From a virus (lineage: Duplodnaviria > Caudoviricetes): 53,964 bases of DNA. The notes beneath the pieces are model-generated. The model did no database searches, was not told the origin of the DNA, and was given only the letters and a program-made list of their open reading frames with translations. The stretch is taken from positions 1 to 53,964 of the IMG/VR virus record IMGVR_UViG_3300048853_000042, one strand, 5' to 3'. Every line of letters starts with the position of its first letter. Positions within the stretch are counted from its first letter, which is position 1. The position numbers and the translations under genes were made by a program. Shown here in pieces: positions 1 through 53,964 of the stretch.

Positions 1-73
1 CGCAATCCGCTCGTCAGCTGAGCCCGAGCCATCAGGGCGTAGGCCGAACCATTGCTGCATTCCCAGAGAATTT

Positions 74-127
74 GAGGTTTTTGGTGGGTGATCACGGGCT
101 CGAACCGTGGACCCGCTGATTAAGAGT
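74..127. repeat. Left att core: duplicated 3' half of tRNA-Lys
   Basis: GAGGTTTTTGGTGGGTGATCACGGGCTCGAACCGTGGACCCGCTGATTAAGAGT is identical to 53849-53902; identity stops at the anticodon loop. Confidence 0.97.
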
Positions 128-165
128 AATCTATTTTTTTCTGAACAGCCTACAAATCAAGTAAA

Positions 166-231
166 GCGGTTTCCAATGCTCTGCGATAACTACACCTGAT
201 AACGCGGAACGTTTCGTGAATTGGAAACCGC
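166..231. promoter_or_regulatory. Putative integrase arm-type binding sites (TTGGAAACC, inverted pair)
   Basis: GCGGTTTCCAAT at 166-177 and ATTGGAAACCGC at 220-231; the same motif occurs three times at 53771-53800. Confidence 0.6.
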
Positions 232-261
232 AAATCAGGTGTTCTTCGGCTGATCTGCAAC

Positions 262-430
262 AGGAATTTCGAATACCGTTGCGTCGCGGCCTGATGCCCT
301 CAGATGACCACACGGTCTACTCGCTACGGAACAGTTTCCAGACAGGATCGAGAATGCCGGCTGCTCCGACCGCATGCAAGGCCTACCTCATGGGACACGA
401 GTTCGGCCGTCCGCGATACGGGTCTCAGAT
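262..430 (+). pseudogene. Remnant C-terminus of a different tyrosine integrase
   Basis: Frame reads HTVYSLRNSF...YLMGHEFGRPRYG, resembling the box II and catalytic Tyr region; no N-terminus. Confidence 0.6.
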
Positions 431-446
431 CTACCAAGCATTCCGC

Positions 447-650
447 TCAGTTCGGGAATGCGCCGGACTCCTCCAATCCCCGCAGTAGTTGCTGGTACGT
501 CAGCGGTCGATCTCGCATCAGCTCAAGCAACTTCAACGCCGCAGCGATGCCCTCGGGACTTTGCGGGTCCCGTTCGTGCAACGTGCACCAGTCGTGCAAC
601 ACGTCGCGCATGATTACGATGTCTTCCGGTCTGAAACTGCCCTGAAACAT
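447..650 (-). CDS. Small hypothetical protein (rhizobial type)
   Basis: 67-aa ORF with GAGGGGAGAGG RBS and helical pattern. Confidence 0.7.
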   Translation of the reverse strand: MFQGSFRPEDIVIMRDVLHDWCTLHERDPQSPEGIAAALKLLELMRDRPLTYQQLLRGLEESGAFPN

Positions 651-768
651 CGTCGTGCCTCTCCCCTCAGACCATTATTGATTCCTTAAAATCGGGGAGT
701 TCGCAACAGCTTCACGGACCTCTGTACGCCATCGAACACGCCCCCAGGCCACCTTTATAAGCACCTAG

Positions 769-795
769 GGAACCGAGCGGGGTCCCATGCGTTCC
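769..795. promoter_or_regulatory. Bidirectional sigma-EcfG/RpoE2-type promoter
   Basis: GGAAC-N16-CGTT on + overlaps GGAAC-N16-GGTT on -. Confidence 0.7.
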
Positions 796-819
796 CGACC
801 ATAGAGACGGAAAATTCTC

Positions 820-1026
820 ATGGACAATCAAAGATATAGCGTGAAGCGTGAACCGGATGGGACCTGGACAGTATTCGACGTCTTCTCGGGGGAACCAGCC
901 GTCTTAGGCCCCGACAGGCTCTCCTCGCAGCTCAGCCCTGAGGAGGCCCATGAGGTCGTGGGTCTGCTCAACCTGTTGGATGCCCTTAGGCGGGACATCT
1001 TGGAGCCCCCTCCGACGATCCATTAG
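820..1026 (+). CDS. Small hypothetical protein (RY..WTVFD.FSG.PA family), likely stress-induced
   Basis: 68 aa; same family as 5535-5738; EcfG-type promoter upstream. Confidence 0.75.
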   Translation: MDNQRYSVKREPDGTWTVFDVFSGEPAVLGPDRLSSQLSPEEAHEVVGLLNLLDALRRDILEPPPTIH

Positions 1027-1389
1027 GGGGTCTCTGCGTGTTCTCGATATGCTGATATCTCGGGGATGCCCTTCGCCGAGGTGCCGTGAAGCGGCTTCGG
1101 CGAAAGCGCTAAGTGGCACTCAGACGCTGGCGGCGATAGTAGAGGACGAGGCCTAATCAGGAATTCGGCGGCCACTTGCCCCCCTGGAGAGGGGCTAATT
1201 TGCTGGACGCCCTGATACACAAGGCTTTGCGGCTTGTCCAGAAAGGTCAGTTCGGGATTTATTTCAGGAGTCGGTGACTCGGTTTTGCATTTGCCCGCTC
1301 CCCGCCCAACGAGACACAGTCATGACACATTTGTACTGGACTTCAGGTTGTGTTTTTGCTTGAGAGCAATCGCACAACAGGAGACCGGA

Positions 1390-1662
1390 ATGACAGACTC
1401 GGAAATGCGCGCCACCGTCCAAGCCACCTTCATGATGCTCCAGCGGTTGATAGTCGAAGTCGCCGCATCGAAAGGAGAGGAAGGTTTGGATTGGATAGAC
1501 GGTTTCCGGGACAGCCTTACCTCAGAGATGAAGAAGGTCGAGGAACTGCAGAAGCGCCGTGCAGATACTGAGCGCACCGCAACATCACGGATGCTGATCG
1601 AGGGCGTAGCGTTGATGGCGAAGCGCGAGCTTGAGAAGCAACGTTCTTCTTCGATCAGCTAG
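1390..1662 (+). CDS. 90-aa helical hypothetical protein, paralog of 15306-15578
   Basis: AGGAG RBS; 68/90 residues identical to 15306-15578 by manual alignment. Confidence 0.85.
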   Translation: MTDSEMRATVQATFMMLQRLIVEVAASKGEEGLDWIDGFRDSLTSEMKKVEELQKRRADTERTATSRMLIEGVALMAKRELEKQRSSSIS

Positions 1663-1672
1663 ACAGACTGGA

Positions 1673-1981
1673 TTAACGAGCTCCGCCGGTCTTGGTGCCG
1701 CTTTGCGAATTGCCCGCGCCGGGACCGCCCTGTGAAACGCCACCGCCATGGGAGCTGCCGGGGTTCGTTGGATCTGGGCCGTTGCCCCAGCCGTTGTTGC
1801 CTTTAACTTTCCCGCCGCCGCCCCCGCCGCCAGACTTGGCGATTGCATTTGACGTCAGGCTGGTTGAAAGCAGCATTGTTACGGTCGGAGGTGTCACAAT
1901 CGCGAAACGACCGCAATTTTTCAGAAATTCCCGCCGATCATCGTCGCTCTTTGACGGCACTTCGTTTGGCATTTCGGGCAT
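1673..1981 (-). CDS. Gly/Asn-rich small protein with twin-arginine-like or RiPP-leader-like N-terminus
   Basis: DRREFLK...VTPP...LLSTSL leader followed by a GNNGWGNG Gly-rich tail; GGAGAGG RBS. Confidence 0.7.
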   Translation of the reverse strand: MPEMPNEVPSKSDDDRREFLKNCGRFAIVTPPTVTMLLSTSLTSNAIAKSGGGGGGGKVKGNNGWGNGPDPTNPGSSHGGGVSQGGPGAGNSQSGTKTGGAR

Positions 1982-2057
1982 GAACGCCTCTCCCCTACTT
2001 ATCGATGAGACGCGTAAAGTTTGCCACTACAGGATGCCGCTGGATATATATAGTTCT

Positions 2058-2175
2058 CTATAGGAGAGCGAATACCGTCGCATCATCCCCAAGCTCTCTG
2101 ATCCCTTTGAACGAAGCGTGCCGCTGCTTTCCGTCGTCTGTCCAAGAAGCGTCATGTTCAACAACATTGAGACAC
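2058..2175 (-). pseudogene. 3' remnant of a second ATP-dependent DNA ligase
   Basis: Encodes VEHDASWTDDGKQRHASFKGIRE, versus VEYRAWTDDGKLRHASFKGIRE in the intact ligase. Confidence 0.8.
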
Positions 2176-2316
2176 TCTCGCGGGATGCCGCGCCTCGAGC
2201 GCAGACGCATTGCGATGGAGCAGTACCCCCTTTGGGCGGCACCTCTAATCCTTGACTGCGACCCGCGTTGTGAGACCCTAAATCCTCTTGGTTGTACTGC
2301 GTTAGGGAGGTCGAAG

Positions 2317-2484
2317 TTGACCTTTGACAATGACGTTGAGCTGGCGCTCGCTACCGCCTGCGAAGAGCTTGAGATGACGCGACAAGAGATGATCCGCCTG
2401 ATCATGCGCGAATGGCTGGAGCAGTATGGTTTTCTGCCGTTCCGAGAGTTGGAAGAGGGCAGCGAGACGAGGGGGAACGCGTAG
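2317..2484 (+). CDS. Ribbon-helix-helix/CopG-like small DNA-binding protein
   Basis: TTG start after GGGAGG; MTRQEMIRLIMREWLE helix pattern. Confidence 0.65.
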   Translation: MTFDNDVELALATACEELEMTRQEMIRLIMREWLEQYGFLPFRELEEGSETRGNA

Positions 2485-2515
2485 TCCCTTGAGGGGTCGT
2501 AGGCCATTTACTCCA

Positions 2516-3490
2516 TCACTGCATTCGAAAGACCCACGTCTCGTCCGCCCGCTCCCTGATCCCCTTGAACGATGCATGCCGCAGCTTCCCATCGTCGGTC
2601 CAGGCGCGATATTCAACTTCTGCGACGAGCACCGGCTCGGTGAAGACGGCGCCTTTCCTCCGAAGCGACACGGCAGGCGTTTTCGTCGCCATGCCCTCGA
2701 GCAATTTCCGTAGCTCCCGCGAAAGCTCGTTTGACCAGCCGGTACCGCAGCCACCGACGTAGACGAGCTCGCCGTCTTTTCGTGCCGCCAGCAGCAAACG
2801 TCCGAGATGACCAGGCACGGTCGACGGCTCGAAGCCGACGATCACAAAGCTGTCGCGCCGCTTGCAGGTGATCTTCTGCCACCACTCGCCGCGGCCCGAG
2901 CGGTAGGGCTTTTCGACGTGCTTGGCGATGATGCCTTCGAGGCCGTGCTCGCACGCCACGCGAAAGAACTCGTCGCCGTCGGCCTGCACCTCTTCCGAAA
3001 GGCGAACCGCCCCCTCCCGGGCGGCGACAAGCGGCTCCAGCAGCCGCCGGCGTTCGCGCAGCGGCAGGCGGCGCAGATCGCGGCCGTCGAGATAGAGGAG
3101 ATCGAAGGCATAGAAGACGATGCCGCCGGCCTCGACTGCTGACGGCCACCGGCCGAGCGCCCGCTGCAGCATGCCGAAATCGGAGCGGCCCTTGTCGTCG
3201 AGCACGACCGCCTCGCCGTCGAGGATGGCTGTCTTCACCGCAAGGCTCCGCGCATCATCGACGATCGACGGAAACCTGTCGGTCCAGCCATAGCCGCCGC
3301 GCGTCAGTATCCGTACCCGGCCGGGCTCTATGTGCACGGCAATTCGGTACCCGTCCCATTTCACCTCGTAGGCCCAGTCCTGACCCTTCGGCGGCTTGTC
3401 AACGAGCGTCGCGAGGCAAGGGTCGACCCGCGCTGGCATAGGATCAGCAGGAGGGAGATCGCGGGGTTTCTTTGAGGATGCTCTGGCCAT
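2516..3490 (-). CDS. ligD: ATP-dependent DNA ligase (LigD ligase domain only)
   Basis: Motifs EVKWDGYR, LDGE, FDLL, EGIIAK and an OB fold ending LRHASFKGIR. Confidence 0.92.
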   Translation of the reverse strand: MARASSKKPRDLPPADPMPARVDPCLATLVDKPPKGQDWAYEVKWDGYRIAVHIEPGRVRILTRGGYGWTDRFPSIVDDARSLAVKTAILDGEAVVLDDKGRSDFGMLQRALGRWPSAVEAGGIVFYAFDLLYLDGRDLRRLPLRERRRLLEPLVAAREGAVRLSEEVQADGDEFFRVACEHGLEGIIAKHVEKPYRSGRGEWWQKITCKRRDSFVIVGFEPSTVPGHLGRLLLAARKDGELVYVGGCGTGWSNELSRELRKLLEGMATKTPAVSLRRKGAVFTEPVLVAEVEYRAWTDDGKLRHASFKGIRERADETWVFRMQ

Positions 3491-3691
3491 GGAGCATTAA
3501 CGCACAGGAGCGCCAGCCGTCGCATTGCGGTGGGTCGCCGCCTTCTGTTTGCAATTTAGAGGCGACGACCGCTCCGCTTCCTTGCTTCCAAGTTGGGGAA
3601 GCACCCTAGCCCTATCGGCGCGCTGAGACAGCCGCTTTCGATTTCGTGCGGCCTTTTCGATTTATTGCTGTGTTCTCGCCAGAGACCCGCA

Positions 3692-3725
3692 TTGACTACG
3701 GGAAGAATGAGAACATATTAGGAAC
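3692..3725 (+). promoter_or_regulatory. Sigma70-like promoter overlapped by an alphaproteobacterial LexA box
   Basis: TTGACT at 3692; GAAC-atattag-GAAC at 3711-3725. Confidence 0.75.
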
Positions 3726-3788
3726 ATTCGGCGGCGATGCGGCGCGCCAATCCATCAATCAGGGGCGACAACGAGAAAGGCGCGCATC

Positions 3789-4241
3789 ATGCGGACACTT
3801 GAAGATGAGATAGGAACCGCAATTGAAGTTGATCTTGCGGTAATGCCTCCGCACCAAAGGCGTGCCTATGCCGGCCTCGACCAATATCGCCGTCCGGTCG
3901 AGGTGCGCGGCGTCCAGGAACTCGCCAAGGGAATTGCCGAATCCTTCGGGGCCTTTGCCATCTTCGATGTCGAGACGGTGTTGCGGTCTCCGGCGATCGC
4001 GCCATTCGTTACGCAGACGCTCTACGCGATCCCGCTCGAACTGAGGCGGGCCGCCTGCGACCGCGACCGGCTGAAAGCAGAAGGCGCGCGAAAGGAGATG
4101 GCGCGGATAATCTCGTCCGCCCTGCTGGCGCGGTACCATTTCGAGCCTCTGAAGCACGTTAGCGCCTCATGTCATCCGAATTGGGAAAAGGCGTTCGAGC
4201 AGCAGTTTGGCGCCGGCCGAGGAGGAGGATCAAGCGGATGA
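3789..4241 (+). CDS. Hypothetical protein, probably SOS-regulated
   Basis: 150-aa ORF downstream of the LexA box. Confidence 0.75.
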
Positions 4242-4423
4242 GTGACGAACTGGGCGCGAAACCCCACTACGAGACCGGCCCATATGTCCATTACTGCGAG
4301 CATCCCGGCTGCACGAAGTGGGGCAGCTTCGGCTTCGCTGTCGGCCGCGCCGAGCCGAACTGGTTTTGCTTCGAGCACCGGCCCGAGTGGAACTCGCGCC
4401 ATGAGGCACAGCCGCGGCATTGA
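4238..4423 (+). CDS. Small Cys/His (Zn-finger-like) hypothetical protein
   Basis: ATGA overlap and GGAGG RBS; HYCEHPGC...WFCFEH. Confidence 0.7.
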
Positions 4424-4633
4424 CCTTTCGCGCGCAAGCGACCCCGCCACCAACATCCCGTGGCTCGTGGCGGGGTCTGCTCTAAATTGTTGCTGAAAAG
4501 TTTGCTCGTTACCTTTCATGCTCCAGCGCGCTGCGAGCCATGCAGTATTCGCCAAGTGGCTTTTCCCGTCCAGCAAGACGTCGGGATTAATTCGGAAGGG
4601 CGAAAGCTTGGACGTTTGTTGATTCATGGCCAC

Positions 4634-4805
4634 CTATTTCTTGCCAAGATACTCCATCACCTTGCTCGGCTCGTCCCGGCTTCGCGGATCGCCTCCAACG
4701 CTTCTGTCGCGTCACCTTCGCCGTCCTCATGAGGTAAGCCACCTCGTGCTCCCGTTCTGAAACGAGCTCTCGGTCGCGGCCCTTCTTCTTCGGATTGTCT
4801 GCCAC
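4634..4805 (-). pseudogene. Frameshifted DUF3606-like small stress protein
   Basis: MADNPKKKGRDRELVSEREHEVAYL... needs two frameshifts to reach ALEAIREAG and KVMEYLGKK*. Confidence 0.6.
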
Positions 4806-5534
4806 GCGCTCCTCCATTTATTTACATGAAGGATAGGAGACATTCAGGTCGTGGCAAGGGAGGGAACTTCGCTCCCGGTGGCGTGTTGACCTGCCGAGGA
4901 GACGACATATTCGACAAAGAGAAGAATGAATGCACCCGCTCGATCTCACTGGCATCGTAATTCTTCTTATCGTCATGGCACTATTCGCCTGTGCATGGAT
5001 TTTAATTTAAAGCGACAGCCGCCCTCCTCTGTTTTTTCTTCGGAACCATCCGCGACATTAGTGGTTAGAGGGGCCCGCGTAAGGCGGGCTGCTGACGAAG
5101 AAAATGTGACGTTCTCCAGAACTGCAAGGCAGCACCCTCTTCTAGCTTCAGGGTGCTGCGTTCTTCTCTCATCAATTTAACAGCGCCTTCGGAACCAACC
5201 AGAACAGGCCGAGTTAAACTGCCGTCGGCACTTGTACGAGCGCCGGCGCTTCCTCGATATGTCGATCCCGTCTACCGCATGGACGGGATCGATACCTTTG
5301 GCAGCGCTGACCCGTTTTGGCCGCCAGCAGGCAAAGGAAGCGCTGGTGGCCGGATGGCGACGGCGGCGGAGACGACACTACACGCCCAACGGAATGCTGC
5401 AGCCTTGGAACAAAGTGGCACGAGATGCGTTATCGGTGGCGCCGCCCATTACTGCGGCACCAGGTCGCCAAACCTGTCAGCAATGCCCGTGTCGTCCCCG
5501 CGCGCGGGCATTCGCTTTCCCGCCCTTCAACCGT

Positions 5535-5738
5535 TCACTTTAGCTCGCCGCTTTCGGGCTTGCCTTTTGCTCGTCTGCGCTCGTCTAGCAGATTGAGTAA
5601 ATCGGTGAGATCGTCCGCATCGAAATAATCCAGGCCGGTCTGCGATATGCCCTCCCATCGAGCAGGCCAGCCAGTGAAGCGATCAATCACGCTCCAAAAG
5701 CCGTTGCTGTCGTCATGCAATTCGTATCGCTGGGTCAT
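5535..5738 (-). CDS. Small hypothetical protein, same family as 820-1026
   Basis: RYEL...WSVIDRFTGWPA...DLLNLLD. Confidence 0.7.
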   Translation of the reverse strand: MTQRYELHDDSNGFWSVIDRFTGWPARWEGISQTGLDYFDADDLTDLLNLLDERRRAKGKPESGELK

Positions 5739-6104
5739 ACCGGCAGTTTAGCGCGCCCTTAAACGCTGCGCTACGGCGTCCCTAACATTCGTTCGGCGGT
5801 TCTTCGTCGCCCCCGGCGAGGAAATGGTATGCAAGGCAGCGGGACAACGACGGCGGCAGCCCCGCTCCTCAAGACCGAGAGATGGCCTGACACAAATAGA
5901 ACGTCGCTTGCGCATATTGTACTACCAGCGGAGCCAGCATCAGCCACTTCCTCCCAATTGGTCGGAACCATTTCAGTGATGAACCGTTAGACGCGATCGA
6001 TTGTCAACGTGAGTTCGTGTCGGCTCTTTGGAGCCCTCCAACTGCGGGAGCCGACCTGAGCAGGCAGCACCCCTTACCTCGCCCTTCTCAGGGGTGCTGC
6101 CAAC

Positions 6105-6497
6105 TCACCGCCGCAGCTGCGCGCCGTCCCGTTGGCTGGCCTCGATCCTCTGAAGTATCTCGCGCATCACCCGGGTATCGATGGAAAGGCTGTTGAGCGT
6201 GTTCTCGACGGCCTTCATAGAGGTGGCCGCTTCGGCTGCCTGCTTCTCCACGGCCGATATCCGGAGTTCGTGATTGTCGATCTGCCGGAGCGACACCTCG
6301 GCCGCCGTCAGGCGCTTGTCGAGGCGGTCGATCGAATTGGCCTGCGAGTCCTGATTGGCGTTCACCCGCTCCCATGTCGCGCCCCACGCAATGAGGCCGC
6401 CGGCAAAGCCAAACAGGATCACCAGAGTGTTGAGGTTATATTCAAACCTCCATTTCGGAGTTGCGACCATCTTTTCCGTTTCCTGTGTTTCAGCCAA
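6105..6497 (-). CDS. Lysis-cassette membrane protein (holin-like, one TM plus coiled coil)
   Basis: TM segment NLNTLVILFGFAGGLIAWG; last gene of the lysis cassette; start uncertain (6518, 6497 or 6470). Confidence 0.7.
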   Translation of the reverse strand: MAETQETEKMVATPKWRFEYNLNTLVILFGFAGGLIAWGATWERVNANQDSQANSIDRLDKRLTAAEVSLRQIDNHELRISAVEKQAAEAATSMKAVENTLNSLSIDTRVMREILQRIEASQRDGAQLRR

Positions 6498-6528
6498 AGC
6501 CCTGCCCCTCGTATGCAATGCTGGATGG

Positions 6529-6783
6529 TTACTGCTGCGCCGCGTCGTGGCGAGCGCATTCGCTCTGCGTCCAGGCGCGGGCGCCGCATAGGCCCGCTAC
6601 CGTCTCGTCGATCTTGTCCTGATCGGCCGGCGTTGCGCCGCGAGCTCCTATCAGGGATGTCCCGACGACGGCCCTAGCCGCTTGGTTGAGCCGGTCTTTC
6701 GACGCATTTACCGCTTGAGTTGAGATACACCCGGCCGCGCTCAATGCAGAGGCGACGATTAAAGCGAGCCGCGTCCGCTTCAT
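6529..6783 (-). CDS. Lipoprotein, o-spanin (Rz1-like)
   Basis: Lipobox MKRTRLALIVASALSAAGC; overlaps the 3' end of the upstream gene. Confidence 0.7.
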   Translation of the reverse strand: MKRTRLALIVASALSAAGCISTQAVNASKDRLNQAARAVVGTSLIGARGATPADQDKIDETVAGLCGARAWTQSECARHDAAQQ

Positions 6784-6961
6784 CTCGCAGTTCTCCAATT
6801 GCTTTGTTAGTTGCGGAATCCAGTTCGGCGCGTTCAAGCCTCCGGCCCTCTTCGCGCGCCGCGGGAATGATCCAGAGCGCGTTGACCGTCTGCATGCCGA
6901 AAAAGACGACGACACCGCCGGCAACAGCGCCGGCGGCCGGAGAGAGGCGACTGAGCATCAC
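6674..6961 (-). CDS. i-spanin (Rz-like) inner membrane protein
   Basis: N-terminal TM, coiled coil and C-terminal Cys pair; directly after the endolysin. Confidence 0.65.
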   Translation of the reverse strand: MMLSRLSPAAGAVAGGVVVFFGMQTVNALWIIPAAREEGRRLERAELDSATNKAIGELRDEADAARFNRRLCIERGRVYLNSSGKCVERPAQPSG

Positions 6962-7923
6962 GCCATCCCCTCGACCTGTTTCGCGACGGCCTTCCGATCA
7001 GCGTTCTTGCGCCAGTAGAGAAAGCCGGCAACGCCTCCGAACGCGGCGAGGATCAGGAGGAGGTTCTGCCACGGTATGCCGCCGATCGCAGTCAGCAGCG
7101 AAGCGCCGCCACCAATCACCGACGGGGTGATGACCTCTTTCGATTTCCACCACGGCGCATCGAGGCTGGGAGGCGTGACTGGTACCGGTACCGGCTTCTC
7201 CTCAGTCACCGGCGCCGCCTTCACTTCCGGCCGCGCCGACTCACCCGGAGTGAGCGCCACAAGCGCCGTATGCATCGCAGCGCGGGTTTTCGGACCGACA
7301 TCGCCGTCCACCTGCAGCCGGTGGTCAGCCTGGAACTGAAGGACGTTGTCAGCGCGGTAGCCAAGGAGAACGAGCGAGATGCGGGCGAGCCGGTCGAAGC
7401 GGTCGGCCAAACCGTTCTTGCCGCCATTGATCTTCTTCGTGATGGTTTCGGCGTCGCCCTCGTCGGCCCAGCGGTTTAGGTCGCGCGTGTCCCAATAGAA
7501 CAGAGGCACCAGGCCTTCCCAGGGATCGGTGTTGACCGCGTCCGGATCCTTGACGAAGTCCGGGCAGTCGAGGCCGGCGCGGCACCAGTTGCGGAACTGG
7601 CGATAGTTATCCTTGCCGGTCAGCTGCATTCCGGTGCGGCCGCGGTAGAGATAGCCGTCGCCATCCTTCTCTGGCGTGTTGCCGAGATCGGTCCTGGTGT
7701 CGTAGCGCTGCTGCGCCGGTGTCGGGCCCCAGATTTCGCGATCGTAGCGGAAGTCGCCGCTCTCATGCATGAGCTGGGCGAAATACTGCGCGAGGCGGTG
7801 CGGCCGATCCATGCCGAAGCGATCGCCGTATCTGTCCAGCGCCACGAGCACGGACGCGAGGTTGCTCTCGTTCACTTTGCCCTTTGCGGCAGCGCGAACG
7901 TGCTGAGCGGTGATGGCGCTCAT
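6958..7923 (-). CDS. Endolysin, glycoside hydrolase family 19, with PG-binding domain and C-terminal TM helices
   Basis: AQLMHESG, YRGRTGMQLTGKDNY, ITKKINGG, VDGDVGPKT. Confidence 0.93.
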   Translation of the reverse strand: MSAITAQHVRAAAKGKVNESNLASVLVALDRYGDRFGMDRPHRLAQYFAQLMHESGDFRYDREIWGPTPAQQRYDTRTDLGNTPEKDGDGYLYRGRTGMQLTGKDNYRQFRNWCRAGLDCPDFVKDPDAVNTDPWEGLVPLFYWDTRDLNRWADEGDAETITKKINGGKNGLADRFDRLARISLVLLGYRADNVLQFQADHRLQVDGDVGPKTRAAMHTALVALTPGESARPEVKAAPVTEEKPVPVPVTPPSLDAPWWKSKEVITPSVIGGGASLLTAIGGIPWQNLLLILAAFGGVAGFLYWRKNADRKAVAKQVEGMA

Positions 7924-8304
7924 TCGTTTCTCCTGATTATGAATGTGGGGTTACGACGGAAGGGCTAATGGCGTTGAGCAACCGTCCGGCGCTAAGCTTC
8001 CGTTAGCCGTTCCGACGGCGGACGGGGCGGTTAGAGGCCTGGCGCCTGCCTCCAGCGACGGGCCTCGCCCGAGGAGCGCTTGAAGCAGGGTTCGAACAGC
8101 CGCCCGCATCCCCGAACATGAGTTCGAGAGCGATGGGAAGAGTTTCCCGAGCCGTGTGATCTCCTAGTGATGATTTTTGACTTCACCCTGGAGGCGGTAG
8201 AAGCTCCTCATCTGAGAGGGCGAATGTTTCGCGGAACTTTTTCCTAACGATCTCGGTTCGGCGTCTTCGAAAGAGCTTCGGCGACTGCGTCAGAGAGAAC
8301 CGCT

Positions 8305-8634
8305 ATGAACGAATATTATGGGAGCAGCAGCCATCCCGACGAAGATGAAATGCTGCGGGAGCAAATGAACTCTGGGATCCCCCTGATCCGGGCGGGCCGA
8401 GCACGCCTCCGGCTCGCTCTGCCCCGGCATCGGGACATAATTCTGAGTACCTGGACGCCGGCTTTCCAAAGCCTTTGCAGAACCTACGAGGTCACTGCAT
8501 TGATGGTGGACAAGCTCCGCAAAGAAGTCCCGTGCCGCGAGGAGCTGTTGGCGGAATACGAGCAAATCTGCCACGGCATCGAGGATGATGCGGCCGCGAT
8601 GCTGGACGGAGAGAAGAGCGATCGGTGGCGTTAA
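8305..8634 (+). CDS. Hypothetical moron protein
   Basis: Opposite-strand 109-aa ORF preceded by GGAAC-N17-GGTT at 8233-8258. Confidence 0.7.
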   Translation: MNEYYGSSSHPDEDEMLREQMNSGIPLIRAGRARLRLALPRHRDIILSTWTPAFQSLCRTYEVTALMVDKLRKEVPCREELLAEYEQICHGIEDDAAAMLDGEKSDRWR

Positions 8635-8753
8635 GACGGCCACTCGAACGCCGGCAGTTCTGCAATGAACTCTTCGACGCTCGGCTGAGCGCGTTCGCCG
8701 GCGAGCACCTTCACCAGCTCGACCGTGGAATAGGTCCACACCGCCCATCGCCG
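8631..8753 (-). pseudogene. 3' remnant of a tail-fibre assembly-like gene
   Basis: RRWAVWTYSTVELVKVLAGERAQPSVEEFIAELPAFEWPS* with no start codon, abutting the fibre stop. Confidence 0.65.
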
Positions 8754-8754
8754 C

Positions 8755-10569
8755 TCAGGACGGTTGATTAGCTACTTCAAGCGCAGCGACACGGGCCGTC
8801 AGTGCATCGATCGACTTGTGCTGTTCAAGGATCATCACCGTGGCCGACTGAAGGGCGGCAACGAGATCCGGTACGAGTTTGCTGGGATCCACACCCTGAT
8901 AATCAGGACGTGAGCCCGTCTTCGCCCACGTGGACCCTTCGGGCGCCTCCTCTCGTGTAATGTTTTCAATCCGGCGCTCTGGGATGACCTCTGCGGGGAC
9001 GATTTGATCGGGCTCCCGCATCTCCCGAGTCTCGCCCGTCTCTGGATCAATCACGGTCACCGCCTGGCCCCTGATCGTGCGCTCCGGAACGACGATCTCC
9101 GGGATTACGGCCGTGCCAATGTCGATTGCACCATCTTTCGAGCCGGTGACGGCGTGCTGGGCAACGTCCTGCAGTTCATGAGCGATGAACCCGTGCGCGA
9201 GACCGGAGTCTGGGTCGTTCAGCCATTTGTACGAAACGGGGCGATAACACATGACGCGCAAAAGCGTGTCGTCCAGAAGGTCGAATTGCTCTTGCGTCAG
9301 GGAGAATTCAACCAGCGGCGAAACATTCGTTTTCAAACGGTAATCCGATGAGGTCGCGTAATTGGTAGCCGTAGCAGTCACGGTGATACTTCCGACGGAA
9401 GCCGTGTCCATGAAGAACTCTTGCAAGGCTCCGGCCGTCGTCATCCGAGATTGCTGGAAGGGGTTATATCCATTAACCCGCCGCCTCATCCTTCCTGTAG
9501 GGCTCACGATTTCAAGCCCGTATTCCGACCCGGCGACGGTAGGGTCGATTGGTGCCGTCACTCCGAAATAGACGCTGCCATTGGTGCCGACACGCAGATA
9601 CTCGGTGAAGACTTCGTTCACCGCCTTGCCAATCCGCAAATCGGCGTTGTTCCCTGCCAGTATTGGCCTGCTGTTTCCGTCGTTGCCGATTATAAAAGCA
9701 GGCGTCCAGGCGTTCTGTCGCGTGACGCTGAACACCGCGTTCATGGTATCGCCGGCGGTGACCCGATTGTCCCTGATCGTTACCAGCCGCTCGACTTCGG
9801 AGATACTTGTCCCATTGATCACGCCGCCGGTGGTCTTAAGGTAAGTTGTCCAATCCAGCCATGTCACACCATCAATGGAGAACCTGGTCCATATCAGCTC
9901 GTTCTGAAAATATTGCTGGATGAACAAGTTGTTGAACCTTCTGGCATAAACAACCAGAACGCCCGTGTATCCTGCGGCGGCCTGGCCGATGTAGCCATTG
10001 GTCCACGTCCCGGCGATCGTGTAGACACCGGGGAACAAGATCGTATTGAAGTCGCCGTCGTTCAGCCCGACTTCTGCGGCTGATGGCACTGGAGCTATCC
10101 CGCCAAACACCGGTCCAAGCTTGTCGAGGACCGTCGCCATATCCGAGGAGGCAAGCAGATCTCGCCCCTTGGCCCGGATATCCGCGAGCACCGCCGTCAA
10201 AGCGCCGTTGAAGTAAGCAAACTTGTCCGAAGCGGGCGTGAGGCCCGCCAGCGCCGCCAGCGCCGCATTGTCGAGCCGCTGGATATAGGTGGAGAGCGCT
10301 TGCGCATTGACGGTCTGCTGCTGCAGGTAGGCAGTGTCGCGGACAATCCAGTATCCCTGTCCGGCCGCCGTGGTTCCCCGCCACGGCTTCGCCAGGGTCA
10401 GCTGCGTGTTGCTGTCGACGGAAAGGATCGGGACCGGGTTGCCGTTGCTGCTGTCGAGGCCGAAGAGCCCGCCAGCAACCAATGCCGTCGCCCAGGCGGT
10501 ACCGGAGCCGGTCACCACGGCGCTGCCGGCGGTCACGGAAACCGTGCCCGTTACATAGGGTATGGTCAT
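8755..10569 (-). CDS. Tail fibre with C-terminal intramolecular chaperone (peptidase S74-like)
   Basis: GTVSVTAGSAVVTGSGTAW N-terminus; SSDYRLKTNV, GFIAHELQ and a terminal coiled coil. Confidence 0.9.
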   Translation of the reverse strand: MTIPYVTGTVSVTAGSAVVTGSGTAWATALVAGGLFGLDSSNGNPVPILSVDSNTQLTLAKPWRGTTAAGQGYWIVRDTAYLQQQTVNAQALSTYIQRLDNAALAALAGLTPASDKFAYFNGALTAVLADIRAKGRDLLASSDMATVLDKLGPVFGGIAPVPSAAEVGLNDGDFNTILFPGVYTIAGTWTNGYIGQAAAGYTGVLVVYARRFNNLFIQQYFQNELIWTRFSIDGVTWLDWTTYLKTTGGVINGTSISEVERLVTIRDNRVTAGDTMNAVFSVTRQNAWTPAFIIGNDGNSRPILAGNNADLRIGKAVNEVFTEYLRVGTNGSVYFGVTAPIDPTVAGSEYGLEIVSPTGRMRRRVNGYNPFQQSRMTTAGALQEFFMDTASVGSITVTATATNYATSSDYRLKTNVSPLVEFSLTQEQFDLLDDTLLRVMCYRPVSYKWLNDPDSGLAHGFIAHELQDVAQHAVTGSKDGAIDIGTAVIPEIVVPERTIRGQAVTVIDPETGETREMREPDQIVPAEVIPERRIENITREEAPEGSTWAKTGSRPDYQGVDPSKLVPDLVAALQSATVMILEQHKSIDALTARVAALEVANQPS

Positions 10570-10580
10570 GTCAGATTTTC

Positions 10581-12083
10581 CTAAGCTGGGATGCCAAAGA
10601 TGTAGTAGCGAATGCCCAACGGCGGATCAGCGCCGTCGGTGTGCCATTCGAAATCATCGCCTTCGTAGTAGTCGCCGACATTGCCGCGAAAGGTCCGGAA
10701 CCTCGCGTTGTTCGCCGTCAATTCGCAATAAGTGCTGTTGCCCGTGTGAGATTGCCCCTGATACCCGTATTTCAGGATATCCAAGAATGGCATCCGCACC
10801 CGGTTCTGCCATGACGTGTTGGTGTTAAAGTTGCTCCCGCCGCCGTGGTAGGTCATGTATTTGACCATCGGGAACATGCCGGCTCCGTCGAAGGGGATAT
10901 CAACAACGTTGCCGTTCCCTGACGTGACGTTGAAAAAGCCCTCTGCCAGAATTTGCACCTGCGGCCAGCGGGTATCTATGATGATGTCCGCCCACGACGG
11001 AGGATTTGCTGCGCCAGGTCTGAGGAACTGCACAACGTCCTGCGTTCCGTCGTTGAATTGACGAAGGACGTTATACGTCCCGGAAGTCGGCGCGCTGTTG
11101 TCCTCGAGATACAACATGAACCGAGCGCGCATGGCCTGCGTCGCATCGAAATAGATACGCGTTCCGTCGAACCAGTATTCGGCGCCGAATTTCAGATCTA
11201 CGGGATTGTTCGGGTACATGATCGTTGAACCCGTGTAGAAATGCACGTCCAGCGCAACATTATCCGTGACGGGAAATCCGCACTCATAGAACGATTGGCC
11301 GGACGGAAGAGCGATGTCGGCCGCCCTAATGACTTTGACCGGCAAGCGAGTGCTGTCGAACGCAAGCTGCGCGTAAGTCGCGGTATCGACGTTATACCCC
11401 GGCTTCGCAATCTTCATGGCATTGTTGGCGATCCGGATGGTTTTGGTGCCGTTCGGCGCCAGGTTAGGGGCGTCGGCTATCGGCGTGTTATCTCCGGGGA
11501 GGTCCCAAACGACGAGGCGGCGGTACCGGGTAGAGAAAGGGTTGAATGCGTCGATATCGTCTTGCTGATCGATGAACACTGCGGTGCAGAAATCGGAACT
11601 CCAGCTCGTCCCGTTCGGGTATTCGCTTGCGTTAATCAGCCAGCTTCCCTGGTCACGGTTGCCGGTGAAATAGGAGCCGCCGCGTCCGGACCGGTACTTC
11701 CCCTTGTCCTCCCAATCGACCATATTCTGGTTGTAGCGGATGCTGCCGTTGCCCTTGCGCTGTTTCCAATCAAACAGTGGCACGTTGTACCGGAGCTTCG
11801 GGAAGAACGACTTGTCATAAATCCAGATGCTTTCACCGGAACCGCCCATCTCCATCGTTTGGAAGTTGCTTCGCGTCGCGCCCGCCGGCGTCAATCGAAT
11901 TCCGGTCCCGCCGAACGTATTGCAAACCGTGATGTCGGCAACTTCCATGTTGAGATACTTGGAATTGTAGAGAAACTTCGACCGTTGGCTGTCCGGCGTG
12001 GTGCGCGGATCGTCGGCGTTGCTTTTCGTGATTTTGAGGCATCCTGCGCCGGTCGAGTCGACGCCAATCATTGTGCGAACCAT
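10581..12083 (-). CDS. Tail or tail-tip protein (possible receptor-binding protein)
   Basis: 500 aa, coupled between the tip protein and the fibre; KIAKPGYNV motif. Confidence 0.75.
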   Translation of the reverse strand: MVRTMIGVDSTGAGCLKITKSNADDPRTTPDSQRSKFLYNSKYLNMEVADITVCNTFGGTGIRLTPAGATRSNFQTMEMGGSGESIWIYDKSFFPKLRYNVPLFDWKQRKGNGSIRYNQNMVDWEDKGKYRSGRGGSYFTGNRDQGSWLINASEYPNGTSWSSDFCTAVFIDQQDDIDAFNPFSTRYRRLVVWDLPGDNTPIADAPNLAPNGTKTIRIANNAMKIAKPGYNVDTATYAQLAFDSTRLPVKVIRAADIALPSGQSFYECGFPVTDNVALDVHFYTGSTIMYPNNPVDLKFGAEYWFDGTRIYFDATQAMRARFMLYLEDNSAPTSGTYNVLRQFNDGTQDVVQFLRPGAANPPSWADIIIDTRWPQVQILAEGFFNVTSGNGNVVDIPFDGAGMFPMVKYMTYHGGGSNFNTNTSWQNRVRMPFLDILKYGYQGQSHTGNSTYCELTANNARFRTFRGNVGDYYEGDDFEWHTDGADPPLGIRYYIFGIPA

Positions 12084-14830
12084 CAGCTAAAGATCTCGAT
12101 CGTGCCGTTGTTGAGGTTGATTTTCATTTTGCCGTTCAGTGACTGGAGAAGACCAGCCGTGACCGTACCGATGTTGGCAATTGCCAGCTTCAGCTCTCCG
12201 TTCTCGAAGACCATCGGGTACTGACGGCTGCTTCCCGAGGTGACGAGGAACTGATCCGCTTGGACTGCCATGCGCGACTTCTGCACGCCGCCCTCGGTGT
12301 AAAGCTCGACATAGAAGCCCGACACCTTGAAGCTCTGGCTGGTGCCCGCCCGTAAGAGCACCGAGAAACGGGCATCGACGCCGGTCGGCGCCGCAACTGC
12401 TTCGAACTTCACCAGGCCCTGCGCGAACCGCCCGTTGAAATCGGCACTCACCCCATTGATGCTGGTAGCGTTCGCGCTATCGCCATTGGCGCGCGCGGTC
12501 TCTTCCTGGATTAGCCGGGCAAGATTGCCATCAACCTCCGCATCGAGGCTGGTAATGCTGCTGGAGAGCGCACTATCAGCGTTTGCTCGGGCGGTAGCTT
12601 CCGCCTGAATGGCCGCCGAATTACTGCCCGTTTGCGCTGTGAGCTGGGTGATCTGGCTGCTCAGCGCGGAGTCTGCCGTGGCGCGCACCGTCTCCTCAGT
12701 AATCAGCCGCGCATTGGTGGTGCCGAGGCTCGCCTGCAGGAAACGCAGGAACTGCGCCGTCGCCTCGTTCTCCGAGACGCGAACGCGCCGCTCCTCGGTG
12801 ATCTGCGCCAGCGCGTCACCTATACTGGCAACGATCTGCTGCCGCTCGATCTGCCCGACGGCACCTTCCAGCGAGAACGCATCCAGCAGCTCGACGAGGC
12901 GCGGCCGGAAGAACTCGTCCATCTCCTGCTGCAGTTCCTTGAAGCGGTTTAGCGCGTCGTCCTGCAGCTGCTGCAGGCCAGTCAGCAGCGTCTGCAAGCC
13001 GGTCGGCTGCGCCGTCGTCTTCCAAGGCGTATAGGTGCGCAACCGGTCGGGCACGGTCGTGATCGTCGCGCGGGCATTATAGACCTTGCCGGAAACGACG
13101 TTCTTCGTGGTGCGTAATAGGCCGTCCTCAGGCGAGGTGCACTGATCCTCGAACAACTCCGTCGTGCCCTCGATCTGATAGGAGAAGCGCACCGCCGTAA
13201 TCGTCGGATCGTCCGGCGGGGTCCAGGTGAAGACGAGCGCCGGCGTGTCGTAGCCCTGCGCGCCGTTGATCATGCCGACGGCAACATTGAAGTTCTGCAC
13301 GGTCGACAGCAGCGACGGGTTGATCGGCGGCGTCGGCGGAATGACGATCGGGCCGGGCTCGATGTCGTCATCGTCATAGATCGCCGCACTGGTCTCGGAG
13401 AGCACCAGCGTGATGCGCAGCCGATCATCGGCCCGCCATTCGCTGATCAGCCAGCTCTTGCCACGCCAGGTGATCCACTCGCCTTCCTGCACCGCAAGGC
13501 CGAAGCGACGGCTGACGGGAACCGTGGCCTTGCCGCCCATGCGGTTCTGCCGATAGCGGATGTTGAGCAGATACTGCGCAATGTCCGGATCGGTCACCTG
13601 CAGGAAATCGATGCTCGTCTGCCGGTTACGGCCATCGGCGGCGATGTCCGCGTTCACATAGACCGGCTTCAGGCTTTCCGGGTTCCACATCGATTCGATC
13701 GAGGTGAACTGGCCGGAAAGGTGATTGAAGCGCTCGAAAGCCGAAGGCCGGAACTGCACGTCCTTCGCCCGGTCGATCGGAATGTCGGCCGCGGTCAGAT
13801 CCCTGACCGGGATCTGCGGCGCACCGGGAATGACGCCGGAGAGGCCGCGGCGGTTGAGCCCGTAGCCTGCCATCGCATCGTCGAACTGCTTCAGCACCTC
13901 GGTGTGATCGTCGTCGCCGCTGACGAAGAGCGAGCATTCATAGGTCTTCTTGCCGTTCGCCCGCAGCGTGTCGCAGACGTTCATCGCCACGAAATAGGTG
14001 GCGAGATCGATCTGGCCGAGGCTCTTGCCCTCGCCGATCAGCGTACGGCCCGAGATGAGCGCGCGCAGGCCCAGCTGATAGTTTAGCCGGTGCACGGCCG
14101 GGCTCTTCGTGTGCACCCAGGTCGACGGCATGTTGAGCCGCTGCGGCCCGGAGCCTCCGGCAACCGTCGAGTCCTTGCGCGGATCGTATTCGCGAAGCCC
14201 GCGCAGCACGAATTCAAGTTCCGGCCGGCCCTTCGAGCCAAAGAGCTTGTCGCTATAGATGCGCTCTACGACGACGTAGCAGATGCCGGCATTGACGCTC
14301 GTGCTTTTCCACTTGTTGCCAAGGGCCGCCGTGACGTCGACCAGCTTCTGATCGACCTGTTGGCCAGGCCTGCCATCATAGAAGCGGATGGTCAGGACCG
14401 GATCGCCAGAGCCGTTGATGAAGCCTTCGATATGATAGTTCGCGACCTCATTGCCGATGACCGGCCGGGATACGAGCGCTTTCTTCTCGCCGTAGATATA
14501 GACGTAGGGCTCCAGCCCGTCGCACCAGCCGTTCGCAAGCACGAAGACCTCGGCGTTCCATTTGTTGCCGCTGCCCCACTTGGCATAGAACGTCCGCTGC
14601 CCCTTGGTCTTGCCGACCCCGTAGAGCGTGCTAACAGACACGTCGCCGCCGAACTGGATCTCGCCCTGAACGGCAGTGTAGGTGCGCTTCTGCTGCTTCT
14701 GCCCGGTGAGCTTGCCGACGGCAAATTTCGCCCCGAAGGCGAGCGCGCCACCGATCAGGCTGGACGCGAGCGCGGACCCGCCGAACAGCGCGCCGGCGAT
14801 CGCCGTGCCGATTGCAGTAAAGATTGCCAT
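12083..14830 (-). CDS. Tail tip/central fibre (gpJ-like, DUF1983-like C-terminus)
   Basis: 915 aa; VLRGLREYDPR, coiled coil, SRMAVQADQFLV. Confidence 0.88.
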   Translation of the reverse strand: MAIFTAIGTAIAGALFGGSALASSLIGGALAFGAKFAVGKLTGQKQQKRTYTAVQGEIQFGGDVSVSTLYGVGKTKGQRTFYAKWGSGNKWNAEVFVLANGWCDGLEPYVYIYGEKKALVSRPVIGNEVANYHIEGFINGSGDPVLTIRFYDGRPGQQVDQKLVDVTAALGNKWKSTSVNAGICYVVVERIYSDKLFGSKGRPELEFVLRGLREYDPRKDSTVAGGSGPQRLNMPSTWVHTKSPAVHRLNYQLGLRALISGRTLIGEGKSLGQIDLATYFVAMNVCDTLRANGKKTYECSLFVSGDDDHTEVLKQFDDAMAGYGLNRRGLSGVIPGAPQIPVRDLTAADIPIDRAKDVQFRPSAFERFNHLSGQFTSIESMWNPESLKPVYVNADIAADGRNRQTSIDFLQVTDPDIAQYLLNIRYRQNRMGGKATVPVSRRFGLAVQEGEWITWRGKSWLISEWRADDRLRITLVLSETSAAIYDDDDIEPGPIVIPPTPPINPSLLSTVQNFNVAVGMINGAQGYDTPALVFTWTPPDDPTITAVRFSYQIEGTTELFEDQCTSPEDGLLRTTKNVVSGKVYNARATITTVPDRLRTYTPWKTTAQPTGLQTLLTGLQQLQDDALNRFKELQQEMDEFFRPRLVELLDAFSLEGAVGQIERQQIVASIGDALAQITEERRVRVSENEATAQFLRFLQASLGTTNARLITEETVRATADSALSSQITQLTAQTGSNSAAIQAEATARANADSALSSSITSLDAEVDGNLARLIQEETARANGDSANATSINGVSADFNGRFAQGLVKFEAVAAPTGVDARFSVLLRAGTSQSFKVSGFYVELYTEGGVQKSRMAVQADQFLVTSGSSRQYPMVFENGELKLAIANIGTVTAGLLQSLNGKMKINLNNGTIEIFS

Positions 14831-14836
14831 GCTGAA

Positions 14837-15241
14837 TTACCCGAGGTGAAAGGAGGCGATGACGTCGGCGAGACCATGATCGCTCCGGCCGCGCTCGGTT
14901 TTCGTGACGAAACGGGCGCCGAGACAGACGCCGACATGCTCGGCGCCGTCGGCAAGACGCAGGATGACGAGATCGCCGAGGCGCGCTTCCGCCCCGCCCT
15001 TCGGCTCCTGCCGCAGTTCGGCCACGAAGAAGCTGACCAACGATCTGTGCCCACGCCGGCGCAGCGCGCGCTGCGCGCCGGCGAGCGTCCGATAGGTGCC
15101 GCGGTACTTCTCGGCAATCGCCGAGCCCGTCAGCGCGTCGATGAAGGCGCAGCCGAGCATGAAGCAATCGGCCGAGCCATAGGCATAGGGTTTCGCAAGC
15201 TCACGCGCGAGCGTGGCTTCGACGATGCGGAAGCGATTCAT
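14837..15241 (-). CDS. NlpC/P60-like tail assembly protein
   Basis: YAYGSADC, GDLV, HVGVC. Confidence 0.85.
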   Translation of the reverse strand: MNRFRIVEATLARELAKPYAYGSADCFMLGCAFIDALTGSAIAEKYRGTYRTLAGAQRALRRRGHRSLVSFFVAELRQEPKGGAEARLGDLVILRLADGAEHVGVCLGARFVTKTERGRSDHGLADVIASFHLG

Positions 15242-15305
15242 GGGGTCCTACTAGACTTCAGGTTGAGTTTCTGCTTGAGAGCAAGCGCTCACTCAGGAGA
15301 ATGGA

Positions 15306-15578
15306 ATGACTGACTCGGAATTGCGCGCCACCGCGCAGACCAACTTCTTGATGCTCCAGCGGCTGATCGTCGAAGTGGCCGCGATGAAGGGAGATGAAGG
15401 CATGGCGTGGATCGACACTTTCCGCGACAGCTTGACCTCAGAAATGAAGAAGACCGAGGAACTGCAGACGCGCCGGATCGACCGCGATCGTTCCGCGACC
15501 TCGCGGACGCTCATTGAAGGCGTGGCATACATGGCAAAACGGCAGCTGGAGCAGCAGCGATCTCAATCAGATAGTTAG
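15306..15578 (+). CDS. 90-aa moron, paralog of 1390-1662
   Basis: Opposite strand inside the tail operon; shares an upstream element with 1390-1662. Confidence 0.85.
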   Translation: MTDSELRATAQTNFLMLQRLIVEVAAMKGDEGMAWIDTFRDSLTSEMKKTEELQTRRIDRDRSATSRTLIEGVAYMAKRQLEQQRSQSDS

Positions 15579-16165
15579 CGCGAAACCTGTCCCCATTCCT
15601 CGGGGATGGTCGCATTCGTCGCCACGTGCTCCAGGCCTGTATCGGTCGGACTATTGTCGAACTGCTGTTCGGCCTGCGAGCGCTTGACGCCGGTTGAGCC
15701 TCTCGCCGAGCGTCCCGGTGGCTGCAGGTCGATCATCATCGTCAGCGTTCGCGCGGACCCGGAGACCGCGCCTTCGTTGTAGCGCACCTGGTCGATCTCG
15801 TAGATCGATGAGGCGAGAATCCCCAAAACGGCGTCCGTCTCAGGATCGCCTGCCAAGTGAGAAATGATTACGGGAGCATTCTGGTACTCATATTGCTCAA
15901 TGTGAGCGATCGCGTCCTCGGGATTGCTGACCGGAATGTTCGAAAACACGATCGTCCGGGTGGTCACCGCCACGCCCACCGCGCTGACCATTTCACCCGG
16001 CTCGAGAAAGCGGTTCGGCAGATAGGTCAAGCCGTTGTAGGTGTATGGGCGGCCGCCTCGGTGATAGCCGACCGCTTTGCCAGGGAGATCGAAGCGGATC
16101 AGATCGAGGCGGGCAATCCGCCCTTTTTCGAGGGCATCCTCGACGGCGGGATCAAGCACACTCAT
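15575..16165 (-). CDS. Baseplate hub/tail protein (DUF2163-like)
   Basis: Position between Dit and NlpC; ends EEWGQ. Confidence 0.8.
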   Translation of the reverse strand: MSVLDPAVEDALEKGRIARLDLIRFDLPGKAVGYHRGGRPYTYNGLTYLPNRFLEPGEMVSAVGVAVTTRTIVFSNIPVSNPEDAIAHIEQYEYQNAPVIISHLAGDPETDAVLGILASSIYEIDQVRYNEGAVSGSARTLTMMIDLQPPGRSARGSTGVKRSQAEQQFDNSPTDTGLEHVATNATIPEEWGQVSR

Positions 16166-16815
16166 GAGAAGAACACCTCCGTCGCAGCAAACGAGGCTTC
16201 GCGGCCGGCCCAAGACTTGGGTGCCGAGATGCTTCCGGGATCGATGGTCATGACACAGGACGGTTTTTCGAAATGCACGGTGGCCGCGGTGGTGTAGTGC
16301 TGTGTGTCCAAGCCGAACATAATCGAGAGCGTGACAACACCGCTGGCACTTGCCGTGGCGTTCTCGACGATGCGGTGAAGAGATCGGACGAGCGCCGACA
16401 ACCTGAGCTCGACATAGTCTCCCGGCGATAGCTTGAAGCCGGCCGGCAGACCAGCGACCACGATGGTGCGGCTGTTCGTGATTGACTGAAGAATCGCATC
16501 GCCATTGAATGCCCCTCCCCCTGCTTTCGTGCCTGAGAGGGGCTTGCCGTTGTTGTGAGCGATCGGCCGCGGCCGAAACATGTCGTAGCCGAGGAAAGGT
16601 GCACCTCGCGAGCTCGACTTCATCACGAAGGCATCGAACAGCCCATAGAAGGCAGGCGTCATCCAGTTGGTCGCGTACTGGGCCTTCCAGAACGGAGTGC
16701 CGGCGGCCTGCTCCTCAGAACGCCGGCCCTCCATGATTGAGACGTCTGTCGGGTTGATGGGATCGAACTGGCAATCTCGCCAAGGCAAAACCGGCAGCAG
16801 GATGGGATCAGCCAT
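16162..16815 (-). CDS. Distal tail protein (Dit-like)
   Basis: Follows the tape measure gene; LSPGDYV motif. Confidence 0.78.
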   Translation of the reverse strand: MADPILLPVLPWRDCQFDPINPTDVSIMEGRRSEEQAAGTPFWKAQYATNWMTPAFYGLFDAFVMKSSSRGAPFLGYDMFRPRPIAHNNGKPLSGTKAGGGAFNGDAILQSITNSRTIVVAGLPAGFKLSPGDYVELRLSALVRSLHRIVENATASASGVVTLSIMFGLDTQHYTTAATVHFEKPSCVMTIDPGSISAPKSWAGREASFAATEVFFS

Positions 16816-18904
16816 ACTGGTCTTCCCCGTTCATGTAGAGGTTCTCGCGTGCTGCGTTGTTCTGCCTGACGACGTTGACAGCGGCGTCCTGGCTTTCCGC
16901 CCGGATCGTTGGTCGGAACATCGGGCCTTCCTCTCCGATAACGCGAAGGATGATCTCGCGCGGGCCAGATGGTGTCGACGAGGACGCGGATTGCGCAAAG
17001 TTCACGTTGGCAGGCCGCTGAAGCCGATGGTTAGGAACAACCTCCTCCCCACCTTTGAAGCGGACGAGCTCCGGTCCCTTCTCGCCGACCCATGCTACAC
17101 CAGGACGAGCGGAGCTCGTTCCGTTCGCATACCCACGCAGCCCAGCCCATGGGTCGGCCTTCGAGCCACCGCCGAAGAGCCAGCCGAGCAGCCCTCCTCC
17201 GCCGAGCCCGCCTCCAGCCCCGCTGACTTGGAACACCGCATCGAGGACATCATTCAGCAGTTTGTCGGCGATCCGATCGAGGACGCCCAGGGCCGCGTCC
17301 CCAAAGGACTCCCACACTGACTTGCCTCTCTCGATGCCGGAGAAGAAATCGTCAAAGAAGCCTCCCGTCAGCTCCCTAGCAAAATCGAGCGCGATACCCA
17401 TCTGCCGGGTCTCTTCCTCGATCGAGGCCATGACCTGCGCGAGAGATGACAGCTCGCTCTTCTGGGCATCAGTGAGCGAGATACCACGCTGCTGGGCTTC
17501 ATTCAGGAGCTGCGTCTCGTAGCGGAGCGCGGCTGCCGCCTGCTCCGTGAGCCCGATAGCATCACGCTCCGCCTCAAGCGCCGCGATCTGGCGCTCGGCG
17601 CCGGCCACGATGTCGGCGTACTTCTCCTGCTCGCTCTTGCCGCCGGTGCGCTTCTTTGACTTCTCGTCGACGTCGGTGAGGCCCCTGGCGAGTTCGCGTA
17701 GCTTCTCAGACGCCGCGGAGGCACCACGACTGATCGCGTCAACGACACCGCCTACGTAATCAGTGCCTTGTGCGGAGTTGTAGGCGTCTTGGGCTGCCTT
17801 CAGTGCCGCTCCGGCGGCGCCCGGGTTCGGGTTCTTCAATTGCCCAAACTCTACCGGCGGCAATATGAAATCGTTATAGTTCTTCAAAGGTTGCCCGATA
17901 GATGCCGACCAGAGAGCAAATCGATTAATCAGGTCGTTGAGGCCGTCAACTGCCTTTTGGACCATCCGTTCGATACCAGCGATCACCTTATTCGCCGTCG
18001 AGTAAACCACGTCTGACAGGGCGGATGGCAAACTCGACCAGACGGTCTTAATGGCCTCGTACCCCCCAACGAATGCTCCTATGACATCGTTGATGCCATT
18101 CTTCGCATCGGTGACAATGTCGCGTCCGAAGATTTGGGCAAGTTCGTCGCGGAAGATGTTGGCCGCCGCTATCGCAGCCGTGATTCCGGCGACGAATGCG
18201 ACGGCAGGGTTCGCCAGAATGAAAGCTCCCGCGACAATACCAAGCTGAACTGTCAATCGTCCGAGCAGCGCGATCAACGAGATGATGCCGCCGACGATCG
18301 CGGGCGCATACAAAAGGGCGAGAGCGGCAGCAGCTGCGACAGCGTAGGGCGCCACGGTTTCTAGAACATCCGCCAAGGCTATCAGCGCCGATTGAGCTAG
18401 CTTTGCCCAATCAACCATCTGCAGGCCAGCGGCCGCCAGCGCGATTATGCCGATCGTGAGGAGGCTAACTGGAGAGAGCACCGACAAGAAGGCTGTACCC
18501 AATCCCTGGACTGGTCTCTCCATGGAGGAAAGGACCGCGGCCAGTTGTGTGCCCTGCTGGAGGGCAATTTGCAGCGGGCCCATTCCCATCTGCGCGCTGA
18601 CAGCAATGTCTTGGAACTGAGCGGCTATATTTCCAAGATTGCCGCGCGACGATGCGCGGTTCTGATTGGCCGCCCTGTTCATCATCTCGATCTGCTTTGA
18701 TGCCGATGCTGCGGCTGCCCCCTCGGCCGCATAGGCCTTTGCGGCAGCTGATGCCGCGCCGGTTGCGCCACGATTTGCGCCAGACAGACCATTTGCGGCG
18801 GCTTCCGCGCGAGCGGCGGCGCCGGTGAGCTGGTTAAGTGCGTTCGTCCCCTTCTCAACGGATGCGCTTTCGACCTGCAGCCCGAGCGTCGCAACATCTG
18901 CCAT
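16808..18904 (-). CDS. Tail tape measure protein
   Basis: AAQFQDIAVSAQMGMGPLQIALQQGTQL and GYANGT...WVGEKGPELV; Ala-rich. Confidence 0.93.
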   Translation of the reverse strand: MADVATLGLQVESASVEKGTNALNQLTGAAARAEAAANGLSGANRGATGAASAAAKAYAAEGAAAASASKQIEMMNRAANQNRASSRGNLGNIAAQFQDIAVSAQMGMGPLQIALQQGTQLAAVLSSMERPVQGLGTAFLSVLSPVSLLTIGIIALAAAGLQMVDWAKLAQSALIALADVLETVAPYAVAAAAALALLYAPAIVGGIISLIALLGRLTVQLGIVAGAFILANPAVAFVAGITAAIAAANIFRDELAQIFGRDIVTDAKNGINDVIGAFVGGYEAIKTVWSSLPSALSDVVYSTANKVIAGIERMVQKAVDGLNDLINRFALWSASIGQPLKNYNDFILPPVEFGQLKNPNPGAAGAALKAAQDAYNSAQGTDYVGGVVDAISRGASAASEKLRELARGLTDVDEKSKKRTGGKSEQEKYADIVAGAERQIAALEAERDAIGLTEQAAAALRYETQLLNEAQQRGISLTDAQKSELSSLAQVMASIEEETRQMGIALDFARELTGGFFDDFFSGIERGKSVWESFGDAALGVLDRIADKLLNDVLDAVFQVSGAGGGLGGGGLLGWLFGGGSKADPWAGLRGYANGTSSARPGVAWVGEKGPELVRFKGGEEVVPNHRLQRPANVNFAQSASSSTPSGPREIILRVIGEEGPMFRPTIRAESQDAAVNVVRQNNAARENLYMNGEDQYG

Positions 18905-18963
18905 GGCTTTTCCTTTTCTAAGAACGTGCGCTATCGTCCCGCCGATTCAATCGGAGATGATCC

Positions 18964-19380
18964 ATGCGCCTAGCAATAGGGATAGCCGCAGTCCTTGCTG
19001 CGGCCAGCGTTCAAGCTGCGGAATGCCAAAGCGGTAAGGCTACGGCACTTACACTTACTGATTGGGCCGCGACGATGAAGGAGGGATCTATCGGTCCCTA
19101 CCCTTCGGTCACTATCAAATTCCGGAACGACAGCCCTAAAGAAATCCGGATGGTGAAGGCGTCTGTTTGGTTCATCGACGCGCTCGGCGAGACAATCAGC
19201 GGAGTAGAGTTAGACAAGGACATTCGGCTAAAACCGAAAGCAGAGGCCGAACAGGTGTTTGCGATGACAGGCTCGGTCGACTTCGAACGCTTGACAACTT
19301 TGGAGAAGAGAGATGCGTCGGGGCGCATCTGCGTCCAAGCGGCAGTCTACGAAGACGGCACCAAGGAAGAGTTCAAATGA
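18964..19380 (+). CDS. Secreted/periplasmic moron protein (superinfection-exclusion candidate)
   Basis: Signal peptide ending ASVQA; beta-rich; opposite strand between chaperone and tape measure genes. Confidence 0.8.
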   Translation: MRLAIGIAAVLAAASVQAAECQSGKATALTLTDWAATMKEGSIGPYPSVTIKFRNDSPKEIRMVKASVWFIDALGETISGVELDKDIRLKPKAEAEQVFAMTGSVDFERLTTLEKRDASGRICVQAAVYEDGTKEEFK

Positions 19381-19513
19381 ACGGCCGTCTCGTCCAAACA
19401 TTCGCGGTCGTGGTGATGGTGCTGCTTGCCTCGGTGGCTGTAAAACCTGCAAGAAAGGCAAGCCCTGCGGAAAGTCTTGCATTTCTAAACAAGACACCTG
19501 CCATATAGACTGA
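19377..19513 (+). pseudogene. Frameshifted small Cys-rich secreted protein
   Basis: Signal peptide in one frame and CKTCKKGKPCGKSCISKQDTCH in another. Confidence 0.55.
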
Positions 19514-19610
19514 TACTAGTCCTGAACAGAGGCGGCCCCGCAGCCGCCCCTCCACAGGGATTTTTCTTGCCGAGGTACCAGGCATCTCTCAGACGCGCGG
19601 CGACGGAAAG

Positions 19611-19985
19611 CTAAGGGCTCGCTTCCCGCGCCCTGATCGCCTCGGACTCTTTCTCAATCTCGGCACAAAACTGAACATCCATCGCTCTGAGAATTGCGAT
19701 CTCTTCGCGAGTAACGATGTTGCCAGTGAGTTGGACCCAAGCCATCAGCTCAAGATTGGAGATCGGTACCGGGCCAGAGAACCCCGGTGGCTGCGCCTGG
19801 CGGAGTTCCCAAAACCATTCCCAGATGAAGGCGCCGTGGTCCGGCACCTCCGCTTCCGGGCTTTCGGTATCGAAGCTCTCGTTGCGCTCGCGCCTGGTCT
19901 CACCGTCCTTGTCTCGGACGCTGTCATAGCGGGCGACGATCCCTACGGCTTCGCAGAGCCTTTCGCCAAGCTCTTCGTAAAATTT
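19611..19985 (-). CDS. Tail assembly chaperone GT extension via -1 frameshift
   Basis: Slippery A AAT TTT at 19979-19985; the -1 frame is open into the 19611-19847 ORF. Confidence 0.8.
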   Translation of the reverse strand, partial: KFYEELGERLCEAVGIVARYDSVRDKDGETRRERNESFDTESPEAEVPDHGAFIWEWFWELRQAQPPGFSGPVPISNLELMAWVQLTGNIVTREEIAILRAMDVQFCAEIEKESEAIRAREASP

Positions 19986-20344
19986 GCGCGGTCCTCCGAG
20001 GCCGTGGCGACCTGGTCATAGATCCAGCCGGCCTCTTCGAGAACCTCGCGAGCCTTTTCGAAGGTGCATTCGGGCGTTTCGCCTTTCCAGTTGTGATCGC
20101 CCCAGTCCCAGGACGCGACGGAGGCTGCCGCCTTGTCGAGATATTCGGCCTCGACCTTGCTAGCGGTCAGCTTCTTTTTCCGGCTGGCCAGGAACTTGTC
20201 GCTGTGCTGTCGAGCGACGCGCTTTACCGCATCGCTCTCCGCGGATCGGATCATGAAACGAATACCTACGAGCTCATCGGTATCCGGGCCGGTGAGGTTG
20301 AGCTCAAAGAGGTCTTCAGAATTGACGAGTTTGGAGATGTCCAA
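19943..20344 (-). CDS. Tail assembly chaperone (gpG-like)
   Basis: Lies between tail tube and tape measure genes; ends DRANFT. Confidence 0.85.
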   Translation of the reverse strand: MDISKLVNSEDLFELNLTGPDTDELVGIRFMIRSAESDAVKRVARQHSDKFLASRKKKLTASKVEAEYLDKAAASVASWDWGDHNWKGETPECTFEKAREVLEEAGWIYDQVATASEDRANFTKSLAKGSAKP

Positions 20345-20358
20345 GGGTCACCTATCGA

Positions 20359-20844
20359 TTACGGGATTACAGCGGGATTGACGCGGATCGGCAGCTGATT
20401 GAGGCCGATCGTAAAGCGCTCGAGCTCGAAGTCGTCGGAACCGCCGCCAGGATATAGCGGGCCGGACACGACGCCGCGGCTGTAGAAAATCGTGTTCGTG
20501 AACCCCTCGCCGCCATCGTTGCGCTCGACCTTGATCGCCATGTTGTCGAGGTTCAGAGGATTGCCGAAGTTGCGCAGGATGACCTGGCCGGCGTCATCGA
20601 AAACCGATGCCACCTCAATCTGCGGATCGCCCGCATTGGCCGTGCCCTTCTGCTTCTGGGTAACCGGCTCATCGAGCGTGTTGTAGCTGTTCATGGTGCT
20701 GTCGGCGCCGAAATCACCGATGTTGCCCACCTTGCCGACCTGAACCCAGGTGAGCGCCGCATAGGCGGACTCGATCAGATCGGTATTCTGGGCGACGGCG
20801 CACACATACACCTTTGAGCCCTTCTTCGTTGCCTTGTTTGCCAT
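20359..20844 (-). CDS. Major tail tube protein
   Basis: KQKGTANAGD, DAGQVILR. Confidence 0.88.
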   Translation of the reverse strand: MANKATKKGSKVYVCAVAQNTDLIESAYAALTWVQVGKVGNIGDFGADSTMNSYNTLDEPVTQKQKGTANAGDPQIEVASVFDDAGQVILRNFGNPLNLDNMAIKVERNDGGEGFTNTIFYSRGVVSGPLYPGGGSDDFELERFTIGLNQLPIRVNPAVIP

Positions 20845-20845
20845 G

Positions 20846-21271
20846 TCAGTTCTCCGGTTCGAAGGCGATGTAAGGGATGGTGACAGGGATCTGCACCCGG
20901 TCACCGTCTTGGAGCGGGCCAGCCGCCCATGGCTCGCTGCTGATCGTGATCTTCACGCCAGAGGCGAATAGGGTTTGGTTTTTAAAGTGGTCGATCACTT
21001 GATCGGCGACATCGAGAGCGCCGATGATCCCTTGCCCGACCGGCCAAACGATTGAGACCTGAAAAAGTCCGCGCTTCTGTTGCGGGTCGTTGCCCATGGT
21101 GATCTGACGTGTCTGGTTGGGCAGGAAAGCCAATCGAAGGTATTTCGGCGGCAGCGGCTGCCCTGCCGCCGGAAACACGACGTTCGGCGCGGCGACCGGC
21201 AATGCCTGTGGCATTGCAAGGAGCCGATCGGTGAGCGTCTTGAAGATGATTGCGTCGGTGCCTGCCGCCAT
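20846..21271 (-). CDS. Tail terminator (DUF4128-like)
   Basis: GLFQVSIVWPVGQG, IPVTIPY. Confidence 0.85.
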   Translation of the reverse strand: MAAGTDAIIFKTLTDRLLAMPQALPVAAPNVVFPAAGQPLPPKYLRLAFLPNQTRQITMGNDPQQKRGLFQVSIVWPVGQGIIGALDVADQVIDHFKNQTLFASGVKITISSEPWAAGPLQDGDRVQIPVTIPYIAFEPEN

Positions 21272-21284
21272 GTATCGGTTACCT

Positions 21285-21527
21285 ATGTCTGAACGGCCGC
21301 CCCTCACCGACGATGAAGCCTATGAACGCATTCATGCGGCTCTGCTTGCGCTGGGTCGTGAGAAAGGTACAACGGTGCGCGCGGATACGAGCCTGAAGGC
21401 TGCTCGAAAGGCGCTGACCTTGCTGCAGCTTGGGCTAGTGGCAGCTATGGAAAAGGGAAGCGACGCAAACGCCGCGGTCAAAGCCCCAGACGCGCCTTCA
21501 ACTCAGCGGCCTTTCGATCAACGATAA
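21285..21527 (+). CDS. Small moron hypothetical protein
   Basis: 80-aa helical ORF filling the gap between two neck genes. Confidence 0.55.
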   Translation: MSERPPLTDDEAYERIHAALLALGREKGTTVRADTSLKAARKALTLLQLGLVAAMEKGSDANAAVKAPDAPSTQRPFDQR

Positions 21528-21921
21528 TCGGCCAGTTCTGTGCGGCGAGCCGGACAAAGCCGTCTGCCGGTTGTCCGTTTGCCCCATATTCTCGGTAGCC
21601 CGCATAGGAGGCGGTATAGCCGAAATAGAGGGTGTCGCCGATGTCAGCGCCGGCGATGACCGCTTCGATCTGCCCGAAATCAGGCGTGTAAGTGCCTCCT
21701 GCGACCGGCTTGGCGGCGCTGATTGCTGGCATGGAAGTCGAGGATGCGAGCAGTGACGCGCGCAGAAAACCGGTGTCCACCCGCATCCGGCCGCCCTGAC
21801 CAACCGGCCTCTGCATCTCCTCTACGACCTCCTGCGTCGCCTCCTTGAAGATGGCTTCGACTGCACCTTCAACCTTGTCGGCCCATTGCGCCACGGCAGC
21901 GCTAAAAGAGAGCTTCGCCAT
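21478..21921 (-). CDS. HK97 gp10-like tail-completion/neck protein
   Basis: RVDTGFLRAS, YREYG, GFVRLAAQNW. Confidence 0.88.
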   Translation of the reverse strand: MAKLSFSAAVAQWADKVEGAVEAIFKEATQEVVEEMQRPVGQGGRMRVDTGFLRASLLASSTSMPAISAAKPVAGGTYTPDFGQIEAVIAGADIGDTLYFGYTASYAGYREYGANGQPADGFVRLAAQNWPIIVDRKAAELKARLGL

Positions 21922-22958
21922 CAGACGACCTCAGCACGGTACCGGCGGACCACCGCGCCGATGTGGTCCACTTTGTATTCAAGCCTGCACCTGCAGCCGG
22001 ATATCTCAGATATCGGCGCCCGCGGGTCGCCCGGGAACCGTAGAAGCGCGCCAGACGGGCTCTGGAAAACCTCATCCATGCCGACGCTCTTGCCGTTCAA
22101 GACACGGTGCGTGTGTCGTACCCGGTTGTCACCGGCCGACCGCCATACCTTGGTGACGTCCTGCGCCTGGACTTTTCCCGCTTCGATCTGTTGCCGCATT
22201 GCCTCGTCGCGGGCGGAACTGAGTGCCATCATGGTTTCGGTGCGCGCCAGCATCTCGCCGCGTAGAAGAAGGTTCCTATCGCGCAGCCGCCCGATCATCT
22301 TGGTGAGCGCGTCGCCGGTGACCGGCTTGCCGGCTCTGATCGCAGCCATAACGGTCCGGTCGAAACGCTTGTCGCGCGTCTTGAGCTCGAAATACCGGTT
22401 CATCAGTTCCGGGTCGCCGGACGACAGATGAACGCGGGCGCGCTCAATGAACTCGATCTGGTACCGTGTCAGGCCGATCACGCCGCCCTCGCGGCGGCCG
22501 GTGACGCGGCTCTGCCGGCCGACGACGTCGAGCGCCGTCGATCTCGGGTTGGCGCCTCTGGCAAGCCCCTGCTCCAGCGCCTGGCGGATGCCCTGCCGCT
22601 GGTCATCGGTGATGTGTGTGACCATCGTCGACGACAGGTCACGCAAGATCGCCTCGGCTACCGGGTTGCGGACGCCGAAGCGCCAGATGACGCGGTTACC
22701 CTGCGGGTCCATGACCTTCGGCAGTTCGCCGACCGCGTTGGTGCCGCCGGCGTTGAATGCCTCCTGTAGTGCGATTTCGAGAGCGGAGAAAGCCTCCGGT
22801 TCGATTTGCATGGCTTCGACCGCGCCGGTGACGTCGCCGCGCTCCAACCGCTCGACCACGACGCGGAGGACGATGCCCGACTTGATGTCCTCGATAGCCT
22901 GCCGGAATGCCGCGGCAAGCGCCGGTTCATACTTGGCGAGGAGTTCATCAAATGTCAT
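21921..22958 (-). CDS. Minor head/head morphogenesis protein (MuF/SPP1 gp7-like)
   Basis: ARTET, KVWRSAGDNRVRHTH, FPGDP, CRC. Confidence 0.9.
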   Translation of the reverse strand: MTFDELLAKYEPALAAAFRQAIEDIKSGIVLRVVVERLERGDVTGAVEAMQIEPEAFSALEIALQEAFNAGGTNAVGELPKVMDPQGNRVIWRFGVRNPVAEAILRDLSSTMVTHITDDQRQGIRQALEQGLARGANPRSTALDVVGRQSRVTGRREGGVIGLTRYQIEFIERARVHLSSGDPELMNRYFELKTRDKRFDRTVMAAIRAGKPVTGDALTKMIGRLRDRNLLLRGEMLARTETMMALSSARDEAMRQQIEAGKVQAQDVTKVWRSAGDNRVRHTHRVLNGKSVGMDEVFQSPSGALLRFPGDPRAPISEISGCRCRLEYKVDHIGAVVRRYRAEVV

Positions 22959-22981
22959 AGGTTATCCAATCTCCTTGCCCG

Positions 22982-23006
22982 GGAACCGAACCACCGTGCA
23001 GGCGTT
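22982..23006 (+). promoter_or_regulatory. Sigma-EcfG/RpoE2-type promoter
   Basis: GGAAC-N16-CGTT 30 bp upstream of the lipocalin. Confidence 0.8.
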
Positions 23007-23036
23007 GCCGCTCCTCATTAAAGGAGAACCGAAGCG

Positions 23037-23546
23037 ATGAGCGAAGTCACAGCAATTCCGAGTCTCGACCTCGACCGCTATCTGGGGCGCTGGTATGAGA
23101 TCGTCCGCCTGCCGCTCAAATATGAACAAGATGCCGCGACGGACATCACGGCAAACTATTCCCTTGATAACAACGGGAAGATCCGCGTCGACAACCGCTG
23201 TTTCGACAACAACAACCAGCCCAAGCAAGCGCTAGGCCAAGCAGAGCCTGCCGATGCGACGAACGCGAAGCTGAGGGTCAACTTTCTTCCGGCTGCGCTT
23301 CGCTGGTTGCCCTTCACTGACGGCGACTATTGGGTGCTCAAGATCGATCCTGAGTATCGGGTCGCACTGGTCGGAACGCCTGATCGCAAGTTTCTTTGGG
23401 TGATCGCGCGCGCGAGTGCAATCCCGGAAAGTACCCTGGAAGACTACCTAGCTGAAGCTCGACGGCAGGGATTTGACTTGAAGAGCCTTATCAGGCCGCG
23501 CCACACCGGGCGGCAGGTGAGCGATGCTATGCTTGAGAAACAATGA
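23037..23546 (+). CDS. blc: Lipocalin (Blc-like, no signal peptide)
   Basis: LDLDRYLGRWYEI, GDYWVL, RKFLWVIAR. Confidence 0.92.
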   Translation: MSEVTAIPSLDLDRYLGRWYEIVRLPLKYEQDAATDITANYSLDNNGKIRVDNRCFDNNNQPKQALGQAEPADATNAKLRVNFLPAALRWLPFTDGDYWVLKIDPEYRVALVGTPDRKFLWVIARASAIPESTLEDYLAEARRQGFDLKSLIRPRHTGRQVSDAMLEKQ

Positions 23547-23728
23547 CGCTCATACGGCAACCCTTCCTTGGATGATGAAGATGACGTTGGTGATGCGGCC
23601 ACGTGTCGGCGGCGATGAGTGATATTCGACGCGTTATCGCGAGGGCTCGATCGCGGCGCGAAAGGCCAGGGCAAGCTTGAGCACTTACGCACTCAGCAAC
23701 TGATCGAAGTTCATCTGGGGAATCCGAT

Positions 23729-23872
23729 ATGAACCGAAACGGCCTTTATCTCGTCATCGCCGTGCTTGCCGTCATCACTGTCGGACTGGGCATCTACGTC
23801 TACCGTGAGGAGACTAGATCCGGTGTCGAGATCAAGATTGGCGAGGACGGGCTTACGGTTCAGGAAAACTAG
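23729..23872 (+). CDS. 47-aa single-TM protein (below the ORF-track cutoff)
   Basis: MNRNGLYLVIAVLAVITVGLGIYVYREETRSGVEIKIGEDGLTVQEN. Confidence 0.75.
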   Translation: MNRNGLYLVIAVLAVITVGLGIYVYREETRSGVEIKIGEDGLTVQEN

Positions 23873-24234
23873 GCTGCGACCCTTCCCTGCACGATGAAGA
23901 CGACCGGCGTGATGCCGTCGTATTTGTTCGGGTCGCCGTTGATGATTGCGTAATCGGCGCCGTTGGCAGTTACGACATCGCCGACGGTCGGCTCGATCGA
24001 CAGCCCAACAGATGAAACGTAAATCTGCATATCTCCGGTCTTGATGACCGTGCCATCGATGTAGCGGGCCTCGTAGGCCATCGGCACCAGGGTGGCCGGA
24101 TATGTGGTAACGACAGGCTCGCCGCCGTAGATCGGGTCAGTAGGAGTCTCGCGCTTCACCGCGCCGGCCTGGCCATACTTAGCGATCAGGCGCTGCGCCG
24201 TCGCCTGCAGGCGTACATAGATCGGGTTCGCCAT
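23869..24234 (-). CDS. Head-closure/neck protein
   Basis: RLIAKYGQ, IDGTVIKTGD. Confidence 0.82.
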   Translation of the reverse strand: MANPIYVRLQATAQRLIAKYGQAGAVKRETPTDPIYGGEPVVTTYPATLVPMAYEARYIDGTVIKTGDMQIYVSSVGLSIEPTVGDVVTANGADYAIINGDPNKYDGITPVVFIVQGRVAA

Positions 24235-24315
24235 CCTCCTCCCTTCCTTTTCGAGAGCTCAGCCTTATTTACGCCTTCATTGCCGCAAGGCTTTTTGATC
24301 AAAGATCTGAGGCAC

Positions 24316-24477
24316 ATGTCCGCCACAATCAGCATCCTCGTGACCATCCTCTTCGTCGTGGTTGTGCTCTATCTCGTGCAGAAGCTTCCAATCGACCCTA
24401 CGATGAAGCAGAGGGCTCAATTCGTTATTTTGATCGCCGGAATGGTCTCGTTGCTCGGCTCACTGGGCGTATTCTGA
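24316..24477 (+). CDS. 53-aa two-TM membrane moron
   Basis: LYLVQKLPIDPTMK hairpin; opposite strand. Confidence 0.7.
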   Translation: MSATISILVTILFVVVVLYLVQKLPIDPTMKQRAQFVILIAGMVSLLGSLGVF

Positions 24478-24486
24478 TCGGCACAG

Positions 24487-24981
24487 CTACACCACCAACG
24501 CACCCGGCCAGACTGGGGTCAGGAACGGCCAGAGCAGCCCCTCGATCGTGGTGACGACAGGCGTCGCGAGCGCGACAAGATCGTCGATATCAGTTGAGGA
24601 AGCGGTTGAATACTCGACCTCAAGCTGTCCAATCTTCTCGCGTTTCACCGTAGACGTGCCAGTGACGACCGGCGAAAGGCTGCCCGGATTCGTCAGCTCG
24701 AGGAATGCCGCCTCGTAAGAGGCGTTGATGATCGCCACCGGGATTTCGTCCGAGGGGATCGCCTCGCCGTAATAGGTCGTGGCGCCGGTGCGCGGCCATG
24801 CCCGCTCTTGGGCATACCCGCCGGTGCGCCGGCCGCTGAACTTCGGCTCATACCGATCGATCACCAGAGAACCGCGCTGACGTGCGGCGGTTTTCTGGGC
24901 ATCGGTCGTGCCATCGGGAAAGACATAGCCGGCTTCGGTTGCGTACGTCGTGAAGCCGTCGTTCGTGCCGTATCCAGCCAT
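24487..24981 (-). CDS. Head-tail adaptor (DnaT-like family)
   Basis: QERAWPR, IPVAIINA, KREKIGQLEVEY. Confidence 0.85.
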   Translation of the reverse strand: MAGYGTNDGFTTYATEAGYVFPDGTTDAQKTAARQRGSLVIDRYEPKFSGRRTGGYAQERAWPRTGATTYYGEAIPSDEIPVAIINASYEAAFLELTNPGSLSPVVTGTSTVKREKIGQLEVEYSTASSTDIDDLVALATPVVTTIEGLLWPFLTPVWPGALVV

Positions 24982-25031
24982 GTCGATCTCCGATGCAAGT
25001 GTGGCCCGGCAGCGAACCGCCGGGCTGGATA

Positions 25032-25373
25032 TCAGGGCTGCGTTGCAAGCTCTTCCAGAGCAGCGACGATCTCGTCTTTCGTGCCCGGCGTCTTATCGCC
25101 GAGCAGCTTCTTGGCGGCCGACTTGAACGACATGAACTGGACGTTCTGGTCTTTCGCTATTTCGAGCACTTCGAGTGCCGTTTTCGGGCTGTCGCCATCC
25201 TGGCTGGCGGCAGCCTTGGAGACGCCTTCGATCTTGAGGAAGCGAAGGCGCTTGGCCTTCTCGAGATCGACGCCTTCAAGATCGACGTCTCGGGTCTCTC
25301 CCGGTTGGATGTAGACCGCCCGCCCCTTAGAGCGGACGCCCTGCAGCGCCTTGCTGTTGTTGGTGATCTTCAT
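25032..25373 (-). CDS. Hypothetical virion-associated protein
   Basis: GGAGG RBS; directly after the major capsid gene. Confidence 0.75.
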   Translation of the reverse strand: MKITNNSKALQGVRSKGRAVYIQPGETRDVDLEGVDLEKAKRLRFLKIEGVSKAAASQDGDSPKTALEVLEIAKDQNVQFMSFKSAAKKLLGDKTPGTKDEIVAALEELATQP

Positions 25374-25387
25374 GGCTGATCCTCCGG

Positions 25388-26356
25388 TTACGGTGCGGTG
25401 ATTTCGTCGCCGTATGCGGCAGCACCCGGCAGACGCCATTCGGTACCGCCGGTACGGGCGATGATGCCGGTCTCGAAGCCCATGATGGACTTCTGGCGCG
25501 GCTGGAGGACACGGCGCGGCATCGGGAGGTGGAAGCGGAGAACTTCCGAATCCCGGCGATACACGACCATGCGGCCGCCGCCGTCCTGGGAGGCATTCGC
25601 GAGCTCGCGCAGCGGCTGGATGTCGAGCTGCTGGCCGGTTTCCGCCGTATAGACGTTGTTGCGGCGGATGTACTCCAGGAGGGTCAGCAGGCCGTCGCCC
25701 TCGCCGAGACGGCGGGTGGCGATAAGGCGGAACGCTTCCGGCGGCAGCCGCAGCGTGTCGACCCACTCGACCTCCGACGTGTTCTCCCGAACGCTGGAGA
25801 TCAGATCGTTAATATCCCGGAGGATCTGGTCGTTGGACTTCGCCGACCAGAAGGTCGAAGAGCCCGTGCCATCCGCGGCGACGTCGACACGCGAGACCTG
25901 CGGGTCGTTGACGAAGCCGGTCCAGTTCTTCTCGGTCGTGCCGACCATGGCAACCGAGTTGAGGAGGCGCTCGACCTTGTCGGAAGCCGACATGGCCTTG
26001 GTGCCGTTCAGGTCGATGCCGTAAAGGGCAGCCTGATTGACCTCCTCGAGGTTCCACTCCCAGCCGGAGCCGATCATCGCGAAGTCATGGCTGGCCATGT
26101 CCTTCGTGGCCTGGTTGAAGGGCATGTCGGTACCGGCGCCGGAGAGGAACTTCGCCTCGCCTGCGGTATCGACGGTGAAGAACGTCGTGCCGATCGCCCA
26201 GGCGTTGCCTTCCGTCACGACGGGCACGTGAGCGCCGTAGTTGAAGGTTGGATAGCGCCGCTGGTAGATGCGGGTCTCGATGTTGCGCCCCTGCGCGATG
26301 ACGAAGGGGAACGCGGCCTGCGCATCAGCGAAGGCCTGACGGATGATCTGGTTCAT
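25388..26356 (-). CDS. Major capsid protein (DUF2184-like)
   Basis: 322 aa; WEWNLEEV, RMVVYRRD, ARTGGTEWRLP. Confidence 0.9.
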   Translation of the reverse strand: MNQIIRQAFADAQAAFPFVIAQGRNIETRIYQRRYPTFNYGAHVPVVTEGNAWAIGTTFFTVDTAGEAKFLSGAGTDMPFNQATKDMASHDFAMIGSGWEWNLEEVNQAALYGIDLNGTKAMSASDKVERLLNSVAMVGTTEKNWTGFVNDPQVSRVDVAADGTGSSTFWSAKSNDQILRDINDLISSVRENTSEVEWVDTLRLPPEAFRLIATRRLGEGDGLLTLLEYIRRNNVYTAETGQQLDIQPLRELANASQDGGGRMVVYRRDSEVLRFHLPMPRRVLQPRQKSIMGFETGIIARTGGTEWRLPGAAAYGDEITAP

Positions 26357-26376
26357 GGTTCAGGTCCTTTTCCTGA

Positions 26377-26859
26377 TCAGGCTGCTGGGGCCGAAGCGCG
26401 CAGACGAAGCGCGATTTCGACGATCGCGCCATTCGCGCCGGACGTGTCGAAAACTGCATCGGGAATGGGGCCGACGATGTCCGTACCCGCGGCGTTGACG
26501 TAGCGATGGGTCAGCGTGTTGTAGAAAACAGCATCGCCCTGCGCGACGGCGCCGCCGGCGGTGACGTACATTGTGCCCATCGTCATGAATGCGCCGGTGA
26601 AGTGCCGGGGGTAAGAGTCTGGGACGAGCACATCCGCGGGAACCGCCGGATTCAGCACAGCGATGCCAATGAATTCGCCACCGGCCGCAAAGGGCACAAC
26701 CCCGTGATCAGCTCCCCCGCGCTGAACCGGCTGGCCGAAGCGCACGCCGCCCAGGTTCTCGACCGTGCGGCTGATCTTGTTGCACTTCTCCTCGGAAGCG
26801 ATCTGACCATGCAGGCCCTTCGGAGGAGCGTTCGTGTAGGTGGTCTGGTAAGTCGCCAT
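26377..26859 (-). CDS. Capsid decoration/cement protein
   Basis: 160-aa beta-rich ORF between scaffold and major capsid genes. Confidence 0.8.
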   Translation of the reverse strand: MATYQTTYTNAPPKGLHGQIASEEKCNKISRTVENLGGVRFGQPVQRGGADHGVVPFAAGGEFIGIAVLNPAVPADVLVPDSYPRHFTGAFMTMGTMYVTAGGAVAQGDAVFYNTLTHRYVNAAGTDIVGPIPDAVFDTSGANGAIVEIALRLRASAPAA

Positions 26860-26873
26860 CTTAGCGTCTCCTC

Positions 26874-28019
26874 TTAGTTGGCCGTGGCAGAGGTCTTGCC
26901 GGCCTTCATGTCGGCGACCATCTGCGAATAGGCGTCAGTCACGACCTTGTCGGCGTCGTTGACCTGCGAAAGGCCCTGCTGCACGACCGTGCGGAAGGGG
27001 TCGGCGCCGTTCTTGCTGGCATCCTCGACGAGCATGTCGAAGCGGGCGTCTACATAGGCTTCCGACTTGTCGGCGATCGCTGCATCGCCGAGCTTGGCGA
27101 CAACGACAGCCTTGCGGATGGCCGCATCGGCGAGGCCTTCGGTCTTCACGTCCTTGGCGATCGTGTGCGCCTTGGTGATGAGATCGGCGCGGGCCTGGAC
27201 GCGCTTGTCGAGATCGGCGTCGGAAAGGATCTTGCCTTTCAGCGCATCGATCTCGGCATCCTTCTTCGCGAGTTCGGCATCCTTGGCGGCCAGAGCCGTC
27301 TGATGTGCCTTCTCCGCGTCGGCGAACTTGGTGTTGGCGTCGGCAAGGCGCTGCTGGAGCGTGCCGATCACCGTGGCACCCTGGTCGGTTACTTCAACCG
27401 GGATGCCATCGACGGTAACCGTCTTCAGGGTCATGATCTTGTCCTCTTTCGGTTTCTGATCACTGGTGAACGGGGCAGCGCCCCACGACCTCACACCGTC
27501 GCCGATGCGAGCTTCTGATCCGGCGCGACCGCGCTGCACGATGGCGACGTGGTTGATCCGGATATCTTTCTGGATGGCGTCGTATTTCTCGCCGGCTGGC
27601 GTGGTCCCCGGCTCCCATGCGAGATCGCAGGTGTAGCCGGCGGAGAGCTCGCGCTTGCCGCCTTCGATGTCGCCGATGGTGGCGCCGTCCATGACGATAA
27701 GCGGGACGCGGACGAATTCGCCGTCGCGGGCCACCTCGTCGCCGATCTGGCCGACCGAAAGGGTCTTCCAGTTGTCGGCCGTCACCGCGTCGTCCGGATG
27801 GTCGTTCGTCACCGGCTTGTGCGCATAGCTGCCGAGGCTGGCCTTGTCGAAGACCTGATCCTCAGGCCGATACACCTTCACGACGTGCATTTCCGGATTC
27901 CCGACCTCGTGGCCGGCATAAAGCTGAATGCCGGCGCGCGCGGTGCGCACGTCAGCAACAAGGTAGCCGTCGGCGGTCCGTCGCGTGCCCGCGATCGGTG
28001 CAGTGTCGGTGAATTTCAT
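26874..28019 (-). CDS. Prohead protease/scaffold (DUF2213)
   Basis: PVTNDHP, ELSAGY, NHVAIVQRGRAG. Confidence 0.9.
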   Translation of the reverse strand: MKFTDTAPIAGTRRTADGYLVADVRTARAGIQLYAGHEVGNPEMHVVKVYRPEDQVFDKASLGSYAHKPVTNDHPDDAVTADNWKTLSVGQIGDEVARDGEFVRVPLIVMDGATIGDIEGGKRELSAGYTCDLAWEPGTTPAGEKYDAIQKDIRINHVAIVQRGRAGSEARIGDGVRSWGAAPFTSDQKPKEDKIMTLKTVTVDGIPVEVTDQGATVIGTLQQRLADANTKFADAEKAHQTALAAKDAELAKKDAEIDALKGKILSDADLDKRVQARADLITKAHTIAKDVKTEGLADAAIRKAVVVAKLGDAAIADKSEAYVDARFDMLVEDASKNGADPFRTVVQQGLSQVNDADKVVTDAYSQMVADMKAGKTSATAN

Positions 28020-28105
28020 TGAGGTCCCCCAAGCCAGATTGCAACCAGACAGAGAGTCCGGTTATGTGCCGACGGAAAGCGCAAATTTGATTCTAGGATA
28101 ACGAG

Positions 28106-28801
28106 ATGGCTGATAAGATTGGGGATCGAGTGAAGGGGCACTGCCCGTCTTGTGGCCCAGACCGTTGGGCGACAATCAAGGGGAGCCATAGCCGGTATCA
28201 GTCAGAAGACAACGTCTGGTACAACGTGAACCATCGAATTCTCGAATGCCCAGCGTGCGATGAAATTTACCATCAGACCGAAAGCACGTTCTCGGAGGAT
28301 TTTGATATCACCCAGAATCAAGTCACTGGTGAAGCAGAATGGGTTTTCCAATCGCGCTATGAGCATTGGCCCCCGCCGGCGAAACGAAAGCGTCCAGATT
28401 GGCTTTCGAGACTGCCGACTATCGACACAGAACTCTATAGATTATTGGACGAAGTTTACACAGCGCTGGAGACTCAGCTTTCTGTGCTCGCCGCGGTTGG
28501 AATTCGCACAACCTTCGACCGCGGCTCGGAGCTGCTTGGAATTGATCCAGCCAAAACCTTCAGAGAAAAGTTGGATGATCTTCAAGATCAAGGCTTCATT
28601 GGCGACACGGAGAGAGATTCGCTTCAACTGATGACTGAGGCAGGAAACGCATCGGCCCACCGTGGCTGGCGCCCCACCGACGAGCAGCTTGATACGATGC
28701 TACAACTGATAGAGTCATTCGTGCATAGAAACTTTATGCTGCGTCACGACATATCGGTTCTTCGCAACGCTATTCCTGCAAGACCGCAAAGGCGACCCTA
28801 G
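28106..28801 (+). CDS. DUF4145-like (HEPN-related) protein with N-terminal Zn ribbon; defence candidate
   Basis: CPSC/CPAC; GIRTTFD; AGNASAH; lower GC; opposite strand. Confidence 0.82.
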   Translation: MADKIGDRVKGHCPSCGPDRWATIKGSHSRYQSEDNVWYNVNHRILECPACDEIYHQTESTFSEDFDITQNQVTGEAEWVFQSRYEHWPPPAKRKRPDWLSRLPTIDTELYRLLDEVYTALETQLSVLAAVGIRTTFDRGSELLGIDPAKTFREKLDDLQDQGFIGDTERDSLQLMTEAGNASAHRGWRPTDEQLDTMLQLIESFVHRNFMLRHDISVLRNAIPARPQRRP

Positions 28802-28805
28802 TAAC

Positions 28806-30164
28806 CTAAATCCCCTGTGAGGCGGGCATTGCGGCAGCTACTTCTTCTGCCGACTCATGCTCAGCAAGCCTTCCGTACTCCTCGATCGCAGCATCGAGAC
28901 CGGGGAGCGAGCCATCCTCTACCAGCGTGTTGACCAGCGCGTCAGAAACGGCGTCACGCGGGATGATCTCCTGCCCTGGCGTCGTGCCTACCAACTGCCG
29001 GGCTGCATCGGCCTTCGTCTTGAAGACGTCAGCCTTCTCCTTTTCCGACATGCCCCAGAGCGGTGCCCACTCGTAATAGATGTCAGGGTCGCGCGAGCCG
29101 AGAGCGCTCCGGATCAGGCATTCGTCGAGGCGCGCCATTGCCGGCGTCATCTCGACGGTCTGCATTGCCTGCAGGCGGTCGTAATAGTTGCGCAGGTCGC
29201 TTTCGCCGGTGGCGTTCATGCCGGCCGGCGACTGGCCGAGTAGCCGGGTAGCCGGGATGTCCGCGGCACCCGACACGATCTGCAGGAACGACATGAGGAC
29301 TTCCGGCAGCGTGGCGAAGCTCGCCGTCTTCTGCTCGTACTCCTCTTCCTTGTCGAGCAACAGGTCGCCGTTGATACCCTTGGCCGTGGCCGCAAGGGTG
29401 TAGCGCTCGAGGATCTTCGCCCGGTACTCCGCGTTGCCAAGGTTCTGCATGAAATCCGGAATGCGGATCACGTTCACCTTGGCCTCGAAAACCAGGCTGG
29501 CGATGTTCGCTGCGGTACCGTCCGCCTGCTTGATCGCATCGACGACCGACAGAAGCACGCTGTCGCCCCAACCGGCATAGGTCGTGGTTACGATGTCCTC
29601 GTCCGGCTGCTGACTGCCGTTGAAGATGACGAGGCGCGACGGGTGGATCAGGACTTGGACGCCGTCGGCCGAGTTCAGCTGGTAGACTTTCGGCTTTCCG
29701 TACCACTCGGAAGCCGGGTCTCGATCGATCTCGCCCGCCGTGAGATGGCGACGGGTCATGACCGTGAGATATTTCAGGCCGCCCTTCCCGATGCGCTCGA
29801 CGTCGAGCGACGCGGTCAGATCCTGGTCGCCGGTACCGATTACCAACGCTGCGCCGCCCCAGAGGCGCGCCTTGATGCGGGTTTCGAGCAGCTTGCCCAT
29901 TAGGTTCAGCCGCTTCTCTTCCGCTTCGATCGCCTCGATCTGAGGCTTCTTCGCCTGCCAGTCGCGCCAGGCGCGGATGCTGTCGAAGGCCGGAATGTCG
30001 ACGATCTTCCGCGGCAGCCACGCACCGCGGTACGCGTTGAGCAGCTCCTCGTCGGTGAGGATCGGCATCGAATACACGTTGGCCGCCGCCTTGTCCCGGC
30101 TGGTACCGAGGCTGGCTACCATGTTTGTCAGGCTGTCGCGGACGAGCGCGAAGATATTGGCCAT
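28806..30164 (-). CDS. Portal protein (DUF1073-like)
   Basis: IPATRLLGQSPAGMNATGESDLRNYYD; follows terL. Confidence 0.92.
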   Translation of the reverse strand: MANIFALVRDSLTNMVASLGTSRDKAAANVYSMPILTDEELLNAYRGAWLPRKIVDIPAFDSIRAWRDWQAKKPQIEAIEAEEKRLNLMGKLLETRIKARLWGGAALVIGTGDQDLTASLDVERIGKGGLKYLTVMTRRHLTAGEIDRDPASEWYGKPKVYQLNSADGVQVLIHPSRLVIFNGSQQPDEDIVTTTYAGWGDSVLLSVVDAIKQADGTAANIASLVFEAKVNVIRIPDFMQNLGNAEYRAKILERYTLAATAKGINGDLLLDKEEEYEQKTASFATLPEVLMSFLQIVSGAADIPATRLLGQSPAGMNATGESDLRNYYDRLQAMQTVEMTPAMARLDECLIRSALGSRDPDIYYEWAPLWGMSEKEKADVFKTKADAARQLVGTTPGQEIIPRDAVSDALVNTLVEDGSLPGLDAAIEEYGRLAEHESAEEVAAAMPASQGI

Positions 30165-30172
30165 GTCCGCTC

Positions 30173-31612
30173 CTAAACGTTCGCCAGCGTGTACGTGGAT
30201 CCGGTGATGTGCACGTTATCGGCCGCTATGACCGCATCAGCGAGGTTGTGCGACTTCACGCCGAGGTCTTTTTTGAGCTTGGCCTTCGGCACCACACGCT
30301 TCTTGCCCTCGGTCTCTACCCACCACGGTACGCAAAGCTCGGTGAACAGCGCATCGAGCTTTGCCCTGCCGATCTCAGAGGCGAATGACAGGATGTCTTC
30401 CGGCTTTATGGGCTGGCCTCGCGTCACTGCATTGAAGGTGAGCATCGCGCGGCGCGCCGTATTGGCCCACGCCTGCGCCTTTAGGTTCAGATACTCATCT
30501 TTGTTGAGCGGGCTGTTCTTGTTGAAGGGGTCGCTCGGTTTGTCGCCATCCATCACGGCGCCCCCGGCATGGAATGCGTAGTGCTTTACCTTCGCGCCCT
30601 CGACCTTGTTCTGCTCATCGATGTAGCCACCGACGAACGCGCCAACGCCAATTGTGTCGTATGACACCGTGGCTCCGGCATGCTTGGCCTTCGCCCAGAC
30701 CTTCTTGGCGTTCTGGACCAACTCATCTTTCCCAGATGACCAGTCCTCGGCGTCAACGAAGACGCCATGGATCTTATCCGCGGTCGCGCTCTTGTCCTCG
30801 CCGTCATCGGCAGGGTCAAAGCCGATGATATTGCGGCCGGTGAGGTTGACCTTCAGGACCTTGTGAGCGTCAACGCAGGCGTCCAGCCAGCGGCGCTTGA
30901 AGATCGAAAGCTCGCTGTCGCCGAGAGGCACGCCGCCATAGACGTGCTCGAACATCTCCGGGTCGCGTTCCTGCATCGCCGCGATATCGCGCAGCGCCTT
31001 GGCCGACAGGAACGGGTTTTCGGTGTAGTTGATCCGTCTGACGATGCAGTGCGGCGGCGTGTTGACGACGAAGTTCTTCCAGACGTAGTCGGTCACGAGC
31101 TTCGGGTTGAAGAGCAGGATCGCCAGGCTGTCTTCCTTGCGGATGGTCGGCCCGATGACCGTCCATTGCTCCTCTGTCAGCTTCTCGGCTTCCTCCACCC
31201 ATAGAACATCGACATCGGACGTGCCCTTGATGTCCTCAAGGTTTCGTTCGATGCCGTAAAAGATGAACTCCGATCCCGACGCCTTATGGATGATCGTCGT
31301 CTTCTGGACGTCGTACCTGGCGCTGAGGCCCAGATGAGCGATCGCCCATTTCAGTTCGGTGTAGACCGAATCCTGAATTCGGTTCTGGAAACGCCGGATG
31401 CACAGCACGCGCATCTTTACCGGGAGATGGTCGACCAGCCGAATAAGCTGACAAGCGGTGTCTCTCGTCTTCGAACTGGACCGGCCGCCATGCAGAACGG
31501 CGATGTCCGCTTCCCCTAGAAAGACCTGCTCCCAGAAATCGTAGAGCGCTGGGTTGGTAACCGGGCCACGCGCGATCAGCCCTTTTTCTCGTCCCTCAGC
31601 ACCTCGCGCCAT
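30173..31612 (-). CDS. terL: Terminase large subunit (PBSX-like)
   Basis: Walker A GGRSSSKT, Walker B WVEEAE, nuclease GFDPADDG and SHNLADA. Confidence 0.95.
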   Translation of the reverse strand: MARGAEGREKGLIARGPVTNPALYDFWEQVFLGEADIAVLHGGRSSSKTRDTACQLIRLVDHLPVKMRVLCIRRFQNRIQDSVYTELKWAIAHLGLSARYDVQKTTIIHKASGSEFIFYGIERNLEDIKGTSDVDVLWVEEAEKLTEEQWTVIGPTIRKEDSLAILLFNPKLVTDYVWKNFVVNTPPHCIVRRINYTENPFLSAKALRDIAAMQERDPEMFEHVYGGVPLGDSELSIFKRRWLDACVDAHKVLKVNLTGRNIIGFDPADDGEDKSATADKIHGVFVDAEDWSSGKDELVQNAKKVWAKAKHAGATVSYDTIGVGAFVGGYIDEQNKVEGAKVKHYAFHAGGAVMDGDKPSDPFNKNSPLNKDEYLNLKAQAWANTARRAMLTFNAVTRGQPIKPEDILSFASEIGRAKLDALFTELCVPWWVETEGKKRVVPKAKLKKDLGVKSHNLADAVIAADNVHITGSTYTLANV

Positions 31613-32172
31613 GTCCGGGTTTCCGTCTGGATCGGGCCGCCATCCTTTCCGGTGACCTCATTCTTTTCGATCACGAAGCCCATCAGCTTCGCCAAATCCA
31701 TCAGAGCCGCGCGTTTGTCGTGCATCTTGATCTTCACGCCGTTCTGCGTGAGCGAGACCTCTGACACTGCGGCGGCCGCCTCGTCGCTGATCTGGTCACT
31801 AGGGACAAGCTCGACGGGGTAGATGCCAAGGCCGTTCGGGTTAGCATTCTCAGATTCTGTGTCGACCGGGCTTCGGCCCCATCGCACCGCCTCCCGGATA
31901 TCAAGGAAGGCGATCTTTGCCAGTTCGGCGGCGACCCGCTCTTTCGTGATGGCGAGCTTCTCGATGACACGCTCATTGGCCTTGCGGTCGTTCTCTTCAG
32001 CCTGCTTTAGGATTTCGGCCACGCGATTTGAAATGCTTTCCTTCTGCTTTAGAACGGATGCATTTCCCCGGTTAGGCTTAAACCCCGCAAGCTGATATGC
32101 CTCGTCGGCCGTCTTACCTTTGGCGAGTTCCTGCGCGAACTTCTCGTGCCGTGCGTTCTTTAGGACGGGCAT
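31576..32172 (-). CDS. terS: Terminase small subunit
   Basis: LKNARHEKFAQ, AYQLAG, EVTGKDGGPI. Confidence 0.92.
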   Translation of the reverse strand: MPVLKNARHEKFAQELAKGKTADEAYQLAGFKPNRGNASVLKQKESISNRVAEILKQAEENDRKANERVIEKLAITKERVAAELAKIAFLDIREAVRWGRSPVDTESENANPNGLGIYPVELVPSDQISDEAAAAVSEVSLTQNGVKIKMHDKRAALMDLAKLMGFVIEKNEVTGKDGGPIQTETRTWREVLRDEKKG

Positions 32173-32194
32173 CGGTTAACCTTGGGGATCAAAC

Positions 32195-32470
32195 ATGGAA
32201 GACAAAGACAAACGATCAGATCTGCACCGGGCTAAACTCGGGATGGCTATGGTATCTGCTTGCTTGGTGCAGACGCTGAATGAGACCGACCCGACGTTTC
32301 AGAATCGGTTCCTGAAGCGCATGGAAGCCGCCTATCGCGAACTGAAAGACAACACGGGCGGAGATGTTAAGGAGCAGTTGGAGGCTCTTTCGTGGACGAT
32401 GGAGTTACTGACGGGATGGGACCCCATCGGTGGGCGTCAGGAACCCTTCCTTGCCGACTATGAGCCATGA
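32195..32470 (+). CDS. Hypothetical moron protein
   Basis: 91-aa ORF with GGGGA RBS, divergent from terS. Confidence 0.72.
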   Translation: MEDKDKRSDLHRAKLGMAMVSACLVQTLNETDPTFQNRFLKRMEAAYRELKDNTGGDVKEQLEALSWTMELLTGWDPIGGRQEPFLADYEP

Positions 32471-32490
32471 CTTTGATGGTGTCGCAATTT

Positions 32491-32658
32491 TCAGGCCTGA
32501 TCAGGCTCGCGCTTAAAGAACAGCACCCAATGGTAGGTGTTGCGCGGGACCGCCTGAACGAGGGCATATCCCTCTGCCGCCTTCTCGTTGATGAAGTCTT
32601 GCATGCTCTTGAGGCGGCCTGGGCCGGTATCGAAGGGCTCGACGAGGTATTCAGGCAT
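32491..32658 (-). CDS. 55-aa DUF4177-like protein (below the ORF-track cutoff)
   Basis: GAGGAG RBS; INEKAAEGYALVQ...VLFFKRE. Confidence 0.65.
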   Translation of the reverse strand: MPEYLVEPFDTGPGRLKSMQDFINEKAAEGYALVQAVPRNTYHWVLFFKREPDQA

Positions 32659-32715
32659 CTCATCTCCTCAAAGGGAAAGCCCCCGCTACCTGTCACGGCG
32701 GCGGGGCTGGGAAAG

Positions 32716-32833
32716 TCAGGACGGGCCGGGCTTGATACCAGCTGCTAGCGGCCGAACGCATCTAGCATCGACGCATCGCGTTCGATCAGGCTGGCGGTGA
32801 TCGCCTGCGTGTCCTTCCACGCCGCCGTCCTGA
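32716..32833 (-). ncRNA. tRNA-like cloverleaf element without CCA or a canonical anticodon arm
   Basis: 9-bp closing stem TCAGGACGG/CCGTCCTGA, D-like arm GCGTG-GAAGGA-CACGC, T-like arm GCTGG-TATCAAGC-CCGGC. Confidence 0.5.
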
Positions 32834-32951
32834 TCTGCTCGGGAAGACCGGTTAGTAGCAGCATCCCAGTAGCGGATGCCGTGATCCCTCGCCTTCCCGA
32901 TCTCGTGAGGCAATGCCTCGAATTCCTCACATTCAAAACTGCTAATGATGC

Positions 32952-33086
32952 ATGGACAAAGCCGGCATCGCCTTCCTCGTGCTCATCTGCATCCTCGCCG
33001 CTCTCGTGGTGAGCATCTTGGGGTTTGTCCCAGAAGAGGTGCCACCCGATGTACCGGAAGTGATCCCTCAGACGCCCCCAAAATGA
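32952..33086 (+). CDS. 44-aa single-TM protein with Pro-rich tail
   Basis: MDKAGIAFLVLICILAALVVSILGFVPEEVPPDVPEVIPQTPPK. Confidence 0.55.
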   Translation: MDKAGIAFLVLICILAALVVSILGFVPEEVPPDVPEVIPQTPPK

Positions 33087-33132
33087 ACCAGCTTTCCGGG
33101 AAGCATGGATCAATCTACTTTGACGATTATTA

Positions 33133-33189
33133 TTTATTCCTAATTAACTGATCTTCTTAGCCATTCTTCAAATCGTCGCGGCGTATAAC
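33133..33189 (+). promoter_or_regulatory. CtrA-type promoter of the pilin gene
   Basis: TTTA-N7-TTAAC at 33133-33148; TTAG-N7-TCAA at 33157-33171 straddling -35; TATAAC -10 at 33184. Confidence 0.6.
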
Positions 33190-33247
33190 CAGTGTCATCT
33201 GAGGGGAAAAACTCGGACAAGCCATTTTTAACGCCGGAGAAAACTAC

Positions 33248-33454
33248 ATGAAGAAGCTTTTTTCGAAGTTGGCCCGTGATGAGTCGGGTGCAACCGCAAT
33301 CGAATACGGTCTTATTGCAGCCCTCGTTTCCGTTGGCCTTATCATCGGCGCGCAGAGCCTCGGCACTTCGTTGAACAACACGTTCACCAATATTGGTACC
33401 ACGCTGGATAACAACCAGCCTCCGGCCGGCGGCGGTGGTGGCGGTGAGGGCTAA
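33248..33454 (+). CDS. flp: Flp/Tad type IVb pilin with Gly-rich C-terminal tail
   Basis: Prepilin cleavage and Flp motif RDESG|ATAIEYGLIAAL. Confidence 0.95.
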   Translation: MKKLFSKLARDESGATAIEYGLIAALVSVGLIIGAQSLGTSLNNTFTNIGTTLDNNQPPAGGGGGGEG

Positions 33455-33530
33455 CCGCTTCTTAACCTGAAGGATGTAGTCCTTTAGGCGAACCTGCTCG
33501 CTTCACGAGCTCGTTCAGCACCAACTAGAA

Positions 33531-33568
33531 ACCGGTCACTGCAAACGCGGCGACCGGTCTTTTCTTTT
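33531..33568 (+). terminator. Rho-independent terminator after the pilin gene
   Basis: ACCGGTC...GACCGGT stem followed by a T-rich run. Confidence 0.75.
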
Positions 33569-33647
33569 GTGGGTGTGCCTGTGACCATCTGACGACCCGA
33601 TATCGCCGGCTTAAGGCGGCCATCCGTTTTCAGGGCGGCACGAAAGA

Positions 33648-33725
33648 TGGTTGCGGCGGCAAGATTCGAACTTGCGACCTCCAGCTTATGAGGCTGGCGA
33701 GCTACCGGGCTGCTCTACGCCGACA
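33648..33725 (-). tRNA. Phage tRNA-Met(CAT), initiator-like body with atypical acceptor and anticodon stems
   Basis: GAGCAGCCCGGTAGCTC D-arm, CCAGC-CTCATAA-GCTGG, GCAAG-TTCGAAT-CTTGC, ACCA end. Confidence 0.85.
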
Positions 33726-33836
33726 TGAAATGGTGCCGGGCCACCCTCCCGGTTGGCCGCTGGGCCTTGGCGGCGTCACCCTCAGGTGGCCAAGGCTCCT
33801 CATAGGTCGGGGCGCAGCGGCTTCCCCTCGTATTGG

Positions 33837-34643
33837 TTATCTGGCGGCTCTCTTCATCCGCTCTCTGGCCTTCAACTCGTCTTTCATCCGCTCCATCTCT
33901 TCCGGGGAAGGATGTGTGCCGAGGAAATCGGCGGCCGGGACGTGCCGGCCGGTCGAGAGCTTGTACAGAAACACGCCAGCCTTGCGCTGGTGGCGAGAGA
34001 GTCCAATCACAGTGCCGAAATTCGATCGGGCGTCGCCCTTCTGGCGGTGCTGAAATTCGCCGAGCTTCCGCACATCCTTGATGCCGAACCCCGCCTTGTC
34101 CCTGACTGCGGCATCAGCCTCAAACAGGCCCATCATCGCGTTGGTCTTGGCGAAGGCGCCGAAATGTCGTTTGGCGGCCTCGTCATAGGCCATTGCCGCT
34201 TCAACTTCCGCGTCAAACAGGCCGACCACCAAGGGTTCACCGCTTACGGTGATGTGTGCCGCCCAGCGGCCGGAACTGGTCAGCGTGACGCCCTTGAACT
34301 TGGATGTCGTCTCACCAATCCGCTTGAACGAGTTCTGCGCATTCTCGGTAGCAGATGCCGGCCGAAGATTGCGCTTCCGGCAATCAAGGCCGTTTCCGTT
34401 CTCATGGTCGACGCGCTGGCCGGGCTCAACGCGAAGGATGAACGCATGGAGGCTGCTATGATGCTTCGGCAAGGTGGCGAGCGATGTCGCCCTGACATAG
34501 AACGTTCTGCCAGATGGCGCAGCGCACCACTTTCGGCTGGCGACGCGCTCCAGGTCATCAACGTCGACGAGGGCGAAGAGCCGCTTCCGGCCGGCAGATT
34601 TCTGCAACGGGATATATGCGGTATCGCCCTTTACGAAAGCCAT
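33837..34643 (-). CDS. HNH endonuclease with AP2 DNA-binding domain
   Basis: VDHENGNGLDCRKRNLR; SKFKGV...AAMAYDEAA. Confidence 0.9.
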   Translation of the reverse strand: MAFVKGDTAYIPLQKSAGRKRLFALVDVDDLERVASRKWCAAPSGRTFYVRATSLATLPKHHSSLHAFILRVEPGQRVDHENGNGLDCRKRNLRPASATENAQNSFKRIGETTSKFKGVTLTSSGRWAAHITVSGEPLVVGLFDAEVEAAMAYDEAAKRHFGAFAKTNAMMGLFEADAAVRDKAGFGIKDVRKLGEFQHRQKGDARSNFGTVIGLSRHQRKAGVFLYKLSTGRHVPAADFLGTHPSPEEMERMKDELKARERMKRAAR

Positions 34644-34757
34644 TCAGGCACAAGCCTCCACGCGGTGTAATTCACATCCGCTTAAGGGCGACACCTCTTG
34701 GACGACTATAGAAGCCCCAAAGGAACAGGCGTCAAACAAATCACTTGACACTGGAAT

Positions 34758-35378
34758 CTAAGCAATTTTCTCGGCGTACTCAACCGGAATTTCCACAGAA
34801 ACGAGCCCTTCCAGAGTTTCCACAACTGTTTTCAATGTCTTTCGGCCCGTTGCGTCAAGAACGCGGGCAACCATGCCGCCGAGGAGTTGATGATCACCGG
34901 TTATTCGAACCAGAGACTTGCACGGGAACATGTCGCGCAACTGCTTCTTTGTCACGTTTCCGTTGGCAACCGCTTCCTGCCGCTCCCTCATACGCTTAGC
35001 GCGATGGACGCGCTCGATGCTTTCTTCCTCTTCGTCACGCAAGGACTGAATCAGGTCATCTGCAATCTGCATCGGCCTACCGGCAATCCCAAGAATCGCT
35101 CCGACGCCATAGACTTGAGACAGATCGAAGAAGCTCCTCGGGCGGTTCACAAAAGCGTAGCCGACCAGCATGGGGGTGCGTTTCTCCAGCGTCTTCTTCG
35201 TTCTATGGTGCTTGTAGACGATCTGTGTCGACGGCATGAACACCTCGAAGCCCGCGTCCCTCAGGCTGCGCTCGATGATGAACTCGCCCTTGCGTTCTTC
35301 CGTCTCCCCTACCCGTGGCGATGCCTTGCGCTGGGTGCCGGGCCGGGCCTTGATCGCGTACCATTCGGTTCTCAGCAT
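34758..35378 (-). CDS. nusG: NusG-like transcription antiterminator (late regulator)
   Basis: WYAIK, FEVFMP, PMLVGYAFV and a KOW-like C-terminus. Confidence 0.85.
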   Translation of the reverse strand: MLRTEWYAIKARPGTQRKASPRVGETEERKGEFIIERSLRDAGFEVFMPSTQIVYKHHRTKKTLEKRTPMLVGYAFVNRPRSFFDLSQVYGVGAILGIAGRPMQIADDLIQSLRDEEEESIERVHRAKRMRERQEAVANGNVTKKQLRDMFPCKSLVRITGDHQLLGGMVARVLDATGRKTLKTVVETLEGLVSVEIPVEYAEKIA

Positions 35379-35395
35379 TTAAAATCCCTCGATTG

Positions 35396-35793
35396 CTATG
35401 CTCTGGCTTTGTGGTTTCGGCAGTAGCGGCCCGTCGTTTCGCCGCACAGAAGAGGTACGGGCCACCGGTGTTGAGAGGCCAGCAGCATTCGCCGGCCGTC
35501 AGTTCGTGGAGAAGCTTTGCGTGTGTGAGCCGCTCGGCGTCGTAGGCCGTGGCCGGGATTTCCGGTTCCGCCTTGAGGTCCGGTGCTTGCTCGCGCGGCC
35601 GACGTCTCGGCTCGCGCCTCGGTGCAGGCTTCCGCTTCTGGCGCGGTGGAAACCGGTCACGGTTGCGATAGGCGAGGCCGACGATGACGTTTCGGGAGAC
35701 GCCAAATCTGCTCGCGATCTGCGAAGCCGATAGGCCGTCTTTCCAGAGCTTGGCCGATGCCTCGATGTCGACGGTGCGGTGCTGGATGGTCAT
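35396..35793 (-). pseudogene. gcrA: GcrA-like cell-cycle regulator with a 1-bp frameshift near 35441
   Basis: LWKDGLSASQIA...SRNVIVG and CCWP..FC; the YCRNH motif and stop lie in the -1 frame. Confidence 0.7.
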
Positions 35794-36575
35794 GCTGCCC
35801 GCTCCTCTTCTGCCGGCTCCGCCGCTTCGATTTCGGCCTTTACCTTGCCGCGGTATGCCATCTGCTCGGCGGTGACCTGGCTGGCATCCGGGAGCGCCAG
35901 CATGCGGGCGAGCTCGTCGGCGCGCTCCGGCGATACCGGAGGGGGCTGGACGTTCAGCTTTGTCTGAATCCTGCTGCGGTTCACGCGGACGGCGATCGGC
36001 GACCAGATTTCGTCGATAGCCCATAGGTGGACGGAGCCGGCCGGCAGTTCCCGCGATTTGGCAAGCTGGGCGAATTCCAGATGGTCGACACCCTCGGCGA
36101 CCCGGACGAAGCCCTTCTCCGCCAGCGCGATGGCGCGCTCACGCTGGGTGACGCGCAGGTCCATCAGTCCATGAGAGCTGGGAAGCGTCCTGCTGACGGA
36201 GTCTTCAATCGCTCTCAGCGTTTCCTGCTTGCGGATCCGATCCTCACGGATGAGACGGCACTCGGCGTTGGCCATGGCCGCAAGCTCCGCCGGCAGGGGG
36301 ATGAAAGCCTTGTTGATGTTTTCGTATTCGCCGCGCTTCAGCTGTACGTATGCCCGGCGCAGCCCATGGACCGGCACGTTGCGGAGGGAAAGGCGGTATT
36401 CTTCGACCGGGTTCGCAGCAGTGATCGTTTCGGAGATGCGCATGCCGCCGCTCATGAGGCCTTCGATGCACTGGCCGATTTCGTCGGCGCCGGCCGGGGC
36501 AAGCTGCTCAGTGAGAGCGGAAATCTCCTGCTGCAAGGTCGACAGTTTGGCCGGTAAATTGTTCATCTGGTTCAC
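35790..36575 (-). CDS. Replication-associated protein (P/helicase-loader position)
   Basis: Follows the initiator; FIPLPAELA motif. Confidence 0.7.
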   Translation of the reverse strand: MNQMNNLPAKLSTLQQEISALTEQLAPAGADEIGQCIEGLMSGGMRISETITAANPVEEYRLSLRNVPVHGLRRAYVQLKRGEYENINKAFIPLPAELAAMANAECRLIREDRIRKQETLRAIEDSVSRTLPSSHGLMDLRVTQRERAIALAEKGFVRVAEGVDHLEFAQLAKSRELPAGSVHLWAIDEIWSPIAVRVNRSRIQTKLNVQPPPVSPERADELARMLALPDASQVTAEQMAYRGKVKAEIEAAEPAEEERAA

Positions 36576-37257
36576 CGTAGAGTTCTCGTTTCAGCCTTGC
36601 GTGGATGTCGTGGTGGCGTTGCATGGAAGGGCTTTGAGGCCGGGGCGGCGATTGCGATTGCTGCAACGGCCGGTCGTCGTATTTTCCTTCGAGGATCGAG
36701 ACGAAGCTCTTCGGCTGGCAGAGGAAGTCGAGATCGGCACGCCATCCCCGGTCGTTTTCGCCACGGCAGAACCGGCTGCGGCCGATCCGCTCGATGGCAT
36801 CGAGGACGGCAGGGAGACCGTGTTCCTCGATCCGCAGCAGCAACGAGCGGCGGCGAGATTGGGTGACCGCCCTTGGCACCGAGAGGCCGGACCGACGGGC
36901 CATGTCCGAAAACGCGGTGACGACCTGGTCGACCGCCGTGGGGGAAGAGCCCCCTTTAGGGGGCGAAGGGGGTATAGGATTGGAGGGGTTAGGAAGGGGG
37001 GTGTGGGGGGAAACCTCCGGGGAGGAAAGGGCCCCCACGTCCACCTGACTTCCACCTGTTTCCACCGGACTTCCACCGGACATAGCGGAATTCCGCTGTT
37101 TCCGCTTACGCTCGCGGTCCCACTCGCGCCTCTTCTCAGCAGCGAGATCGGAGGTTGGCGCCATTTCTCGCTCCATCTCCGCGACGGCAGCAACGATGGC
37201 CTCCGGGTCCATGCCAGCGGCAAGCATGTGCTTCAGGGCGGTGGCAATTACACTCAT
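36508..37257 (-). CDS. Replication initiator (O-like)
   Basis: RREWDRERKRKQR, Pro-rich linker, WRADLDFL...ILEGKY. Confidence 0.82.
   Translation of the reverse strand: MSVIATALKHMLAAGMDPEAIVAAVAEMEREMAPTSDLAAEKRREWDRERKRKQRNSAMSGGSPVETGGSQVDVGALSSPEVSPHTPLPNPSNPIPPSPPKGGSSPTAVDQVVTAFSDMARRSGLSVPRAVTQSRRRSLLLRIEEHGLPAVLDAIERIGRSRFCRGENDRGWRADLDFLCQPKSFVSILEGKYDDRPLQQSQSPPRPQSPSMQRHHDIHARLKRELYGEPDEQFTGQTVDLAAGDFRSH
37040..37081. repeat. Four iteron-like TCCACC(T/G)G repeats: putative replication origin
   Basis: Copies at 37040, 37051, 37061 and 37072 inside the initiator gene. Confidence 0.6.
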
Positions 37258-37352
37258 GCCGCTAGCCCCTCCTCGCATTCCTCGATAAAGTCGCGCTCAA
37301 GCGGCAGATTGATGCCCAAACATTCGCGATCGCGCTTTTTGTCCAGGGGACG

Positions 37353-37377
37353 GGAACGTTCAGACGTCGGCGACGTT
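37353..37377 (+). promoter_or_regulatory. Sigma-EcfG/RpoE2-type promoter
   Basis: GGAAC-N16-CGTT upstream of the DUF378 gene. Confidence 0.8.
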
Positions 37378-37409
37378 TGATGCGCTTCCAACCCACTTAG
37401 GAGAAGCAC

Positions 37410-37652
37410 TTGCGCGCGTTTAATCTCATCACACTCTTTCTCATCATCGTCGGCGGACTGAACTGGCTTTTGGTAGGACTCTTCGAGTTCGACCTCGTGG
37501 CGGCTCTGTTCGGCGGCCAGGATGCTGCCGTTTCCAGGATCGTTTACGTTCTGGTCGGCGCGTCCGCGGTATGGCAGTTGATGCCGTTCATCAGAGCCAT
37601 GTCCGTTGGGGAGACAGCGGCGGAAGCCAATATTGGCCATCATCACCGCTGA
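37410..37652 (+). CDS. DUF378 membrane protein (moron)
   Basis: IVGGLNWLLVGLFEFDLVAALFG...RIVYVLVG. Confidence 0.9.
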   Translation: MRAFNLITLFLIIVGGLNWLLVGLFEFDLVAALFGGQDAAVSRIVYVLVGASAVWQLMPFIRAMSVGETAAEANIGHHHR

Positions 37653-37780
37653 CCCGGTTCCTCGCACAATCATAGCCGCCGGCGCTTGCTCGCCGGCGGC
37701 CTGCTTTCCAGAAGTCCTGCGGCCCGCCGTCACAACCGTTGGGCACGACGAATGCATCGGGGCCTGCCTGAGCAACTCAT

Positions 37781-38134
37781 TCACGCCGCCATCCCCTCTT
37801 CGCATACCTGGATAATGACGACGCACTCGGCCGGAAGATCGCTGTCCCAGCACATGGTCAAGCGTTCGCAGAGGTTGTCGTTCTTGATGACGCCGTAGTG
37901 CTGCAGGCAGTCGAGGATTGCCTTTGAGCGATTGTCGATGTCCTGCCGCATGTTCTGACGGCGCAGGGCGACGTGCAGCGCGAAAGGCTGATCGATCGCC
38001 TGCTTCGGGGCCTTGATGAAATAGCCGGCATCGTTCCTCCACTTCTTGTACGTGGGGGACAGGCGACGCGTCTTACCCCAGCCGTCGTAGAGATCCCAGC
38101 CGCTCGGCGGATATGGCAGGTGAAGCTTGATCAT
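37781..38134 (-). CDS. rusA: RusA-like Holliday junction resolvase
   Basis: LPYPPS, DIDNRSKAILDCL, IKNDN. Confidence 0.88.
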   Translation of the reverse strand: MIKLHLPYPPSGWDLYDGWGKTRRLSPTYKKWRNDAGYFIKAPKQAIDQPFALHVALRRQNMRQDIDNRSKAILDCLQHYGVIKNDNLCERLTMCWDSDLPAECVVIIQVCEEGMAA

Positions 38135-38271
38135 GCCGCGCCCCCGGTCAGGAATGACAAAGGTCGAACGCGCAACCCCTTGAATCCACAAGCCAAAGGC
38201 AACAAATCAGCAGCGGGCGCTGGTCCGCAGCGCCTTCCTTGTTGAACACCGTTGTATTCAGTGAGGCTGAA

Positions 38272-38574
38272 ATGAACTCGAAGATGTTTGCTCGACCGGT
38301 TTACCTGAAGGAGAAAAAGGACCTGATCAGAGAGATTACGAGCCTGTATGATGCTATCGAGTTTCTTGAGGAGTGGCCGGAGCGCGACCGCGACATCGTG
38401 CACGACGCCACCCTGAAGACTTGCTACATGGCCCACGACGGCCACAAGCCCATCCAGGTTGCGCGGGATGCCATCCGATCCTTCGGAAAGAAAAAGGGCA
38501 TCCTCGTCAAAGCACCTGCAGTTCTTCCTTGGATGATCAAAGCGAACTCCGGCAGCGGACGCGTGTCTGCCTAA
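38272..38574 (+). CDS. DUF982 family protein (moron)
   Basis: FARPV...DAIEFLEEWP...ARDAIRSFGKKKGIL. Confidence 0.85.
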   Translation: MNSKMFARPVYLKEKKDLIREITSLYDAIEFLEEWPERDRDIVHDATLKTCYMAHDGHKPIQVARDAIRSFGKKKGILVKAPAVLPWMIKANSGSGRVSA

Positions 38575-38651
38575 GATACCGGTCGACGATGAGAGGCTGC
38601 GGTTGCGGCCTCTCTGTTCCCAGCCCTGCTGGTATGGGAGGTGGAGTTTGA

Positions 38652-39221
38652 TCATGCTGCCACCTCATTGAACTTGGTGACCTCGTTGCCGAACGCATGC
38701 CAGCCGGGGCGGCTCTCTCGAGCAAACACGTCGGCGCGCCGCGCGTGCGGCATCACGCGGTCGCATAGGTCATAGAATTCGTCTGGCTTGCGGCTGTGCT
38801 CGCGGGCGATGCCGTCGAATATGGTCGGTGGAGCAAACGCCTGCTTTGGATTCCCCAGCGTTGCCACGATGACGATTTCACCGGTGGTGCGGACGCGGTA
38901 CCCAGGGCCCATGCGGACTTTGCCGCTCCGCGTCGTCTTGCGCCACACGAGATAGGACTTGTACTGAAAGCCCCATCTCCGGACGGCTTCAAGGGCACGG
39001 TCGAGGCGTGGCGCTGTAGACCATGCCAGCAACAGTGAATTCATGGAGGCGAGCTGACCGACCGGCAAGGAGTAGATCTCCTCATCGGTCATCGTGTCGT
39101 AGTGCGCGTGTTGAGACTTCCCCAATCCCTTTTCGGAATAGGCTTCGTGATCCCACGGGCAATCGATGACGATCATCTCGTAGTGGAGCGGGAGAAGCGG
39201 GTCGAAGAACCAATCAGTCAT
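38652..39221 (-). CDS. MT-A70 family adenine methyltransferase (DCPW instead of DPPW)
   Basis: IDCPW, HYDTM, WGFQY, REHSRKP, VFAR, FGNE. Confidence 0.9.
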   Translation of the reverse strand: MTDWFFDPLLPLHYEMIVIDCPWDHEAYSEKGLGKSQHAHYDTMTDEEIYSLPVGQLASMNSLLLAWSTAPRLDRALEAVRRWGFQYKSYLVWRKTTRSGKVRMGPGYRVRTTGEIVIVATLGNPKQAFAPPTIFDGIAREHSRKPDEFYDLCDRVMPHARRADVFARESRPGWHAFGNEVTKFNEVAA

Positions 39222-39289
39222 GCTTCACCTCCCGAACGCTGGAACAAACGCTGCCCAGTATCGGTTGCGCGAGCAAAGAGGAGGCCAGA

Positions 39290-39475
39290 ATGCCTAAGAC
39301 GCCTATCCCGACGCCCAATGACCCTGAATTCCCGCCAGACATGCCGCCGGATGTGCCGCCAGATCTGCCGGAGCCACCGATCGAAGAGCCAGAGCCCGAC
39401 GTAGGCCCGGACGAGGCACCACCGGACATCGATCCGGTGCCCGGCAAGGAGGTCCCGCGGAGAATGAGCAAGTGA
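39290..39475 (+). CDS. Pro/Asp/Glu-rich 61-aa small protein (moron)
   Basis: GAGGAGG RBS; GGAAC-N17-GGTT at 39241-39266. Confidence 0.72.
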   Translation: MPKTPIPTPNDPEFPPDMPPDVPPDLPEPPIEEPEPDVGPDEAPPDIDPVPGKEVPRRMSK

Positions 39476-39477
39476 GG

Positions 39478-39687
39478 TCATGCCGCGCTCCCTGCCTGAT
39501 CTCTGCGATCAAGCGCCTTCAGGTACGCGCCGCGGATCTCTTCGAACCGAGCGATGTCGTATTCCTTGGTCTCGATCTCCATTTCTGGACGAGGCCTCTT
39601 CGAACGGCGGCCGTGGTCAGCCAGCGAGGTCTGGGCACTGGAAATGCGGCGGTCGAGCCATGCGATCATTTCGGCGGGGTCGCTCAT
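39478..39687 (-). CDS. Hypothetical phage protein
   Basis: AAGGAGG RBS; 69 aa. Confidence 0.7.
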   Translation of the reverse strand: MSDPAEMIAWLDRRISSAQTSLADHGRRSKRPRPEMEIETKEYDIARFEEIRGAYLKALDRRDQAGSAA

Positions 39688-39755
39688 GCGGCCTCCTTAA
39701 CCGTTAAGGAAGGAGAGCAAGGTATAAGGGAGCACCAAGCGAGAGGGAGGATCGA

Positions 39756-40595
39756 ATGCCGTTCATAGTTGGCCAGATTTACAACCGCGTCGCGGATATC
39801 CACGGCGTCTACAACGGACAACAGCGCAGCGGCATCATCACTCCCGCCAACACCCCCGTCATTTTCATCATAAGCGGGGAGGAAGGACGCCAGCATGGTT
39901 ACGCCGATCGATGGAGAGACGACGGCGTTTTCGAATATTTTGGCCAGGGCCAGGTAGGTCCGATGGAAATGAAGTCGGGGAACCGAGCGATCGTTGAATC
40001 TTGGAAAAACGGCGAAGCTATCCACCTGTTCACGTCGGTGCCCGGCGGGCTTCGCTATGACGGTGAAATGGTTTACGAGCGTCACCATTACGAGCGCGCG
40101 CCAGATCGCAATGACGAGATGCGAGATGCAATCGTTTTCGAATTGCGCCGCGTAGTAGACGTCGTCGTCAATATCGAACACGTGGAACCGGTTCTGCCGA
40201 ATGCCGAAGTAGATATTGAAGAGCTGCGCCGCCGAGCATTCGAGGCCGCAGAGCCAACTCCGGAACGCGTTCCTGTAGAGCGCAGTGTCTTCGCCCGGAG
40301 CCGCGACGTTCGAGACTACGTCTTGGCTCGCGCCAGAGGCCAGTGCGAGCACTGCCGGCGTCCAGGCCCTTTTGAACGCGCTAACGGCAGCCTCTATATC
40401 GAATGCCACCACGTGCACCGTCTGTCCGACGGCGGCCCCGACAGCCCTTGCAACGTGATCGGAGTATGTCCCGACTGCCACCGGCATGCTCATTTTGGCC
40501 TCGACCGAGTTGACTTCAACCAGCGCCTGATCGAACGGTTGCGAGAGGTAGAGCCGCACCGCAGAAGACCGCGGCTCGGGCAACGCGCAGCTTAG
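39756..40595 (+). CDS. SRA-like plus HNH endonuclease (putative modification-dependent, type IV restriction)
   Basis: SRA-like GIITP...YADRW...FEYFGQGQVGPM...GNRAI; HNH CEHC...ECHHV...NVIGVCPDCHR. Confidence 0.85.
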   Translation: MPFIVGQIYNRVADIHGVYNGQQRSGIITPANTPVIFIISGEEGRQHGYADRWRDDGVFEYFGQGQVGPMEMKSGNRAIVESWKNGEAIHLFTSVPGGLRYDGEMVYERHHYERAPDRNDEMRDAIVFELRRVVDVVVNIEHVEPVLPNAEVDIEELRRRAFEAAEPTPERVPVERSVFARSRDVRDYVLARARGQCEHCRRPGPFERANGSLYIECHHVHRLSDGGPDSPCNVIGVCPDCHRHAHFGLDRVDFNQRLIERLREVEPHRRRPRLGQRAA

Positions 40596-40629
40596 AAAAG
40601 CAAAAGGTCTCGGACGTCTCATCGGAGGC

Positions 40630-41847
40630 TCACATCAATAGGGGTTGAACGGATCCGTCAGCGAAGATGGCATCCATGGGAGTGTCGGCGGTAGGTTCAT
40701 CCCCGGCCCAGCCATTAGGCCAAGTGCCGAGAGCGATCAGCTCGCGGATACGCGCCTCTTCTTCGGCGTTAATCAGATCGACTTCGGGCCGCCGAAGTTG
40801 ACGGGCAGATAGATTGATCTCGGACTGGATCGACAAGATGCGATCGAGCGCCATCAGCCTGGCTTCAAAGGTGAGCGGACCCATGCGCTGCTTGTTTTTG
40901 GCCGTCGCGATATCGCCGTTGGCGTCTATGCCAGTCTTCTTGAGTCGGTTCTTAGGCTCTCGCAGTTCGCGGTAGAGAGGCTTCAGGCCGAAGAGCGGCG
41001 AGATGTATGACCAATAGGGCACGCGGACGACCGTCTCGAGGCCGAGGTCACGAGCAGCCAGAGGGCAGCCGTTGCACCCGGTGCGGGCGTTAATCTCCTG
41101 CGCCTCGTCACCACCATAGGCGTCGACGACTGCTGCTGTGTCCCACGCGCCGTACTCTTCCAGGCAGGCATAGATCTTGAGCCAGTCAAAGACGTTGCAG
41201 ACGCGCCAGTGCAAGATCGGCGCAAGCGTAGCGATCCTGCCACGGATGCCCTTCGCCTCCGGAACAACTTGCTGGTACCAGCCCTGCCCGCACTCGGCGC
41301 CATCCTTTCCGCACGACATCGCGATGCGACCGTCACGGATCGCGCTTTCGCCTTGGCGCACGCCGGTGATCATGAGGATGGAGCCGTCGAGTTCGTTGAT
41401 GCGCCGCTCTAGTGCGGCCGTCATCGGGTCGACCTTGATCTGTCGCGTGCACCAACGGAACGTGTTGTTGTTCGGCGGCGGAACGCCCCGCCCTAGCATG
41501 TAGACGAGGAACCGCTGGTCCATAGGAGCGCAGACGGTCTCGCAATGAATGCCGCGGGCACGCAACCGATCGAGCAGACGGGCTGCTGCAATCGCTAGCG
41601 GCGGGAGCTCCATCCTGGTGTCGGCGTAGAGGACCGTGATCGACTTGGGCGCGACGAGGCGGCCAGCATCAATCAGGTGGATGATGACGGTCAGCGTTGC
41701 GGTGCTGTCCTTGCCGCCCGAGAACGCAAACACCCAATGATCGTGCGACGATCCGTAGGCCTGCATCGACTGAAGCGTCATTTGGACCGCCTCGTCATAG
41801 ACAAGACGCGAGCCTCCGCCAAACAATGTGGGTTGGTGCGCGTTCAT
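40630..41847 (-). CDS. PAPS-reductase family, DndC-like protein
   Basis: FSGGKDS, RWCTRQIK, GVRQGES, RTGCNGCP, GPLTFEAR. Confidence 0.88.
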   Translation of the reverse strand: MNAHQPTLFGGGSRLVYDEAVQMTLQSMQAYGSSHDHWVFAFSGGKDSTATLTVIIHLIDAGRLVAPKSITVLYADTRMELPPLAIAAARLLDRLRARGIHCETVCAPMDQRFLVYMLGRGVPPPNNNTFRWCTRQIKVDPMTAALERRINELDGSILMITGVRQGESAIRDGRIAMSCGKDGAECGQGWYQQVVPEAKGIRGRIATLAPILHWRVCNVFDWLKIYACLEEYGAWDTAAVVDAYGGDEAQEINARTGCNGCPLAARDLGLETVVRVPYWSYISPLFGLKPLYRELREPKNRLKKTGIDANGDIATAKNKQRMGPLTFEARLMALDRILSIQSEINLSARQLRRPEVDLINAEEEARIRELIALGTWPNGWAGDEPTADTPMDAIFADGSVQPLLM

Positions 41848-41880
41848 TTCCCGTCTGTCCCCGTCTCTTCCTCTCGCAGC

Positions 41881-42291
41881 TCAGGCGCGATTGCGAATGC
41901 CAAGCGCCGAGCGAACCGCAGCAACGATCGAGCGAACGAGATGCGCATCCTCGCCACCAAGGAGGGCTGTGGCCCTTGCGATTGCATCGTCATTCTTCCG
42001 CACCTCCTGCCGTGCCTGGTAGATAAGCCCGCTCACCGCTTCGATGCGGAACAGCTCTTCAGGCTTGATGGAAATTCGGGGATCCGCGTACCAAGCGTCT
42101 CTGGTGCGCGTGTAAGACCAGCCTAGAGAACGGGCTGCCGTTGCGATGCGTGTCTGGACGCTGCCGACAGACGGAGGTGCTATCTCCCTCCGCAGTGCGT
42201 GCTGACAAAATGCGATCGTGGACATTTCTGATTTCTCCGACGACTTCTCGGACATTTCCGACAACTCCTGTGCGACCTTCATCCCGTTCAA
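41881..42291 (-). CDS. CII-like transcription regulator
   Basis: HTH-like AARSLGWSYTRTRDAWY in the CII position; start uncertain. Confidence 0.6.
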   Translation of the reverse strand: MNGMKVAQELSEMSEKSSEKSEMSTIAFCQHALRREIAPPSVGSVQTRIATAARSLGWSYTRTRDAWYADPRISIKPEELFRIEAVSGLIYQARQEVRKNDDAIARATALLGGEDAHLVRSIVAAVRSALGIRNRA

Positions 42292-42324
42292 GGAGACGCG
42301 TGATGCGCACAGGCATTACTTCCG

Positions 42325-42580
42325 ATGGAGAGGACGGCGCCGTTGGCGCGGCTGCCAGTCCCTCCCAGGTCATTCCGTTTCGCAGGACCACCGCCGCAAC
42401 GTCCGGTCCTGCCGCCGGTGACGCGCCCTCGTCGTCACCGGCAATTCCCCTTGGTGAGCTTGTGAACGCCGTAGTGTTGAGGCTCTCGAACAAGCGCATC
42501 CGGTTGAAAGTCTTGCGGGCCTCCGGCTTGGGAGGAGGAGAAGACAGAGGCCCGCGATAGCCGGGGAGGTAGCCGGCTAG
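42325..42580 (-). ncRNA. Hairpin array with anti-SD loops (cuckoo/alpha-r14-like)
   Basis: TAGCCGG-CTACCTCC-CCGGCTA; GCGGGCCTC..CTCCTCCTCCC..GAGGCCCGC; three further stems. Confidence 0.55.
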
Positions 42581-42587
42581 TTCGTTT

Positions 42588-42791
42588 TCAGAAGCGACCG
42601 TCGCGGACGTCCGCCAGGATCAGGGCGGCCAATTCGTCATCAGTCATTTTCAGGAATTTGTTCTCAGCGATCAGGTCGCGGCGCTCGGCAGCGAGCCGCC
42701 CGATCTTGTCGCAGGCCGCGTTGAAGATCTTCGCGCCGACGACGGCGAGGCCGATGGAAGCACCACAGACAAGCAAGGTATTCATCATCAT
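42588..42791 (-). CDS. Small membrane-anchored hypothetical protein
   Basis: ATGA-coupled; N-terminal TM. Confidence 0.65.
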   Translation of the reverse strand: MMMNTLLVCGASIGLAVVGAKIFNAACDKIGRLAAERRDLIAENKFLKMTDDELAALILADVRDGRF

Positions 42792-42928
42792 GCAGCCCTC
42801 TTCTGATCTGAGTTTGGATTGGACGGAGCGGCGCGGCTCACCTGGGCGCGATGGAAATCGACCCTGCCCTCAATGGTTCTTTGCGCTGCCGCGTCTTCTG
42901 ATCGGGATGTCCGGAGGTATTCGCTCAT
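42788..42928 (-). CDS. Small hypothetical protein
   Basis: GGAGG RBS; ATGA overlaps at both ends. Confidence 0.55.
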   Translation of the reverse strand: MSEYLRTSRSEDAAAQRTIEGRVDFHRAQVSRAAPSNPNSDQKRAA

Positions 42929-43671
42929 GCGACTTCCTCCGCCTGCTCGCGCTTGCGCATGGCAACGGTGCAGGCATGACAATGCTTGTCGCCATAGCCG
43001 CCGCAGTTCTCACCTGGGTTCAGGCAGTGCGGCCTCAAAAGGTATTTCGGTTTGTCGGTGAAAGCGGATGCCGAAGTGTTCAGAGGGGCATCCGCTTCTT
43101 TGACGTTTGCGGCGGTGTTGTCGTCTACATCTTCGCCTCCTGCGTTGGCGCCTGCGAGAGTGTCCGCCGCCTCGCGGTCGGTCTCGCGCACGTCGCTGGG
43201 TACCTCGGCTTCACCTTGAGAGGCCGCGGCGTTTTCCTGTTGTTCCTCACGGGCAATCATGATGTCGACGGCGGCGATCAGTGCCTTGCGGCCGACTTCC
43301 GTCTGCACGCCGGCAGCAATCGTCTCGACGAGCTTGGCCCTGACATCCGCCTCGATGATCTCGCCCGTGGTCGGGTCAAATTTCTCAATGTTTTCTACGT
43401 GTGCGCGCGGCGCACGAGTGATCTCTTCGAAAACCTCGTCGATCAACTCGTCCTTTTCGATCAGCGCGTCCTTGTCCTTGACGGCGGCACGGCGGCGTTT
43501 GATAGCGGCCTTCACGGCCTCGATCTCAGCCTTGACATTCGCCTTGGCGACCCCAGCGGCAATCATCTGGTCTCGGTAAGCGTCGAAGGCATCGCGCTTG
43601 CTATCGTTGTAAGCCTTGATGGCCTCGTCGATCTGGTCGATTTCGTCAGCCAGTCCCTTGCGCGTGATCAT
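42925..43671 (-). CDS. GapR/DUF2312-like DNA-binding protein with C-terminal Cys motif
   Basis: Coiled N-terminus IDEAIKAYNDSKRDAF..AVKAAIKRRR; KFDPTTGEI; C..C..HCHAC. Confidence 0.6.
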   Translation of the reverse strand: MITRKGLADEIDQIDEAIKAYNDSKRDAFDAYRDQMIAAGVAKANVKAEIEAVKAAIKRRRAAVKDKDALIEKDELIDEVFEEITRAPRAHVENIEKFDPTTGEIIEADVRAKLVETIAAGVQTEVGRKALIAAVDIMIAREEQQENAAASQGEAEVPSDVRETDREAADTLAGANAGGEDVDDNTAANVKEADAPLNTSASAFTDKPKYLLRPHCLNPGENCGGYGDKHCHACTVAMRKREQAEEVA

Positions 43672-44234
43672 TGGAAGCTCTCCATGGGAATGTGCTGCCA
43701 TGTTTTTCCGCGCGCGATGCTGATGACGGTTGCACGGTGCAGCCCGTACCGCTCCTCAAGCTCAGATACTTTTCGTGCGCCGCGGCTGTTCTTGATGGCG
43801 CGGTACTCGCGCCGGATATCGACGACGTCGCGCTCGGTGATCTTCGCCTTTGGGTTCCTCTCCCCGACCGAGGGGGCGGTGCCATGAACGAGCATGTCAG
43901 CGTGGTTCTCTGCCCTGGTGGCCCAACGGAGTTCGCTGTAATGCGCGCAGGCCCGAGACCCGTTGCGGTGTGCTACCTCGTGAGCCTCGGTGGGCGCTGG
44001 TCCGATGAAGGCCTCTGCGACGAGACGATAGGCTGTGGCGTTAGCTTGGCTCCCATCGGGAAGCTTGAAGGCGTAACGAAGGTATCCGTCAGCATCGATG
44101 TATCCGCGAGGGCGATCGCCAACTTTGCGATGTGGGGCAGCAACGATCCTTCGCAGGTCGCCCCACTCCGAAATCTCAAACTCAGGGAAGCGAGCGCAAA
44201 CGCGCCATTCCATCGCGTATGCGTCGGAGGTCAT
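43668..44234 (-). CDS. HNH homing-type endonuclease (NUMOD4-like N-terminus)
   Basis: RLVAEAFIGP, VAHRNG, LRWATRAENHAD. Confidence 0.88.
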   Translation of the reverse strand: MTSDAYAMEWRVCARFPEFEISEWGDLRRIVAAPHRKVGDRPRGYIDADGYLRYAFKLPDGSQANATAYRLVAEAFIGPAPTEAHEVAHRNGSRACAHYSELRWATRAENHADMLVHGTAPSVGERNPKAKITERDVVDIRREYRAIKNSRGARKVSELEERYGLHRATVISIARGKTWQHIPMESFQ

Positions 44235-44401
44235 CTTCCGCCCTCCGCCATACGGATGAATTCAAGGATCGCTGCCCGACGGGCGCGCCAATCGACTGAA
44301 CGGGAGACCACATGCCGCTGACTGATGAGAAGATCAGGTCCAAGCCGGGACTTGACGGTTTCGCCGCCGTTTTCGGTCTCCGCTTCACGGTCCTGCATCA
44401 T
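44231..44401 (-). CDS. Small hypothetical protein
   Basis: ATGA-coupled to cro and to the HNH gene. Confidence 0.55.
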   Translation of the reverse strand: MMQDREAETENGGETVKSRLGPDLLISQRHVVSRSVDWRARRAAILEFIRMAEGGR

Positions 44402-44634
44402 GCCGACGCCCTTTCCCGTGCAGCTCGCTGGGAGGCCAGCCACTCAAAGGTGACACCCTTAATCTTCCGTCTCTGGCTGGCAGACACGACGCTGATCCAG
44501 TACTTCGGGTTGATGCTCTCCCGCAGGCGCATCTGACGTGCCGCCTCGTATCCGCAGCCTACGTCGTCGGCGAATTCACCGATCGTCGGCCACTTGTTGA
44601 TCAGGTCTGAAATGGAAGTCGGTGCGTTGCTCAT
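44398..44634 (-). CDS. cro: Cro-like repressor (probably leaderless)
   Basis: HTH FADDVGCGYEAARQM..RESI; divergent from cI. Confidence 0.85.
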   Translation of the reverse strand: MSNAPTSISDLINKWPTIGEFADDVGCGYEAARQMRLRESINPKYWISVVSASQRRKIKGVTFEWLASQRAARERASA

Positions 44635-44642
44635 GGGCTCAA

Positions 44643-44715
44643 CGTACAAAACGTACGGTGAGAAAACAAGTCTAAATCGTACACATTGCACGAAGGAAAC
44701 CGGGCATAATGTACG
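44643..44715. promoter_or_regulatory. OR operators and divergent PR/PRM promoters
   Basis: Three CGTACA-N3-TGTACG-like sites at 44643, 44678 and 44701; TTGTTT-N17-TACGTT on -; CATAAT on +. Confidence 0.8.
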
Positions 44716-44716
44716 A

Positions 44717-45394
44717 ATGGGGACACCGAAGGACAGATTGAGGCAAGCGAGACAGGCCGCCGGCTTTGCAACGCCGACGGAGGCTGCCCGCGCGCATCCG
44801 CGAGAAATCAACGTCAACACATTGATCAGCAACGAAAACGGGAACCGCGACATCTCGCGCAAGGCGGCGGAGAAGTATGCTAAACTTTTTGGGGTGGAGG
44901 CAGGCTGGATACTCTACGGCGAAGGCGGGGTGGATGCCGTCGCGCCCAAGCAGCCGCATGAACCGGCTAATGCGATAGTAACCGGCGATATGATACAGAA
45001 GGGCCCGAAGATACCCCTTTATGGCGCTGCTGTCGGCGGCGATTATGGAGAATTCGAACTGAACGGTAATCGCCTCGACGACATTTTCGCGCCTCCCAGT
45101 CTTAGCGGAATACCGGAAGCCTTTGCCGTCCAGGTATCAGGGGATTCGATGTATCCTCGGTATGAGGACGGCGAAACGGTCTACGTCAATCCGCGGCGCC
45201 GGCCGGTGAAGGGCGACTATGTCGTTGCCGAAATCCAGACGGAGGAGCACGGACCAAAGCTTGCCTACATCAAGAAGCTCGTGCGCCATACGCAAAGCGA
45301 GTTGATCCTTGAACAATTTAATCCAGCCAAGCAGATCCGGTTCGATGGCCGGCAGGTCCATACCGTTCACTACGTGCTGAAAAGTGGCGAGTGA
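44717..45394 (+). CDS. cI: CI-like repressor (HTH plus S24 autopeptidase)
   Basis: RLRQARQAAG HTH; AVGG cleavage region; VSGDSMYP; IKKL. Confidence 0.93.
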   Translation: MGTPKDRLRQARQAAGFATPTEAARAHPREINVNTLISNENGNRDISRKAAEKYAKLFGVEAGWILYGEGGVDAVAPKQPHEPANAIVTGDMIQKGPKIPLYGAAVGGDYGEFELNGNRLDDIFAPPSLSGIPEAFAVQVSGDSMYPRYEDGETVYVNPRRRPVKGDYVVAEIQTEEHGPKLAYIKKLVRHTQSELILEQFNPAKQIRFDGRQVHTVHYVLKSGE

Positions 45395-45430
45395 GGCTGC
45401 GCTATCCTGCCAATCACACGAGCGTAACAT

Positions 45431-45446
45431 TTAATCCCTTGTTAAC
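45431..45446. promoter_or_regulatory. Consensus CtrA box
   Basis: TTAA-TCCCTTG-TTAAC about 20 bp upstream of the toxin ATG. Confidence 0.65.
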
Positions 45447-45464
45447 CCAAACTTGTTGACTTAT

Positions 45465-45950
45465 ATGGCAACACTTGATGAACTAGTCGATCTGGGAGTA
45501 TTGCGTCGACAACGGATCGACCTGGGGCGCAAGGACTTTCCTGACCGGAAGCTCTATGTGACACCAGAGTTCCGAGAGTGGCTAAACAAGGTGGTTATGC
45601 AGGCCGATCCCTTCTACAAAACGAATGCAAGACCGCGATACCAAGCGCATGACCTCATCAAGGCATTCATCACGGGAAGGCCGTTCCTAGAAAATAGATT
45701 GTTCAAGCGGATGAGCCCGAACAGTGATGATGTCTATGAACTCAGGACCCCGGACCTGCGCTTCTTTGGATGGTTCCCTCACAAAGATTGCTTTGTTGCA
45801 GTGGTCGGGGACACTTTCGAGAGGCTTAAAGAGGAACCGAGCCTTTATGAAAAGCACCGCATTCATTGTGTCGCGTTCCGCAGAGAGATTGACTTAGATG
45901 AGCCCAAATACGAGGCAGGAGCAGGAGAACATGGCGTCATCTCATGCTGA
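45465..45950 (+). CDS. RelE/HigB-like toxin candidate
   Basis: FKRM..DDVYELRTPDLRFFGWF; precedes an HTH gene. Confidence 0.65.
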   Translation: MATLDELVDLGVLRRQRIDLGRKDFPDRKLYVTPEFREWLNKVVMQADPFYKTNARPRYQAHDLIKAFITGRPFLENRLFKRMSPNSDDVYELRTPDLRFFGWFPHKDCFVAVVGDTFERLKEEPSLYEKHRIHCVAFRREIDLDEPKYEAGAGEHGVISC

Positions 45951-46413
45951 TGATTTTTTCTCACTCCCCGAACAAGAGGTCGAGGCCGCGGAATTCATTG
46001 CGGAAGTAGGCCGCGTTTACCAAGAGGCGTTTCTTCGTCGGAAGTCCGAATGCAAACTCTCTATGCAAGAGATGGCAACGAAGCTGGGCGTCGATAGATC
46101 TCGGATCCACCGCTGCCTGTCGGGGCACAGCAACCTAACTCTCGAAAGTATGGCTGAACTCGCTTGGGCGCTCAACGCCAAACCAAAATTCCACCTGGAG
46201 CTTGATCACTCTTACGAAAAGGCTCGGGCAAACTACTTTCTGCCGCGCTCCCCAGAGGCGTCTCCGCCTAATACCGCTGCGGGTGGTAACATTGTGCAGG
46301 TGAGGCCGGAATCAAACCAAGGGACGGCGACATTTTACACAGCGAATATCGAGGCCAAGGTCCGCTCTAATGCTTTGGAGCACGAGGCAGCACGCTTGGA
46401 ACAAATCAAATGA
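45931..46413 (+). CDS. XRE-HTH (HigA-like) antitoxin candidate with a long C-terminal extension
   Basis: SMQEMATKLGVDRSRIHRCLSGHSNLTLESMAELAWAL; overlaps the toxin gene. Confidence 0.8.
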   Translation: MASSHADDFFSLPEQEVEAAEFIAEVGRVYQEAFLRRKSECKLSMQEMATKLGVDRSRIHRCLSGHSNLTLESMAELAWALNAKPKFHLELDHSYEKARANYFLPRSPEASPPNTAAGGNIVQVRPESNQGTATFYTANIEAKVRSNALEHEAARLEQIK

Positions 46414-46841
46414 AGTTTCAAAACCTTACGCTCTGCGACCACATCCGCGTAGAGGACAATGGAAAGTTTCTGTTAATCGGCGTGTATACGAACACCATCT
46501 TGTTCCAACAACTTCCGGCCCAGTTTCACCTAAGCATCTGGATGCTGATCGAGCATGAGCAGACTGGACCGTCATCCTTTTCTTTGCGCGGACGAATGCC
46601 AGAGGCTGACGCTGATCTATTTGAAATTTCGGCCGATGCTCACATCGAGAAGACTGACGAATGGACCCCCTTTGGGGTGACCGCTCCCCTGCTAATTGGC
46701 CAACCCGGGACATTAGTTATAGAGGCGATGACGAACGGTGGCGACTGGTTTGAGCTGCGGAAGATTCACATTAAGAAAGGCGTGCCTTCCCGCTTAGTCC
46801 CGCAGGCCGGCACAACACCGAAAGGAACTGTCGCCAAGTAG
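46410..46841 (+). CDS. DUF6941-like beta-sandwich protein
   Basis: LCDHIRVEDNGKFLLIGVY; ATGA-coupled to the HTH gene. Confidence 0.7.
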   Translation: MKFQNLTLCDHIRVEDNGKFLLIGVYTNTILFQQLPAQFHLSIWMLIEHEQTGPSSFSLRGRMPEADADLFEISADAHIEKTDEWTPFGVTAPLLIGQPGTLVIEAMTNGGDWFELRKIHIKKGVPSRLVPQAGTTPKGTVAK

Positions 46842-46867
46842 CGACCTTAGTTATTCCTGAGAATTTG

Positions 46868-46892
46868 ACCCCGCCATCGAGCGGGGTTTTTT
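46868..46892 (+). terminator. Rho-independent terminator closing the immunity operon
   Basis: ACCCCGC-CATCGA-GCGGGGT followed by a T run. Confidence 0.85.
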
Positions 46893-46923
46893 GTTGCGGT
46901 GATTCTCACCATTGATTGCTAAT

Positions 46924-46975
46924 CGTACAAAACGTACATTTTGTGCTTGCGTTGATATCGTACATATTGTACGAT
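46924..46975 (+). promoter_or_regulatory. OL operators and PL promoter
   Basis: CGTACAAAACGTACA; palindrome ATCGTACATATTGTACGAT; TTGCGT-N17-TACGAT. Confidence 0.82.
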
Positions 46976-47006
46976 CTATTTCATCAACACACGGCCACGC
47001 CGGGAG

Positions 47007-47333
47007 ATGAAAGCGATGAGCATCCAAGCCGTAATCCAGAGCATCAAGTCCAACGCCGCCTGCCTGTCACACGCGATGCGTTGCGACCCGTCGGATGCAG
47101 ATGCACAAGCCGCGCTCAAGGATTTCCTGCAGCGCACCTATTCCGATCTGGCTTCGCTTGCGTGGCATCTTGGCGCCGACGGCGACGTCTTCCAGCGCGA
47201 GGCCGTACCGGCATCCGAACTCGTCGATGACGTCTATTTCGCGATCAACCGCGAGAAGGAATTCGAGGCGCCGGTACGCGGGCAGGTCTATTCGACGCTC
47301 AATCACCCCCAGCAGTTCGGGAGCGGGTTCTAA
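47007..47333 (+). CDS. Early hypothetical protein
   Basis: First gene after PL; GGGAG RBS (start 47007 or 47016). Confidence 0.75.
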   Translation: MKAMSIQAVIQSIKSNAACLSHAMRCDPSDADAQAALKDFLQRTYSDLASLAWHLGADGDVFQREAVPASELVDDVYFAINREKEFEAPVRGQVYSTLNHPQQFGSGF

Positions 47334-47554
47334 TGACCCGCGCCACCTGCCCCGCTTCCGAGTTCGGATGCACCTGCAACCGCTGCGCTGTCGATCGCGA
47401 CGACGATCTTGAAGCGCTCAAGCAGTTCAACCGCGCCACCTCCGCAACCGCCATGTGCCTCATCCTGATCGCCCTCGTCCTCGGCATTTTCGCCGTAGGC
47501 CTCTGGCGGACGGAACAGGTGCACAAAGCAATCGTCGCTGAAAGGAATGTCTGA
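47333..47554 (+). CDS. Small membrane protein with Cys-rich N-terminus
   Basis: Coupled ORF with one TM. Confidence 0.7.
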   Translation: MTRATCPASEFGCTCNRCAVDRDDDLEALKQFNRATSATAMCLILIALVLGIFAVGLWRTEQVHKAIVAERNV

Positions 47555-48081
47555 TGGCCATGCCCGACCTTGACTACAACCTTCATCGCCAGACCGAGGC
47601 GGCAAAGTCGCTTCTATCCAGCCTTCGCGACCAGGGCGTCGACGATGACGCCGAACTGGTCGCCGACGCGATCGAGGGCGAGACTAACCTACTCGAGGCT
47701 ATCGAAGCGGCCCTCGCGCAGATCGACGAGTGCGACATCCTCATCACCGGCTTGAAAGCCAAGGAAGAGGAATTCGAGACCCGCCGCAAGTCGATCGAGC
47801 GCCGCGCCGAGCGCGTCCGCGCTCTGATCGAACAGGCGATGCTCGCCACGGATCAAACCTCGCTAAAGCTGCCGACAGCCACCCTGTCGCTGACGAAGCG
47901 CGCGCCCGGCCTGATCGTCAACAGCGAAGCGGACATTCCTTCCCGCTTCTTCGTCGAGCAGGAACGCCCCGCGCCGAAGCTGGACAAGAAAGCCTTGGCC
48001 GCTGCGATCAAAGCCGGCGAGCAAGTGCCCGGCGCCAACCTCGACAACGGCAGCATCTCTCTTTGCGTCCGGAGGAAGTAA
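47554..48081 (+). CDS. Siphovirus Gp157/Gam-like protein
   Basis: IEGETNL, LPTATLS, KLDKKAL..GEQVPGA. Confidence 0.85.
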   Translation: MAMPDLDYNLHRQTEAAKSLLSSLRDQGVDDDAELVADAIEGETNLLEAIEAALAQIDECDILITGLKAKEEEFETRRKSIERRAERVRALIEQAMLATDQTSLKLPTATLSLTKRAPGLIVNSEADIPSRFFVEQERPAPKLDKKALAAAIKAGEQVPGANLDNGSISLCVRRK

Positions 48082-48084
48082 ACC

Positions 48085-49047
48085 ATGAACGCGATGACGA
48101 AATTCGACCTGTCGCCCCGCCAGATCGCGCTGGTCCAACAGACCGTCGCCAAAGACTGCAACGCCGAAGAGTTCAACCTCTTCATGGAGGTTGCCAGGGC
48201 AAAGGGCCTCGATCCGTTCCTTGGCCAAATCATTCCTATGGTCTTCTCAAAGAACAATGCCAGTAGGCGGAAGATGACCATCATCATCAGCCGCGACGGC
48301 CAGCGCGTCATTGCGCAGCGGTGCGGCGACTACCGGCCAGCCAGCAAACCGGCCACGTATGAGCTCGACTCCTCGCTCAAGAGCCCGCTCAACCCTCAGG
48401 GCATCGTGTCCGCCACCGTCTATCTCTGGAAGCAGGATCCAAAGTCCGGCGAATGGTACGAGGTCGCCGGCCAGTCGTATTGGGAGGAGTTCGCGCCGAT
48501 CAAAGATGAATGGGCGGAGAACGAAAAAACCGGCAAGAACTACAAGACCGGCAAGCAGACGCTCGACGACTCCGGCAACTGGTGCCGGATGCCCCGGCTC
48601 ATGATCGCCAAGTGCGCCGAAATGCAGGCCCTTCGCGCCGGCTGGCCCGAACAGTTCACCGGCCTCTATGACGAAGCTGAAATGGACCGCGCCAAGATCA
48701 TTGATCTAACCGCATCGGAGATTGTCGAGCATGAGCGCGAGGAACATCGGCTAAAAGCCGTCGGTGCCGCCAACTCCATCACCGTCACCTGGGGTGACAA
48801 CTGGGCGCTTGAGAACGTCCCGGTCGGCGAGTTCTTCGACCGCGCTTGCGAGTTCATCGCGAAGGAACCCGCCGCCAAGGTTGCGAAGTGGCAGGATGCA
48901 AACCGTGAGCCCCTGAAACTGTTCTGGTCGAAGCATCCCGGCGATGCGCTCGAACTCAAGAAGCGGCTCGAGGCAGCCATCACGAGACCGGCGCATAAGG
49001 CGGCTTCCGATGCCGAGCTCCGCAACCATCCTCTTCTGGCGGGCTGA
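48085..49047 (+). CDS. bet: Bet/RecT-like single-strand annealing recombinase
   Basis: GLDPFLGQI, SRDGQR, WCRMPRLMIAKCAEMQALR. Confidence 0.9.
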   Translation: MNAMTKFDLSPRQIALVQQTVAKDCNAEEFNLFMEVARAKGLDPFLGQIIPMVFSKNNASRRKMTIIISRDGQRVIAQRCGDYRPASKPATYELDSSLKSPLNPQGIVSATVYLWKQDPKSGEWYEVAGQSYWEEFAPIKDEWAENEKTGKNYKTGKQTLDDSGNWCRMPRLMIAKCAEMQALRAGWPEQFTGLYDEAEMDRAKIIDLTASEIVEHEREEHRLKAVGAANSITVTWGDNWALENVPVGEFFDRACEFIAKEPAAKVAKWQDANREPLKLFWSKHPGDALELKKRLEAAITRPAHKAASDAELRNHPLLAG

Positions 49048-49049
49048 CC

Positions 49050-49481
49050 ATGCGGAAGAAGGAAAAGCCCCCGCTGATCCAGGCGATCATGACGCCGCGC
49101 GGCCTCCGCGCCCACACCCAGGACGACGCCGAGAAAATGGCGTCGATCCCGGAAGGCCAGATCTTCGAAATCGTGCCTGTCACCAAGCGGTCGGATCGGC
49201 AGCTTCGCACCTATTGGAAGGCACTTGGCTTAGTCGTCAAGGTCACTCAGAAGTGGTCGAGCGCCGAAAACCTGCATCGCGACATCAAGATGACCCTCGG
49301 CTACCGCGAGCAGGTCGTGAACATGCGCACCGGCGAAATCACGCTCGTTCCGGACAGCATAGCTCTCGACAAGATGCAGCACGAGGAGTTTTGCGAATTC
49401 ATGAACCAGGCCATGGCGCTGATCGCTGACACCGTCGGCTTCGATCCGCTGGCCTTCCTAGCTGAGGAGCGCGCAGCATGA
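49050..49481 (+). CDS. DUF1367/NinB-like recombination accessory protein
   Basis: RS..QLRTYW, PDSIALDKM..EF. Confidence 0.7.
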   Translation: MRKKEKPPLIQAIMTPRGLRAHTQDDAEKMASIPEGQIFEIVPVTKRSDRQLRTYWKALGLVVKVTQKWSSAENLHRDIKMTLGYREQVVNMRTGEITLVPDSIALDKMQHEEFCEFMNQAMALIADTVGFDPLAFLAEERAA

Positions 49482-49669
49482 TCGATGACGCAACCAAGCT
49501 CCAGAAAGCCGGCGAAGCAATCGCTTATCTGCTCAACCGCTCCCGCCGCGACGACAAGCTCTATTACCAGATCGGCTTTGGCACCGAAGCTTTCCGCCTG
49601 CTCACCGACGCGCACGCTGCGATCACCGGGGAGGACGTCAAGGCAGTCGAGAAGAGGTACGGGGCATGA
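49478..49669 (+). CDS. Hypothetical protein
   Basis: ATGA-coupled; GAGGAG RBS. Confidence 0.7.
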   Translation: MIDDATKLQKAGEAIAYLLNRSRRDDKLYYQIGFGTEAFRLLTDAHAAITGEDVKAVEKRYGA

Positions 49670-50043
49670 TTGACAGCAAGAACTCTCCTGGGCCTTTCCT
49701 TATCTGCGACCTGCGCACCGAATGGAACTGGCGCCCCTATGTCACCTTCTGGCGTCCGAACAACGCCAACTACGCTTACCCGCTCGTATGGGCCGGCGAC
49801 TACACCGAAGCCGACGTCATGCAGGGCGGGAGCTACTACACGACCGTCGAAAGCGGTTCGCTGATCCGTTTCCCCATCTTGAGATCGCTTGTCGAGCCGA
49901 TGGCACGCGCACCGGAGCCAGGGCACATCGATGGCGATACGGGGCCGGTGATCCGCAACGATTCCAGAACCCGCGCAAAGCTCAGAAAGCTTGCTTACGA
50001 GCCTGCGATCTTGGCCTTCGCCCTTTCGGAGTTGGCATCATGA
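49666..50043 (+). CDS. Hypothetical protein
   Basis: ATGA-coupled; FWRPNNANY motif. Confidence 0.72.
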   Translation: MIDSKNSPGPFLICDLRTEWNWRPYVTFWRPNNANYAYPLVWAGDYTEADVMQGGSYYTTVESGSLIRFPILRSLVEPMARAPEPGHIDGDTGPVIRNDSRTRAKLRKLAYEPAILAFALSELAS

Positions 50044-50312
50044 TCGACTGGCAGAAAACCGCCGCTCACGTCATCGGCGAGGTTCACCGCAACCTTCCGG
50101 CCAACGCCGACCTGGCCGCCCGCAAGAAGGCATTGCGCGCCGCTCGTCCATGGGAATTCGCCTCGACGAGCTGGGGCCGGAAGGTCTGGGCGAAGCACTC
50201 CCGCAAATACCTCGAGAAGTACGGTCTGCCGCCTCTCAAGCCGAAGGCCGTCGAAGATCACCTGTCTCCGCTTGAGCGAATGATCGCCAATGCGAAAGGC
50301 GGTGCGGCATGA
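50040..50312 (+). CDS. Hypothetical protein
   Basis: ATGA-coupled; starts MIDWQKTA. Confidence 0.7.
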   Translation: MIDWQKTAAHVIGEVHRNLPANADLAARKKALRAARPWEFASTSWGRKVWAKHSRKYLEKYGLPPLKPKAVEDHLSPLERMIANAKGGAA

Positions 50313-50500
50313 GCAACGCCCTCAATGGAAAGTGCCCCTCGTGCTCGCAGGTTTTCCTCGTCGCCAAGCTGCCGATGCAATTGAGCAAGGCGGCAGAGCT
50401 CGCGAAGAGGGCCGCGTGCCCGGCATGCGGGGAAACGAAGGGCATCACGGTTCCGAGCGCCGATGAGGTTCGATCATTCGAAACGGCAGGTGCAGCATGA
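50309..50500 (+). CDS. Small Zn-ribbon protein
   Basis: CPSC...CPAC. Confidence 0.65.
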   Translation: MSNALNGKCPSCSQVFLVAKLPMQLSKAAELAKRAACPACGETKGITVPSADEVRSFETAGAA

Positions 50501-50835
50501 GTTTCGACGACTTCCATTCTGGCCGAGAATTGAAGGCGACACGCAAACCGCATGTGTGCGAGCAGTGCGGCCGCCAGATCGAAACCGGCTCACCGGCATA
50601 TTATGCCGCCGGAAAATACGATGGCTACTTCTACACCCAGCACGAGCACGTCGAGTGCCGCGCGGCCGGGATGGCCTACGCCGAAGAAACCGGCCTCTGG
50701 GGCGAGGAGTTCACCTGGTTTCAACACGCCGATAGCGACATGCGCACTGATTTCGGACCCTGGCTTCTCGAACACCATCCGATCGTTGCGGAGCGCCTGA
50801 ATATCGAGCGCGAGGAAGACGAGGTGGAAGCGTGA
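50497..50835 (+). CDS. Zn-finger hypothetical protein
   Basis: RKPHVCEQCGRQI...HVEC. Confidence 0.72.
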   Translation: MSFDDFHSGRELKATRKPHVCEQCGRQIETGSPAYYAAGKYDGYFYTQHEHVECRAAGMAYAEETGLWGEEFTWFQHADSDMRTDFGPWLLEHHPIVAERLNIEREEDEVEA

Positions 50836-50993
50836 TGGCGGCGCTGATCAATCTCCTGTCGCTCTGCATTGCGGGCGGTCTCATCACCTCTTCCGTCCGA
50901 AAATTCCTGGATAAAAAAGACGCCACCGCGGCCATCCGGCTCGGCATCGGCCTCTATGTCCTGTTTCTCACCGCAAAGGTCATCGTTCCATGA
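50832..50993 (+). CDS. 53-aa two-TM protein (below the ORF-track cutoff)
   Basis: GTGA and ATGA coupling to both neighbours. Confidence 0.6.
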   Translation: MMAALINLLSLCIAGGLITSSVRKFLDKKDATAAIRLGIGLYVLFLTAKVIVP

Positions 50994-51196
50994 GTGCTTC
51001 CTTCGACAAAGCCTCGATCATGTCGACGCTGACCGACGGCATGAAGATGAAGGCCCAGATGATCAAGAAGGGCATCAGCGCCGCTCGCGTCCAGTGCCCT
51101 CAGTGCGACGGTTTCCTTCATGCCCGCCTGGCCGGCCGGAAACAGCATCTTCGCTTCTGGTGCGACGGCCCGTGCAAGCGCCAGATGATGGAGTAG
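50990..51196 (+). CDS. Small Cys-containing hypothetical protein
   Basis: CPQC...WCDGPC. Confidence 0.65.
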   Translation: MSASFDKASIMSTLTDGMKMKAQMIKKGISAARVQCPQCDGFLHARLAGRKQHLRFWCDGPCKRQMME

Positions 51197-51200
51197 CCTC

Positions 51201-51620
51201 ATGGCCTTTCGCATCGCCAATTCCATCCGCCCGGATCCGACGCCCAAGCGGAAGCCGACGAAGAACAAAGACTACCTGGCGTTCATCCACGAGCTGCCCT
51301 GCTGCGTCTCCGGCCGGTACGGAGTCGAGGCCGCGCACCTGTCTTGCGCCGCGCCTCGGTACGGCCATTATGGTCGCGGCAAGGGCAGCAAGGTTTCGGA
51401 TCGCTGGGTTCTCCCGTTGCATCCGGACGAGCACCGGCGCCAACACGGGATGAACGAAGAGCGGTTCTGGCGCGCCGCGCGGATCAACCCGCACGTGCTC
51501 GCCCTCACCATTCATGGCTTGTGGTCGGACATGGGCGAGGATGCGACGCCATTCGCAACTGCTATCATCAATCAGACGCTGGCGGACGCCGGCGCGCTTC
51601 GATCGAGGGACGAGGTATGA
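51201..51620 (+). CDS. DUF968/Ref-like HNH-type protein
   Basis: YLAFIHELPCCVSG..EAAH..KVSDRWVLPL..H..QH. Confidence 0.8.
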   Translation: MAFRIANSIRPDPTPKRKPTKNKDYLAFIHELPCCVSGRYGVEAAHLSCAAPRYGHYGRGKGSKVSDRWVLPLHPDEHRRQHGMNEERFWRAARINPHVLALTIHGLWSDMGEDATPFATAIINQTLADAGALRSRDEV

Positions 51621-52129
51621 GCACCGATACGCTCGACATGTTCGCAACCGAGACGAGATCCTCGGCTATCATCTCAGAATGCGGAGCGTACCGGTACCGC
51701 CTCGAGCGGCAGTGGGACGGCGACAAGCCTAAGGTCGCCTTTCTCATGCTGAACCCCTCCACGGCTGATGCTAGCCAAGATGACCCGACTATTCGTCGGT
51801 GCCTCGGCTTCGCGAGAACCTGCGGCTTTGGCGGATTGATTGTGGGCAACCTCTTTGCTCTTCGATCCACCGACCCGAAGGCCCTATACGTCCATCCCGA
51901 CCCGATCGGGCCTGACAACGATCAGCATATCCTTGCGATAGCTAAGAGCGCCCGTAAGATCGTTTGCGCTTGGGGGACACACGGAGCTCTTCATGACCGC
52001 GGTCGCCAGGTCGCCGAACGACTCGAATTCTTCGACCTCGTCGCGCTGAAAGTCACAGCAGACGGCCAGCCAGGCCATCCGCTTTACCTCGCTGCCGACA
52101 CCCAACCGAAATCGTATTTTGCGCCATGA
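51617..52129 (+). CDS. DUF1643 family protein
   Basis: YRYRLER, MLNPSTAD..DDPTIRRC, NLFA, AWG, PGHPLY. Confidence 0.9.
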   Translation: MSTDTLDMFATETRSSAIISECGAYRYRLERQWDGDKPKVAFLMLNPSTADASQDDPTIRRCLGFARTCGFGGLIVGNLFALRSTDPKALYVHPDPIGPDNDQHILAIAKSARKIVCAWGTHGALHDRGRQVAERLEFFDLVALKVTADGQPGHPLYLAADTQPKSYFAP

Positions 52130-52317
52130 CAGTTACACCCGACCTCACCAACGCCACCCCCGCCACGCGCGAATACTACGCCTTGCCGGAATCAGTCCGC
52201 GAGGCAGCAGAGGCAATAGTCGGTAAGCCGCGCCCCATGACCCACGTCGAGATCCTGCTCGCAGTCGGGAGGGCGATTGCGAACGAGCAGGAAGCCGCGA
52301 AGCGAGGTGAAGGATGA
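52126..52317 (+). CDS. Hypothetical protein
   Basis: ATGA-coupled. Confidence 0.65.
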   Translation: MTVTPDLTNATPATREYYALPESVREAAEAIVGKPRPMTHVEILLAVGRAIANEQEAAKRGEG

Positions 52318-52598
52318 GAGAGCGTCGGCCTTCCCTTGTCCCGCCGGGCAGTTGGCCGCCGCGAATGACGGCAGACATGGCAGCGGGATATTGCGGAGAA
52401 AAGCACGTCGAGGATTTCCTCGAGCGCGTCGGAACGACCTATCCCAATCCGCGCATCGTTGACAGCACGCGCCGGAAGTTCTGGTATCGTGAGGATCTGG
52501 ACCGGGCGATGAACCTCGGCACATCGACGATGTCTTCGGGATTGGGAGCGAAGTTCCGTGAGAAGATCAGGGAAAAGCGGAACAGTGGAACTGCCTAA
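52314..52598 (+). CDS. Excisionase-like winged-helix protein
   Basis: AAGYCG...YPNP...KFWYREDLD; directly upstream of the integrase. Confidence 0.7.
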   Translation: MRERRPSLVPPGSWPPRMTADMAAGYCGEKHVEDFLERVGTTYPNPRIVDSTRRKFWYREDLDRAMNLGTSTMSSGLGAKFREKIREKRNSGTA

Positions 52599-53769
52599 GC
52601 ACGTGCACCGCGTGATCAAGCGACGCGCCAACGGTTCGCAAACCGTCTACACCTTCTACACGAGGTTTCGGAACACCAAGGAGGCGTGGCCGTCGATCGC
52701 CCTGCCCGAGCCGCTTGAGAAAGAATTCTCCGAACGCCTGTCGATTTGCGAAGCCATGGTCCGCGATGACAAGGGCTTCCTGTTGGACGGCAAGCGGCTG
52801 CCGGATCTCAAGAGCAAAGAGTTTTGGCCCGAGGCCACCAAGGCGCACGAAGCATTCATCCGCCGCGGTCGCCAGGGCATCAAGGATTTCAAGGCGCTCG
52901 TCGAAGCCTTCCAGAGCGAGACCAATCCCTTCTGGACCAAGCTGGCGGCTTCCACCCAGCGCGGCTACCGAACCTCTGGCGACATTATCAAAGAGACGTG
53001 GGGAGACGATCTCCCCGTCGACTTGACGACGGTGGACGCGCAGGACGCGATAGACGCCCTCGGAGAGACGCCGGCGAAGGCAAACCAGTTTCGGGCATTC
53101 CTGTCCCGCCTGATGGCGTGGGGCGCCTCACGCGGCTACTGCAAGACCAACGTCGTGGAGATGACAGAAAAGATACCGGGCGGCGAGCCGTGGGTGCCGT
53201 GGCCGAACTGGGCTTTTGAAATCCTTCTGGAGCACGCACCGTTCCACATGCAGATGATCGCTATGTCGGCATTCTTCACCGGGCAGCGACAGGGCGACGT
53301 GCTCGCCATGACGAAGCCGAAGGCCGGCGAGAACACGATCGCCGTGCGGGCGCAGAAGACGGGGAACACGGTTTGGATTCCGATCCACTTCGCCTACCGG
53401 AAATGGATAGACCGCGTGCCGACGTCTGATAGCGTGATGCTGCACGCCGGCGCTCGCGCCACGTCATACAAGAGCGCCGACGGTTTCCGGACCGAATGGC
53501 AGAAGCTCATGGCGAAGGACGCGTTCAAGCCATTCCGAGAAAACCGCATCGTCTTCCACGGTCTGCGCAAGAACGCTGTGATCAATTTGCTGGAGGTTGG
53601 CTGCACGGAGAACCAGGTGGGAGCGATCTGCAACATGTCGGCGCAGATGGTGCAGCATTACGGCCGAGAGGTGGCTCTGAGGAGCCTCGCGAAGGACGCG
53701 ATGAAGCTCATGGAAGCACGCTGGAGCGAGATCGAGCCGGCCGCCTTCAGGAACAAGAACGGAACGTGA
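52558..53769 (+). CDS. int: Tyrosine integrase
   Basis: TGQRQGD, QKT, FHGLRKNA, MVQHY; alternative start at 52585. Confidence 0.95.
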   Translation: MRRSGKSGTVELPKHVHRVIKRRANGSQTVYTFYTRFRNTKEAWPSIALPEPLEKEFSERLSICEAMVRDDKGFLLDGKRLPDLKSKEFWPEATKAHEAFIRRGRQGIKDFKALVEAFQSETNPFWTKLAASTQRGYRTSGDIIKETWGDDLPVDLTTVDAQDAIDALGETPAKANQFRAFLSRLMAWGASRGYCKTNVVEMTEKIPGGEPWVPWPNWAFEILLEHAPFHMQMIAMSAFFTGQRQGDVLAMTKPKAGENTIAVRAQKTGNTVWIPIHFAYRKWIDRVPTSDSVMLHAGARATSYKSADGFRTEWQKLMAKDAFKPFRENRIVFHGLRKNAVINLLEVGCTENQVGAICNMSAQMVQHYGREVALRSLAKDAMKLMEARWSEIEPAAFRNKNGT

Positions 53770-53848
53770 ATTGGAAACCGTTTCCAATTTCTTGGAAACC
53801 AGTCATCCGGAAGTCCCGGACCCCTTCGAAATTGTGCAATGATTTCAA

Positions 53849-53932
<84 letters not shown>

Positions 53933-53964
53933 GACCGGAACCGCTTCGCTGCGGTCTGGTGGGG

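Follow-up and report, generated by a model that had tools for sequence, protein, structure and literature searches.

A putative tripartite toxin-antitoxin-like module with a DUF6941 third protein behind the repressor gene of a temperate phage

Three co-oriented, overlapping genes lying between an S24 cI-like repressor gene and a terminator (45465-45950, 45931-46413 and 46410-46841 by ORF calling) probably constitute a tripartite type II toxin-antitoxin (TA)-like module that a temperate phage carries as a moron in its repressor operon. They lie in a 53,964-bp stretch of viral DNA, the whole of which is referred to here as the window. Gene 1 would encode a toxin and gene 2 its antitoxin, gene 3 would act on the extension of the antitoxin, and the lysogen would benefit; we hold this reading as a whole with moderate confidence. 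The module resembles toxin-antitoxin-chaperone (TAC) systems but uses a different third protein.

Layout and transcription of the locus

The locus contains the following features.

44644 to 44714, no strand: left operator set (OR-like), three GTACA-N3-TGTAC-type sites (44644, 44679, 44702) in the interval between a leftward gene and the repressor gene
44717 to 45394, plus strand: cI-like repressor with HTH and Peptidase_S24 autocleavage domain (PF00717, 45.5 bits; phrog_4, 1.5e-28)
45431 to 45446, plus strand: TTAA-N7-TTAAC, CtrA-type consensus, 3' part CTTGTTAAC (45438-45446)
45455 to 45472, no strand: 18-bp palindrome GTTGAC-TTATAT-GGCAAC enclosing the gene 1 ATG, candidate operator
45465 to 45950, plus strand: gene 1, putative toxin of 161 aa, RelE/ParE-fold (HigB-like) model, without a sequence family
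45931 to 46413, plus strand: gene 2, putative antitoxin/autorepressor with XRE/HigA-like HTH, alternative start 45898
46410 to 46841, plus strand: gene 3, DUF6941 protein of 143 aa, Ig-like beta-sandwich, its start overlapping the gene 2 stop (ATGA)
46867 to 46897, plus strand: hairpin with T-run (46867-46888) resembling an intrinsic terminator, at the end of the cI-triad transcription unit
46925 to 46972, no strand: right operator set (OL-like), repeating the left one (46925, 46934, 46960) before the rightward early genes

A sequence-only reading of the window had placed three overlapping genes between cI and a terminator, and the ORFs, the S24 match of the repressor and the hairpin with its T-run bear this out. 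The repressor start was placed at ATG 44717, within ORF 44594-45394. Enclosure of the genes by OR and OL operators was likewise upheld: triple-operator sets of GTACA-N3-TGTAC-like sites, spaced 2281 bp apart, flank the region, and the window holds 17 operator-like sites with at most two mismatches against 5.6 expected, a number reached by none of 100 shuffles. Lambda rexAB are lysogen-expressed exclusion genes in the slot after cI, and the triad, downstream of cI and inside the operator-bounded immunity region, does occupy the equivalent slot, as had been claimed. Because the module sits between cI and the terminator within this region, it is expected to be expressed in the lysogen. The G+C content of the cassette is 0.50-0.53 and that of the flanks about 0.60.

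Alternative starts for gene 1 lie at 45453 and 45465, and the database-called 161-aa product begins at ATG 45465. The longest ORF of gene 2 (45898-46413) encodes 171 aa, and ATG 45931, with AGGAG upstream, is the likelier start; depending on which is used, the overlap with gene 1 measures 20 or 53 nt. Genes 2 and 3 have a common ATGA, an overlap also seen in eight related loci (from ORF coordinates) and in the isolated Synechococcus phage MinM1. Three low-depth contigs from a soil RNA library (X2) fell on the 3' end of cI and on genes 1-3 and bridged the gene 1/2 and gene 2/3 junctions; the parts they leave uncovered, the flanking early genes included, are not evidence of silence. As a hint of transcription this is weak, since DNA carry-over is possible.

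The three predicted proteins

A RelE/HigB-like core had been proposed for gene 1, and the presence of the motif VYELRTPDLRFFGWF together with the RelE-type alpha/beta fold of the predicted structure (pLDDT 96.4) agrees with it. When the model was compared with the PDB by Foldseek the top 13 rows were RelE/ParE-superfamily toxins (best E 4e-3, probability 0.94-1.00), with HigB toxins, the M. tuberculosis TAC toxin HigB1 included, as the best fold matches. Compared by features in a protein atlas, the closest named cluster was PF05973 Gp49, as a lead below 0.9 (score 0.80), and the search by structure also gave a match to a Gp49 cluster (TM 0.61). No family in Pfam, NCBIfam, PHROGs or PADLOC was matched by gene 1, PF05973 Gp49, PF05016 ParE and PF05015 HigB included; a search of PDB sequences gave no match, the best PDB profile match was to an unrelated protein (E 1.6), and alignment of the gene 1 family with its Gp49-like neighbours by hhalign was not significant (probability 3%, E 0.015). 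Homology to HigB is thus argued from the fold, because the Gp49 profile comparison was non-significant and the Foldseek E-values were 4e-3 or weaker. Gene 1 would then be a HigB-shaped toxin of the RelE/ParE superfamily that, judging from its fold, most likely cleaves mRNA on the ribosome.

Gene 2 had been read as an XRE HTH protein with a low-complexity tail of about 65 aa, in agreement with its match to PF01381 HTH_3 (27.5 bits, cut-off 23) and with the measured C-terminal tail of about 65 residues after the HTH. The PHROGs match was phrog_1381, "plasmid antitoxin with HTH domain" (5.7e-7), and the score against the HigA equivalog TIGR02607 was 37.9 bits, under the 47.7 cut-off. At the level of sequence a HigA-like protein with an extension is supported, and gene 2 would be the HTH antitoxin of gene 1. 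Among antitoxins of the gene 1 class the tail after the HTH has a median length of 50 residues, 58% of them S/T/A/P/G/N/Q, whereas in the ParE-like class the extension is N-terminal and covers about 80 residues before the HTH. The tails are poorly conserved in sequence.

Gene 3 matched Pfam DUF6941 (PF22091) with 33.5 bits (cut-off 27), its atlas neighbours were DUF6941 clusters, and its model (pLDDT 94.4) is an all-beta, Ig-like sandwich with no helix of four or more residues, so that the Pfam score and the model both agree with the beta-rich DUF6941-like protein that had been described. The conserved N-terminal motif reads FCDDIRxExxGKxxLIGVY. SecB contains helices. Gene 3 had no SecB match in Pfam, and no SecB chain was among the fold matches listed, which is not proof of absence; with the DUF6941 score above cut-off and the all-beta model, the claim that the third component is something other than SecB stands. 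Fold searches returned generic beta-sandwich or Ig-like domains (Wzt CBD, UNC119, RhoGDI, GH2 domains, Asf1, SoxZ) and uncharacterised phage proteins, the best from Anoxybacillus phage A403 (TM 0.74), and assignment of a function from such matches was rejected on that ground. Complex prediction with alignments for genes 1, 2 and 3, with gene 3 as partner, gave scores of 0.34, 0.08 and 0.21 against a mark of 0.32, which speak neither for nor against binding. Gene 3, whose translation is probably coupled to that of gene 2, would by analogy and gene neighbourhood most likely act on the disordered extension of the antitoxin. Like the SecB-like chaperones of TAC systems, it would either hold the antitoxin in a soluble, stable form or make antitoxin stability depend on a signal, for instance a phage protein.

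Conservation of the triad and of its upstream region

The survey of triad co-occurrence that had been proposed along with the operon showed strong co-conservation, gene 3 included: all three genes were found by profile (E<=1e-3) in 23 of 24 loci reached through gene 1 (19 genomes and 5 viral contigs), and the remaining locus carried a divergent, open-ended gene 3-like ORF. An HTH gene lay directly downstream of, and overlapped, the toxin gene in all 24. Relatives of the module occur mostly in Rhizobiales and Rhodobacterales. Approached from the other side, a gene 3 homologue was present in 10 of 401 sampled alphaproteobacterial genomes, nine of which had gene 1-like and gene 2-like genes upstream, while the tenth encoded HicA (30.6 bits), a tailed HicB (49.5 bits) and DUF6941 (66.2 bits). 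A modularity survey used 86 non-redundant loci found by gene 3 alone, with the gene at -2 scored in 83. The -1 gene was HTH_3 in 67 of the 86; the -2 gene matched the iterated gene 1 profile in 36/83, Gp49 in 8/83 and ParE_toxin in 1/83, and a further class of -2 genes gave weak ParE matches. Since the third gene accompanies several toxin and antitoxin families, the locus shows the comparative signature that defines TAC systems.

DUF6941 was also seen outside a TA context, at locus L039, with two membrane-protein-like ORFs upstream. As a survey probe Pfam DUF6941 was insensitive (2 of 5 gene 3 homologues detected in genomes with a known copy), and in the phylum-wide sample it gave 3 matches in 401: the HicAB locus, the non-TA locus L039 and L040, the last a false positive within a long unrelated ORF. 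Zinc-ribbon plus HTH is the architecture of MqsA, and an MqsA-like identity was considered for zinc-ribbon plus HTH antitoxins at two loci (L107 and L109); it was dropped, as Pfam gave only weak zinc-ribbon/HTH matches and the toxins were unmatched.

Of 46 unique related upstream regions, 36 have the palindrome at the start codon of gene 1 as GTTG-N10-CAAC, and 7 of the other 10 show TTGAC-N6-GTCAA variants, recognised by eye; phage MinM1 has the same palindrome. It is probably the operator of the gene 2 HTH protein, which would by binding around the toxin start codon also repress the module. A sigma-70 promoter scan of 44300-47400 found none. A conserved TTG stands 16 nt before the palindrome, whose centre is AT-rich; taken as a -35/-10 pair, these would put the RNA start after the ATG, in conflict with a clearly coding N-terminus. 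The element CTTGTTAAC (45438-45446) is conserved and would be either -35-like or an extra half-site of the module.

A perfect CtrA box upstream of gene 1 had been reported, and TTAATCCCTTGTTAAC at 45431-45446, 18 nt before the ATG, is indeed an exact consensus match and the sole TTAA-N7-TTAA(C) in the window. At least one such match arose in 4 of 100 whole-window shuffles, a figure that understates the local chance of a box because the cassette is AT-richer than the window. Boxes of CtrA-activated promoters lie near -35. The box would be centred there if the transcript starts about 9 nt past the ATG, a second full box is present in one related locus (L009), and two more loci come close to the consensus, L021 with TTAA-N7-TTTAC and L018 with ATAA-N7-TTAAT, the left half TTAATC being kept in DNA that does not code for protein. 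These points would fit activation of the module by CtrA in this phage, tying toxin expression to the host cell cycle. Against it, only 2 of the 46 unique related upstream regions contain TTAA-N7-TTAA, and the right half coincides with CTTGTTAAC, which is kept with or without the left half and is conserved for other reasons. We regard CtrA activation here as improbable, and the earlier idea of cell-cycle gating as a property of the module was not supported by the comparison.

Relation to known systems and probable role

The closest parallel is with TAC systems (M. tuberculosis HigB1-HigA1-SecB(TA), E. coli HigBAC), which have the same order of toxin, HTH antitoxin and third protein, a toxin (HigB1) among the closest solved folds of gene 1, and an antitoxin that likewise carries an extra unstructured extension. 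According to PMC5105189, it is such extensions that make an antitoxin depend on its chaperone, and SecB-like chaperones work with HigBA, MqsRA and HicAB units; here the shared third gene accompanies HigB-like, Gp49, ParE-like and HicAB pairs. The systems differ in the third protein, which is a DUF6941 Ig-like beta-sandwich instead of SecB, and in the extension, which is S/T/A/P-rich and in one class N-terminal where TAC has a C-terminal aromatic ChAD. For the present module binding, chaperone activity and defence are putative. bioRxiv 10.1101/2024.02.24.581848 describes a TAC chaperone that senses a phage protein, and TACs that can provide phage defence. Of the TAC-like defence system proposed from the sequence, then, the HigA-like antitoxin with its extension and a non-SecB third gene common to several TA families stood, and the CtrA gating was not supported.

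Compared with HigBA and Gp49-HTH type II pairs, the module has the same toxin-first order, a HigB/Gp49-like fold, an XRE HTH antitoxin and a palindromic operator (putative here) at the promoter/start region; it differs in the toxin, which has about 160 aa, is extended at the N-terminus and escapes PF05973 and every other model, and in an obligate third gene. Lambda rexA-rexB have in common with it a transcription unit downstream of cI, a terminator at the end, two bounding operator regions and expected expression in the lysogen, but the biochemistry is different, and the triad had no RexA or RexB match in Pfam, PHROGs or PADLOC. In the tripartite TA systems paaR-paaA-parE and omega-epsilon-zeta the third component is a dedicated transcriptional regulator. 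Both have three genes, and paaR-paaA-parE has a RelE/ParE-fold toxin, but in our module the HTH is in the antitoxin itself and the third protein is without DNA-binding features. Caulobacter higBA-higX was rejected as a parallel, its third gene being, according to PMC13384398, an unrelated membrane transcription factor independent of HigBA. A literature search found no paper on DUF6941 or on cyanophage MinM1, and a beta-sandwich third component is undescribed in the TAC and HigBA literature that it returned, the supplements of TAC and RelE/ParE surveys being outside the search.

Gene 1 might be a degenerate RelE-fold protein without toxin activity, a co-regulator alongside the HTH protein, which would suit the unmatched toxin families, the non-significant Gp49 match and an N-terminal extension of about 25 residues that is missing from classical toxins (VIA alignments begin at about model residue 25). 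Its family is, however, large and strongly constrained, with 391 representatives at E<=0.001; across 114 sequences R99 is invariant and E92, F101, G102, W103 and R139 nearly so, K122 is also conserved, and DLRFFGW is invariant across 15 close homologues. This, and the HigBA-like gene order with its overlap with an HTH partner, makes a degenerate gene 1 very unlikely. It is also unlikely that genes 1 and 2 work as an ordinary HigBA-like pair of two components while gene 3 does something separate, for example as an exclusion or binding protein that might be carried in a common operon. Gene 3 is linked almost obligately to HTH antitoxins across at least four toxin classes, its start overlaps a stop codon, and the antitoxins beside it have unusual extensions; between independent genes, such links to different TA families would not persist.

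A plain addiction or stabilisation unit that retains the prophage or island, with gene 3 fine-tuning antitoxin levels and no antiphage function, has a stronger claim, and we give it a minor but appreciable chance. Type II TA modules classically stabilise mobile elements, and the triad occurs on seven Rhizobium, Niveispirillum and Bosea megaplasmid or chromid records, adjoins an integrase at one locus (L022) and has transposases nearby, DDE_Tnp_IS1595 making up 4 of 50 upstream genes. What speaks against it is the recurrent position after cI-type repressors, the slot of exclusion genes like lambda rexAB: in 15 of 50 scanned loci a Peptidase_S24 gene immediately precedes the toxin on the same strand, and MinM1 has the same arrangement with an S24 repressor before the toxin. 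TAC systems of the same logic also do defend, as stated in 10.1101/2024.02.24.581848. For the tripartite TA-like module we favour, the most likely benefit would be abortive-infection-type protection against other phages, prophage addiction, or both; a link to defence is without precedent in PADLOC, which has no model for genes 1 or 3.

A broader joint reading is offered more tentatively, as having a somewhat less than even chance. DUF6941 proteins would form another class of dedicated third component in type II TA pairs, distinct from SecB. They would hold the disordered antitoxin extension or sense through it, would serve at least four toxin families (the new HigB-fold family, Gp49, ParE-like and HicA) and would be placed repeatedly behind cI in alphaproteobacterial and cyanobacterial temperate phages. 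There the module, expressed in the lysogen, would act as an abortive-infection switch in which gene 3 senses the phage. Should gene 3 indeed control the antitoxin, dependence of TA systems on a chaperone or adaptor would have arisen more than once, with unrelated third proteins. Such control would also give a function to DUF6941 and to a toxin family that has no name and comprises several hundred clusters at 50% identity, and it would show what often fills the rexAB slot in temperate phages of rhizobia, roseobacters and cyanobacteria, prophages whose exclusion genes are little known. The MinM1 arrangement and the small size of the cassette make the idea directly testable, and the start-codon palindrome offers a handle for studies of module autoregulation.

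The immunity region and its cassette

The window, a complete IMG/VR virus record of 53,964 bp, carries a lambda-like immunity region at 44.6–47.0 kb, with the following features:

44398–44634, minus strand: 78-aa gene in the cro position, divergent from the repressor gene, with the left operator set between the two
44644–44714: left operator set, three GTACA-N3-TGTAC-type sites
44717–45394: HTH and Peptidase_S24 repressor (PF00717, 45.5 bits; phrog_4, 1.5e-28)
45465–45950, 45931–46413 and 46410–46841: genes 1, 2 and 3 (the triad), downstream of the repressor, all in the same orientation
46867–46888: terminator, hairpin plus T-run
46925–46972: right operator set, a second copy of the left set, ahead of the rightward early genes

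The sequence-only reading had placed the triad behind cI, ahead of a terminator and between two operator sets, and this layout was found to be correct from the ORFs, the S24 match, the hairpin and the repeated operators. At up to two mismatches the operator motif matched the window 17 times against 5.6 expected, a count reached in 0 of 100 shuffles, and 6 of these 17 matches fall inside the two short operator regions. No family match was obtained for the 78-aa gene, which was tested as a longer ORF. The G+C content of the cassette (0.50–0.53) is below that of its surroundings (approx. 0.60), which fits the expectation for a moron. DNA contigs from one run (X1, possibly the source sample) diverged from the window at several points between 46979 and 47019, within or just past the right operator set; the immunity cassette may be common to related phages of that sample, with differences to its right.

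Predicted products of the three genes

Counted from ATG 45465, the gene 1 product is 161 aa in length. No model matched it in Pfam, NCBIfam, PHROGs or PADLOC, nor did any PDB sequence. Its AlphaFold model was very confident (pLDDT 96.4, pTM 0.91). The top 13 rows of a Foldseek search of this model against the PDB were all RelE/ParE-superfamily toxins, with modest E-values (4e-3 and weaker), and the nearest named clusters in the protein atlas were Gp49 (PF05973; features 0.80, a sub-0.9 lead; structure TM 0.61). Profile-profile comparison with Gp49-like proteins of related loci was not significant (probability 3%); the ELR...R.FG motifs did align. Given the structural matches and the empty sequence and profile searches, gene 1 is predicted to be a HigB-type toxin fold with approx. 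25 extra N-terminal residues, lying by sequence outside every defined family. The earlier description of gene 1 as RelE/HigB-like therefore holds for the predicted fold and not for sequence families (0 models). Its own unnamed family comprises 391 representative clusters at E≤0.001 (193 at E≤1e-10), and among 114 aligned members R99 is invariant and E92, F101, G102, W103 and R139 nearly so.

Gene 2 was confirmed as an XRE HTH protein (HTH_3, 27.5 bits) with a low-complexity tail of approx. 65 residues C-terminal of the HTH. It scored 37.9 bits with the HigA model, under the 47.7 threshold, and matched the PHROG "plasmid antitoxin with HTH domain". Its likely start is ATG 45931, judging by an upstream AGGAG and by comparison with 24 relatives. 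Antitoxins paired with the gene 1 class extend a median of 50 residues beyond the HTH (58% S/T/A/P/G/N/Q); those of the ParE-like class carry approx. 80 extra residues located before it.

Gene 3 matched DUF6941 at 33.5 bits, above the threshold of 27, and was modeled as an all-beta sandwich (pLDDT 94.4), as expected from the claim that it was DUF6941-like, beta-rich and not SecB. Going by the Pfam assignment and the predicted secondary structure, it is not SecB-like. Among viral proteins, it was best matched by one from Anoxybacillus phage A403 that is itself uncharacterised (TM 0.74). The best-kept stretch among 29 sequences is the N-terminal FCDDIRxExxGKxxLIGVY, with R13, E15 and G24 invariant.

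Linkage, distribution and a TAC-like reading

The co-occurrence survey proposed from the sequence was carried out from both ends of the operon and showed the three genes to be linked. Searching with gene 1 led to 24 loci, 5 of them in viral contigs and 19 in species-representative genomes (Rhizobiales, Rhodobacterales and one Rhodospirillales), and all three genes were present in the same order in 23 of the 24 (profiles, E≤1e-3); in the remaining locus the sequence stops 300 nt past gene 2, within a divergent, open-ended gene 3-like ORF. A gene 3 homologue was found in 10 of 401 sampled alphaproteobacterial genomes; in 9 of these, genes resembling genes 1 and 2 lie directly upstream of it, and the toxins include a second, remoter subfamily of approx. 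176–192 aa. A gene 3-only pattern search yielded 80 loci from metagenomes and 40 viral ones; dropping identical neighbours, loci with less than 700 nt of upstream sequence and one that lacked a gene 3 profile match left 86. The −1 gene encoded an HTH_3 protein in 67/86. At −2 we found matches to the iterated gene 1 profile (36/83), Gp49 (8/83) and ParE_toxin (1/83), the latter two at E≤0.001, and a further class with LWRLK...YRIIY motifs and weak ParE matches (16.6–16.8 bits).

The locus in the tenth of these genomes (L035:1459–2625, minus strand) encodes HicA (PF07927, 30.6 bits), a low-complexity-tailed HicB (49.5 bits) and then DUF6941 (66.2 bits), and therefore the third gene also accompanies a TA family that has no relation to RelE/HigB. 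In another (L039) the DUF6941 gene lies downstream of two membrane-protein-like ORFs, so the domain is not confined to TA contexts. At L107:798–1891 and L109:943–1997 a protein of approx. 150 aa without assigned family and a tailed zinc-ribbon and HTH protein precede the DUF6941 gene, an architecture reminiscent of MqsA/MqsR; Pfam did not confirm this identity. A decayed triad was seen at L020:4031–6590, with gene 1 in two frames and gene 3 split by an insertion with a transposase-like ORF, and at L010:4877–6640 the gene 3 homologue is joined to a long TPR-repeat run (587-aa ORF; the record has masked N stretches).

In 15 of 50 scanned loci the adjacent upstream gene on the toxin's strand encodes a Peptidase_S24 repressor (62 had upstream room, 12 of them without such a same-strand ORF), and in L025 an S24 repressor lies approx. 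700 nt upstream. The isolated cyanophage Synechococcus phage MinM1 (ON981384.1, 1150–3387) is annotated, in order, as S24-like, hypothetical, HTH and hypothetical; the three downstream products match the profiles of gene 1 (8.7e-21, iterated), gene 2 (2e-16) and gene 3 (1.5e-32), and the tail of the HTH protein is A/P/T-rich. The placement behind cI thus recurs across phyla, which fits a lysogen-expressed function, e.g., exclusion of other phages. The likeness to lambda rexAB is one of position, no homology to Rex proteins being found in Pfam, PHROGs or PADLOC searches. A tblastn search of gene 1 against 50,697 deposited phage records gave no match; 7 matches were to plasmids or chromids of Rhizobium, Niveispirillum and Bosea, whose records call the product hypothetical or leave it unannotated. 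Low-depth contigs from one soil RNA library cover the cI 3′ end and both triad gene junctions, a weak hint of transcription.

In toxin-antitoxin-chaperone (TAC) systems a SecB-like chaperone binds the ChAD extension of the antitoxin, serving HigBA, MqsRA and HicAB units (PMC5105189), and the E. coli HigBAC chaperone in addition detects a phage protein, which sets off abortive infection (10.1101/2024.02.24.581848; PMC11980606). The triad shares the comparative pattern that defined these systems: gene 3 is near-obligately linked to antitoxins from several unrelated TA families, it is translationally coupled to the antitoxin in the order toxin, antitoxin, third gene, and the partner antitoxins all bear an unusual unstructured extension. 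The third protein differs, being a DUF6941 beta sandwich rather than a SecB-like chaperone. Since this pattern is present, we consider a toxin, an HTH antitoxin and a third partner acting on its tail the most likely mechanism; fold, domain content and gene linkage are the observed part, and the functional steps are those we infer. Gene 1 would be a toxin aimed at translation, gene 2 would neutralise it and repress the operon, and gene 3 would act through the gene 2 tail to control how stable or soluble gene 2 is, and might be the input for a trigger. Linkage, extensions and gene order, all comparative evidence, support the TAC-like proposal as a hypothesis. No paper mentioning DUF6941 was found in the library searched, nor a beta-sandwich third component among the TA/TAC papers found there, and the passages of the RelE/ParE survey covered by this check (PMC11980606) hold no such tripartite unit. 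We read the triad as a TAC-like tripartite TA system in which the third protein is a different one and the toxin family, HigB-like in fold, is new.

Sequences around the toxin start

Upstream regions were compared (20 aligned first, then 46 unique) and share an 18-bp palindrome, GTTGAC-N6-G(G/C)CAAC, enclosing the toxin ATG. GTTG-N10-CAAC was present in 36 of the 46, and 7 of the remaining 10 had TTGAC-N6-GTCAA-type variants in which, by eye, both arms were altered together; the MinM1 version, also over the toxin ATG, is ATTGAC-N6-GTCAAT. The palindrome is the obvious candidate for the operator of the HTH antitoxin. A TTG lies exactly 16 nt 5′ of it in 24/36, in Rhizobiales within CTTGTTAAC or CTTGTCAAC. 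This TTG and the AT-rich palindrome centre (window 45455–45472 and related loci) resemble a −35/−10 pair, in which case the RNA start would fall after the toxin ATG. Yet the toxin N-terminus is clearly coding, with leucine codons 4 and 7 varying synonymously between loci and a TAA directly 5′ of the ATG in Rhodobacterales, which conflicts with such a start.

The perfect CtrA box reported earlier does exist (TTAATCCCTTGTTAAC, its sole occurrence in the window); the conserved CTTGTTAAC element forms its right half. The proposed cell-cycle gating fared poorly: full TTAA-N7-TTAA occurs in only 2 of the 46 regions (window and L009; near-matches in L021 and L018), and so the box does not characterise the module. 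A local role in a small rhizobial subclade is conceivable but improbable, considered because the left half is kept there in non-coding DNA.

Directly 5′ of an alternative gene 2 start at 45898, TTGACTTAGATG (45889–45900) repeats 11 of the 12 bases of TTGACTTATATG, which precedes the gene 1 ATG, without the right arm of the palindrome; this repeat may be due to chance, as several further 12-mers recur at an equal level.
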